A DNA stretch of 49,276 bases from Promethearchaeota archaeon (GCA_048941065.1 JBHLNY010000002.1:1-49276), one strand, 5' to 3'; positions 1 to 49,276 are shown, numbered from the stretch's first letter. Notes: a model not told the origin generated them from the letters alone. Program-made: numbers and translations.

Positions 1-9
1 AAAATAGCG

Positions 10-987
10 ATGTTATTAAAATTTGGCTGGGATAGAGATTTAGAGTCATTAGAAAGTATTTATAAACGAGCTGAAAAAAAAGGAGTATCTCTTGAAGAAT
101 TAGCGCAGAAATTAGATGTAATGGCTAAAAAAGGATCAATTATGTCAAAACGAGAAGGAGACAAAATTTATTATGGTAATGCATTACTAGCTATTGGAAT
201 GTTCGAATTTCAAGTAAATAGGCTTACAAAGGAATTTGTTAATGACTTTGAAGAATACTATATGGAAGCTTGGCTTCCAGAGTCTATAAAGGTGAAAGCT
301 GCTCAGTTACGTACAATTCCTGTAGAGCAAAGCATTGAACCTGAGCACAATGTAAGTACATACGATGATCTTGAGAATCTTCTTGAAACTACAAATGGAC
401 CTTTCGTGATAATGAATTGTATTTGTAAACAAGTAAAAGATGTATTGGAGGATCCATGTAAAATCACAAATCGAAGGGAGATTTGTATGGCATTTGGTAC
501 AATGGCCCAATTATATATTGATCAGGAATGGGGTCGTCAAATAAAGAAAGAAGAAGCTCTAGAAATTTTAAGAAAAAACGAGGAAGAAGGACATGTGTTT
601 CAACCATCTAACTCACAAGATTTATGCTTTATTTGTAGTTGTTGCGGTTGTTGTTGTGAAAATTTAACGAACCTAGCATTATTACCTAATCCAGGAAATT
701 TCTCAATAACTAATTATTATGCAGAAGTGGATTCTGATTTGTGTTCAGGTTGCGGTACATGTGTAGAAATTTGTCCAATGAAAGCAATAACTCTTAAAGA
801 GGATGTTTCCCTAATAAAGAAGAAACGTTGTATAGGATGTGGAAATTGTGTTGCTAAATGTCCGTCTGAAGCTATTAAACTCCTTAAAAGAGAAAGACAA
901 TTTGAACCATTCCCTACAATGGATTATTTATTTGATAGAGTGATGCAGCGAAAAATAAACCGTAAGGAAAAAGGATTGAAATCCTAG
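10..987 (+). CDS. 4Fe-4S dicluster domain-containing Fe-S protein (5' end possibly truncated by the window edge)
   Basis: 325-aa ORF. It has two ferredoxin motifs (CSGCGTCVEICP and CIGCGNCVAKCP) plus a Cys-rich block CFICSCCGCCC. The reading frame is still open upstream of the first ATG to position 1. Confidence 0.75.
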   Translation: MLLKFGWDRDLESLESIYKRAEKKGVSLEELAQKLDVMAKKGSIMSKREGDKIYYGNALLAIGMFEFQVNRLTKEFVNDFEEYYMEAWLPESIKVKAAQLRTIPVEQSIEPEHNVSTYDDLENLLETTNGPFVIMNCICKQVKDVLEDPCKITNRREICMAFGTMAQLYIDQEWGRQIKKEEALEILRKNEEEGHVFQPSNSQDLCFICSCCGCCCENLTNLALLPNPGNFSITNYYAEVDSDLCSGCGTCVEICPMKAITLKEDVSLIKKKRCIGCGNCVAKCPSEAIKLLKRERQFEPFPTMDYLFDRVMQRKINRKEKGLKS

Positions 988-1022
988 AACATTTAATTCA
1001 ATTGAAAATAAATTATTTTTTA

Positions 1023-1562
1023 TCATTTTTTATAATAATTGTAAATAGTACCCTCTTCAATCCAACTCCAATGAAACATCGGTTTTTTAAACGTATTTGT
1101 TAATTTAAAGCCATTAATCTCCATTTGTCTTTGAACAACATCTAAATCAATTCCATGATATCCTATATGTGTTGCAAAATAAGATAAAAAACCAGTTTTT
1201 TTTTTCAAAACTCGATAACTTTCTTTTAATAACCTTATTCTCTCTTCTTTATCCAATAGATGGTAAACATCATAAACTAAAACTATATCTAAAGAATTAT
1301 CTTTAATAGGAATTTCAATATCCTTAGAGGTCTTAATTATTTCTATATTTATAATATGTTGAGCTTGTATCTTCTTCATTAATTCCTCCAGAGATTCTTC
1401 ATTATAATCAAGAGCATAAATCTTTACCGCCTCTCCCACTATTTTTGATGCAATTAGAGAATAAATACCCGATCCGCATCCAAAATCTAGAATTTTCTGC
1501 CCCTTTTTAACATCTAATTCTCTAAGTACTATTTCTCCATTAAAATTTAACCAATCTTCCAT
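1023..1562 (-). CDS. class I SAM-dependent methyltransferase
   Basis: 179 aa. SAM-binding motif I ILDFGCGSGIYS, followed by an acidic loop (YALDYN) and motif-IV-like LVYDV. Confidence 0.8.
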   Translation of the reverse strand: MEDWLNFNGEIVLRELDVKKGQKILDFGCGSGIYSLIASKIVGEAVKIYALDYNEESLEELMKKIQAQHIINIEIIKTSKDIEIPIKDNSLDIVLVYDVYHLLDKEERIRLLKESYRVLKKKTGFLSYFATHIGYHGIDLDVVQRQMEINGFKLTNTFKKPMFHWSWIEEGTIYNYYKK

Positions 1563-1577
1563 TCTTAAATTCTTCTA

Positions 1578-3074
1578 TTATTTAAATTCTATTTTTGGTA
1601 GAAATTTAGCTGGCTTGCGTATTTTTGTTGCTTGTTCAAAAGCATATGCAATTTTGAGTAATTTTGGCTCTTGAAAAGCACCACTAAAAAATGAGATTCC
1701 AACTGGCAACCCAAACACATAACCTGCCGGAATGGTTATATTGGGATTACCAGCAACTGCTGCGACTGAAGAACTCCCCCCTGTGAAATGATCTCCATTA
1801 ATATAATCGATTAGCCAAGCCGCTCCTCCACTGGGGGCTACGATGGCATCTAATTGATGTTCCTTCAAAACTGCATCAAGTCCTTCATCCCGAGTAATAA
1901 GATGACATTTCTCTAATGCTTCTTTGTACTCATCACTCGTTATTGGTCCCTTTTCATTTGCCATAGTGAATAATTCTTGTCCAAAATAAGGCATAACTTT
2001 ATCTTGATGCTCTATGTTAAATTTGATAATGTCATTTAGATTGTTTAAGGAGTTAATTGGTCCATATTTGATCAAATACTCATTCAGATCATGTTTGAAA
2101 TCATATAAAAGAACCTGTAATTCAGGATCCTCTAATTCACTAAGATTTTTAATTTCAACAGGATCTATTATCTCTGCTCCTACTTCCTTCATTTTTATAA
2201 TTGCTTTTTCTATAAGCTTATCTATAAGGTCATTAAACCCAAAATAATTTCGAGCAACTCCAATTCTAGCTCCTTTTAAACCATTAGGAACTAAGAATTT
2301 CGTATAATCTGAAGGAATATCATTTTTATGCTTTACAGTGCTAGGGTCATTTGGATCAATCCCTGCCATCACATTCAATAATATTGCTGCATCTTGAACA
2401 GTTCTTGCCATAGGTCCGGCAGTATCTTGATTATGTGAGATTGGGATAATACCTGTTCGACTAACTAATCCAATAGTGGGTTTAATACCAACAATTGAAT
2501 TAGTCTGTGATGGACATATTATAGAACCATCAGTTTCAGTTCCTATGGCAACCGAGCATAAGTTAGCTGCTACAGCTACCGCGGATCCAGAACTAGATCC
2601 ACATGGATTTCTATCTAATGAATAAGGGTTAAGAGTTTGACCTCCTCGACTACTCCAACCACTAGTAGAACGAGTTGAACGAAAATTTGCCCATTCACTT
2701 AAATTTGCTTTTGCAAGAATTATTGCTCCAGCATCACGTAATTTTGAAACTATAAATGCATCTTCTGAAGCGATGTGCCCTTCAAAAGCCAAGGATCCTG
2801 CTGTAGTTTGCATTTTATCTTTAGTATTTATATTATCTTTAATAATAACTGGAATACCATGTAGTGGTCCACGAATTTTCTTATTTTTTAGTTCCTCATC
2901 TAAAATACTAGCAATCTTTACTGCATCTGGATTGATTTCTATGATTGCATTTATTTTGGGACCTTTTTTATCAATTTCAAGAATACGATTAAGATACATC
3001 TTAGTTAATTTTTTAGCAGAAAGTTCTCCTTTATTCATTAATAATTGAATTTCATTTATTGTATATTCCTTCAT
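1578..3074 (-). CDS. amidase-signature family amidase (GatA-like)
   Basis: 498 aa. Gly/Ser-rich amidase signature NPCGSSSGSAVAVAANL, GTETDGSIICPS and IIKDNI (catalytic Lys context). Confidence 0.9.
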   Translation of the reverse strand: MKEYTINEIQLLMNKGELSAKKLTKMYLNRILEIDKKGPKINAIIEINPDAVKIASILDEELKNKKIRGPLHGIPVIIKDNINTKDKMQTTAGSLAFEGHIASEDAFIVSKLRDAGAIILAKANLSEWANFRSTRSTSGWSSRGGQTLNPYSLDRNPCGSSSGSAVAVAANLCSVAIGTETDGSIICPSQTNSIVGIKPTIGLVSRTGIIPISHNQDTAGPMARTVQDAAILLNVMAGIDPNDPSTVKHKNDIPSDYTKFLVPNGLKGARIGVARNYFGFNDLIDKLIEKAIIKMKEVGAEIIDPVEIKNLSELEDPELQVLLYDFKHDLNEYLIKYGPINSLNNLNDIIKFNIEHQDKVMPYFGQELFTMANEKGPITSDEYKEALEKCHLITRDEGLDAVLKEHQLDAIVAPSGGAAWLIDYINGDHFTGGSSSVAAVAGNPNITIPAGYVFGLPVGISFFSGAFQEPKLLKIAYAFEQATKIRKPAKFLPKIEFK

Positions 3075-3108
3075 TTTTTTTACCTACTTTTAAGAATAAT
3101 ATTTGAAT
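2945..3108. repeat. copy A of a ~165-bp duplicated segment (amidase 5' coding end plus upstream leader)
   Basis: Aligns by eye at roughly 85% identity with 3733..3897 at a constant 788-nt offset. The match includes the start codon and the T-run/ACCT leader. Confidence 0.75.
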
Positions 3109-3499
3109 TAACTTATATTCAATTTATCTAAATTCTAATTATTTTTCTAGTGTTAAAACAATTATTCTAATATCAAAATTTTTTTTAACTCGATGAAAAT
3201 CCCTGTATACAAAAATGACAAGCAAATTAAGTCTTTAAAAATAAAAAATTAGAAAAATAATAAAAATGGTTATTGAATTTTCGAATTGTTGATTCTTTTA
3301 AGGTCTTTCTTTTAACAAACTCGTATTGCATGCATAAACAAATCCTTTGCATTATTACCTATGATTCATGCAATTCTACATAACCTTTAATATTTTTAAT
3401 GATAATTTTATCTCGTAAAAAAAATAAATTGGTGTGTGAAAGATAGAATACGATAAAATACAAATAAAAAAAGTACTGAAATCTTTAGGAGTAATTTTT

Positions 3500-3673
3500 A
3501 TGGTTTTATCAGGCTATACTTTATTTTTGATACTTGGTTATACTATTGGAGAAAGTAGTAACGATTTTTTAATACCAAATTCTGGTCATTTCGCTTACTT
3601 TATAGGTTCAATTATCCTCTTTTTCGTAGGATGGGCTATATTTACGATTGGAAATTCGTTATATCAATCTTGA
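3500..3673 (+). CDS. possible small membrane protein (57 aa, below the ORF-track cutoff)
   Basis: ATG at 3500 preceded by AGGAG (3486-3490). Translation is MVLSGYTLFLILGYTIGESSNDFLIPNSGHFAYFIGSIILFFVGWAIFTIGNSLYQS, with two hydrophobic helices. In-frame TGA at 3671. Confidence 0.3.
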   Translation: MVLSGYTLFLILGYTIGESSNDFLIPNSGHFAYFIGSIILFFVGWAIFTIGNSLYQS

Positions 3674-3862
3674 ATTTGAAGAATGTATTATTAAATTGCA
3701 GCCCAAGAATGCGGGATATTGGAATCTTAGAGTTGCATTTATTTTAGAACCGTTCTTATCAATTTCAAAAATATGATTGAGGTAGATTTCAGTTAATTTC
3801 TTAGTAGAAAGTAACCTTTTATTCATTAATAATTGAATTTCATTTATTGTATATTCCTTCAT
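3659..3862 (-). pseudogene. truncated duplicate of the amidase 5' end (about the first 43 codons conserved, then divergent)
   Basis: MKEYTINEIQLLMNKRLLSTKKLTEIYLNHIFEIDKNGSKINA matches MKEYTINEIQLLMNKGELSAKKLTKMYLNRILEIDKKGPKINA of the full amidase. The remainder of the ORF has no amidase motifs. Confidence 0.7.
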
Positions 3863-3897
3863 TTTTTTTACCTCCTTTTAACAATAATCTTTGATTT
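3733..3897. repeat. copy B of the duplicated amidase 5' segment
   Basis: See copy A. The identical block TTCATTAATAATTGAATTTCATTTATTGTATATTCCTTCATTTTTTTTACCT is present in both copies. Confidence 0.75.
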
Positions 3898-4175
3898 TTA
3901 ATAAAATTGTTCGTGTCATTAGAACGAAATAAGCATTCAATCTGAAATTTAAAAAAACAAAAACTATAAGTATCAATTAATGGAAGGAGCTGATCCGTAC
4001 CAAACATTGGATTTCGCCCTCTATTAGGCTCAGAAAGGAGCTTAATTTTCTAAAAACCTTTTAATTTTATGGTCGGATTTAAGTCCTTTCACTTCTTTTT
4101 TATTTAGCTCAGAATCCTAATAAGTTCTTAATCATTATATTAAAATCAATATTAATAACTTTTATAAAGATGTGA

Positions 4176-5504
4176 GTGGGTATTACATTGTCAAATGAAA
4201 AGATAACCTTAATCGGCGCTGGTTCGCTGCAATTCGGGTTAGGTAGTGTTGGAAGTATTTTAGATAGTAAAATCTTGGAAGGTGCTACTATTTGTTTACA
4301 TGATATTAATGAAGAGGCTCTCAAATTAGCACATGAAGCATGTGTTTCAGCTATAAATAAAAGAAATTTAGATTTTACCTTAGAATCAACCAGAGATAGG
4401 GAAGAAGCTTTAAAAAACGTTACCTTTATTATTAATTCGATTGAAGTAACACCTCGATTCAAGTTACTAGATATGGATTATCGTGTGCCGCAAGAATTCG
4501 GTAATAAACAAGTCATGGGAGAAAATGGAGGACCCGGTGGCTTCTTCCACTCACTTCGAATTATTCCTCCAATTTTGGATATATGTGAAGATATCCAAAA
4601 AATATGCCCCAATGCTCTAATTATAAATTATTCTAATCCACTAAGCAGAATTTGCCTAGCTATAAAAAGGAAGTATCCTTCTTTAAAATTTGTAGGATTA
4701 TGTCATGAATTTCACGATTTTAAACCTATTATTACAAAAATTCTTGGAATTTCAAGCTCAAATTTAAAAATCAAGGCGGGAGGGTTAAATCATTTTGGTG
4801 TTATTTTGGATATAAAATATAAAGATTCAGATAAAGATGCCTATCCCGATATTCGAAAAAATGGTCCAACTATATTAAAATCAATAAAAAAGGGTCCAAA
4901 TTTAGATAATGCTTATGATTTTATTGCTTTTATTTTGGAAACATATGGTTTCCTTCCCTATACTACTGATGGACATTATGGAGAATATATGCAATGGGCT
5001 TGGGAGCTAGTAGATATACCCGCTACCCGCAAGTTCATAAGGGACTATGAAAATAGTTTAATTAGTCAGGGTGAGGCATTTAAAAATCTTATTAAGAGAG
5101 GGAAGGGTGATAGAATTGTAAAATCTGATAAAGAGCGTGCGATACCTATTATTGAAGGTATTATATCAGATTCTAATCATGAAGAAGGTTCAGTAAATAT
5201 TCCCAACAATGAGATCATTACCAATTTACCAGAAGATCTTGTAGTAGAGTGCCCCGCAGTTATAAATAGAAGTGGAATTCAAGGTATTAAACTTGGAGAG
5301 TATCCCAAAGGACTTGCCGCCTTATTAAGGACTCAAGCTTCAGTTCAGGATTTAGTTGTGGAAGCAATACTTACTAAATCTAAGGATATTGCATTACAAG
5401 CATTACTCGCAGACCCGGTTATTGAAACTTATTGGCAAGCTAAAAAAATTTTAGAAGAAATGTTGAAACTTCAAAAAAATTATCTTCAAATAGAGTTGGT
5501 ATAA
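4176..5504 (+). CDS. glycoside hydrolase family 4 (NAD/Mn-dependent alpha-glucosidase or 6-phospho-glycosidase type)
   Basis: 442 aa. N-terminal Rossmann motif KITLIGAGSLQFG. GH4 signature region PNALIINYSNPLSRICLAIKRKYPSLKFVGLCHE. GTG start: the in-frame ATG at 4170 is followed immediately by TGA. Confidence 0.85.
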   Translation: MGITLSNEKITLIGAGSLQFGLGSVGSILDSKILEGATICLHDINEEALKLAHEACVSAINKRNLDFTLESTRDREEALKNVTFIINSIEVTPRFKLLDMDYRVPQEFGNKQVMGENGGPGGFFHSLRIIPPILDICEDIQKICPNALIINYSNPLSRICLAIKRKYPSLKFVGLCHEFHDFKPIITKILGISSSNLKIKAGGLNHFGVILDIKYKDSDKDAYPDIRKNGPTILKSIKKGPNLDNAYDFIAFILETYGFLPYTTDGHYGEYMQWAWELVDIPATRKFIRDYENSLISQGEAFKNLIKRGKGDRIVKSDKERAIPIIEGIISDSNHEEGSVNIPNNEIITNLPEDLVVECPAVINRSGIQGIKLGEYPKGLAALLRTQASVQDLVVEAILTKSKDIALQALLADPVIETYWQAKKILEEMLKLQKNYLQIELV

Positions 5505-5585
5505 AAAATCCTATAGTCGCACTGAATTTTATAGAATCTATATGGATTAAAATCTTTAATTTCTCGATAATCTTAATCAATTCTC

Positions 5586-6392
5586 TTATTTTAATCCTTT
5601 TACGTTCTTAAGCAAACGTGGGGCTGTATGATAAAACGTTACATCAGGGTATCCAAGAGTAAATACACCAACTTTTTTGCCACGTATATTTGCTAGTTTC
5701 ATTATGTTTGGATCAAATTGCATTGCCGATGATGTTAATCCATTCCAACATGTTCCCAAACCAAGAGTTTGGGCAGCTAACCTTCCATATGTAATTATAA
5801 TCCCTATATTGTTATCTTCTATGGGTATACCTAACTGAGAAGCTACGAAGATCACGTGAGGCGCATCGAAAAAGATAGGGCAGTAAAATTCTTTTTCAAG
5901 TCGAGGAAGTGTATTTTTGTATAAATCCCTTGTTAGAGGATTCTCAATTATTTCTTTATAAACCGCATCAGAGAGATTTTTCAATTTTTCTTTATCTGAT
6001 ATAATGCTATAAGATTCTGTTCTTAAATTTCGAGCAGTTGGTGCATATTGCATTGCATTAAATACTTTTTGTAGCAAAACAACTGGAACCTTATCCTTCT
6101 TATATCGTCGAATAGAACGATGAGCTTGAAAAAATTTTAAGATGGTTTCATAAGAAACGAGGTTCTCCAGTTTATTAATTTCCTCAAAAGTATATGATTC
6201 ACCTATATTTTCATAAATAATAGCATCTTCTGCACATCGTGCAATACAATGCCCACATAAATTACATTGATCCTGAGGATCTTGAAAAATTACTTGATCT
6301 TCATCCACTTCTGAGAATAAATTTCTGGGGCATGTTATTATGCAAGTTTTACAATTAATACATTTTTCATAATCTATTCCTAAGATTGGCAA
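5586..6392 (-). CDS. ferredoxin-domain / nitroreductase-family fusion protein
   Basis: 268 aa. N-terminal CINCKTCIITCP and CNLCGHCIARC motifs. Nitroreductase hallmark HRSIRRYKKDKVP and a C-terminal fold-like region. Confidence 0.8.
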   Translation of the reverse strand: MPILGIDYEKCINCKTCIITCPRNLFSEVDEDQVIFQDPQDQCNLCGHCIARCAEDAIIYENIGESYTFEEINKLENLVSYETILKFFQAHRSIRRYKKDKVPVVLLQKVFNAMQYAPTARNLRTESYSIISDKEKLKNLSDAVYKEIIENPLTRDLYKNTLPRLEKEFYCPIFFDAPHVIFVASQLGIPIEDNNIGIIITYGRLAAQTLGLGTCWNGLTSSAMQFDPNIMKLANIRGKKVGVFTLGYPDVTFYHTAPRLLKNVKGLK

Positions 6393-6496
6393 ATATTGTC
6401 ACTCCCAATTTGTGCTGTTTTCAAAAATGTTTTCTGATTTATACATATTATCCATATCAGAACATATTAAAATTTATTTGAATTATTAAAATTATT

Positions 6497-6643
6497 ATGA
6501 TGGGAAAATGCAACAATTCCATAAAGAGTTGTGGAATGATCAGGTCTATTAAAGACCTAGTCCTATTGGAAGATGGGAATTATATGTGTTTCTCTTGCTG
6601 GAATAAATATCAGAAAGAGAAAAATAAAAATCAAAATAATTAA
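6497..6643 (+). CDS. possible small zinc-ribbon protein (48 aa, below the ORF-track cutoff)
   Basis: MMGKCNNSIKSCGMIRSIKDLVLLEDGNYMCFSCWNKYQKEKNKNQNN. Cys pairs C5/C12 and CFSC. In-frame TAA at 6641. Confidence 0.3.
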   Translation: MMGKCNNSIKSCGMIRSIKDLVLLEDGNYMCFSCWNKYQKEKNKNQNN

Positions 6644-6727
6644 CCACACTATACTTTTAAAAGCGAGAAATCCAGAAAATAGAAATGGAGAGAAGAAGAA
6701 AGCAAAAACTAGAAAATAATTCTTCTC

Positions 6728-6943
6728 TTAATCATATGATAAAAGAAAAGTGTATTTCGCTAGATTAAACTTTTTAATCTTGATGTCTTTTTCTGATTCT
6801 TCTCTTTGAATCAGAGGCATCTTTATGACGATTTTATAATCATCTAAGTAAATGTTATTATAAAATTTATTTTTAAATTTATCCCAATCAAGGTACATAC
6901 TTATAGTTATATCCTTTTTCTTAATTGAAGGGACTAATGACAT
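6728..6943 (-). CDS. hypothetical protein (weak)
   Basis: 71-aa ORF in an otherwise non-coding stretch. No recognisable motif. Confidence 0.2.
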   Translation of the reverse strand: MSLVPSIKKKDITISMYLDWDKFKNKFYNNIYLDDYKIVIKMPLIQREESEKDIKIKKFNLAKYTFLLSYD

Positions 6944-7325
6944 TTAATACCTCAAAATTTTTACTATTAATCTTATAGAGCTTTATATTTATAAATTTGC
7001 TACTTATATTTTATGAAACAACCCTAAAGTTCTTAATTTTTTATAAATGGATTGCAAGCGTTAAATTTGCTTGATAAAATATATACCAACTATATTGTAA
7101 CAAAGAACATATTTATAAGTTTCCATTTTTTGGTTAAACAACTATTTTAATAATTAGTTTCTCCCCTCTTAGATAACAAATATCGATAACATTTGAAAAT
7201 TTGATGAATAATTTCATAATTTTTAAGATTATCGTAGATTAAATTTTATTATTAGCTGAATATTTAGTATATTAATCTTTCATATCGTAAGTCGACAATG
7301 AAGAAATTATTTTTTAAAGAATGAA

Positions 7326-9290
7326 ATGAATAGTGGAAATTTTGGTAAAGTATTATGGGTAGATCTTACAAACGAGAAGTTCAAGGAGCAAAATTTACCC
7401 AATAACACATATCTTCAATACTTTGGTGGATATGGTTTAGGTTGCAAATTAATTTATGAAAATATGAGTCCTAAAGTTGATGCTTTGAGTTCAGATTCTA
7501 TATTTGGATTTTTTCCAGGGTTATTAACTGGAACTGCTGCTCCTTTTTCTGGAAGATATATGGTTGCTGGTAAATCTCCATTGACAGGAACGTGGGGAGA
7601 TGCAAATAGTGGAGGGACTTTTGGACCAGAAATTAAAAAGTGCGGGTTTGATGCTATTCTATTCAAAGGAATTGCTGATAGCCCTAAATATGTTGCACTT
7701 ATAGATGACAATAAAGAAATATTAGATGCCGCTGATTTATGGGGTTTAGATATAATTAAAGCTGAAGAATATTTGAGAAAAAAGCATGGTAAATTTATTA
7801 AGACCGCTGGTATAGGAATCGCGGGGGAAAAGCTATCCCGTATTTCAGGAATTGCTAACGATAAAGGAAGAATTGCAGCTCGTTCAGGGATAGGCGCAAT
7901 AATGGGTTCGAAGAATTTGAAAATGCTTGTCTTAAAAGGAGCTCATAAAATTCCATTATATGATAAAAATAGTTTTATGAGCTTAGTAAAAATGTACAAC
8001 CAAGAAGGAAAAAAAAAGGAACCTGGAAAGTTGATAAAGTCTATTTTAAGGAAGGCTCCTAATTTAGCAAAATTGATGCGTAGATTTAAAATCCAACTTT
8101 CTGGTCCAGCGGGAATGATACGACACATATATCATAACTATGGAACAAGTATGGGAAATACCCTAAGTGCAGAAATAGGTGATTCTCCGATAAAAAATTG
8201 GTCAGGAATAGGTATGTATGATTTTCCGTTCTCTGAATCAAAAAATCTTTCAACATTAAATATTCAGAAATATAAAATAAGAGAATATGGCTGTTTTAGT
8301 TGTCCAGTCCAATGTGGAGCAATTTTGAAAATTCCTGAATTAAATTTTGAAGAGACACATATCCCTGAGTATGAAACTTGCAGCTCGTTTGGCTCTCTTT
8401 TACTGAATAATGATCTATTATCTATTTTTGAAGTAAATGAATTATGCAATCGAGCGGCAATAGATACAATTTCCACAGGCGCAACTATAGGATTTGCTAT
8501 AGAATGTTTTGAAGATGGGATTATATCAAAAGATGATACAGATGGATTAGAGTTAAATTGGGGTAATTCTAAGTCTATAGTTGAATTAGTTAAAAAAATT
8601 ATAAATAGAGAAGGAATAGGGGACATTTTAGCTGACGGTTGTGACTTAGCAGCAAAAAGAATGGGAAAGGGTAGTGAGAAGTTCGCGATGACGTCATTAG
8701 GGTGCGAAATTGGTATGCATAATCCTAGGATTTTTCCTTCCTTAGCTTTTACTTATGCATATGATCCAACACCCGGAAGACATACAGCAGCATCAGTTGA
8801 TTTGATCGATATTGGACCAATTAATAAATTTCAAAAAGGTTTAAAAATACCAAAAAAATGGAAAAAAGATAAGGAAGAGTGGCCACGAGGACAAAAAATT
8901 ACCACGTGTTTCTATCAAATTCTATGTTGTGCTGGGTTATGTTCATTTTCAACATTATTCGGTCCTTACCCATTTCTCGATTTAATAAATTCATTAACTG
9001 GTTGGAATCTTAGATTAGATGATTGTATAACCGCTGGACTAAGGATACAAACATTACGTCAAGCTTTTACTATACGGGAAGGTATAGATATTGCAAATAA
9101 TAAATTACCTGGACGGATTACAGGTAATCCTCCAGATGAAAGAGGTCCAACTAAAGGAATTACTGTCGAATACCAAGATTATTATAAAGGTTTTTGTAAT
9201 GAGATGGGTTGGAATCCTGAAAATGGATATCCTTTAAAAGAAACTTTGAGAACGCTTGATCTAGAATTTGTTATAAAAGATTTATATTGA
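7326..9290 (+). CDS. aor: aldehyde:ferredoxin oxidoreductase family (tungstopterin enzyme)
   Basis: 654 aa. Typical AOR N-terminus GKVLWVDLTNEKFKEQNLP...YFGGYGLGCKLIYE, SPLTG...GDANSGG, and C-terminal AOR domains with an Fe-S cysteine context. Confidence 0.92.
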   Translation: MNSGNFGKVLWVDLTNEKFKEQNLPNNTYLQYFGGYGLGCKLIYENMSPKVDALSSDSIFGFFPGLLTGTAAPFSGRYMVAGKSPLTGTWGDANSGGTFGPEIKKCGFDAILFKGIADSPKYVALIDDNKEILDAADLWGLDIIKAEEYLRKKHGKFIKTAGIGIAGEKLSRISGIANDKGRIAARSGIGAIMGSKNLKMLVLKGAHKIPLYDKNSFMSLVKMYNQEGKKKEPGKLIKSILRKAPNLAKLMRRFKIQLSGPAGMIRHIYHNYGTSMGNTLSAEIGDSPIKNWSGIGMYDFPFSESKNLSTLNIQKYKIREYGCFSCPVQCGAILKIPELNFEETHIPEYETCSSFGSLLLNNDLLSIFEVNELCNRAAIDTISTGATIGFAIECFEDGIISKDDTDGLELNWGNSKSIVELVKKIINREGIGDILADGCDLAAKRMGKGSEKFAMTSLGCEIGMHNPRIFPSLAFTYAYDPTPGRHTAASVDLIDIGPINKFQKGLKIPKKWKKDKEEWPRGQKITTCFYQILCCAGLCSFSTLFGPYPFLDLINSLTGWNLRLDDCITAGLRIQTLRQAFTIREGIDIANNKLPGRITGNPPDERGPTKGITVEYQDYYKGFCNEMGWNPENGYPLKETLRTLDLEFVIKDLY

Positions 9291-9385
9291 ACTTAATATT
9301 TTTTTAGTTGGTTTTATTAAAAAGTTATAACCTATAATATGTTATAATCAATCTTCTTTAATCACCTTCGGAGATATAAATAATT

Positions 9386-9874
9386 TTGATACAAGAAACC
9401 AGAAAACCTCTCTCGGGGATAAGATCTTTAAAAGATTTTATAAAAAACAATGTAATAAAGAACGCAAAAAAGTTAAGAGGGAAGTATACTCCTATTTCTG
9501 AGATTGTGAATAATGTTCCAAAAACACTAAAGATAAAAAAGATTTATGAATTAAAAGGAAATAATAAGAATTTATATCTTATAATATCAAATAATTATAC
9601 TAAAGTACCAAAAATTCGCTATTTTTTGGCCGTATCCTTAGCCTCCCAAAGTTCTGATTTCTTAGTAAGCCTTGCGAAAAATTTTGCTAAACGTAATAAT
9701 TTAAAATTAATTCAATACTCAATTTTTCCAAAAACTTTAAGGATTAATTTATTACTGATAAAAGAGTTGAATGATGTAGAAGATTATTCAAAATCTATTC
9801 AAATTTTAATAAATTTTCGAATTGTATTCCAGAATAGACTAATTAATTTTAGAAGTCTAATAGAAAATGAATAA
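9386..9874 (+). CDS. hypothetical protein
   Basis: 162-aa ORF with a TTG start. Lys/Asn-rich, no recognisable motif. Position between aor and pyk is the only support. Confidence 0.35.
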   Translation: MIQETRKPLSGIRSLKDFIKNNVIKNAKKLRGKYTPISEIVNNVPKTLKIKKIYELKGNNKNLYLIISNNYTKVPKIRYFLAVSLASQSSDFLVSLAKNFAKRNNLKLIQYSIFPKTLRINLLLIKELNDVEDYSKSIQILINFRIVFQNRLINFRSLIENE

Positions 9875-9951
9875 TATTTAAACATCATCAAAATATTATT
9901 ATTAACTATTATAATCTAGATATTGAAATGTACACTTAAAAAAAGAGTAAT

Positions 9952-11409
9952 ATGTCTTTTAGAGAAAATACAGTTAAAATTATATCAACTTTGGGCCCTG
10001 CATCATCTTCAAAAGAGATGCTAAGAAAACTTATTGATGCTGGAGTTGATATTTTTCGAATAAATTTCTCGCATGGAAGTCATAGTGAAAAAGGGGAGAT
10101 AGTCGAAAGGATCAGAGAAGTAAGTGAATATGCTGGTATTTTAGCTGACATTCAAGGGCCAAAGATCAGAGTAGGTGAATTTAAAGGTGATCAACCATAT
10201 AATCTAAATGTTGGGCAAGAAGTAAGAGTATTTGAGAGGGAAATTGAAGGTGATCAAGAACAGTTTTCAATTCCTTTAGTTGGTTTCTTAAAATCAATGA
10301 GTAAAGGAGATGTTTTTTTTGTAAATGATGGAATCATTAAAATTAAAGTGAAAAGTAAAGAAAAGGACCATATTATTGGAGAAGTGTTAGCTGGCGGAAT
10401 TATCAGTAATCGAAAAGGTGTGAATATCCCTTATGGTCATTTAACTCAGAGAGTTCCTACAGAGAAAGATATAAAAGATCTTGAATTTATAGCTGATCTT
10501 GACCCCGAATATGTTGCCATTTCATTTGTATCTGGAGGAGATGATGTTCTTCATGTTAAAAAGCTCCTTGAAAATTATGGAAATGACGATATAAAATTAA
10601 TATCCAAAATTGAACGCCCTGTAGCTTTAGATAATTTTGATAGTATATTAGAGGTCAGTGATGGTATCATGGTTGCGAGAGGTGATTTAGGAGTGGAAAT
10701 CGATCCTGATAAAGTTCCCTTATGGCAAAAACAAATGATCTATAAGGCTAATAAAGAAGGAAAGCCAATTATTGTTGCGACACAGATGCTTGAATCGATG
10801 GTCTCAAATCCTATACCAACACGAGCAGAAGCAAATGATGTTTATAATGCTGTAATGGATGGAACTGATGCAGTTATGCTTTCAGCAGAAACTGCTGTAG
10901 GAAAGTATCCTATTAATGCCGTTAAATTTATGAATCAAATAGCAAAAACTGCTACTGAAAATATGCCTCGAAGGATTCCTGATGAGTATGACTCAGATAG
11001 GCTAACGCATACACAAACTCTTGGTCATGCTATACATGCATTAGCAACTGAAATGGAAGAATTGAATTTTAGAGGAAAAATTATGGTTATTACTCGTCGC
11101 GGATATGGGGCACGTATGATATCTAAATTCAGACCACCACTACCAATTATTGCTATTACTCCATTTAAGAAAACCGCAAGGGAATTAAATTTAGTATGGG
11201 GTGTACATCCTGTACAATTAGAGAAATCTAGCTTCTTTAAATTAGATGTAGAATCTATCATAGAGCAATCAGTCAAGTATACAGTCGAAAAGGGAATATT
11301 GGATGAAAATGAGCATGTTATTATTTTACTTGTGTCAAGAAAATATGAAAGACGAGGAAATTTGGTAGGACTATACTACGTAGGAGAAATATTGGAAACT
11401 AGTTCTTAG
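9952..11409 (+). CDS. pyk: pyruvate kinase
   Basis: 485 aa. TKIISTLGPAS, FRINFSHGS, QGPKIR, MVARGDLGVEI and TQMLESM motifs. Confidence 0.92.
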   Translation: MSFRENTVKIISTLGPASSSKEMLRKLIDAGVDIFRINFSHGSHSEKGEIVERIREVSEYAGILADIQGPKIRVGEFKGDQPYNLNVGQEVRVFEREIEGDQEQFSIPLVGFLKSMSKGDVFFVNDGIIKIKVKSKEKDHIIGEVLAGGIISNRKGVNIPYGHLTQRVPTEKDIKDLEFIADLDPEYVAISFVSGGDDVLHVKKLLENYGNDDIKLISKIERPVALDNFDSILEVSDGIMVARGDLGVEIDPDKVPLWQKQMIYKANKEGKPIIVATQMLESMVSNPIPTRAEANDVYNAVMDGTDAVMLSAETAVGKYPINAVKFMNQIAKTATENMPRRIPDEYDSDRLTHTQTLGHAIHALATEMEELNFRGKIMVITRRGYGARMISKFRPPLPIIAITPFKKTARELNLVWGVHPVQLEKSSFFKLDVESIIEQSVKYTVEKGILDENEHVIILLVSRKYERRGNLVGLYYVGEILETSS

Positions 11410-11571
11410 AACATTTAAAGCTTTTAATTGGATTTTTAACCAGAAATCTTTTTATTTGCATGCTTCCCTAAGATATTTATTTCAATTTTAAACGAAAAAT
11501 TATCAGTCTTTTATAATATTTAAGCATAACTTTATTTCTTTTTTTTTAAATAATCATGAAGGAATTAGGAA

Positions 11572-11979
11572 ATGTATAATACTCTTAAAACTTTTAAGAA
11601 TAAAGTTTATACAGGTATGAGTATAGGAAATTCACATTTTTGGAATTATAACGATGGAAAATGGACCGAAACTAAGAAAGCCCCTGACAGATGGAGTTTT
11701 CAATTTGATTCTTTAAAAACAAGAGTAAAATCGGCCCCTGTTAATACAGGAGCAAGTATCAATACTAAATTCCATTGGTATATCATAGCAGACCAGATCG
11801 CAACTAAATTAGATAATAACTCTTATATGACTTCCATGAAAGGAGTTAAATTTAAACTTGGTCATAAGCGACCTTATTGGAAAACTTTCAGTTATAATTA
11901 TCCAGAACAAGTTTCATATAAGCAACGGATTATAGGCATTTTAGAAGAAGTTATTAGCAAATTAAAAAAAGAGATATAA
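11572..11979 (+). CDS. hypothetical protein
   Basis: 135-aa ORF with non-low-complexity, Trp-rich composition (HFWNYNDGKWTETKKAPDRWSF, HWYIIADQ). I cannot name a family. Confidence 0.5.
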   Translation: MYNTLKTFKNKVYTGMSIGNSHFWNYNDGKWTETKKAPDRWSFQFDSLKTRVKSAPVNTGASINTKFHWYIIADQIATKLDNNSYMTSMKGVKFKLGHKRPYWKTFSYNYPEQVSYKQRIIGILEEVISKLKKEI

Positions 11980-12013
11980 GATATTATATATTATAAAATT
12001 GTTCAAGATAAAA

Positions 12014-12523
12014 TTATCCTCCGCCAATTGGAGGAAAAATAGCTATTAGATCCCCATCCATAAGATTTGTATTTTTATCTTGATGTGGTCTTCCATTTAT
12101 CAAGATTTTTAGATTCTGTTCTTCTTTAGGAATTCCAAATTTCTGGATAATAGTATTTACTGTACTTCCTTCTGGTAACTCTAACATAGATTCTGGAGGG
12201 CCATATTTTCTTAAATTAGCATAAAATTTAGTCTTAACAGATATAATATTGTTCTTAGCTAATTCAACAAACATTAAAGCCATTCTCTTTGGGAATAATC
12301 CAATTCTATCTCCATCGGATACATTTTTCCCTAAACCACAATACTTTCCATTAACAAATATATGACTAAGCTCATTTGTTTCTATATTAAACTTATTAAG
12401 AATATCAAAAATAGTTTGTATCCCATTACTTTCAATTCTTAGCGTGCTAGGTTTACCCATTTCAAATCCGGGTTGCTTTGCCTTTTCTCTTAAATCTCCA
12501 TATAATTTAATTGTAAGTACCAT
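12014..12523 (-). CDS. tandem MoaD/ThiS-type ubiquitin-like (beta-grasp) protein with C-terminal GGG
   Basis: 169 aa. First module is MVLTIKLYGDLREKA...VNGKY...DGDRIGLFP. Second module is ISVKTKFYANL...ILINGRP...DGDLIAIFPPIGGG, followed directly by the stop codon. Confidence 0.7.
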   Translation of the reverse strand: MVLTIKLYGDLREKAKQPGFEMGKPSTLRIESNGIQTIFDILNKFNIETNELSHIFVNGKYCGLGKNVSDGDRIGLFPKRMALMFVELAKNNIISVKTKFYANLRKYGPPESMLELPEGSTVNTIIQKFGIPKEEQNLKILINGRPHQDKNTNLMDGDLIAIFPPIGGG

Positions 12524-12731
12524 TTTTAAACTTAAAAGTGTCGTTTCTCTATTAATTCAACAAGCTAATTTAAATATAAAATTATCTTTTATGAAATAAA
12601 AGATGATAAGACCAGCTTAATTATAGATTACTTTTTCAAAGTACTAATCAAGCAAGTATTAAAGGTAAAGAAATTTTAATTTAGAATTAAAATAAGATAA
12701 TAATTATAAATTTTTAAAATGGTGGATATAT

Positions 12732-13022
12732 ATGGAGGAAAAACCAAAAATAGGCTATCAGATTATTGGCACTATAAAGGATGTAAAAGGTCAATGTAAT
12801 GCTGGTCATAAGGTGGGAGATAAAATAGAACTTGATGGACAAAAATCAGGAGGATTATGTGGATTTTTTTATCATGATATTTTTCCCTACATTATAATGC
12901 TGCAATTTGGAGGATCATTTCCTGTAGAATGGGGTGGGAATCCTGACGTTGTTGAGCTTGAATGCCCAGATAGAACAAATATAGTCAAAATAGAATTAAG
13001 AAGAATAAGAAATAAGGTTTAA
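12732..13022 (+). CDS. TIGR04076-like small protein
   Basis: 96 aa. The pattern C-x2-GHKVGD ... GGLCGFFYHDIFPYIIMLQFGG ... ECPD matches my recollection of the TIGR04076 family. Confidence 0.55.
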   Translation: MEEKPKIGYQIIGTIKDVKGQCNAGHKVGDKIELDGQKSGGLCGFFYHDIFPYIIMLQFGGSFPVEWGGNPDVVELECPDRTNIVKIELRRIRNKV

Positions 13023-13270
13023 ATAAATAATTAACTATATAATTTTCTTTTTTATTTCAAATTAATTTTAACTTTTTAGATTAGCTACAAAAATCTACAA
13101 ATTAAAAATCTTGTGATCTCGCTTCTAATATTAATGAAAATTATTTCATATCTCCATAAGTAGTTAACCAATGTGTAATGAAAAGATAAATTTTTCTAGT
13201 TAAAATTTGAAATTAGGATGATAAGAGGAAAAATTGATTACTCGAAGATTATAAGCTTTAGGAATTAGAT

Positions 13271-13684
13271 ATGATTGATTATCAAAATGATGATTTAAAA
13301 GAAAACCAGTACTATCACCTACAAATTGTTGGGATTTATTATACAAGAAATGGTGAATACTTATCCGAATTACCGTCAAAAACAGAATTAGAATTAAAAC
13401 CTGAACCAAATAATAGATATGATAGATTTGCAGTTAGTGTTTGGCATAATAATAAGAAACTAGGTTATCTACCACGAAAAAAAAATAAACCGTTCTTTAA
13501 TGCATTAGTCTCAAATCAGTTGATTCTTAATTGTATTTTAGGTTGTTATATCCCTAGCTCTGAAAATTTGCATTATCGAGGAAGATTTCAACCAGAGCGC
13601 GCAAATATTACAGTTCATACTTATAGAAATGAAATAGCCTGGCGACCAGTAAATTTATTACCCGAAGATTCAATGGCATTTTAA
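13271..13684 (+). CDS. standalone HIRAN domain protein
   Basis: 137 aa. LQIVGIYY...LELKPEPNNRYDRFAVSVWHNNKKLGYLPRKKNKPF matches the HIRAN core (VGxxYY ... EPxNxYDxxAV.V ... GY(L/V)PR). Confidence 0.6.
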   Translation: MIDYQNDDLKENQYYHLQIVGIYYTRNGEYLSELPSKTELELKPEPNNRYDRFAVSVWHNNKKLGYLPRKKNKPFFNALVSNQLILNCILGCYIPSSENLHYRGRFQPERANITVHTYRNEIAWRPVNLLPEDSMAF

Positions 13685-13701
13685 ACATAACTTAAAGTAA
13701 T

Positions 13702-14373
13702 TCAATATTCCCTTAGAATTTCAATACCTCTCTTTTTCAGGTTTTTTATAACAAACGGATATCTAATTAGAGTTTCATACTCTAAATCAGGGATTCCTAA
13801 ACTTCTTATTTGCTTATCAGTAAATAAATCAATAAGAATTGCCGCTCTATGTTTTATTTTATATTTTTTAAGTAAGTTTAGTGCATCTAACTGATTTTTG
13901 AAATACTTTCCCTCAGCTCCAGTGATTTTTTCAAAGGATTTTTCGTCAATTCCCTTTAGAGAAACTCTTACATAAATGTTTTTAAAATTACATAGCTCCT
14001 TTATGTAATCCTCATTTAATAATATTCCATTCGTTTCAAGAATATAAATCTTATCATTTGGAATCAAAGTTATTAATTGAAACAAGTTTTTCTTACATAT
14101 TGTTGGTTCTCCTCCACTTATTCTTACCAATGACAAATCCATCTTCATTAATTTTTCATTGATTTCTCTAGGGGAATAAAAATTACCGAATTTTTCTGGA
14201 TTCCAGATTTTTTTTTGCGCCCAACAATATACACATCTTAGATTACAACCTAAACAATCAGCAGTAGCACAACCACCATAGAACTGTGTTTTTCGAAACC
14301 TATAAAACTTTCTTGAGTTATTCTTACATACAGCCTTTTTAATGCTACCCGTTAATTTAATAGGATCAATCAT
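13702..14373 (-). CDS. radical SAM protein
   Basis: 223 aa. CNLRCVYCW (CxxxCxxC) cluster motif and ISGGEP glycine-rich SAM motif. Confidence 0.8.
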   Translation of the reverse strand: MIDPIKLTGSIKKAVCKNNSRKFYRFRKTQFYGGCATADCLGCNLRCVYCWAQKKIWNPEKFGNFYSPREINEKLMKMDLSLVRISGGEPTICKKNLFQLITLIPNDKIYILETNGILLNEDYIKELCNFKNIYVRVSLKGIDEKSFEKITGAEGKYFKNQLDALNLLKKYKIKHRAAILIDLFTDKQIRSLGIPDLEYETLIRYPFVIKNLKKRGIEILREY

Positions 14374-14531
14374 GATTAGTGATAATTAAAAAACTAATTT
14401 TTACAAATTTGGAAAAGAACTAAATATATTTTCGTTATAATAGTACAGAAATGTTAAAATTTTAAAATCTTTTTATTCTTTCCGTAGTTTAATTTCAATA
14501 ATTAATTAATATTAAAGAGAACAACCTTCTT

Positions 14532-14816
14532 ATGACATTAGAAAATTTAATAAATTTTATCAAAGTAAGGGGAATCAACGATACCTTTCGAATTCTTTCC
14601 CAATTTGACAATAATAAGATTGAAAAACGAGTTTTTTATGAAAATCTAAATAAAATAAGCTACTATAATTCATTTCTTCGAGTAAAAGACAAATTATTAG
14701 AAAAAAAATTAATTAACATTGAAAAAGTCAATGGTAAGACTTATATCGGATTAACAAAAAAGGGTAAAATAATTCTTAATAAACTCATCGAACTTAATGA
14801 ATTAATAAAAACTTAG
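14532..14816 (+). CDS. small putative winged-helix DNA-binding protein
   Basis: 94 aa. Helix-rich N-terminus followed by LEKKLINIEKVNGKTYIGLTKKGK, a wing-like hairpin. Call rests on pattern only. Confidence 0.4.
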   Translation: MTLENLINFIKVRGINDTFRILSQFDNNKIEKRVFYENLNKISYYNSFLRVKDKLLEKKLINIEKVNGKTYIGLTKKGKIILNKLIELNELIKT

Positions 14817-15212
14817 TCTTTCTTCATTTTAATAGTTAAAACTCTTTAAAGGAAATAGATTAGGTCTTTTCTCTTTTTTTCAAATTTTTTGATAATATAC
14901 TATTTCTTCAGTTGGTTTGTATTCTTTATCTTCACTTTTGGACCTTACTGGACAAAAAAATGGTTTTAAAACCTTATAGGTTTTTTTTAGAACAATGGTT
15001 TTAATAATAGAAAGTAAAGGATTACACTATTTTAAATAATAGTAAGATATGTGAAATTAACTTCAAATTACATTTTTAATATAAAATTGTATTTCCATAA
15101 TACCGAGAGAATTACAAATTTTTATTTACATTTAAAAAGGTTGCTAATTATATAGTTTTGTGTATATGAAGTATTTAAATAATTTTTTTAAACTAAAAAG
15201 AACTGATAAATT

Positions 15213-16292
15213 ATGCCCTCAAAAAGGTATCTATCAAATAAGAAAACTTCTCAGCAAACTATTTCAATCTCACCTGCTCTTAAAGAATGGATTGATAGGT
15301 TTGTTAGAGTAAATTATCAAAAGAATCCAGAAGATAAGAGATTCAAAAGTATTTCTGCATTTTATAATTATGTAATGGAAAAGACAATGGAAATTTTAAC
15401 TAAAGGTAAATCACTTAACGATTTCGAAAGAGTTGTTGATAGCGAAATAAGAGATATTTTTGATAAGATTTCCTTTAAAGGTACCATTCCTTATTATGAG
15501 AACGCGGTTGAACCAAATAGATATACATACTTGGCTTTTGAGAAGACTCCTTTTTTTTTAATAGCAATAAGAGATATGTACTTAGGAATGATAGATCCCA
15601 GTGATACTGAGAGTATAGAGAAAGGTTTTCAAAGAGTGCGGAATTATATGTTGAAGAATAAATTAACAAAAGATTTTCGATTGGATATTTTTACTGAGAA
15701 GAATGGAAAACATTTAACAGGTATATTTGAGTATATTGGGACTAATAGAAATTTACATTTTGAAAATTGTAAATACAATGCTGCAGCATTTGGGATTTTA
15801 GGATCAAAAATAACAAATTGTATCTATTCAGAAAGAGATCTATATTGTAGATTTGATTTAGAGAGCACTGAATTATGGTTTAAACAAACTTTAGCAAAAA
15901 AAGAAAGGATGAAACTACTAAAAGAAAATATCTCTTACCTAGTTAATTATGAAAGAATTATCAGAGATAAAGATTATTATCTATGGATGAAAATGGCCAA
16001 TGACAGAGATTTGATAATTAGCTTTAACAATGAGAAGATTATTAAGGAATGGTTAGAACTAATTGAAATAGATTTTAAGAAATTCGGAGAAAGTGAAGAT
16101 ATTCCTTTAAATATCCTAAGATTTTTCGAAAAATTACATTGGATTAATATAGAAAGTGAGAGAGACTTAATTTTTCAAATTAGGCTTTCAAAAACGACTC
16201 ACGGTTATGAAAGAGAATTTTTATTAGAATCTCTTTCAAAGTATGGAAAAATATCCCAAGATAATGAAATATTTTATTTAGAGAAAAAATAA
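15213..16292 (+). CDS. hypothetical protein with ribbon-helix-helix-like N-terminus
   Basis: 359 aa. QQTISISPALKEWIDRFVRVNYQ resembles an RHH strand-helix. The rest is unrecognised. Confidence 0.5.
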   Translation: MPSKRYLSNKKTSQQTISISPALKEWIDRFVRVNYQKNPEDKRFKSISAFYNYVMEKTMEILTKGKSLNDFERVVDSEIRDIFDKISFKGTIPYYENAVEPNRYTYLAFEKTPFFLIAIRDMYLGMIDPSDTESIEKGFQRVRNYMLKNKLTKDFRLDIFTEKNGKHLTGIFEYIGTNRNLHFENCKYNAAAFGILGSKITNCIYSERDLYCRFDLESTELWFKQTLAKKERMKLLKENISYLVNYERIIRDKDYYLWMKMANDRDLIISFNNEKIIKEWLELIEIDFKKFGESEDIPLNILRFFEKLHWINIESERDLIFQIRLSKTTHGYEREFLLESLSKYGKISQDNEIFYLEKK

Positions 16293-16327
16293 AAAATTGA
16301 TTATAAATATTATAATCATCAATGCAA

Positions 16328-16879
16328 TTACTCGGTTGACCAATTGTAAGGTTTTGGGCCGGCAAATATTAAGATAAGCGCAGGAATAAGTATGGGTAAT
16401 CCACCCCACCATTGACCAAAAATTTCGACTATAGTTCCCCAGATTAACATCCATGGAATTCTAGCTTTTCCAACTACAAGTACATCATTAAGTAAAGAAT
16501 CCCAATCTTTAGAGGCACACTTATCAGAGAATCTAGGTTTAATAATAAAAATGGCAAGTATAAATGAGACCACAGCTGATATTATATGCCATACTCCTAA
16601 TGCTGTTCCCGACCAATACCACAATACAGCATCCCACGCTAGTATGAATATTCCCCCTATAAGATAAATGATACCATGAATTAATAATATTATCCAAGCC
16701 CATTTTCCAAGCTCTGAAACAAAAGATTCATATTTGTGCCAATTAGGATTACTTCCCTTTTTTGACTTTGATTTAGTTTCCTTTTTTTCTACTACAGGTG
16801 AAGAGGTGGCGTAACCACATTTTTCACAAATTTCTGCTTCACCCATATCAGCTCCACATTCAGGACACAATTTTACCAT
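16328..16879 (-). CDS. zinc-ribbon membrane protein
   Basis: 183 aa. N-terminal CPECG...CEKCG zinc ribbon, a Lys/Ser linker, then about four hydrophobic helices. Confidence 0.6.
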   Translation of the reverse strand: MVKLCPECGADMGEAEICEKCGYATSSPVVEKKETKSKSKKGSNPNWHKYESFVSELGKWAWIILLIHGIIYLIGGIFILAWDAVLWYWSGTALGVWHIISAVVSFILAIFIIKPRFSDKCASKDWDSLLNDVLVVGKARIPWMLIWGTIVEIFGQWWGGLPILIPALILIFAGPKPYNWSTE

Positions 16880-17036
16880 AGTGTTTCACTTCTTATTTTT
16901 TCAATTTTGATTAATTAACCTATATTTGATCTTTGAAACATTTATACTTTAGCTTAATATTTCCAATAGTAAGTATTAAATTTAACACAAATTTACATAT
17001 AAATGAAAGTGGATTATAGTATTTTGCATTAATAAG

Positions 17037-17261
17037 TTATCGAAATCTACTGAAATAATTGTAATATCCTCTCTTTGACTTAAATGGCTTTTCTGGTAGC
17101 TTAAAATAACAGTCGGGACAAAAAATTAAAATCGTAGAATCGTTCCAATATTCTTGAGCTTTTTCTTGCGATATCGAGGGGTTTATTTGACAAAATTCCT
17201 CATAAGTAAGGGTTTGATTACAATCGGCACATTTTTTTTCTTGGGTTCTACATTGTTTCAT
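17037..17261 (-). CDS. small Cys-rich (zinc-ribbon-like) protein
   Basis: 74 aa. CADC ... CPDC pairs. Confidence 0.45.
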   Translation of the reverse strand: MKQCRTQEKKCADCNQTLTYEEFCQINPSISQEKAQEYWNDSTILIFCPDCYFKLPEKPFKSKRGYYNYFSRFR

Positions 17262-17454
17262 TAATAAAAATACCCCTTTAGATTTTATACTGTATAGAGT
17301 GAAAAAATTTTCTTGTTAATAGTAAGATTCTTCAATTAACATAATAATTTGACATATCAATCATATTTTGATTCTCCCTTTTTTTCTTTATAAATATTTA
17401 ATAGGATAGTGATTCTAATGCTAATTGAAGAATCAATAAGGGAAAGTTAATAGT

Positions 17455-17664
17455 ATGGATTATTCAGAACCATTTCTTAAAATGCTTCAATTTCTTCAAC
17501 TTACTTATAAAAAGTTCCCAAAATTCATGATTGAAGTCATGGCTGAAAATTATGGTATTCCCTTCAAAGAGATCAAACCTTTAATAAATAAGTTTAGAAA
17601 GGAGGGAATTTTAATTATATTGAAAAATGAAGGCTATACTTTTACACTAAATAATGATTCTTAA
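17455..17664 (+). CDS. small hypothetical protein (possible wHTH)
   Basis: 69-aa ORF. IKPLINKFRKEGILIILKNEGYTFTL resembles a recognition helix plus wing. Confidence 0.35.
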   Translation: MDYSEPFLKMLQFLQLTYKKFPKFMIEVMAENYGIPFKEIKPLINKFRKEGILIILKNEGYTFTLNNDS

Positions 17665-17762
17665 TAATTTCTATTTTATTTATTTTTAAAGAAAAAATTT
17701 TGGTTTTTCCTCTTATACACCCCATTCCCCTCATTTTCCCTTTATTTTATAAAATCGTAACA

Positions 17763-17795
17763 TTTATATAGGCAAGTTAATATAAGTATATTAAC
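17763..17795 (+). promoter_or_regulatory. candidate grpE-dnaK-dnaJ promoter: TATA-like box followed by a perfect 9-2-9 palindrome (possible operator)
   Basis: TTTATATA at 17763-17770. GTTAATATA-AG-TATATTAAC at 17776-17795 is a perfect inverted repeat sitting where an archaeal transcription start or repressor site would lie. Confidence 0.35.
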
Positions 17796-17904
17796 TAATG
17801 TCAAGAATGGATTGTCAATGGGAACTTTAACACGAGAAAATATGGGGTTTAATATTTTAAAATTGAAAAAAAGATATAGAATTAAATAAAAGTAAAAGGG
17901 AGAT

Positions 17905-18630
17905 ATGAGAAATATGGTGTTTGAAGATTATTTTGATAGATTCCTCAACGAGCGAGGTTATCCTCGAAAGTCATCAAATGAGATCGCGATATCTAAGAAA
18001 GAATATGATACCCTCAGGACAATAGCAGAGAAATATAAACTACTTGCTGAGGAGCATAAAAAAGTTCGAACGAGGAATGATGAGTTATTGAAGGAACTTG
18101 ATGACATGAAGGATGATGGTCGTAAGTTAAAGGAGTTAATGGAGGAGAAGGAGAAGTATTTGAATTCCTTATTAAGAGCAAGGGCAGATTTCGAGAACTA
18201 TAAGAAGCGTTCTGAGCGTGAGAATGAAAGATATAGAGCTCATGTTATGGAAGGTATTTTAAAGAAGCTAATTTCTCATTATGATGATTTAGTGCGAGCA
18301 TTAAATCTTTTAGAAATTCTTGAAAATGCTGAAGGAATCAAGAAGGGATTTGAAATTATTGTGAAAAATTTTGAAAAAGTCCTTTCAGAAGAGGGAGTAG
18401 AGGCCATGAATTCAGAGGGACAAAAGTTTGATCCTTATAAGCATGAAGCTATAATGGTTGAGAAAAATAGGGACGATCTCCCTGAAAGTACAATTGTAGA
18501 AGAATTAGAGAAAGGTTATTATTTTAATAACAAGGTATTGAGGCCTGCGAAGGTCAAGATATCAAAAAGATCAAAATTACAAAATTTAAATGAAAATCAA
18601 ATCAAAATAAAAATTGAAAATAAAAATTAA
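17905..18630 (+). CDS. grpE: nucleotide exchange factor GrpE
   Basis: 241 aa. Coiled-coil N-terminus, RARADFENYKKRSERE hallmark, C-terminal FDPYKHEAI and RPAKV. Confidence 0.9.
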   Translation: MRNMVFEDYFDRFLNERGYPRKSSNEIAISKKEYDTLRTIAEKYKLLAEEHKKVRTRNDELLKELDDMKDDGRKLKELMEEKEKYLNSLLRARADFENYKKRSERENERYRAHVMEGILKKLISHYDDLVRALNLLEILENAEGIKKGFEIIVKNFEKVLSEEGVEAMNSEGQKFDPYKHEAIMVEKNRDDLPESTIVEELEKGYYFNNKVLRPAKVKISKRSKLQNLNENQIKIKIENKN

Positions 18631-18652
18631 AAAAAGAAAGGAGTGAAATAAA

Positions 18653-20566
18653 ATGGGAAAAATTATAGGAATTGACTTAGGAACCTCAAACTCGGCAGCT
18701 GCTGTATTGATAGGTGGCAAGCCAACGATAATTCCAAGTGCTGAAGGTTTAACATTAGGAGGGAAGGCATTCCCATCAGTAGTGGCATTTACAAAAGATG
18801 GTCAGCGATTAATTGGAGAACCTGCGAGAAGGCAGGCAATATCAAATCCAGATCGAACTATCACAGCAATCAAGAGAAAGATGGGTACATCATACAAAGT
18901 AACCATTGATGGTAAAGACTATACTCCACAAGAGATTTCAGCTATGATTTTACGGAAAATAAAGGAGGATGCGAGTGCTTATTTAGGAGAGGAAGTTACA
19001 GATGCTATAATTACTGTTCCTGCATATTTTAATGATAACCAGAGACAAGCTACGAAAGACGCGGGAAGGATCGCGGGATTAAATGTTAAACGTTTAATTA
19101 ACGAACCCACTGCCGCAGCCGTAGCCTATGGATTAGACAAAAAAAATGCAAGGTTAAAGATTGCAGTATTAGATCTTGGTGGAGGCACTTTTGATGTAAC
19201 AGTTATGGAAATGGATAATCAGGTATTTGAAGTAATTTCTACAGCTGGAGATACTCAATTAGGAGGAACTGATATGGATAGGATACTTGTAGATTATCTT
19301 ATTGAAGAATTTAAGAAGCAAGAAGGTATTGATTTAAAGAAAGATTCAATGGCATTACAAAGAGTCAGGGAAGCAGCAGAAAAGGCAAAAATTGAACTTT
19401 CGACATCTATTTCAACGGATATAAACCTACCTTACATTACGGCAACGAATGATGGTCCAAAACATCTTAACATGACACTTACAAGAGCTAAGTTAGAGCA
19501 ATTGATTGAACCCGTATTAAAAAGATTGGATGGTCCAATCTTAAAGGCTTTACAAGATGCAGGGATGGCAAGGGGCGAAGTTGATAAAATTATTTTAGTT
19601 GGCGGACCTACTAGAATGCCAATAATTCAAAAGAAATTCGAAGATTTACTAGGTAAAACTCCTGAACGTAGCATTGATCCAATGGAGTGTGTTGCAATGG
19701 GTGCTTCAGTTCAAGGTGGTGTATTAACTGGTGAAGTTGAGGATTTATTGTTGCTTGATGTTACTCCATTATCATTAGGTGTGGAGACCTTAGGTGGTGT
19801 TTTTACTAAATTAATTGAAAGAAACACAACAATTCCAACTAAGAAAACAGAAGTATTCTCAACGGCTTCAGACAATCAACCAGCAGTTGAAATTCATGTA
19901 TTACAGGGGGAACGTCCAAGAGCAGCGGATAATATAACGTTAGGTAAGTTTCATTTGACAGGAATTCCACCAGCACCTAGAGGAGTTCCACAAATAGAGG
20001 TATCTTTTGATATTGATCAAAATGGAATTTTAAATGTTTCAGCGAAAGATAAAGGAACTGGTAAAAGCCAATCAATTACCATTACTGCGTCCACAAAGAT
20101 GTCTGATAATGATATCGAACAGAAAATTAGAGAAGCTGAAAGACATGCAGAAGAGGACAGGAAATTTAAAGAGCTAACTGAAGCAAAGAATCAAGGAGAA
20201 GCTTTAATTTATCAAACTGAAAAACTGCTTAAAGAAAATGAGGGAGTCATTGGAGATTTGAAATCAAGAGTATTAAATAAAATCTCTGATTTAAGAAGTG
20301 CTATGGAATCAGAAGATGTTAACGGAATAAAAAGTGCTATTGAAGCTCTACAGAGTTCCTTACATGAGGTTTCATCACGGATATATGGACAACAGCAAGG
20401 ACCTTCCCAAGGTGCTTATCAAGGTGCTCCACCTGGAGGAATGGGGGGTGTACCACCTGGAGCTACATATGGATATCAAGACAAAACACAAGATGAGATT
20501 GAGGAAGAAAAATTCCGAAAAGCCACAGGACAAGATGATAATGTAGTAGATGCTGAGTATGATTAA
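18653..20566 (+). CDS. dnaK: molecular chaperone DnaK (Hsp70)
   Basis: 637 aa. [27 protein letters not shown] and a full substrate-binding and lid region. Confidence 0.97.
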
Positions 20567-20640
20567 TTTTTTTTTATTTTTTTAAAATTTTTTTTTAAAT
20601 ATTTAAAAGTTTTTTTATGATTAAAAAGGGGTTGTAAATT

Positions 20641-21651
20641 ATGGCAAAAGATTATTATAATATATTAGGGATAAATAAAGGAGCTTCAAAGGAAGAAATT
20701 AAGAGAGCTTTCCGTAAGATGGCTCGAAAGTATCATCCTGATGTTAATCCTGATGAACCTAAATCAGGAGATAAGTTTAAAGAGATAAATGAAGCGTATA
20801 GCATATTAAGTGATGATAAAAAAAGAGAAATGTATGACAAATTCGGTGTGGTAGAAGGGGATCCATCAACATATCAACAGCGAGGGAGTGCTCCTGGAGG
20901 TACAAATGTATATCAAAGTCCAGATGGTACAACCTATTATTATTCAACGTCAGGATCACCTGGTGGATTTGATTTTAGCGAAATTTTTGGAAATCGCAAT
21001 AATTCTAGAGGTGGTTTTAGTGGTTATGATTTTTTTAATGATTTAGGAGATATATTCGATGTATTCTCAAGAAGAGGAAGTGGAAGTACAAGAGCACGAT
21101 CTCCTAACTTCAGTAATTTACCTCGAGAGGGAGAAGATTTAAGATATGATTTGGAAATCGATTTTATGGATGCTTTTCGCGGAGGAAAGAAAAAAGTTCA
21201 ATATAAAGATCCATTAACAGGTCAACTAAAAACTTTAAATGTAAATATTCCAAGGGGAATTAAAGAAGATCAAAAATTACGGTTAAAAGGTAAAGGAATG
21301 CCAGGGGAAGGTGGAGGTGCTCCAGGAGATTTATATATTGCTATACATATAAAAAATCATCTAAAATTTGAAAGAAGAGATGATGATATATACATAGAAC
21401 AAGAAGTTCCCTTTACAACTGCAGTACTTGGAGGAAAAATTCAAGTATCTGGTATTGAAAAAACATTAAATGTAAATGTTCCTCCGGGAACTAATGATTC
21501 ATCCCTATTAAGATTAAAAAATCAAGGTTTTTATAAAATAAGTTCAGATCAAAGAGGAAATTTGTTAGTAAAGCTTAAAATCAAAATTCCGAAAAAATTA
21601 AACAAAAATCAGAAAGAATTATTAGAAAAATTAAAGAATGTAGGATTGTGA
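20641..21651 (+). CDS. dnaJ: J-domain co-chaperone, type II (DnaJ/CbpA-like, no zinc-finger domain)
   Basis: 336 aa. J domain with KYHPD, a G/F-rich linker and two C-terminal beta-sandwich domains. The protein contains no cysteine, so the CxxCxGxG repeats are absent. Confidence 0.9.
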
Positions 21652-21700
21652 GAGGATGAATAGAAAAAACATATACTTTTTAAATTTAATTTTAAAAACT

Positions 21701-21709
21701 ATTATATTA
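21701..21709 (+). promoter_or_regulatory. TATA-like box upstream of tfb
   Basis: ATTATATTA centred about 24 nt upstream of the ATG, which fits a leaderless or short-leader mRNA. Specificity is low in this AT-rich DNA. Confidence 0.25.
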
Positions 21710-21728
21710 AAAGGAAGAAATTAAGATT

Positions 21729-22610
21729 ATGATTTCAAATGTTAGTAAAACTTCAAATTTTTGCCCTGAATGCGGGGGCCAGATTATCTCAATTGAGGAG
21801 AGGGGAGATACTGTCTGTGCACAATGTGGTTTGATAATAAATGAGAAACAAGTAGATTTTTCTCATACTGGGAAGAGGGCTTTTACATATCAAGAAAAAA
21901 GTGCAAGAGAACAAACAGGATCGCCTGTATCTATATTATCACCTGATATAGCCTTCAGTACAGTTATAGATAAAGCTAAAATTAGTAATCCTGATTTAAA
22001 AAGAGCAGCAAAATGGGATACTCGAATCACTTGGGAAAAAAGGAATCTTCTTATCGCTACTACTGAATTAAAAAGAATCAGTAGTAATTTAAACTTACCG
22101 GATCATGTTAAAAAAGAGGCAATGCATTATTACATTGAAGCATTTAGGAGAAAATTACTTAGAGGGAGATCTATTAATGGTATGGTTGCAGCGTGTATTT
22201 ATCTAGCTTGCAGAATAAAAGAAGTTCCTAGAACACTTCAAGAGATTTTAGATGAGACTTCGGTAAATGCAAAAGATGTAAGGAGATGTTATAGAACTCT
22301 AATAAGAGAATTAAAAGTAAAAACTCCGACTACTGATCCAATTTCTTTAGTTCCAAGGTATATAGTACAATTAAATTTAGATTCTGAAATAGAAAGATTA
22401 ACAATTAACATTTTATCAAAATATATTTCTAGCTTCTCAACAAGCGGTAAAGATCCTAAAGGATTATGCGCAGGAGCAATTTATCTAGCTTGTAAAATAA
22501 AGGACAAAAATTATACCCAAAAAGAAATTGCAGATGCAATTGGAGTGACTGAGGTAACCCTTCGTTCTAGGTATAAAGAATTAAAACAAAAACTGAATAT
22601 TACAATATAA
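21729..22610 (+). CDS. tfb: transcription initiation factor IIB (TFB)
   Basis: 293 aa. N-terminal zinc ribbon CPECGG...CAQCG, a B-reader/linker and two cyclin-fold repeats (GRSINGMVAACIYLACR and CAGAIYLACK). Confidence 0.93.
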   Translation: MISNVSKTSNFCPECGGQIISIEERGDTVCAQCGLIINEKQVDFSHTGKRAFTYQEKSAREQTGSPVSILSPDIAFSTVIDKAKISNPDLKRAAKWDTRITWEKRNLLIATTELKRISSNLNLPDHVKKEAMHYYIEAFRRKLLRGRSINGMVAACIYLACRIKEVPRTLQEILDETSVNAKDVRRCYRTLIRELKVKTPTTDPISLVPRYIVQLNLDSEIERLTINILSKYISSFSTSGKDPKGLCAGAIYLACKIKDKNYTQKEIADAIGVTEVTLRSRYKELKQKLNITI

Positions 22611-22628
22611 TACATTTTATAGTCTTTA

Positions 22629-23561
22629 CTATAAGTAAGCCCTAAATCTAGGGAAAAGAAGAAGTGCATTTTCTTGTTCAATAGCTAAGCGTGTTTGTTT
22701 GTCAAATCTGTTATTATTTATAAGTTCTTGTATCATTTCTTTTACTACTATTTCATGAACAAAAGGAAAATCGCTACCAAAAAGTATATGTGAATAATCC
22801 ACTATTTCGATGAGTGAATGAAGAATATTGCTTGTAGCAGATAAAGCAGTACCATAATAGAGATCATTAAATTGGCTTATCAATCTTTTATTCCCAAAGG
22901 TAATCCTCCATGCGAGATAAGGAGCAGTCCCTCCAGCATGGGCAAAAATAAATTTAATATTAGGATACTTTTTAAATATGCCATGATGCATGAGATTTGC
23001 AATTGCTCGTGTTGTATCAAAAACAAACTCTAAAACCGATGATGGAAGATTAAGATTAGGAAGTTTATTAGAGGGAGGAGCGTCTGGATGAATGAATACG
23101 ACTGTCCTTCGCCGGTCTAGTTCTGAAAATAGATTTGTAAATTCAGGATCACCAATATATATACCATTATAATTTGTGAGCATCCCTACACCATCTAGTT
23201 CTAATATATCTAAAGCATATTCTAATTCAAGTAGTGAAGCATCAATATCAGGAAGAGGTAAAGCAGCAAAGCTCCCAAAACGCTCTGGATACTTCCTTAT
23301 TAAATTTGCTGAATATTCATTACATAAACGTGCTAGACTCCTTGAAAATTCAAGATCTCCAAAATAAATTCCTGGAGAAGATATTGAGGTTATAGCAATT
23401 GCAATGCCTTGGCGATCCATTATCTCCAGGCTATCCTCTGGTTCCCATTTAGGGAAAGGTAAATTAGTAACAGTAGTAATTCCTATTTTAGCTAATGTTG
23501 AGAGATACTCCGGAGGGAGGATATGATGATGAATATCAATTCGATGAGGCTTTAATATCAT
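22629..23561 (-). CDS. amidohydrolase-2 (ACMSD-like) family metal-dependent hydrolase
   Basis: 310 aa. IDIHHHILP metal-binding start, FIHP, FAHAGG and GSDFPF motifs. Confidence 0.8.
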   Translation of the reverse strand: MILKPHRIDIHHHILPPEYLSTLAKIGITTVTNLPFPKWEPEDSLEIMDRQGIAIAITSISSPGIYFGDLEFSRSLARLCNEYSANLIRKYPERFGSFAALPLPDIDASLLELEYALDILELDGVGMLTNYNGIYIGDPEFTNLFSELDRRRTVVFIHPDAPPSNKLPNLNLPSSVLEFVFDTTRAIANLMHHGIFKKYPNIKFIFAHAGGTAPYLAWRITFGNKRLISQFNDLYYGTALSATSNILHSLIEIVDYSHILFGSDFPFVHEIVVKEMIQELINNNRFDKQTRLAIEQENALLLFPRFRAYL

Positions 23562-23650
23562 GGTAAAATCATTTTTAATTTAAATTTAACTCCTCAATTT
23601 TTAAGTTCTTCTTTACTGATATATTATAATTATTTTTAACATTATAAAAA

Positions 23651-24643
23651 GTGATAATAATGGTTTTATATAAAGAATTAGGGTTCTCCAATACCAAAAG
23701 AATGTTTGAAGTAGCCTTCGAGAGGAAATTTGCTATACCAGGATATAACGTGAGTAATCTTGAACAATTACAAGGAATTATTATTGGTTGTGGTGAATCA
23801 GATTCACCTGTTATTGTTCAGATTACCCAAACGTCATTAAAGTATATAAATAAATCAATGGTTCGATATATGGGAAAGGGATGTGTTGAAATGGCGAATG
23901 ATTTAGGGTATAATATCCCTATTGCTCTTCATTTAGATCATGGTGACTCTTTCGAATTATGTAAATCTTGCATTGATCTTGGATTTTCGAGCGTAATGTT
24001 TGATGGAAGTCATTTAGAATATCAAAAAAATATAATGATAACTAAAAAAGTAGTCGATTATGCCCATCAAAGAGATATTAGTGTAGAAGCAGAACTAGGA
24101 ATTATTGGAAGAGAAGATAAAGGAAAAGAAGCTGAATTTCAACAATATACAAATCCCGAACAAGTTGAGGATTTTGTGAATAAAACAGTATGTGATTCGT
24201 TAGCTATTGCTATTGGAACATCTCATGGAGCATATAAATTCAAAGTTAATAGAGAAGAAGATATTCCGGATCTAAGATTTGATATCCTCCAAGAAGTAAG
24301 AAAACGATTAGGTAAATTTCCGATTGTGCTTCATGGAGCATCATCAGTTCCTCAAAAATATGTTGATATGATCAATACTTACGGGGGTTCTTTAAAAAAG
24401 AGTTTTGGTGTACCAGAAGACCAACTAAGGAAAGCAACGCAATATGGTGTATGTAAAATTAATGTAGCAACAGACAGCCGCATATTATTTACAGCTATGC
24501 TAAGAAAATATTTTCAAGAAAACATAGATCAATTTGATCCAAGAAAATATCTAGGATCAGCTCGCCAAGAATTAATTGAAATGATAAAAAGAAAAAATAA
24601 AGAAGTATTAGGATCTGCTGGACAAGCTAAATATTTAATTTAA
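23651..24643 (+). CDS. fba: class II fructose-bisphosphate aldolase
   Basis: 330 aa. LHLDHG, SVMFDGS, VEAELG, AIGTSHGAYKF and VLHGASSVP motifs. A GTG at 23651 or the ATG at 23660 could be the start. Confidence 0.9.
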   Translation: MIIMVLYKELGFSNTKRMFEVAFERKFAIPGYNVSNLEQLQGIIIGCGESDSPVIVQITQTSLKYINKSMVRYMGKGCVEMANDLGYNIPIALHLDHGDSFELCKSCIDLGFSSVMFDGSHLEYQKNIMITKKVVDYAHQRDISVEAELGIIGREDKGKEAEFQQYTNPEQVEDFVNKTVCDSLAIAIGTSHGAYKFKVNREEDIPDLRFDILQEVRKRLGKFPIVLHGASSVPQKYVDMINTYGGSLKKSFGVPEDQLRKATQYGVCKINVATDSRILFTAMLRKYFQENIDQFDPRKYLGSARQELIEMIKRKNKEVLGSAGQAKYLI

Positions 24644-24705
24644 TTGGGTTTATTATCGAATTACTTGTTTCTGCAAAAGTAAAATCTCTAATGAATTTTA
24701 TAAGA

Positions 24706-24975
24706 CTATCCCTTTTCATAAATTATACCTGTTCCCCCTACGGGATATTGAAAATTAATAGCACCAGCTTCGCAAACTTGATAACATGCTGCGCATTCTA
24801 AACATTTTAATTGATAATCATCAACAATATATATAATATCTTCCCTTTTTCGCCATAAATTCATTATGCAGATGATTAAACAACGGTCACATCTATTACA
24901 TTTATCATTATCTACTGAAATAAAATTACCAGTACCATCAATTCTTTTGGTTAAATTTTCTATTTCAATTTTCAT
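24706..24975 (-). CDS. fixX: FixX-type ferredoxin-like protein
   Basis: 89 aa. CNRCDRC and CLECAACYQVC motifs. The C-terminal FQYPVGGTGIIYEKG resembles the FixX C-terminus (YPRG..G..F.YG). The start overlaps the fixC-like stop as ATGA. Confidence 0.75.
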   Translation of the reverse strand: MKIEIENLTKRIDGTGNFISVDNDKCNRCDRCLIICIMNLWRKREDIIYIVDDYQLKCLECAACYQVCEAGAINFQYPVGGTGIIYEKG

Positions 24976-26378
24976 TTTTCTTTACCGCCTCTCTTTCGCT
25001 TTTTTTGGGGTATCAATTCAAGAAGTTTTGGTAATATTTTCATTATTTTCTTTGGATCCATTAATTTATCTAGATCTTCTTCAAAGATCTTGGCAACTAG
25101 AGGAAAAACATATTTCATTATAAAAGGTGTTGCTCTAGGCATATATGATTTCACATGGCTAGCTATTTGTCGCACTCTTTTAGCATGAGGTTGGGACCAA
25201 TCAAAAATTCCTCCTATTAACTCCATGATCATAGGAACAAACCAAGACATGGTTTCTTTTGGACTAAAGGGCAAAGCTTTCCAAATATTCCACAATTCAT
25301 ATCCTGCATTAAATTCTTCTCCAATGCTTGTTTTTTGCCACTCTCTATCAAATTTTTGTAAAGCAGTTTTAGATACATCTCCAGATGATATGGCTTCTAC
25401 TGTCACTTCAGCAGCGATCTTTCCGGTTAGCATAGCAGGATATATGCCTTCTGCCTCAAGAGGGCATGGAAAACCCCCTGCATCTCCAATTAGGATAACC
25501 CCATCAGTATGAGTATTAAAAGGATAATCTAACCATGGAAGTAAATGTGCGTGAAGTTCTCGAGGTTTCGCCTCTAGAATTTTTAAGAGTCTCTGGTAAT
25601 ACTTTAAATTAATAACTTCATTCAAGTAATAAATTGGATTCTTATCCCACCATGTCATCCAATTTCCTAATCCTTGGTGGAAGCCATCTCTAAAAAATAC
25701 TTGATATGATGCTGGAAAGGTAGCTCCCCACCAAACTGCTAGTGCCTCATCTCCCATAATATCATCGATTCTTTGTGGTGATGCTTGAAAATCGTATTGG
25801 GGGACTAAAGTTACTTGACTTTGAGCCCATTTAGTTCGTAAACCTGATTTTAACGCTACCGTAGAAATGGCACCATCTGCTCCAATTACTATTGGGGCAT
25901 TGTACTTCTCACCTTTTTCATCAATTACACCACATACTTTACCATTCTCTTTAATAAGATCTACTATTAATTTTGAAGTCTTTAATTCAGCTCCAGCATC
26001 AGTTGCAAACTCAGAGATCCATGGATCAAAATCACTTCGATAGATATTCATCGTAATCCAATTTTTAGCAGGTTCATAAGATACTGATTCAGTAGGTCGC
26101 GCCATTATATATCCTGCTACTATTCCTTCTTTATTTACAAAGTAATTTCTAGCTGCTGCTCCTGCTCTCATTGAAGGACATTTTTCAGGAGTTAATTCCT
26201 TCATTATTTCAAAATCTTTCCACATCCTAGGACCTAAACCACAACCAGATGAATTTTTTTCACCAGGTTTCCGTCCACGTTCAAAAATGATTGTCTTCAA
26301 ACCCTTTTCAGCAGCTGTTTTTGCAGCTATCGACCCTCCTGGTCCAGCTCCAACAATTATTATATCATAGGTATTCAA
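24972..26378 (-). CDS. fixC: FixC-like FAD-dependent oxidoreductase (ETF-quinone oxidoreductase / geranylgeranyl-reductase superfamily)
   Basis: 468 aa. YDIIIVGAGPGGSIAAKTAAEKGLKTIIFER dinucleotide fold, GADG, LIGDAGGF and a basic C-terminal tail. Confidence 0.75.
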   Translation of the reverse strand: MNTYDIIIVGAGPGGSIAAKTAAEKGLKTIIFERGRKPGEKNSSGCGLGPRMWKDFEIMKELTPEKCPSMRAGAAARNYFVNKEGIVAGYIMARPTESVSYEPAKNWITMNIYRSDFDPWISEFATDAGAELKTSKLIVDLIKENGKVCGVIDEKGEKYNAPIVIGADGAISTVALKSGLRTKWAQSQVTLVPQYDFQASPQRIDDIMGDEALAVWWGATFPASYQVFFRDGFHQGLGNWMTWWDKNPIYYLNEVINLKYYQRLLKILEAKPRELHAHLLPWLDYPFNTHTDGVILIGDAGGFPCPLEAEGIYPAMLTGKIAAEVTVEAISSGDVSKTALQKFDREWQKTSIGEEFNAGYELWNIWKALPFSPKETMSWFVPMIMELIGGIFDWSQPHAKRVRQIASHVKSYMPRATPFIMKYVFPLVAKIFEEDLDKLMDPKKIMKILPKLLELIPQKKRKRGGKEK

Positions 26379-26536
26379 TTTCTTTCCCTCAAATTTTATA
26401 AAAATTAGTTGATTTAAATTTTGATTAAAGGAAATAATATAAATATTTATTTAAAATTCACTGCAAAATATTAATCACAATATCTTTATTAAATAACATA
26501 TTTTTGAGAGTAATTATTTGTTTAAAAGATACTAAA

Positions 26537-28000
26537 ATGATAAAGGAACTTATTCGTAAGAGGCTAGTAAAAATATGCGGTACTAAAAATGTCTCTGATG
26601 ATTCGAATGACCTTCAAGCTTTTTTTGAAGATATGAGCTTTACTGAAGGTTATTTACCAAATTTTGTAGTTTGGGCTACAAAAGCTCAAGAAATAGAAAA
26701 AATTTTGAAATTAGCTAATGAATTAAATTTTACAGTCATTCCAGTAAGTTCTAGTTCGGTTTTTAAACATCATGGAGATACTATACCTAGAAAAGAGAAC
26801 TCTATTATATTAAATCTCTCAAAGATGAGAAAAATTCTTAATATAGATAAAAAGAATCGTGTTTTAATGGTAGAACCAGGTGTAACATTCAATGATATAA
26901 TTCCTAAGTTAAAAGAAAAAGGATTAAGATTCCTAATGCCGCTCTATCCGACAGGGACTAAATCTATAGTTGTATCAGCATTAGAGCGAGAACCCATTAC
27001 AATTCCTAGATATCATTGGGATAGTTCTGATCCCCTCTTATGCACTGAAGTAATATTTGGTACCGGAGATTTGTTTCGGACGGGTACAGCTGCAGGTTCA
27101 GGAACAATGAAGCAAAAGCAAAGAAAAGGAATCGCATATGTAAATCCTATGGGTCCTACTCAATTTAGTCCTTTCAGAGTTATACAAGGAGCTCAAGGAA
27201 GTCTAGGTATTGTAACTTGGGCTACACTTAAATTAGAATTAGTTCCATCAATTCAAAGAATGTTTCATTTTCAATCGAAAAGTGTTTATGAACTCTTGAA
27301 ATTCCAACATGAATTAATAAGATATAGAATATGTGATGAGACTTTCATTTTAAATAATTTAAGTTTAGCTTCATTGTTAGAAAATACTACCCAGAAGATA
27401 GATAAATTAGCAAATTCTTTATCGAAATGGAGTTTAATTTATATTATTGCTGGTAGGGGGAAATTGTCTGAGGATAAATTAGAGTATCTAGAGGGTGATA
27501 TTAAAGACATTTTGAAGAATTTGAAGCTTGAAAATTTAAAGAGCGAAATTGTTTTAAATGAGAGTCAAATTATTGAATGTGTATCAGAAGTAACTTCGTA
27601 TCCATGGAGAATGAAATATAGAGGAGGATATCAAGATATATTCTTTATTAGTCAATTTGAAAAAATCCATGAATATATTTCACTTGTAGAATCGAAAAAT
27701 TTGAAAGATTTAGGCATTTATATTCAACCAATTAATCAAGGAACTGCTTATCACTGTGAATTTGACATTTTTTATGATCCTAATGATTCTACTCTATTGC
27801 CTAACCTAAAAGAAACCTTCTTAAAAATAAGTAGAAATCTCATGGATTTAGGAGCCTTTTTCAATCGTCCTTATAGCCCTTTAGCTAAGGATATTTATGA
27901 TAGACATGATGATCAAACCCAAATTGCCTTAAAAAAAGTAAAAAAGATTTTTGATCCTAATAATATACTAAATCCGGGAGTTTTATGTTATGATAAATGA
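26537..28000 (+). CDS. FAD-binding PCMH-type oxidoreductase (GlcD/D-lactate dehydrogenase-like)
   Basis: FAD_binding_4-like PNFVVWATKAQEIEKILKLANELNFTVIPVSS and C-terminal KKIFDPNNILNPG. I prefer the ATG at 26537 over the TTG at 26504. Confidence 0.75.
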   Translation: MIKELIRKRLVKICGTKNVSDDSNDLQAFFEDMSFTEGYLPNFVVWATKAQEIEKILKLANELNFTVIPVSSSSVFKHHGDTIPRKENSIILNLSKMRKILNIDKKNRVLMVEPGVTFNDIIPKLKEKGLRFLMPLYPTGTKSIVVSALEREPITIPRYHWDSSDPLLCTEVIFGTGDLFRTGTAAGSGTMKQKQRKGIAYVNPMGPTQFSPFRVIQGAQGSLGIVTWATLKLELVPSIQRMFHFQSKSVYELLKFQHELIRYRICDETFILNNLSLASLLENTTQKIDKLANSLSKWSLIYIIAGRGKLSEDKLEYLEGDIKDILKNLKLENLKSEIVLNESQIIECVSEVTSYPWRMKYRGGYQDIFFISQFEKIHEYISLVESKNLKDLGIYIQPINQGTAYHCEFDIFYDPNDSTLLPNLKETFLKISRNLMDLGAFFNRPYSPLAKDIYDRHDDQTQIALKKVKKIFDPNNILNPGVLCYDK

Positions 28001-29297
28001 ATCTGATTACAAAAAAATGATTAAGCGCTGTTTACGTTGTTCTATCTGCAAATGGATTCCTCAAGTTCAAATTAAAAGTCAAAAATATGCTAGTGCATGT
28101 CCATCAATAGATATATACAATTATCATCCATATAGTGGAGGAGGTCGTATCATTTTAGCGTTATTATTAGAGATGGGTAGAATTAAACCATCAGAAGAAT
28201 TGAGGGATATTGTATATAAATGTACTGAATGTGGAAATTGTGCTGTTTCTTGTAAGTTTCTCAATACTTTAGAACCATTAGAAATAATAATAAAACTTAG
28301 AGAAAAACTTGTTGATTTAGGATACGGTCCAATGCCAAAACAGCAAGAATATATCGAAGCTGTGAATACAGTCAATAATCCATACAATGAACCCCATGAA
28401 AAGAGATTGGCCTGGTTGCCAGAAGATATTCAATTAAATCCAGAAGCTAAAGTGTTATATTTTGTAGGATGCACATCCTCTTATCGAAGACAAGAGATGG
28501 CTATCGCAGCAGCACGTATACTGAAAGCTGCAGGAGTTTCATTTAATATTTTACAAAATGATGAATTTTGTTGTGGTAGCCCAGTTTTAAGAACTGGAGA
28601 TGTAAAAACATTTAAAGAATATCTAAATAAAAATTTGGATGTTATTGAATCGAAGGGTATTCAAACAGTTATTTTTAGCTGTGCTGGATGCTATGACACA
28701 TTTAAAGTAGATTATCCATTATATAGAGAATATAATTTCAGAGTATTGCACACTGTTGAATTTTTTGAAGAATTACTCGAAACTCATAAATTAAAACTAA
28801 CAAAAGAAATACCAGTCATCGCAACCTATCATGATCCATGTCATTTAGGAAGGAATGCTGAAAGATATGAGAAATGGGATGGAGATGTTGTTGATTTGAT
28901 GCCTCTTATTTCTCTTAATATACCTCCAAAACCGAAGCGTACAGGATCGAATGGAATATATGAAGCTCCCAGAAATATACTGAAAAAGATTCCAGGTTTG
29001 AAATTAGTAGAAATGGAACGTATCAAAGAATATGCTTATTGTTGTGGTGCTGGAGCTGGTGTGAAATCTGCTTTTCCCGAATTTGCCATACAAACGGCTA
29101 AGATGAGAATTGAAGAAGCCGAAATTTCCGGAGCTACTACACTTATTTCTGCTTGTCCGTTTTGTTCAACAAATTTACAGGATGGGATTAAAGAAAAAGG
29201 TTCTAATTTAAAATATTATGATATTAGCGAATTATTACTCATGTCGTTAGGATTAGCTCCAAACAAATTAAAAGAAATCACTGAGGAGGCTGCATAA
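27990..29297 (+). CDS. Fe-S oxidoreductase with two CCG domains (GlcF/HdrD-like)
   Basis: 435 aa. CLRCSIC and CTECGNCAVSC motifs, then two CCG modules (FCCGSP and YCCGAGAG, with YHDPCHLGR). Overlaps the upstream gene by 11 nt. Confidence 0.8.
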   Translation: MINESDYKKMIKRCLRCSICKWIPQVQIKSQKYASACPSIDIYNYHPYSGGGRIILALLLEMGRIKPSEELRDIVYKCTECGNCAVSCKFLNTLEPLEIIIKLREKLVDLGYGPMPKQQEYIEAVNTVNNPYNEPHEKRLAWLPEDIQLNPEAKVLYFVGCTSSYRRQEMAIAAARILKAAGVSFNILQNDEFCCGSPVLRTGDVKTFKEYLNKNLDVIESKGIQTVIFSCAGCYDTFKVDYPLYREYNFRVLHTVEFFEELLETHKLKLTKEIPVIATYHDPCHLGRNAERYEKWDGDVVDLMPLISLNIPPKPKRTGSNGIYEAPRNILKKIPGLKLVEMERIKEYAYCCGAGAGVKSAFPEFAIQTAKMRIEEAEISGATTLISACPFCSTNLQDGIKEKGSNLKYYDISELLLMSLGLAPNKLKEITEEAA

Positions 29298-30869
29298 ATG
29301 GTACTAGAAAAACAAATCTTAAAAGAACTCCAAGAAATCGTAGGTTTAGAAAATGTTAATGATGGTGAAGTAATCACAAATGCATATAGTTATAACTGGT
29401 GTATGGAGTTTGTTAATTATATGGAAGATAAAGAACCTATTCCATTTTCTGTTATCCCTAAAGCCGTGATATTACCTTCTAATAGTGAAGAAGTGCAAAA
29501 AATTGTAAAGTTATGCAATAAATATGCTTTACAGTTTAAAGCCCAATCTACAGGATTAGGTCCATGGAATCAACCCTCTTCAGAGAATTGTATACTTTTA
29601 GATTTAAGAAGAATGAATAAAATCATTAAGATTGATGAAAATAATCTGTATGCGGTGGTAGAACCCTATGTTAGTGGTGCACAACTACAAGTTGAAGCTA
29701 TGAAATACGATTTAACAGTTCATATGCCAGGTGCAGGTCCACAGGTATCCCCTCTTGCTAGTGCAACCTCAATGAATGGTCCAGGTTTTACTGCTCCTTA
29801 TACAGGACATAGCGCACGTAATGTCTTAGGTGTTGAGTGGGTTTTACCCGATGGAGAAATAATTAAGTTAGGTTCAGCCGGTAATACCCATAATCCTGAT
29901 TGGTACAATGGAGATGGTCCAGGTCCTAGCTTAAGAGGGATAATGAGAGGTTGGGCAGGAGCAAAATCTGGTATTGGTGTGTTTACTAAAGTAGCAATCA
30001 AACTTGTACCATATCCATGTAGTACCCAGTTTGAATTAAGAGGATATTGTCCTAATTATGATTTTAAGATCCCTGATTTTATGAGATTGTATGTTATGGA
30101 TTGTCGAAGTTATAATTATCTTGAAAAAGTTATTTTACGAATAGAAGAAGAGGAAATATCCTTTATGTGCAGTCATTTATCAGGTTATGGTTTAGCAGCA
30201 ATATTTTCAAATAGCTTTGAATCCATGATGGATAAAATGGCAATTGCCAGTTTAAAGACTCCTTTAGTCGTAATTATCACAGCAAGAACTAAACGAGAAT
30301 TTAATTACAAACAAAAAGTAATGGAGATGCTTCTGGATGAACTCAAATTAACAAACATTATTGGGGCAAAATATATTCCCAATTCACTTTTTTATGCTGA
30401 AGCATTACGTTCAAATTTAGGGTTGCATGGTTTTATAGCAACAGGAGGTTTTCAATCAGCTAAAGGTCAATGCGATACAGCCTCAATATGCCTTAAAACT
30501 ACAAAAACAAGTATTCCTTTGAAAAAGAAGTATATCAAAAAAGGAGTAATAGGAAATGATTTTGGAGAAGGAGTCTGGATGACTTCATATGAGTCGGGTC
30601 ATTATTTCCATGTTGAATCCATAACGTTGTTCGACCAAACTAAAGAGGAAAGTGTAAAGGGAATGGGTGAATTTATGGAAGATAATTATCAATTTGATTT
30701 AGTTAAGCATCTAGGAGCTCCGTTCTTTGTGGAAGGCGACCGTATGCATGATATGTTTGGTCCTTATATGATGGATTATCAGAAATGGTTGAGAAAGATA
30801 AAGAAAGAATTTGATCCCAACGGAATTGCTGATTCTGGATTTTATATCTCATCAAATCCAGATAAGTAA
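29298..30869 (+). CDS. second FAD-binding PCMH-type oxidoreductase (GlcD/GlcE-like)
   Basis: 523 aa. PKAVILPSNSEEVQKIVKLCNKY, LGVEWVLPDGEIIKLGS and C-terminal KKEFDPNGIAD. The ATG follows the preceding TAA immediately. Confidence 0.75.
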   Translation: MVLEKQILKELQEIVGLENVNDGEVITNAYSYNWCMEFVNYMEDKEPIPFSVIPKAVILPSNSEEVQKIVKLCNKYALQFKAQSTGLGPWNQPSSENCILLDLRRMNKIIKIDENNLYAVVEPYVSGAQLQVEAMKYDLTVHMPGAGPQVSPLASATSMNGPGFTAPYTGHSARNVLGVEWVLPDGEIIKLGSAGNTHNPDWYNGDGPGPSLRGIMRGWAGAKSGIGVFTKVAIKLVPYPCSTQFELRGYCPNYDFKIPDFMRLYVMDCRSYNYLEKVILRIEEEEISFMCSHLSGYGLAAIFSNSFESMMDKMAIASLKTPLVVIITARTKREFNYKQKVMEMLLDELKLTNIIGAKYIPNSLFYAEALRSNLGLHGFIATGGFQSAKGQCDTASICLKTTKTSIPLKKKYIKKGVIGNDFGEGVWMTSYESGHYFHVESITLFDQTKEESVKGMGEFMEDNYQFDLVKHLGAPFFVEGDRMHDMFGPYMMDYQKWLRKIKKEFDPNGIADSGFYISSNPDK

Positions 30870-30897
30870 ATTAGAAAAAGAATAATAATAAGATGTA

Positions 30898-31311
30898 ATG
30901 ATTATAATGGAAACTAAATTAGTTGAAAAGAAAGCTAGAGGTTTTGCTGGAATTATTAAAAATGTTCTAGACCCTCTAAATGAACATCCCAACTTTAAAG
31001 AAAAATTTAAAAATGTAAACCGAAAATATCTCGTAAATGCTTCGAATTTAAACTTTGCTGCCTTAATTATAATAGAGAATGGTACCATAATTATTGAGAG
31101 TGTTAGAAATGTGCCAAAAAGTAATTTAAAAAAGAAGATATTAGGCTGGAATGGTTATATATCCATGAACTCCCAGATCTTTTTAGCACTTGTTATGAAT
31201 AAAATATCCTTATTAAATATTGGATTAAAATGGCTTACAAGAAAAGTGAAAATTAAGGGATTGATAAAAATGGTTACTCTTTTAAAATTAATTAATCTTT
31301 TAAAAGAATAA
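30898..31311 (+). CDS. possible SCP2 (sterol-carrier-like) domain protein
   Basis: 137 aa. A beta-rich centre and the C-terminal ISLLNIGLKWLTRKVKIKGLIKMVTLLKL resemble the SCP2 G-K-hydrophobic-K-I-x-G motif. Weak call. Confidence 0.4.
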   Translation: MIIMETKLVEKKARGFAGIIKNVLDPLNEHPNFKEKFKNVNRKYLVNASNLNFAALIIIENGTIIIESVRNVPKSNLKKKILGWNGYISMNSQIFLALVMNKISLLNIGLKWLTRKVKIKGLIKMVTLLKLINLLKE

Positions 31312-31330
31312 ATAAAACCCACTTGAATTC

Positions 31331-32023
31331 TTATTTTTCTTCTAATGCTTTCTTTGGAAATAAACGTTTTTTTAATTTGGCTGTCCCTGTATCCATATCA
31401 TATTCTAATAATCCTACTTTCGCTAATTCTTGAACAGAATGTAGTATGAATGCACCTCCTATTCCTGTTGTATTTTTCAATTCATCTCTTGTCATTGCCT
31501 CCTTATCTCCATGGAGTGTATATAATATCCTGTAATGTGGTTGCCCTTGCCAAATTTCAGAGACTAAGGCCGTATAAATAGATAATAATGCACGAACTCT
31601 TTCAAAATTAAATTCTGCTTCCTCTGCTTCTGCAGCAGCTTTCATAAATTTTTGTAATTCGACTTTTACCTTTTTATATTCATCAAGTAATTTCATTTGT
31701 TCTTCAGTCATCGCACCTATTTTCTGATCTCGTTCTTGCTTTTCTTTAGCTAGTGTTCTTGTTTCTTCTTCTAGTTTAATTTTATCCTGCTCTAATTGCT
31801 TTTTTTCCACTTCTAATTTATTTTTTTCATCTTCTAACTGTATCTTTTCAGCTTCAAGGATTTCTTTCTCATTGCTTAAAGACAATTTATCATTTTCAAG
31901 CTCTATTAATTCATTTCTTGCAGATTCTAAAATATTTATAAAATCTTTAAAATTAGTTTCTACATCCCTTAGGGTTTTATCAATAATATTTAAAGTGCTT
32001 TTTTCTTCTGACATTGGAATCAC
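31331..32023 (-). CDS. coiled-coil protein with C-terminal winged-helix-like domain
   Basis: 230 aa. Long E/K/L heptad region (LEDEKNKLEVEKKQLEQDKIKLEEE). The C-terminal YRILYTLHGDKEAMTRDELKNTTGIGGAFILHSVQELAKVGLLEY is wHTH-like. Confidence 0.6.
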   Translation of the reverse strand: MIPMSEEKSTLNIIDKTLRDVETNFKDFINILESARNELIELENDKLSLSNEKEILEAEKIQLEDEKNKLEVEKKQLEQDKIKLEEETRTLAKEKQERDQKIGAMTEEQMKLLDEYKKVKVELQKFMKAAAEAEEAEFNFERVRALLSIYTALVSEIWQGQPHYRILYTLHGDKEAMTRDELKNTTGIGGAFILHSVQELAKVGLLEYDMDTGTAKLKKRLFPKKALEEK

Positions 32024-32081
32024 AATATATTTTTTTCAATTATTTTTATTATATTTATTCAATAAAAAAACTTTTTCAAAT

Positions 32082-33311
32082 ATGGTCAAAGAAAATAATT
32101 CCATTCATAAACAAAAACTTATTCTGGGAATTTCAGTTCAAGTATTTTTAATGGGATTAGTATCATTTTTTACTGATGTATCAAGTGAAATGATACAAAG
32201 TATTTTACCACTATTTATTTTTTCTATTGGTGGAACTGCTACCATTCTAGGTTTAATCTCAGGAGTAACAACAGCAATATCAAATATTTTAAAAGGAGTT
32301 ACAGGATGGTTAAGTGATAAGATAAATAGAAGAAAACCCTTTGTTGTTGCTGGTTATTCATTATCAAATTTATCTAAACCGTTTATTGGTCTTAGTCCAT
32401 CTTGGGAATTTGTTTTAGGATTAAAAACAGCAGATCGTTTTGGAAAGGGTTTAAGAACCTCTTCGAGGGATACTCTGATCTCCTATTATTCTGTTGAAAG
32501 AGGTAAAGCATTTGGATTACATAGAGCAATGGATACTCTAGGTGCTGTAGTTGGTTCACTTTTAGCTTTTCTTTTCTTATTGTTAGCATGGACTTATTCA
32601 CAGATTATTTTTTTCTCTATTTTTCCAGGTATTTTGGCAATTTTCTTAATATTAATGGTGAGAGATGTTGATCCCAATAGTCTAGATAAAAAATTAGGAT
32701 TTCTAAAAGATTTGGGACCTAAAATGGATAAAATAGATAAAAATTTCATCAAATTAATAATAATTCTTGGAGTTATTGAATTCGCTAGCCTAGACATCGC
32801 GTTTCTTATCATTAGAGCTGCAGATTATGTCCCTGTTAAATTTCTAATTCCCGTTTTATATCTTATAAGTAATATTATCTATACATTCTTTTCTCCTATA
32901 ACTGGGACGATATCTGATAAAATTGGACGAAAACCAGTCATTATAATAGGATTATGTATATTATTAATTACCTGCATTTTTCTTGCTTTTCCTATTAAAA
33001 TTTCACTCTATTCAATAATACTAATAATCATTATATTTATTGCTTATGGGTATTATTTAGCTTCTGTAGATCCTATTTCACGAGCTTACATCGCAGATCT
33101 AGCCGGGAAGAAAAAACGTGGAAGAGCTTATGGCTATTATTATCTTTCAGTTGGACTCATTTCTTTAGGAGAATCCATTATTTTTGGTATAATTTACGAT
33201 GTATTTTCCTATATCTGGGCTTTCTTATATATTTCAATTTTATTATTTTTATGTATCATAATATTTTCTATAACTGATTTCTCTAAAATCATCAGTAAGG
33301 AAATAAGTTAA
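32082..33311 (+). CDS. MFS transporter
   Basis: About 12 hydrophobic helices. MFS motif-A-like GWLSDKINRRKPF and ISDKIGRKP. Start moved to the ATG at 32082 because the upstream part of the ORF is antisense to the coiled-coil gene. Confidence 0.8.
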   Translation: MVKENNSIHKQKLILGISVQVFLMGLVSFFTDVSSEMIQSILPLFIFSIGGTATILGLISGVTTAISNILKGVTGWLSDKINRRKPFVVAGYSLSNLSKPFIGLSPSWEFVLGLKTADRFGKGLRTSSRDTLISYYSVERGKAFGLHRAMDTLGAVVGSLLAFLFLLLAWTYSQIIFFSIFPGILAIFLILMVRDVDPNSLDKKLGFLKDLGPKMDKIDKNFIKLIIILGVIEFASLDIAFLIIRAADYVPVKFLIPVLYLISNIIYTFFSPITGTISDKIGRKPVIIIGLCILLITCIFLAFPIKISLYSIILIIIIFIAYGYYLASVDPISRAYIADLAGKKKRGRAYGYYYLSVGLISLGESIIFGIIYDVFSYIWAFLYISILLFLCIIIFSITDFSKIISKEIS

Positions 33312-33317
33312 TAATTT

Positions 33318-34580
33318 TCATTTTTCTTGAGTCCATAAATCAGCTAAATAGATTAAAACTTCCGCTGCTTTTTGTAAAGCTAGAGTGGGAATATATTCTT
33401 TTCTGGAGTGAGCTAAATGTCCACCAGTAAATATATTTGGAGTTAAAATTCCTTTTGCGCTCAGTTGAGCTCCATCTGTGCCTCCTCTTATTGCGTGAAT
33501 CTTTACTTCTACTCCTGCTTTTTCAATAGCTAATTTTGCTAAATCGACAATTTTTTGCTTTTTCTCAATAAATCTAATCATATTTTGATATTGATGAAGA
33601 AAATTTAATTCGATTTTTAATCCGGGATAACGAAGTTCATATGTATTTTTTAGATTCCTAAGATAATCCATTCTTCTCTGGTTATTTTGTTCAGCATAAT
33701 CTCTAATGATCATTCTTGCCGTAGCTTCCTCAGATACACCTTGTAATTTAGATAAATGAAAATAACCTTCTCTTTCTTCTGTATGTTCAGGTAACTCTGC
33801 TTCAGGAATTTCACTAAAAAATCTAGTAGCGATTTGTATTGCGTTTATCATCAGATTCTTGGCATATCCGGGATGAACACTTAAACCTTTAAATTTAAAG
33901 GTTGCTAACCATGCATCAAAGCATTCAAATTCTAATTCTCCTATTTCACCTCCATCCACAGTATAGCATGTTTTAGGTAACTTCTTCTCATTAACTTTTT
34001 TAATACCTGTCCCTGTTTCTTCATCGGGAGTAAAACATAATATTATCGGACCATGCTTTAATTCCGGAAATTTTTGCCATACCGCACATGCAGCCATAAT
34101 TTCAGCAATTCCTGCCTTATCGTCAGCTCCTAACAATGTATCTCCTTCGGAAGTTATAATATCAAGACCTATATATTCTTCTAAATTAGGAGAATCTTCA
34201 ATCGTTAAAATTAACTCTTTATCTTGTAAGAATTTAATTTCTTTTCCATTATAATTTTGATGAATAACCGGTTTTACCTCTTTTCCACTAGCAGCAGGTG
34301 AAGTATCTAAATGGGCTAACAAACCAATCGGTTTTACTTTTTCAAATCCAATACTTGGTGGCAAATATGCATAAACAAAACCAAATTCATTAAGAGTGAT
34401 TTCCTCAAGATCTAGAGATTTTAACTCATCAACTAATAATTTTGCTAAATCAAATTGAATTTTAGTAGAAGGAACGGAAGTAGATGTTTCATCTGAAGTG
34501 GTCCAGACTTTTGTGTACCTTAAAAATCGCTCTAAAGCTTCATTTAACAAAAATTCTTGGATCTGTTTTGATATAATCAT
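33318..34580 (-). CDS. pepT: peptidase T (M20B tripeptidase)
   Basis: LERFLRYTKVWTTSDE, HLDTSP, LGADDKAGIAEIM and PDEETG motifs. Start set at the internal ATG (34580), which removes the overlap with the crotonase gene. Confidence 0.85.
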   Translation of the reverse strand: MIISKQIQEFLLNEALERFLRYTKVWTTSDETSTSVPSTKIQFDLAKLLVDELKSLDLEEITLNEFGFVYAYLPPSIGFEKVKPIGLLAHLDTSPAASGKEVKPVIHQNYNGKEIKFLQDKELILTIEDSPNLEEYIGLDIITSEGDTLLGADDKAGIAEIMAACAVWQKFPELKHGPIILCFTPDEETGTGIKKVNEKKLPKTCYTVDGGEIGELEFECFDAWLATFKFKGLSVHPGYAKNLMINAIQIATRFFSEIPEAELPEHTEEREGYFHLSKLQGVSEEATARMIIRDYAEQNNQRRMDYLRNLKNTYELRYPGLKIELNFLHQYQNMIRFIEKKQKIVDLAKLAIEKAGVEVKIHAIRGGTDGAQLSAKGILTPNIFTGGHLAHSRKEYIPTLALQKAAEVLIYLADLWTQEK

Positions 34581-34623
34581 TTTAATCAATAAATTATTTT
34601 GTAATTTTATAATTAAGAAATTT

Positions 34624-35313
34624 CTATCTTCCTTTAAATTTGGGATCACGTTTCTGTGAAAATGATTTCATACCCTCTCCAAAATCATAAGTCCTAATGT
34701 TCTTACAATATAATCTAAATTCTTTTTGTAAGGAAGGAAATAATTCATTGTACTGAGAATAGTTTAGCATAGCTTTATCATAACCAATACACATTGTTGG
34801 AAGTTCGGTTATCTTCTGTATATACTCTTTTGATTTCTCTTTAAATTTTGAAAGTGGAAAGACTTTATTAACGAGCCCAATTTCAAGTGCTTCCTCTGCA
34901 TCAAGAAGTCTACCAGTCAGTATTATATCCGTTGCTCGTGCTAATCCTACAATTCTTGGAAGAAACCAACTTGTTCCGCTTAAAACACATTGAGCTCTTG
35001 TACTACGATAATCACCAATTTTTAAATTATCTGCAGCTAATCGAAAGTCACAAGCAAGTGCTAAATCAAACCCTGCTCCCAAACAATACCCATTTAGCAA
35101 TGCTATTACGGGTTTTTGAATTTCACGAATCAACCGGACTACTCTATGATGAGGTATTCGAGATCCATCTTCTAATGGTGGAAATCTAGGACCTTCTGGT
35201 CCTAAATTTATCATATCATCACCAGAACAAAAACTATGACCTTCTCCTTCAATAACAAGGACACGTAATGCCCTTTTCTTCATAATTGACTCCATAACAT
35301 TTACAATTTCCAT
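34624..35313 (-). CDS. enoyl-CoA hydratase/isomerase (crotonase) family protein, 5' end anomalous
   Basis: FCSGDD, ALLNGYCLGAGFDLALACD and oxyanion-hole context. The conserved N-terminal strand (GIGTITLNRPDKLNAI) is encoded in frame upstream of the first ATG, with no ATG/GTG/TTG available (see findings). Confidence 0.85.
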   Translation of the reverse strand: MEIVNVMESIMKKRALRVLVIEGEGHSFCSGDDMINLGPEGPRFPPLEDGSRIPHHRVVRLIREIQKPVIALLNGYCLGAGFDLALACDFRLAADNLKIGDYRSTRAQCVLSGTSWFLPRIVGLARATDIILTGRLLDAEEALEIGLVNKVFPLSKFKEKSKEYIQKITELPTMCIGYDKAMLNYSQYNELFPSLQKEFRLYCKNIRTYDFGEGMKSFSQKRDPKFKGR

Positions 35314-35539
35314 TAATAGCGGATATTGTATGGCATTAAGCTTATCTGGGCGATTTAATGTTATTGTCCCAATTCCCTTTTCAAATTTATATTTTATATC
35401 ATTAAAATCAGTATTTAAGATAAGAATCCTCTCTCAGGATTATATTGTTAAATATAAGTATATATAGATATTAACCAAAATATTATTTACGTTAAAATTA
35501 ATTTTTTTAGACTTATACAATATTCAAAGAGAAGATACC

Positions 35540-36757
35540 TTGAATTCATTTGATAAAGAGACATCTGAACCAAGCTTGCAAAAATACGAACGGCGTTATG
35601 ATTTAGATTGGTTACGAATTATTGCGATATTTCTAGTGTTTATATATCATTGTGCACGATTTTTTGACTCTGAAGATTGGCACGTAAAGAATGATATCGT
35701 AGACAAATACTTAATCGGATATTTTACTTTTTTAACTGGAATTGGAATGCCTCTCTTTTTTATGATTGCAGGAATGGGTGCTTTTTATGCGTTAAAATTT
35801 CTAAAAGGGAAAAAGTATATATTAGCACGATTTATTCGCCTAATGGTTCCATTTCTATTTGGAATCTTTACACATATATCTATACAAGTGTACCTTGAGC
35901 GTATAAACCATGGAGCATTTAGTGGTAGCTTTTTTGAATTTTACTTTACTAAATATTATAATGGTCTGTATGGTTTTGGAGGAAATTTTGCTTGGATTGG
36001 CTTACACTTATGGTTTTTAGTTCTACTTTTCCTTTTCTCGTTAATAACCTTACCCTTATTTACTTACCTTGGAAAAGAAAAGAATCATGACAAACTGTTA
36101 TTACTAGGATCATTTTTTAAAAAGCCTGGAGCGCTTTTATTATTTATGATTATTCCTATTATTATCGAACTATTTAACCCTTTTGACGGAGATGGTGGAA
36201 TTCCGAGATTTGGGGGATGGAATATTATTTCACTATTAATTTTCACCATATATGGCTTTCTATTAGTTTCAAATGAGCATTTTAAGAAATCTATCGAAAA
36301 TAATGAGAGGATTAGCTCTGTTATTGGTGTGATTTCAGTGGTATTACTTATCATAGTATTAGCTTTCTTTTTTGATGCCATTTTTTATAATGACCAATTT
36401 ACTATTGCAGATCCTCTATTTTGGATTATCAGAGGGATGTATGGTTGGTGCTGGATAATTATACTACTTAATATTGGCAGGAGATACCTTAATTTCAATA
36501 GTAAATCGAGAAGATTTTTAAATGAAATTGTTATGCCCTTTTATATACTTCATCAAACTATAATAGTGATTATTGGATTCTTTATTATTGAATTAGAGAT
36601 TCTCATTATAGTAAAATATATTATAATTAGTTCAGTATCACTTGCTATAATTCTAGGCTTAGTTTTATTAATAAGAAAACTAAATTTTCTTCGATTTTTA
36701 TTTGGAATGAGGTTAAAAAAGAAAAAAGTTGTGGAAGAAAAACCAGTAGAACCTTGA
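35540..36757 (+). CDS. membrane acyltransferase (acyltransferase-3 family)
   Basis: 405 aa, about 10 TM helices. N-terminal YDLDWLRIIAIFLVFIYHCARFF is typical of the family. TTG start. Confidence 0.75.
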   Translation: MNSFDKETSEPSLQKYERRYDLDWLRIIAIFLVFIYHCARFFDSEDWHVKNDIVDKYLIGYFTFLTGIGMPLFFMIAGMGAFYALKFLKGKKYILARFIRLMVPFLFGIFTHISIQVYLERINHGAFSGSFFEFYFTKYYNGLYGFGGNFAWIGLHLWFLVLLFLFSLITLPLFTYLGKEKNHDKLLLLGSFFKKPGALLLFMIIPIIIELFNPFDGDGGIPRFGGWNIISLLIFTIYGFLLVSNEHFKKSIENNERISSVIGVISVVLLIIVLAFFFDAIFYNDQFTIADPLFWIIRGMYGWCWIIILLNIGRRYLNFNSKSRRFLNEIVMPFYILHQTIIVIIGFFIIELEILIIVKYIIISSVSLAIILGLVLLIRKLNFLRFLFGMRLKKKKVVEEKPVEP

Positions 36758-36821
36758 ACAAACCAGAATCTAGCTTTTTTTCCTTACTATATTAAAATAA
36801 AAAGAAAAGGAAGAAATTTAA

Positions 36822-37502
36822 TTACCAAAATCCAAATTTCTCATCCAAGTTTGATCCATATACAAGGAAATAAGGAATTACGAGATCTAAAACACCTGTA
36901 TAGAAATTAATTATTGGGGTAAAAATTAAAACTGCTGTTATACCTTTAATATTTCCTAAACCAATAACATCAAGATCAACAAAGTCAAATGCTTCTATCC
37001 CCCACACTGTCGCAAAAAAGAGTAAGTTTAAAAATATCATTGCTCCAATCCTAACAATTAAACTTAATAATCCACTTACAGTATATATTTTTGGATCTTT
37101 TAATTTTTGGCTATTAGATACTCCCTTCTCATTTAAATTAAAGACAAAGTATGGTACAATAATTAGAGGAATTGTAGCTGCAAATTTAAAAGCTGGACCT
37201 ATTCCCGTTGGATCAATAATTAATAAGCCGAATGAGCCAGTAACACAACTTATTAACCCTGCTGTGGCGCCAAAGATTAAGAAGCAGGCAATCCATAACC
37301 AAGAAGTAGGATCAAACATTGCAATTCCCCATCCTTGAATTCTAGAAGAATTTATTATTGGGGAAAGAATAATAGCAACAACAGTAGAAAGAGCTCCAAA
37401 AATAGCTCCTCCAGCAAGCTGTAATGTAAACTGTGTTTTTTTTGACCTAAACGCCTCAATTTCTTCAGTTATTTTAACTTCTGATTCTTTAACTTCAGAC
37501 AT
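36822..37502 (-). CDS. integral membrane protein (possibly ECF-transporter S-component-like)
   Basis: 226 aa, about 6 hydrophobic helices. The functional guess rests on topology and size only. Confidence 0.55.
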   Translation of the reverse strand: MSEVKESEVKITEEIEAFRSKKTQFTLQLAGGAIFGALSTVVAIILSPIINSSRIQGWGIAMFDPTSWLWIACFLIFGATAGLISCVTGSFGLLIIDPTGIGPAFKFAATIPLIIVPYFVFNLNEKGVSNSQKLKDPKIYTVSGLLSLIVRIGAMIFLNLLFFATVWGIEAFDFVDLDVIGLGNIKGITAVLIFTPIINFYTGVLDLVIPYFLVYGSNLDEKFGFW

Positions 37503-37777
37503 TTTTTACTCAATAAAATTATTTTTTTTATACTTATTGTGAGAAATCAAAACTTTATAGTTTATAATACTTATGGGTATAAGTAATTGTGATGATTTGG
37601 AGCATTATTTTGAGAAATGTAAAATTTTTTTACTATATATGAGATCTGGAAAATTATCTAGAATTATTATCAATTAAGGAGAAGCTAATTATTCTTTTTA
37701 TTGTGTTTATTATGATTTTTAAAGATTTGATCTACTCATTTTTGGATTTTAATTTAAAAATTTTGTATATTATTTTT

Positions 37778-39133
37778 TTATTTTAATAGCTTTTTCTCTT
37801 TTGCATCTAATTCCAACCAATCACTAATATTTTTAAGTTGTTTTCGTGATGATCCGGAGAGGATTTTTAAGAAGGGTAGGAGTTCTTGTATGAATTCAAT
37901 TGGAGAAATTTCATATATTTTTTGTATTTTTTCAGCGAATTCTTTTTCGGTATTTGTTAATGAAAAATAACTCCCAGAAATATAACGAGGGAATACAACC
38001 CTTCGAAATCCTTTAGCTACTGGTGTTTGTTTTCTGGATAAAGCAACACCTCCTGCAAAAAGATCATAGAAGTAAGGTAATAACCCCCAATATTGGTTTT
38101 TACGGATTCTTCCGAAAACTTCATCTGCTAGGGAGAGATTTTCGTAGGCATCAGCGATTTCTCTATTAGTTTTTAGGAAAGTTGGGAGATTTTCATTTAT
38201 CCATTTATATAGAAAATTGTAATCAACATCTGATTTATCTGTTAAGTTCCGGGCTTCTGATATTGTAGAAACTTGAAATAAATTCCGTATTAAAGTAAAA
38301 ATTTCTTCGATACTATCTCGATGTAAGCTAAGGATCAATTCTTTGTTATCCTTATCCATTACACCTTGACTAATTCCTTGAAGATCATTAATAACACCCC
38401 TTAAATCTCCGTTATTCTTATCTATGATAAGTTCTAAATCTTCTTCTGTGAGATCAGTTATTTTCTCCTTTTCAAGAATCTTTTTAGCAATTTTAAGCAT
38501 TTCATTTTTGGGTAATGGGTGGACTTCAATCCTTTGTACTTGATTATAGATTGGTTGTAAGTTTGTTTTATATTCATTTGAACACATGATAACTGGAAAT
38601 TGAGTATTTTGAATTAATTCTAATATGGTTGGAACTGCACCTCTATCTTGTACGCCATAAATACCATCAATCTCATCAATAAGAATCATTTTATCTTTTG
38701 ATTGAGTGATAAAGTCCATAATCCCTCTCGTTTTTGTCGTTTCTTTTAGTTTACTTTCTATGGCTCCCCTAGTTCGCGTATCAGAAGCATTAGTTTCAAT
38801 AACTTCCATATTTAAATCATTTGCAAGGGCATAAACTATCGAGGTTTTTCCTACTCCAGGCGGTCCTTCTAATAATATAGCTGCTTTTTCTGGAGATATT
38901 TTTAGTTCTTCTTTTTGATCTTTTTCTACAGCAGTCCTATTAAAGGCTCTTATTTTTTTATTTTCCTCATTTATTTTGTTGATCTCAGTTTTAAATTCTC
39001 TAATAAAATTATTTAATTCCTCATCCAGTTTTATCCTATGCCCACTAACTCGTGCTGAGGGTAAAGCCATATCTTTAAGACTTTGAGGTCTATACTTTTC
39101 AACCCAAGGAATGTTATTTATTTTTTTGGACAT
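37778..39133 (-). CDS. rfcL: replication factor C large subunit
   Basis: PWVEKYRPQSL box II, LLEGPPGVGKTS Walker A, ILIDEIDGI Walker B, DRGAV. The ATG at 39133 is preceded by GGTGA with a 5-nt spacer. The alternative GTG at 39142 abuts the upstream stop codon. Confidence 0.88.
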   Translation of the reverse strand: MSKKINNIPWVEKYRPQSLKDMALPSARVSGHRIKLDEELNNFIREFKTEINKINEENKKIRAFNRTAVEKDQKEELKISPEKAAILLEGPPGVGKTSIVYALANDLNMEVIETNASDTRTRGAIESKLKETTKTRGIMDFITQSKDKMILIDEIDGIYGVQDRGAVPTILELIQNTQFPVIMCSNEYKTNLQPIYNQVQRIEVHPLPKNEMLKIAKKILEKEKITDLTEEDLELIIDKNNGDLRGVINDLQGISQGVMDKDNKELILSLHRDSIEEIFTLIRNLFQVSTISEARNLTDKSDVDYNFLYKWINENLPTFLKTNREIADAYENLSLADEVFGRIRKNQYWGLLPYFYDLFAGGVALSRKQTPVAKGFRRVVFPRYISGSYFSLTNTEKEFAEKIQKIYEISPIEFIQELLPFLKILSGSSRKQLKNISDWLELDAKEKKLLK

Positions 39134-39142
39134 TTTAATCAC

Positions 39143-40189
39143 CTATAAACATTCTGAGAATAAACATATTTTAGATAATAATGCTGAGATTTGAATGTCA
39201 TTATCTATTCCATCAATTGCTCTAAAATCAGAATCTGCTATTAAGTTGATTAATTTGACTCGTACAAATTTACTTAAAGGTAATTTATTTAATTCCTTAA
39301 GCAGAAGAGAAAATATTTCATGTGGGTTATATTTATAATTAGAAATAATTTTTCGCGCTAAATCTCTCGATTTTGGGAAATCTCCTCGGAGAGCCATCAA
39401 CAAAAGATTTCTTATAAGATCATTTTGAAATCTTTGCGAATTTTCATATAATTTTTTCATATCTATACTTTTCCCTGAAATACTACATAGTTGTAATAGA
39501 TCAATTGCTTTCGAAATTTTCCCTTCAGAAACCTTGAATAAAACTTCAATAGCATTATCATTAATATCCAGAGATTCATTTTTAGCGACATCTTTTATCA
39601 AATCTCTAAATTTATCGAATTCTGCACGAGAAATTAGTATTATTTGACATCTACTCACAATAGGATCGATAATACTTGAAACTTTAGTTGAGATTAAAAT
39701 TACTCTACAATTAGAGCCGTAAATCTCCATTAATCTCCTAAAGCCTTGCTGATTGGATCCTAAAAACTCAAAATTTTTTACTACTAATATTTTGAATGGA
39801 GCATCTCCAATTACCTTTAATTGTACAAAAGGTTTAACTCTAACTTGGATAAAAGCAGGAGTAGTTATAGTTCTACCTGCCATGCTTCCGATTTTACTTG
39901 TTGAAATATATGCTTCAGATTTTGCTTGTTTCCGTTCATCATCACTTAATGGAACATCAGCATAAATTAATTTGAAGTTAGCATCATAATTATTACTTAA
40001 AAATTCCTTTGCAAATAATTGGGCGATAGTGGTTTTTCCAATACCTTCAGAACCTATAAACAATATATGAGGAAAATTTTTCTGTTTTATAAATTGCTTT
40101 AATGTATTTTTGACATTATCTCTTCCACAAATTCCGTCTAAGTTCTTTGGATGGTATTTGATTCTCCAAATTGGAATATTAGTCTTCAA
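39143..40189 (-). CDS. divergent RFC small-subunit paralogue (Walker B lost, SRC retained)
   Basis: 348 aa, TTG start. IWRIKYHPKNL (degenerate box II), GSEGIGKT (altered P-loop), VVKNFEFL where DEAD is expected, and IDPIVSRCQII (SRC arginine-finger motif kept). It has about 28 extra residues between the P-loop and the Walker B position. Confidence 0.75.
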   Translation of the reverse strand: MKTNIPIWRIKYHPKNLDGICGRDNVKNTLKQFIKQKNFPHILFIGSEGIGKTTIAQLFAKEFLSNNYDANFKLIYADVPLSDDERKQAKSEAYISTSKIGSMAGRTITTPAFIQVRVKPFVQLKVIGDAPFKILVVKNFEFLGSNQQGFRRLMEIYGSNCRVILISTKVSSIIDPIVSRCQIILISRAEFDKFRDLIKDVAKNESLDINDNAIEVLFKVSEGKISKAIDLLQLCSISGKSIDMKKLYENSQRFQNDLIRNLLLMALRGDFPKSRDLARKIISNYKYNPHEIFSLLLKELNKLPLSKFVRVKLINLIADSDFRAIDGIDNDIQISALLSKICLFSECL

Positions 40190-40243
40190 TATCTTACCGC
40201 TTCATAATTTTTTTACTATTATTTTTATCCAAATCTTGAAGTT

Positions 40244-41218
40244 TTATTTATTTACTAATTCTATCATTTTCGCTATAATTGCTGAAATTTGAATGTGTTC
40301 ATCTGCACCTTGACTTATTCGATAATCTATATCTCCAATAAAAGAGTTTAAACTAGTTAAATTCTGAGAATCCATATTAAGTAAAGACAAGGAGTCTAAT
40401 AGTTGACGAATGAAATTTCTACTATCGAGATTTTCAACCGAGTTAATTAATTCTCTAGATTTTTTGAAATCTTTATTTTTAATAGCTTCAATCAGAAATT
40501 TTAAGGTGGACTCGTCTAAAAATCCAGAAATTTTTAGGATTTCATCAATGTCTAAATCATCTAATAATTCAAGTGCTACTGACATTTGTAGTGTATTTAT
40601 TGCTTTCCTTAAATCACCACCTGAAATAAAATATAACTTTTCAAAAAACTCTTGTGATTTCTCGGAAGGAATTGCAAGCTTTTCCTTTTTTGAGATATAC
40701 TTTAATCTTTCTACAATTTTCTCCTTAGAAAGATTAACAAACCTAAATACAGCACATCGAGATATTATAGGATCTATAATTCTATTTATATAATTACATA
40801 ATAATATGAATTTAACGTTATTAGATGCCTTTTCTATAATCCTTCTAAGAGCTTGTTGAACTTGGGATGGAATATTATCTGCTTCATCCAAAATCACAAA
40901 TTTCAAGGTCCCATTTTTTATGATATTTTGATCTACAAAGCTTTTAAGAATGTTCCTTACAAAATCTATTCTTACGGTGTCAGAAGCATTCAATTCTAGA
41001 AGATTTGTATCAATCTCTTCTTTTTTGAGGAAGGTTCTTGCTATTATTAATGCAGTACTTGTTTTTCCCGTTCCAGCAGGACCAGCAAAAATCATATGGG
41101 GCATGTTAGTAGTTTGTACAAATTTTCTTATGTTATTAATAGCAATATTTTGACTTACGATATCATCAAAAGATTTTGGACGATATTTTTCTACCCAAGG
41201 AAAAATTTCTAAGCTCAT
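40244..41218 (-). CDS. rfcS: replication factor C small subunit (canonical)
   Basis: 324 aa. PWVEKYRPKSFDDIV, GPAGTGKTS, ILDEADN, LLCN sensor 1, IISRC. Confidence 0.92.
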   Translation of the reverse strand: MSLEIFPWVEKYRPKSFDDIVSQNIAINNIRKFVQTTNMPHMIFAGPAGTGKTSTALIIARTFLKKEEIDTNLLELNASDTVRIDFVRNILKSFVDQNIIKNGTLKFVILDEADNIPSQVQQALRRIIEKASNNVKFILLCNYINRIIDPIISRCAVFRFVNLSKEKIVERLKYISKKEKLAIPSEKSQEFFEKLYFISGGDLRKAINTLQMSVALELLDDLDIDEILKISGFLDESTLKFLIEAIKNKDFKKSRELINSVENLDSRNFIRQLLDSLSLLNMDSQNLTSLNSFIGDIDYRISQGADEHIQISAIIAKMIELVNK

Positions 41219-41246
41219 TTTCTAAAAAAATGTTAATTTTAAGACG

Positions 41247-41717
41247 CTATTTAGTTAAATTTAACTCTAAAACCTCGAATACTTTTTTAAAATCCATACT
41301 TTTGTATAAGTCTGAAGCCTTCTTTGCTTCTTCTCTTATATTAACTTTAACTTTCTCAACTTTTATCTTTTTAAGATGTTCAAGAGCTTTTTCAAGTAAT
41401 TTTCGACCGTATCCCTTACCACGATAATCCTCCTTTAAGAAAAATTGCTTAATATATCCTTCTGAGGTCCCAAAAGGGTCTATTCTAAGTTCTGCTATTA
41501 TCATGCCAGCAACTTTATTTTCTTCTTCATCTATGGCAATTAAAATTCCATGTCTTTGCAATGGGTCGTATAATCTTCTTCGAATTCCCCAGTCGAAACG
41601 TTTTGGATCAAATTTTTCTCCTAATTCCTCAACAAGGTGTTTCGTTAGATCTCGTAAATCCTCAATTTGTGCTGGAGAAGCGATCTCTACCTTTATATCA
41701 GCCATTTCAATCATCAT
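41247..41717 (-). CDS. GNAT family N-acetyltransferase
   Basis: 156 aa. Acetyl-CoA motif A YRGKGYGRKLLEKALEHLKK. Confidence 0.85.
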   Translation of the reverse strand: MMIEMADIKVEIASPAQIEDLRDLTKHLVEELGEKFDPKRFDWGIRRRLYDPLQRHGILIAIDEEENKVAGMIIAELRIDPFGTSEGYIKQFFLKEDYRGKGYGRKLLEKALEHLKKIKVEKVKVNIREEAKKASDLYKSMDFKKVFEVLELNLTK

Positions 41718-41885
41718 AAAGAATTTATAGTTTAATATAAATTTTTTAGTTAAATCTATATTTAAATTTTCTTGACTTGTAATAAATAATAAAATTAAAC
41801 GATAAGAATTTTATTTAATAATTTTTTATAAACTTAATTTTTGTTAATTGTCTTTTTCTCTTAATAAAAATAAAAGGAGAATCAA

Positions 41886-41901
41886 GGAAGGTCATCCTTC
41901 C
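41886..41901 (-). terminator. GC-rich hairpin followed by a T-run, downstream of the 1198-aa gene
   Basis: GGAAGG-TCAT-CCTTCC. On the minus strand it is followed by TTGATTCTCCTTTTATTTTTATT. Confidence 0.3.
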
Positions 41902-42010
41902 CGTAAATTCTCTTTGAGAAAAATAGTGATCAACAAGTGACTATTTCTATAACCATGACTATTTAAACATCACATTTTTTTAGGAATAAATTCATTGAGA
42001 AAAAGAATTC

Positions 42011-45000
42011 TTAATCATGCTCTTCTTTTGGAAGTAATGGATGGTATATAGGCTTGAGCCCTTCTCCGTAGAGTTTGTAATTCATCCATCTTTTTTCTTT
42101 TTTACTCCACTTTAAATTTTTTAAAGGATTATAGGATTTCAAAAAACTCAAATCTTGATAAAGAAACTCGAGTAATTTTTTCCCATCGATCATATCATTC
42201 AAAATAAGATAATGATCAATTCCTAAATAATGAAATAATAATTCAAAAATGCTTTCAAACTCATTTATTTCACAATCTGGAAAATATAGCTTAATCATTA
42301 CCCCATTCTCAAAACTAATTTCATCATTCATACCATAGATAAAATATTCTCCTTCAATTTCATATACAAAACCAAAATTGAAAAAGCTAAAGATTTGTAG
42401 TATTTTTTTATTTAATTCTTTCTTTATATTCGGTAAAATAATATAAATCTTTTCGAGTAAACCTAGATTCTTTAATTTAATATAAGGAAAGATTAAACTT
42501 TCTTTAAGAAGATCTGGAACTACATTATTCTCAAAATTATATGAATATAAGTCACTTGCTCTCCAATTATATATTTGGACTAATTTCTCAAAATACATAG
42601 AATTTTGGCCAAAAAATTCTGAGCTTTTTAGATCGCCTAAATTAAAATGCTTCACTTTTGATACTTGGGATTTGTATGTAGGATTGAAGAGAATATTTTG
42701 AATATGAATCTTGAATCGATTAGGATCATAGTTCCATTTGTTTTTGCCTAGATTGTAATTAAAATTAAATATCTGAAAAACTTTCTTCAAAAAAAATAGG
42801 CAATATTCCCGAACATTCTTTTTTGTCTTTGTATGATAATTTAAATATGCCTTATTAGGATTACGGTATGGATATAGGTAGTTAATAAATAGGGAACTAG
42901 AACTATCAATGCGAACTGGATATTTTACTTTTTGAAAAGTATTACTCAATAAAAGTTTCAAATCTGTATCTCCTAAATTAAAAGGTCGAATAAAGAGAAA
43001 ATATTGTGATAAACCAAACTGTTCGAAACACGGTATAAACTTTATTGATTTAATGTAATTTTTAATAAGGGATGTTCCTGTTCGTTTGTTATTTAAAATA
43101 TTTAGAGTTAAGTCATCATGAAATTGAAATATTTCATTTAATAATTTTTTATTATATTCAGCATTCTCTTTTATAAAACGTGTTTCAACCTTTTTACTTA
43201 AGTCTTTTAAATTTTTTTCTGTAAACCATAAAAAATTATGAATTTTGTCAGAGAATTCTTGGCGAATTTCAAGGGGATTACCTAAAATTTTTTGTACATA
43301 CAAAAAGTATTGCTTATACAAATCTTTACTATAAAAAAATTGATTTGATCTAAAATCATAAAAATCTAAAAAAGGGTATTGTAATGGACCTATCATTCCT
43401 ATTAATCCACTCCAATAAAGTCTTTTGAAGTTAATTAGATTTTCACCGAATAAAGAGTGCAAAATTGATAAAAATAAATCTTTTTCCTTTAAATTAGGAA
43501 GATACAAGATAACAAATATTAATTTATCGCCTGTAAATAAATCTTCTAAAGAAAATAGCCATGTCCTTGGAAAAAACTTTATCAATTTTCTTAAATTTCT
43601 CCGAGTTTCTGATCTATCCTTAAGAAAAAAGGCAGGAAAATAATTTGAAAATGTACTTGTTAAAATTGAGTTTATTAGTAAAGGTTTTGCTAAAGGAGGA
43701 TCTTGTTTAACAAACTTATCCAATATAGTTTCTATATCTTGGTTTGTAAGTTTCTCTGGGTCAAATACCGTATAAGAGTCTTTCAATTTTTCTTTTCTTG
43801 TTAAGTAAATTTCTTGCCTTATTTCTCTATTTTCAATTATTCGAATTATCTGGGCTATGTTAAATACTTTCAAACTATTACATAATTTAAAAAAATTGTT
43901 GAAAAATTGGAATTTTTCATGTTCTTTATAAAATTCTTTTTTTGATTTAAAGTATAAGGTAATAAATTTATTAAATAGCATGTGGTTAATTTTTTTAACG
44001 TTATATAAGAGGTTATATTCAAGTTCTTGTGAAAAGCCAGTTATATTGATAAACTCTTGAAGTTGGTATTCATTTTTAATTTCAGAATTACTAGTAAGTA
44101 TATTATTTATCTTATCAAGACATATTAAGAGATCGTTTAATAGGTTTTTTACATAGAAGAATCCATAGATTTGAAATTTTTTCAAGAAATATAAAAGAGC
44201 GTTTTTAAATTCAAGTGAACTATCAATTTTATGGAAATATTTGTTTAAGTTGTTCAGAATAGCTTTTTCACTTAATATCCTATTATTTATATCAGATTTT
44301 AATGCGTTAAGGGTTTCTATTCTTCTTTCAAATGTAAATCCTGCACCTGAAAAGCTATTTAATCTATCAAGAATTGCAAAATCTAAGATTGATAAGTTAG
44401 GTTTGAAAGAAGTAGGGATATATTCTATATTAAATTCAATCTCATATTTCTTCTTATAATTACTATTATCTCTATCTATAAATTTTCTCTTACTTTTGTG
44501 AAATTCTCTAAAATAATTAAGATTTAAAAGATTAGTAAAGCTTCTTGTCATTAAACACTTTTTCTCAAGAATATAACCATTTTTTTCCAATTTTTCTAAT
44601 AAAGATAAAAAATCCTTCACATATATCTTTGGAATATAAAACATGGCCGATAATTCGGAGGAAAAATTATTCCTTGACCGCTTAATCACAATTAAAAAAG
44701 GAATATTTTGTATAATTTTTTCAATACTAGCTCTCTTCAAAATTGGATTAAAAATAAAAAAAGTATGGATAAATATCACATTTATTGACATCCAATTGAA
44801 TTGTAAGCTAGGGCTGATGTACGTATAATTCTTAACCTTTCGCATCTTGTCAATATATTTATTTAAACTTAAATCTGTTTTGATAATATGTTTATTCTTA
44901 AATTCTTTAAAGTAATTTTCATATTCTAATAACGATTTATAGCTTTTTAAACGATAGAACATTTGACAAGTAATTCTAATTGTCTCAATCAAATCATCAT

Positions 45001-45607
45001 CATTCATAAATTCAGCTGTTTCCAGAGCATATTCTTTGAAAAGTATTGTATAAAAGAGATCTCCCATATTTTCTATGATTGTAGCATTCCTACGTAAGAA
45101 TCCAATAGTAAATGATATAGCTCCCTCAAGTTTTAAATACTTTTCCAATTTGTCAAGTAAAGCATCCATTAATTCGTAATCTACTATTTGATGATAGATT
45201 AAAGAATTCCATTCCTCTATCAGGGAGAATTTGGAAAATTCATTAGTAAGAAGTTGATGAATTATGAATTGCACGTTTCTTTTTTCTAATAAAGTATCTG
45301 GAATAAAACAATTATAGATTTCTCTAAGTAAAATAATTGGTAAATACTTATTATATTTCTTATAAACCTCTATTGATAAATGATCAGATTTGACATGTCT
45401 ATTAACCCCTAGACTAAAAATATTTTCATTATTGATTTCAGGTTGAATGGTTTCACTAAACGATATTTCTATGATTCTATAAAGGGGAGTTAAATCTAAG
45501 AATGATTCAATTTCAGTGAGCACTTTCTGAAAGACTTCATTTATTTTACTTGCATCTGCTTCAGGTGAAAGATCTACCAAAGAATCAACAAATTCTAACA
45601 TTGTCAT
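42011..45607 (-). CDS. 1198-aa orphan protein built from repeated strand-helix modules
   Basis: Long uninterrupted ORF rich in F/Y/N/K/L/I. No P-loop, nuclease, protease or metal motif recognised. It has internal repeats and a C-terminal module shared with the 379-aa ORF at 46628..47767. Confidence 0.8.
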   Translation of the reverse strand: MTMLEFVDSLVDLSPEADASKINEVFQKVLTEIESFLDLTPLYRIIEISFSETIQPEINNENIFSLGVNRHVKSDHLSIEVYKKYNKYLPIILLREIYNCFIPDTLLEKRNVQFIIHQLLTNEFSKFSLIEEWNSLIYHQIVDYELMDALLDKLEKYLKLEGAISFTIGFLRRNATIIENMGDLFYTILFKEYALETAEFMNDDDLIETIRITCQMFYRLKSYKSLLEYENYFKEFKNKHIIKTDLSLNKYIDKMRKVKNYTYISPSLQFNWMSINVIFIHTFFIFNPILKRASIEKIIQNIPFLIVIKRSRNNFSSELSAMFYIPKIYVKDFLSLLEKLEKNGYILEKKCLMTRSFTNLLNLNYFREFHKSKRKFIDRDNSNYKKKYEIEFNIEYIPTSFKPNLSILDFAILDRLNSFSGAGFTFERRIETLNALKSDINNRILSEKAILNNLNKYFHKIDSSLEFKNALLYFLKKFQIYGFFYVKNLLNDLLICLDKINNILTSNSEIKNEYQLQEFINITGFSQELEYNLLYNVKKINHMLFNKFITLYFKSKKEFYKEHEKFQFFNNFFKLCNSLKVFNIAQIIRIIENREIRQEIYLTRKEKLKDSYTVFDPEKLTNQDIETILDKFVKQDPPLAKPLLINSILTSTFSNYFPAFFLKDRSETRRNLRKLIKFFPRTWLFSLEDLFTGDKLIFVILYLPNLKEKDLFLSILHSLFGENLINFKRLYWSGLIGMIGPLQYPFLDFYDFRSNQFFYSKDLYKQYFLYVQKILGNPLEIRQEFSDKIHNFLWFTEKNLKDLSKKVETRFIKENAEYNKKLLNEIFQFHDDLTLNILNNKRTGTSLIKNYIKSIKFIPCFEQFGLSQYFLFIRPFNLGDTDLKLLLSNTFQKVKYPVRIDSSSSLFINYLYPYRNPNKAYLNYHTKTKKNVREYCLFFLKKVFQIFNFNYNLGKNKWNYDPNRFKIHIQNILFNPTYKSQVSKVKHFNLGDLKSSEFFGQNSMYFEKLVQIYNWRASDLYSYNFENNVVPDLLKESLIFPYIKLKNLGLLEKIYIILPNIKKELNKKILQIFSFFNFGFVYEIEGEYFIYGMNDEISFENGVMIKLYFPDCEINEFESIFELLFHYLGIDHYLILNDMIDGKKLLEFLYQDLSFLKSYNPLKNLKWSKKEKRWMNYKLYGEGLKPIYHPLLPKEEHD

Positions 45608-45940
45608 CTATATTTCAAATTTTAATGCATATTATCACTAAATCCCATTGGAAAATAACCATCTTTAAATATACGATAATTAATAGTTAATACTCTTAAA
45701 CTCTATTTAAAATTTTGGATAATTATGGTTAGTTGTATACTATAAATATTTTTAATATTTACTTAAATTCAACAATTTTTTCGTTCACTTTAAAAATAAA
45801 TCTAAAAAGATAGTATTGTAGGTATGATTACCTACGTGTTGGTTAACGGGGAGGAGGTTAACTAGAAATGTTATTCCCAGGAGAAACAGTTCCTTAAATG
45901 ATCGTGAGATTCACTATTGAATCTTACAATTTATATTTCT

Positions 45941-45992
45941 ATTAATGGAGCACTCCATTAATTTTACATTATGAAGGCAAAGCCTTCATAAT
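45941..45992 (-). terminator. two tandem perfect hairpins 30-80 nt downstream of the 174-aa gene
   Basis: ATTAATGGAG-CA-CTCCATTAAT (45941-45962) and ATTATGAAGGC-AAA-GCCTTCATAAT (45968-45992). The palindromic stems could act on either strand. Confidence 0.35.
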
Positions 45993-46023
45993 AGACAATC
46001 ATTATAAAAACGTTTTACCGTAG

Positions 46024-46548
46024 TTATAAATCACGTTTTTTCAAGATAACATCTTTGCCCTTATTAGTAGCATATTCAATGATAGCATCCATAAGTTGTC
46101 TTGCTTTAGCTCTATTGAGAATGGCGAACTTAATAGATTTAATAATTTGTTGATCAGGTCCAATTAAAAATTTGATTTTAAATACATTTGTTCTTCTTTG
46201 CAGTTCTATAGGTTTAAGTGATCCTATTTCTTTTCCTAATGCTTTCAATTTCATAGCATCAAATTCAGACCAACTGATTTCAAAACGAATTTTTTTTGGT
46301 TTTATGATCATAAATTTTTCATTTGAAAGTACATATCTTACCCACTTATTTCTTGAATAGGCATAAACACTGAGAGGAACTATAATGGCTAGTAATACTC
46401 CCTCAAATATTAGAAAATAAATAAAGGCAACACCAGGGAAGCCACTAAACGCTATAGTAAGTATTATAAAGAGACCTACAATACAACCAAAGAATATATA
46501 ATATCTAGTTTTAAGATTTTCGACTAACTCAAATTCATTAGATTCCAT
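46024..46548 (-). CDS. two-TM membrane protein with PH-like (bPH-like) cytosolic domain
   Basis: 174 aa. Two adjacent hydrophobic helices (YYIFFGCIVGLFIILTIAFSGF and AFIYFLIFEGVLLAIIVPLSVYAY), then a beta-rich segment and a terminal helix. This is the layout typical of bacterial PH-domain membrane proteins. Inference only. Confidence 0.6.
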   Translation of the reverse strand: MESNEFELVENLKTRYYIFFGCIVGLFIILTIAFSGFPGVAFIYFLIFEGVLLAIIVPLSVYAYSRNKWVRYVLSNEKFMIIKPKKIRFEISWSEFDAMKLKALGKEIGSLKPIELQRRTNVFKIKFLIGPDQQIIKSIKFAILNRAKARQLMDAIIEYATNKGKDVILKKRDL

Positions 46549-46571
46549 AGAATGTAGATAAGTTAAATATC

Positions 46572-46579
46572 TATATAAA
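46572..46579 (-). promoter_or_regulatory. TATA-like box upstream of the 174-aa gene
   Basis: Minus-strand TTTATATA centred about 27 nt upstream of the ATG at 46548, with no SD. This fits a leaderless internal promoter. Specificity is low in AT-rich DNA. Confidence 0.3.
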
Positions 46580-46627
46580 TATTAACTTTTTGTAATTCCA
46601 CTTCTTCGACCTTATTATTTAAAAACT

Positions 46628-47767
46628 TTAATCCAGTAATTTTTCAATCTCATCAATTTTTTTAAGAAGCCAGTTCTTAAAGTATGGAAAATCTTTGATG
46701 GAGGGAATCTTAGTAGTTCCTTTCAGTGATTGTTTATGATTTTTTATTTCATTTTCTATTGGATTATCTATAGTATTTCCAAATAAATCCATTAATATCT
46801 TATTATTCAGTTGTAACTTCTTGAAAATGAATTGAAAATCAGATAAGTCATTATCAACTAAGTTATATTTCGAGATGTTCATTTGTACCCATTCGCTTAA
46901 GAATTCTTCAGATATCCCCTCTTTCCAATGATGGTTTCGTAGGTAATTGTATAATTTCTGGGGATTGAATAATTCTTCTAATTCTAAGTGTGCGGAATTT
47001 ACCCGCTTATTCCTATATTCATGAAGGAGTTGGATAAACTCCTTAGCAATATTTTTGTTCTGTGATATAATGATTTCATATTCATGGGAATAATCCTTTA
47101 ATATTTTATGTGTTCTGGGTTGTGAGTATGATTCAAATTTTAGAGATGGTATATCAGGAATATTTATATCAAAATATGTATGCGTGAATTGTAGAATTTT
47201 GTTCCAGTATCGCTTATCATAGTCAGCAAGAATCTCTGGAAGATTCAATAACTTTTCATCTTGATTTAGTTCAGTAAAAATTCTCGTAGCAGCAGCTTTA
47301 ATCTTTATAATCTTGTCTTGTAAAATGATTTCATTTTCAGAAGTAGAGATTAGATGATTTTCAAAATCTAAATTAGAATTATCTTCATAATTAAGAAATT
47401 GATTATTTTTTTTATTATAAAATAGAAAATCACTTCCATTCGCAAGGTCTTGAACATTCATATTAGTATTTATGATACATCGCATTCCGTCCAGTTCCAT
47501 AAGTTCAGAGATTTTATCTTTGTCAACATTATAGATAAAAAAGAGAGTAGGGTTCTGAGAGTAGGAGTTACTTTTTTCATATTCGAGAATCTCTTTTAGA
47601 TTATGCAATGCTGTTGATTCTAGATCAACTATATTATAACCAACAGTAAAAAGCTCTAAGGAATGAAGATGCTTTAAATCAATGTATGGAAAAATTACTA
47701 AGTTCTTCTGTTGAAAAAATAATATATTCAAAAATTCTGGTGTAATAAAATCAACTCCTGAATCCAC
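46628..47767 (-). CDS. 379-aa orphan protein (N-terminal module shared with the 1198-aa protein, helical C-terminal half)
   Basis: GTG start preceded by GGTGGTGA with a 6-nt spacer. The N-terminal LVIFPYIDLKHLHSLE matches LIFPYIKLKNLGLLE in the giant ORF. No known motif. Confidence 0.7.
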   Translation of the reverse strand: MDSGVDFITPEFLNILFFQQKNLVIFPYIDLKHLHSLELFTVGYNIVDLESTALHNLKEILEYEKSNSYSQNPTLFFIYNVDKDKISELMELDGMRCIINTNMNVQDLANGSDFLFYNKKNNQFLNYEDNSNLDFENHLISTSENEIILQDKIIKIKAAATRIFTELNQDEKLLNLPEILADYDKRYWNKILQFTHTYFDINIPDIPSLKFESYSQPRTHKILKDYSHEYEIIISQNKNIAKEFIQLLHEYRNKRVNSAHLELEELFNPQKLYNYLRNHHWKEGISEEFLSEWVQMNISKYNLVDNDLSDFQFIFKKLQLNNKILMDLFGNTIDNPIENEIKNHKQSLKGTTKIPSIKDFPYFKNWLLKKIDEIEKLLD

Positions 47768-47806
47768 TTCGAATCACCACCTAATCTTAAACAAATTGGA
47801 ATTTAA

Positions 47807-48478
47807 TTAACAATGAAAATATTTAAAGATGACCTGAAGGATAAGATCCTTAAAACAATTGATAACATTCTCTCCTTGCAAAGCTACTGTTGGATATATT
47901 ACATAAGTACCATCTGGATAGGTTTCTTCTAAGGGTAATCCTAACTGAACCTTAAACTTTTCAATTGGAATTGCTTTTTTTAGATCTCTCTTATTTAACT
48001 GAACTAGATATGGAATTTTTCTTGCTCTAGCGAAACTTATCAATTCCCTAAAACTTCTTTTATTTTGTTCGATCTTATCAGGTGAAGAATCTCCAACAAA
48101 TATAATCCCATCAGCTCCATCCAAAACATACTCACGAGTCGATAAAAAGCGTTCTTGACCTGTACAGGTTACCACATGCGTAATGATATTATATTTTATG
48201 TCATTAAGTGCAAACTTAAACAATAAATATAAAGAATCTTCCCAGAGTGTCCTTCCTTCTGTAGTATCAATCGAATACCCCCTTGTTAATTTTAATAGCT
48301 CAAATTTTTCACGTAATCGAAAGAAATTCGTGGTCTTCCCACTTTCACCTGGACCCCAATAAACAATCTTAAACTGGATCATGTTCTCATTATCATTAAA
48401 GTCAAAATCTTCACTAATTTCTAATTCTGGTTCCTTCTCTTCACCTATCTCAAATTCATCCTCGCTTGGAAGTTCCAT
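47807..48478 (-). CDS. mglA: MglA-family small Ras-like GTPase with acidic N-terminal extension
   Basis: KIVYWGPGESGKTTN (G1), GRTLWED (switch I with conserved Arg), TCTGQE (G3 with Thr in place of Asp, the MglA hallmark), NKRD (G4) and VALQGENV (G5). The ATG at 48478 is preceded by GGTGA with a 4-nt spacer. Confidence 0.88.
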   Translation of the reverse strand: MELPSEDEFEIGEEKEPELEISEDFDFNDNENMIQFKIVYWGPGESGKTTNFFRLREKFELLKLTRGYSIDTTEGRTLWEDSLYLLFKFALNDIKYNIITHVVTCTGQERFLSTREYVLDGADGIIFVGDSSPDKIEQNKRSFRELISFARARKIPYLVQLNKRDLKKAIPIEKFKVQLGLPLEETYPDGTYVIYPTVALQGENVINCFKDLILQVIFKYFHC

Positions 48479-48498
48479 AAAATCACCTATGACATTAG

Positions 48499-49047
48499 TT
48501 AGGAAATTGTACCAATCTTATCTTTAAAAATCTCTTTCTTCAGTTTGTTGATGTGTGCTTTAATCTCTTCTTCAGACATTCTTAACGTTTCTTTCATCTT
48601 TTCATTTTTTTTAATTTCTTCCCGAATTTTTAGAGCAAAATTACTCATTTGCAAGATTATTACCCCTAAATTGACTTCATTATCGGTCAATATAACTACT
48701 AAAATATCTCGCTTACCCTTTTTCTGAAGCTCCACTTTCCCTATGGACTTAACAAACAGCCGCATATCTCGATAAATTAAGGATGCCCGTTCTAACTCTT
48801 CAGTCTCAAAAAAGTCTTGACCTTGCCGTGCTACTCCGTATAATGCAGCACCAATGGAGCTTAAATCCCAATAATTTAACTTTCTGTCAAATCGGGAGTC
48901 GATGGCGATAATCTTTGCGTCTTGGTCGATGGCTATTAGTCCGTAAATGTATCCCTTTCTGGTTAATTTACCATAATTATATCTAATCTCGTCCAACACT
49001 TCAGTTATTTTATTTTCATACAAAACTTTTGGTATATGAGTTATCAT
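48499..49047 (-). CDS. mglB: Roadblock/LC7 (MglB-like) protein with C-terminal charged helix
   Basis: 182 aa. The pattern GLIAIDQDAKIIAIDS...LSSIGAALYGVARQG...ASLIYRDMRLFVKSIG...ILVVILTDNEVNLGVI fits the roadblock alpha-beta-alpha fold. It sits directly upstream of the MglA-type GTPase. Confidence 0.75.
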   Translation of the reverse strand: MITHIPKVLYENKITEVLDEIRYNYGKLTRKGYIYGLIAIDQDAKIIAIDSRFDRKLNYWDLSSIGAALYGVARQGQDFFETEELERASLIYRDMRLFVKSIGKVELQKKGKRDILVVILTDNEVNLGVIILQMSNFALKIREEIKKNEKMKETLRMSEEEIKAHINKLKKEIFKDKIGTIS

Positions 49048-49093
49048 TTTTATTTTTTAAAATTGTAATTTTAATGATAACAAATTATGGTGG

Positions 49094-49104
49094 ATATATT
49101 TAAA
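49094..49104 (-). promoter_or_regulatory. TATA-like box upstream of the roadblock-GTPase operon
   Basis: Minus-strand TTTAAATATAT lies about 50 nt upstream of the ATG at 49047. There is no SD before this first gene. Confidence 0.3.
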
Positions 49105-49276
49105 GGAAAAAAAAGAAAAAATGATTAGAACATATTTCGATTGTCACTAGTAAAAATTATAAAATTGTAGTAAATTTCTGGTAAAATATTATATTTAACA
49201 AAATGTAATATTTTTTCTTTTTCTAATATATATGAAGATAATCTCTTAACTAATTTCTAAACTGCTTTTCTTTGTA

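Follow-up and report, generated by a model that had tools for sequence, protein, structure and literature searches.

Positions 46628-49047 of the window, a stretch of 49,276 nucleotides from a Promethearchaeota archaeon, probably contain one copy of an operon of three genes that has been vertically inherited throughout the Asgard archaea and that would act as a GTPase switch in the manner proposed below. The strict module consists of a roadblock-like gene, a gene for an MglA-type GTPase and the homologue of a gene for a 379-aa protein; the other genes are unrelated neighbors. The five co-directional minus-strand ORFs of an earlier sequence-only reading, with their gaps, Shine-Dalgarno motifs and GTG start, were all reproduced from the sequence:

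48499-49047, minus strand: roadblock-like gene, first of the module (ORF call, 182 aa)
48483-48487 (read 48487-48483), minus strand: Shine-Dalgarno motif GGTGA, 4 nt 5' of the GTPase ATG (seen in the sequence)
47807-48478, minus strand: MglA-type GTPase gene, second of the module (ORF call, 223 aa)
47774-47781 (read 47781-47774), minus strand: Shine-Dalgarno motif GGTGGTGA, 6 nt 5' of the GTG of the 379-aa gene (seen in the sequence)
46628-47767, minus strand: third module gene (ORF call, 379 aa, GTG start)
46024-46548, minus strand: gene for a two-TM protein (ORF call, 174 aa)
42011-45607, minus strand: gene for a 1198-aa protein (ORF call)

Organization and conservation of the module

The roadblock-like gene and the GTPase gene are separated by 20 nt, and the GTPase gene and the 379-aa gene by 39 nt. 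Inspection of the sequence revealed Shine-Dalgarno motifs ahead of the second and third module genes, and none in the upstream sequences of the roadblock-like gene and the 174-aa gene. An AT-rich, TATA-like stretch lies 5' of the roadblock-like gene.

The GTPase pair had been described as wired to three further proteins, and a neighborhood census, suggested in the same reading, was run on 78 loci of Asgard species representatives, with the upstream test restricted to the 68 that have at least 1.5 kb of upstream sequence. Homologues of the roadblock-like and GTPase genes lie directly upstream of the third gene, on the same strand, in 68/68 of these loci, and the median gap between the GTPase stop and the third-gene start is 32 nt (74 loci). 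Together with the Shine-Dalgarno motifs, this co-occurrence upholds the wiring for the 379-aa gene, but the census gave no such co-occurrence for the 174-aa and 1198-aa genes.

The same gene order is also present in a closed Loki-type chromosome, another Loki MAG and a Thor MAG, and it is kept by a divergent paralogous trio, of which the roadblock-like protein is 48% identical. The module occurs in at least five Asgard lineages, in one or two copies per genome. Its neighborhood is made up of replication and housekeeping genes; FEN1, for example, is found within 10 kb at 48 of the 78 loci. Within the same genomes, the mean pairwise distance amounts to 0.27 for the roadblock-like protein, 0.30 for the GTPase and 0.38 for FEN1, the two module proteins thus evolving more slowly than FEN1. 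The distance matrices of the roadblock-like protein and the GTPase are correlated with r = 0.93. For the third gene and the GTPase, the correlation is 0.83, no higher than that of the third gene with the unrelated controls FEN1 and an OB-fold protein (0.80-0.85); hence, co-evolution adds nothing here beyond shared phylogeny.

The GTPase and its roadblock-like partner

The assignment of the second gene to an MglA-type GTPase was borne out. A phmmer search of the PDB ranked MglA of T. thermophilus (8e-23) and of M. xanthus (5e-20) first, far ahead of the next class, formed by Asgard Arf-like and Arf proteins (5e-8 or weaker); Pfam places the protein in Arf (4.5e-10). The T. thermophilus MglA aligns to residues 32-215, and the N-terminus of the GTPase is extended by an acidic stretch of about 30 residues. 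Among 81 homologues, the P-loop GPGESGKTT (pattern GxxxxGK[ST]) is present in 80, the switch-I motif xGRTLW in 80 (GRTLW in the window copy), the G3 motif T[CA]TGQER in 79 (TCTGQ in the window copy) and the G4 motif NKRD[LI] (pattern NKxD) in 79. A TxxGQ G3 with Thr for the usual Asp, an intrinsic switch-I arginine and a catalytic Gln belong to the motif definitions of MglA (PMC4316618, PMC3000849). Judged by these motifs, the GTPase is a true member of the MglA family, of the group-1 type, and by sequence it supplies the arginine finger itself, along with the catalytic glutamine.

The 182-aa protein is MglB-like and has a two-helix C-terminal extension. Its 673 relatives include sequences 80-99% identical across the Loki, Hod, Hermod, Odin and Thor lineages, and several relatives of 80-96% identity are named Roadblock/LC7/MglB by JGI/NCBI. 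However, no Pfam or NCBIfam roadblock model matched the protein or 31 family members at E values up to 10. A PDB search with the family profile returned as its sole match the Roadblock/LC7 protein 9jue_D, at a weak E = 0.076, and hhalign against the PDB-validated M. xanthus MglB aligned 28 columns (E = 0.042, probability 1.2%) in the beta4-beta5-alpha3 region. The AF2 model consists of a helix (14-26), two strands (37-40 and 46-50), a helix (59-79), three strands (101-110, 113-121 and 126-133) and two final helices. This order agrees with a roadblock protein, in a model that is poor (pLDDT only 49) and with which Foldseek found nothing meaningful. The sub-significant matches and the database names, set against the missing curated match, weakly confirm a roadblock-like protein where the sequence-only reading had named roadblock/LC7.

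The MglA/MglB switch of M. xanthus and T. thermophilus resembles the Asgard module in the TxxGQ G3, the switch-I arginine, the NKRD motif and the full-length G1-G2, as well as in the upstream roadblock-like gene with C-terminal helices. The differences are that the third partner in the window is confined to Asgard archaea, that the match of the roadblock protein to MglB is marginal and that RomR/RomX, Frz and motility genes do not accompany the Asgard module. An MglA-family GTPase, an MglB homologue and added conserved partners are likewise combined in the actinobacterial conservon CvnA-D and in other MglA-group operons, but the conservon partners, a histidine kinase and CvnC, are unlike those of the Asgard module (PMC4316618). 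The neighborhoods of group 1 MglA were variable according to Wuichet and Søgaard-Andersen 2014 (PMC4316618), whereas the Asgard group-1-like set has a fixed third gene.

The third protein and its C-terminal modules

The 379-aa protein, which had been called an orphan, belongs to no recognizable family and matches none in Pfam, but 582 relatives share 52-77% identity with it. None of the relatives detected lie outside the Asgard archaea. Its AF2 model (pLDDT 76) shows an alpha/beta domain (residues ~1-125), with five strands within residues 23-118, and an all-helical domain (~134-379), with helices only from 134 to 378. [quoted passage not shown] The searches for DENN themselves were negative: the Pfam models DENN, uDENN, dDENN and Folliculin had no match in 58 third-gene members at E up to 10, Foldseek against the PDB gave no significant match and no DENN structure among the best 50, and hhalign of the family against the PDB-validated FLCN-CT gave a probability of 0.1%. 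The N-terminal longin (u-DENN) module was tested on the 379-aa protein and is absent. These sequence tests weigh little, because FLCN is itself only 11% identical to DENN1B (PMC3438538).

A predicted Roadblock-small GTPase-DENN operon, "conserved in most Asgard archaea", has been presented by Liu et al. (bioRxiv 10.1101/2020.10.19.343400; Nature 2021). [quoted passage not shown] The two operons are alike in having a roadblock-superfamily protein, a small GTPase and a larger partner in the same order, in their presence in most Asgard lineages and in the third protein, whose predicted architecture fits c-DENN plus d-DENN. They are unlike in the GTPase, of the MglA group-1 type in the window and Rab-like in the report, and in the DENN domain, which Pfam, Foldseek and hhalign did not detect here. 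We infer that the window module very probably is this operon; the third-gene protein is probably the family to which Liu et al. gave the name DENN-domain. The claim of an undescribed system is therefore probably wrong; the Asgard MglA groups, too, are already catalogued (10.1101/2024.02.28.582541).

Eukaryotes offer a similar set in their DENN- and folliculin-type regulators of small GTPases on roadblock/longin platforms (FLCN-FNIP with Rag-Ragulator): a protein of roadblock fold, a small GTPase and a partner with an alpha/beta and a helical part. However, the window partner is devoid of the longin module, the GTPase falls outside the Rag family, and neither sequence nor fold searches revealed a significant link.

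Among 75 complete third-gene homologues, 47 have no C-terminal module, 18 carry an NYN module and 10 an HEPN-like one; Pfam NYN (PF11977) was detected in 17 of the 58 members scanned. The HEPN-like tails contain an RNxxxH motif and show sub-threshold matches to Abi_2, and one of them, that of P0109, aligns with the C-terminal domain of PDLC02907, a candidate defense protein in PADLOC (5.7e-18). The two modules are unrelated and alternate at one C-terminal position. The window protein has neither, ending with the core at residue 379. As 47/75 homologues, that of the window included, are without an RNase module, RNA cleavage cannot be the core function. The RNase-type modules on about one third of the homologues are possibly a new observation; in the accessible text of Liu et al., such C-terminal modules are unmentioned and "NYN" occurs 0 times.

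The proposed switch and its alternatives

In the proposed switch, the first gene would encode a roadblock-type dimer that, by analogy with MglB, probably stimulates GTP hydrolysis, and the second an MglA group-1-type GTPase, of which GTP binding and MglB-stimulated hydrolysis would be expected. The third product, a two-domain protein of ~375 residues, would bind the GTPase, judging solely from the strict synteny, and may serve as an exchange factor, as the DENN/FLCN-like interpretation by Liu et al. would have it, or as a reader of the GTP state. In about one third of the species, the third protein carries an RNase-type module, which points to cleavage or targeting of RNA as one of the outputs of the switch; the window protein is without this module and would hence be only a regulator or an adaptor here.

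It is conceivable, though rather unlikely, that the module belongs to the core equipment of Asgard archaea and that its MglA-type GTPase, cycled by the roadblock protein, governs an RNA-directed output by way of the third protein. Jointly with this, and as tentatively, the interchangeable NYN/HEPN-like modules would mark the function, and the RNase-less forms would recruit or regulate an RNase in trans. No small-GTPase switch gating RNA cleavage is known from any domain of life.

The interchange of unrelated effector modules at one position is typical of conflict systems. The alternating RNase-type modules, the match of P0109 to PDLC02907 and the Abi_2 matches would suit an anti-virus or conflict trio whose RNase effector, NYN or HEPN, is licensed by the GTPase switch after the manner of abortive-infection systems. 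Such a role is nevertheless improbable for core proteins that evolve more slowly than FEN1, keep a fixed chromosomal place beside it in 48/78 loci and are distributed over at least five lineages at one or two copies per genome; the majority of homologues without an RNase module also speaks against it, as does PADLOC, in which none of the five window proteins, the three core proteins included, was matched. Somewhat better, but still doubtful, are the chances that the third protein is not DENN-related but an Asgard-specific effector of new fold, that the operon of Liu et al. lies elsewhere and that the window encodes an undescribed MglA/MglB output pathway. The missing DENN signal favors this, as do the Rab-like and LAMTOR1-like proteins of Liu et al., compared with the clearly MglA-type GTPase here, and the statement of Tran et al. 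that MK-D1 GTPases are generally outside operons with roadblock genes. However, two separate Roadblock/GTPase/third-gene operons, both present in most Asgard archaea, would be a coincidence, the predicted architecture fits c-DENN:d-DENN, and the sequence negatives are weak at the FLCN-DENN1B level of identity.

The group-1 catalytic features of the GTPase and the adjacent MglB-like gene would also be expected if the pair controlled cell polarity or motility as in Myxococcus and the third protein acted as a pole-targeting factor. This is very unlikely, given that the surroundings of the module hold no conserved genes for pili, archaella or chemotaxis, that the third gene is fused to RNase modules and not to motility domains, and that the neighborhood is one of replication and housekeeping. 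Hardly credible is the model of the sequence-only reading, in which all five genes form one GTP-switched, membrane- or cytoskeleton-associated assembly. The genes are indeed co-directional and adjacent in the window, and the 1198-aa family occurs within 10 kb of the module at 3/78 loci (L047, L059 and L024) besides the window, more commonly than random placement would give. However, its orientation varies there, the homologues being on the same strand upstream or convergent, and in four other genomes (L001, L003, L004 and L005) the gene stands in unrelated contexts. Of the 60 loci whose downstream sequence spans at least 6 kb, two have a 1198-aa homologue after the module and none has a 174-aa homologue near it, and the three closest relatives (L010-L012, third gene 72-76% identical) have neither within 10 kb. 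A relative of the 174-aa protein adjoins DnaJ, away from any three-gene module. The 379-aa and 1198-aa families both conserve a short motif, IFPYxxLKxL, but the private module that two of the proteins were said to share comes down to a stretch of 18 residues (11/18 matching, BLASTP E = 0.06; hhalign 18 columns, probability 2.7%). Nothing was found in support of a membrane-associated or cytoskeleton-like assembly, and the census has already largely refuted the five-gene model.

What lies downstream of the module does so by chance: the 174-aa gene, the spacer with its many hairpins and the 1198-aa gene each form a unit of their own. The proteins of the two genes are not the orphans they were taken for: the 174-aa protein has at least one relative, at 68% identity, and the 1198-aa protein has 75. 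The spacer that parts the two genes is structured, as had been noted, with unusually stable hairpins clustered in its 416 nt (z = -6.2 for the minus and -6.0 for the plus strand).

Extent of the conserved unit

The five minus-strand open reading frames of the sequence-only reading are present in the window (G+C ~30%) exactly as listed. Its base composition and the homologues of its proteins assign the window to an uncultured Loki-type Asgard archaeon. The first gene, coding for a 182-aa roadblock-like protein, follows an AT-rich, TATA-like stretch and has no SD. The 20-nt gap between it and the gene of the MglA-type GTPase (223 aa) carries GGTGA 4 nt 5' of the ATG, and the 39-nt gap before the third gene (379 aa), with its GGTGGTGA SD and GTG start, was confirmed in the sequence. 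The N-terminus of this third protein (MDSGVDFI...) lines up with those of its homologues. The 174-aa gene starts 79 nt further on and also lacks an SD.

Features of the window
46628-49047, minus strand: three-gene unit (census of conserved neighbours)
47656-47709, minus strand: (L/V)IFPYxxLK(H/N)LxxxE motif, residues 21-38 of the 379-aa protein
47192-47437, minus strand: residues 111-192 of the 379-aa protein, profile match to ARIH1, the sole protein matched
46024-46548, minus strand: ORF of the 174-aa two-TM protein
45800-46030, both strands: four tight hairpins, stems of 7-12 bp, just 3' of the 174-aa gene
42011-45607, minus strand: ORF of the 1198-aa protein
42452-42505, minus strand: the same motif, residues 1035-1052 of the 1198-aa protein
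37778-41717, minus strand: consecutive genes for three replication factor C proteins (454, 348 and 324 aa) and a GNAT acetyltransferase, immediately 3' of the 1198-aa gene

The GTPase pair had been proposed to be wired to all three proteins encoded downstream. To delimit the unit, the ORFs of 78 species-representative loci encoding a homologue of the 379-aa protein were searched with the window's proteins. The roadblock-like and MglA-type genes lie directly upstream on the same strand in every one of the 68 loci that extend 1.5 kb or more in that direction, and the GTPase stop codon and the start of the third gene are close together (median gap 32 nt, range 5-166, 74 loci). Called-gene tables show the triplet in a closed Loki-type chromosome of 3.3 Mb, in a further MAG of that type and in a Thor MAG, and a divergent paralogous triplet exists, with a roadblock-like protein 48% identical. 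Of the 60 loci that reach 6 kb or more downstream, none has a homologue of the 174-aa protein there and two have one of the 1198-aa protein. The 1198-aa gene has unrelated surroundings in four other genomes, and its position and strand vary near the triplet in loci L047 and L059. The unit therefore consists of three genes, and the proposed link stands for the 379-aa protein only. As regards the window, this outcome chiefly corrects the earlier reading: the unit has three genes instead of five and does not represent a new family. The locus is real and biologically interesting, but smaller than had been claimed.

Neither downstream protein is an orphan. With 75 full-length relatives (31-50% identity), the 1198-aa protein is a member of an Asgard-only family of ~1200 residues, for which Pfam gave no family and a profile search of PDB sequences no match. 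Its gene adjoins that of a ~530-aa B12-binding radical-SAM protein in three genomes (L001, L004 and L059), in varying orientation; this link is more consistent than the one to the GTPase module. A relative of the 174-aa protein (68% identity) is encoded on a marine-sediment metagenome contig (L090, 2872-3411), divergent from a DnaJ gene and with no GTPase module nearby. The private module said to be common to two of the proteins is reduced to an 18-residue motif, kept within both families but not statistically supported as homology (BLASTP 11/18, E = 0.06; hhalign probability 2.7%).

The spacer between the 174-aa and 1198-aa genes (416 nt, previously given as 415 bp) is indeed unusually stable: its first 230 nt fold far above shuffled controls on both strands (z = -6.2 and -6.0). 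Neither Rfam (at the gathering threshold and at E up to 1) nor a tRNA scan matched anything in window or spacer, and the hairpin cluster has no second copy in the window. Either a terminator cluster or an unknown small RNA could be present here.

The complete module is present twice in several Loki-type genomes (L043/L066, L037/L072, L045/L073, L068/L074), and a much more divergent third triplet, coding for proteins of 183, 208 and 502 aa, is located at L088. Thus, the whole module duplicates as a unit.

The GTPase and the roadblock-like protein

The MglA-type assignment of the GTPase was borne out: its closest solved relatives are MglA of T. thermophilus (8e-23) and M. xanthus (5e-20), with Arf-like proteins far behind. 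The hallmarks of MglA group 1 (motif definitions in PMC4316618 and PMC3000849), namely, G3 TCTGQ with Thr replacing Asp, the switch-I arginine in GRTLW, GPGESGKTT and NKRD, are near-invariant among 81 homologues. The protein is a bacterial-type MglA of group 1 and not Rab-like, which refines the Roadblock-small GTPase-DENN operon predicted by Liu et al. (bioRxiv 10.1101/2020.10.19.343400; Nature 2021). Asgard MglA1 and MglA2-5 groups have already been catalogued (10.1101/2024.02.28.582541), a small MglA-like group in MK-D1 was noted by Tran et al. 2024, and a Thorarchaeota MglA-MglB pair was modelled in a 2026 paper.

For the roadblock/LC7 (MglB-like) assignment of the 182-aa protein, Pfam and NCBIfam searches gave no roadblock match; four other observations, all of them weaker, favour this fold. 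Proteins 80-96% identical carry the JGI/NCBI names Roadblock/LC7/MglB; the single PDB match of the family profile is a Roadblock/LC7 protein (E = 0.076); hhalign against PDB-validated M. xanthus MglB aligned the same beta4-beta5 region (E = 0.042); and the AF2 model, even if poor (pLDDT 49), has the secondary-structure order of the roadblock fold. The protein is thus probably roadblock-like, but not proven to be so. A Foldseek result from this model, which was built on an alignment of close homologues, was dismissed as meaningless, and hmmsearch of ~1.4 Mb of Asgard DNA found no canonical roadblock proteins that could serve as a bridge.

Across the Loki, Hod, Hermod, Odin and Thor lineages, the roadblock-like protein keeps 80-99% identity. 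In the 28 genomes having all genes, mean pairwise distances are 0.27 for it and 0.30 for the GTPase, compared with 0.38 for FEN1, 0.49 for the third protein and 0.54 for an OB-fold protein encoded nearby, FEN1 and the latter being controls. These sequence distances indicate strong purifying selection on the module. The distance matrices of the roadblock-like protein and the GTPase are closely correlated (r = 0.93); the correlation of the third gene with either is no higher than that of the controls, with no signal beyond shared phylogeny.

The third protein and its C-terminal modules

The 379-aa protein, also described as an orphan, has 582 relatives at 52-77% identity and no Pfam family. Its AF2 model (pLDDT 76) comprises a five-stranded alpha/beta domain (1-125) and an all-helical domain (134-379). 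Against the PDB, Foldseek returned nothing significant, only generic alpha/beta matches (E >= 0.026, TM <= 0.25). The family profile matched the C-terminal 80 residues of human ARIH1, in the Ariadne region (E = 1.3e-3, 82 ungapped columns). Homology was rejected, because no other Ariadne-family chain matches, Pfam is blank, and the model has strands where ARIH1 is presumably helical; the match is judged to be due to chance, though unusual.

Among 75 complete homologues, 47 end without an additional module, like that of the window, 18 have an NYN RNase domain at the C-terminus (PF11977, E down to 5e-12) and 10 a HEPN-like tail. These tails are of two kinds and contain an RNxxxH motif; Abi_2 matches are sub-threshold (8.3e-5 and 0.013), and one kind aligns with the C-terminal part of a PADLOC candidate defence protein (5.7e-18). 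The third protein gains RNase-type modules repeatedly, a second refinement of the prediction of Liu et al. Literature searches on Asgard with HEPN, NYN and roadblock found no publication on such fusions, and those with MglA-like found nothing.

Within the reach of the searches used, the family is Asgard-only: among 137 cluster representatives, the sole distant member with a source name comes from an Asgard (Promethearchaeota) archaeon. Another distant relative, P0449 (516 aa; L089, 4472-7551), matches in the N-terminal domain only (E = 5e-4); its gene has no GTPase pair, is directly preceded by a B12-binding radical-SAM gene and is followed by two helicase genes. The third protein is also encoded on two contigs (JANBVM010000009.1, with the complete triplet, and JANBVM010000035.1) of the MAG 'Patescibacteria group bacterium AMOR_Bin_1762'. 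As the module is Asgard-specific, this points to mis-binning or mislabelling.

Published operon, possible mechanism and chromosomal context

Small GTPases and roadblock/longin proteins are numerous in Asgard archaea and are regarded as forerunners of the membrane and signalling systems of eukaryotes. Genome layout reveals partners for hardly any of them (Tran et al. 2024); the triplet, a fixed set of GTPase, regulator and partner, is an exception. Because of this fixed arrangement, a constraint on the roadblock-like protein and GTPase stronger than that on FEN1, and its presence across Asgard lineages, it is among the most tractable entry points for the biochemistry of an Asgard GTPase cycle.

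The system, which had been proposed as undescribed, very probably corresponds to the operon that Liu et al. predicted by comparative genomics and describe as 'conserved in most Asgard archaea'. The match is by description, and the DENN assignment of the third protein was not reproduced (Pfam, Foldseek against the PDB, hhalign against FLCN-CT); the identity of the two operons is therefore considered likely rather than certain. The 379-aa model would fit the DENN account. That the third protein is a new non-DENN effector, and the operon of Liu et al. a different locus, is unlikely.

The tricistronic arrangement is conserved, the GTPase has, by its motifs, a catalytic set of MglA group-1 type, and the predicted RNase modules are optional. 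By analogy with MglB, the roadblock-like protein may provide the GTPase with a dimeric GAP platform, and the third protein would bind that GTPase in the role of an exchange factor or GTP-state effector. RNA cleavage could be one output where an RNase module is present; for the window's protein, only regulation or recruitment would be possible. A single assembly of all five gene products is largely refuted by the census, and polarity control as in Myxococcus, to which the gene context lends no support, is highly improbable.

A defence system is disfavoured as well, as conservation and context speak against it. FEN1 and two further genes are located within 10 kb upstream of the module in 44-48 of the 78 loci, in a region beyond the window's end; the locus is vertically inherited and housekeeping-like, not a mobile island. 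This conserved upstream block, with variable genes interspersed, consists of FEN1, a 202-aa protein and a ~300-aa OB-fold protein (for example, L008 1549-4488 and L009 3278-6055).
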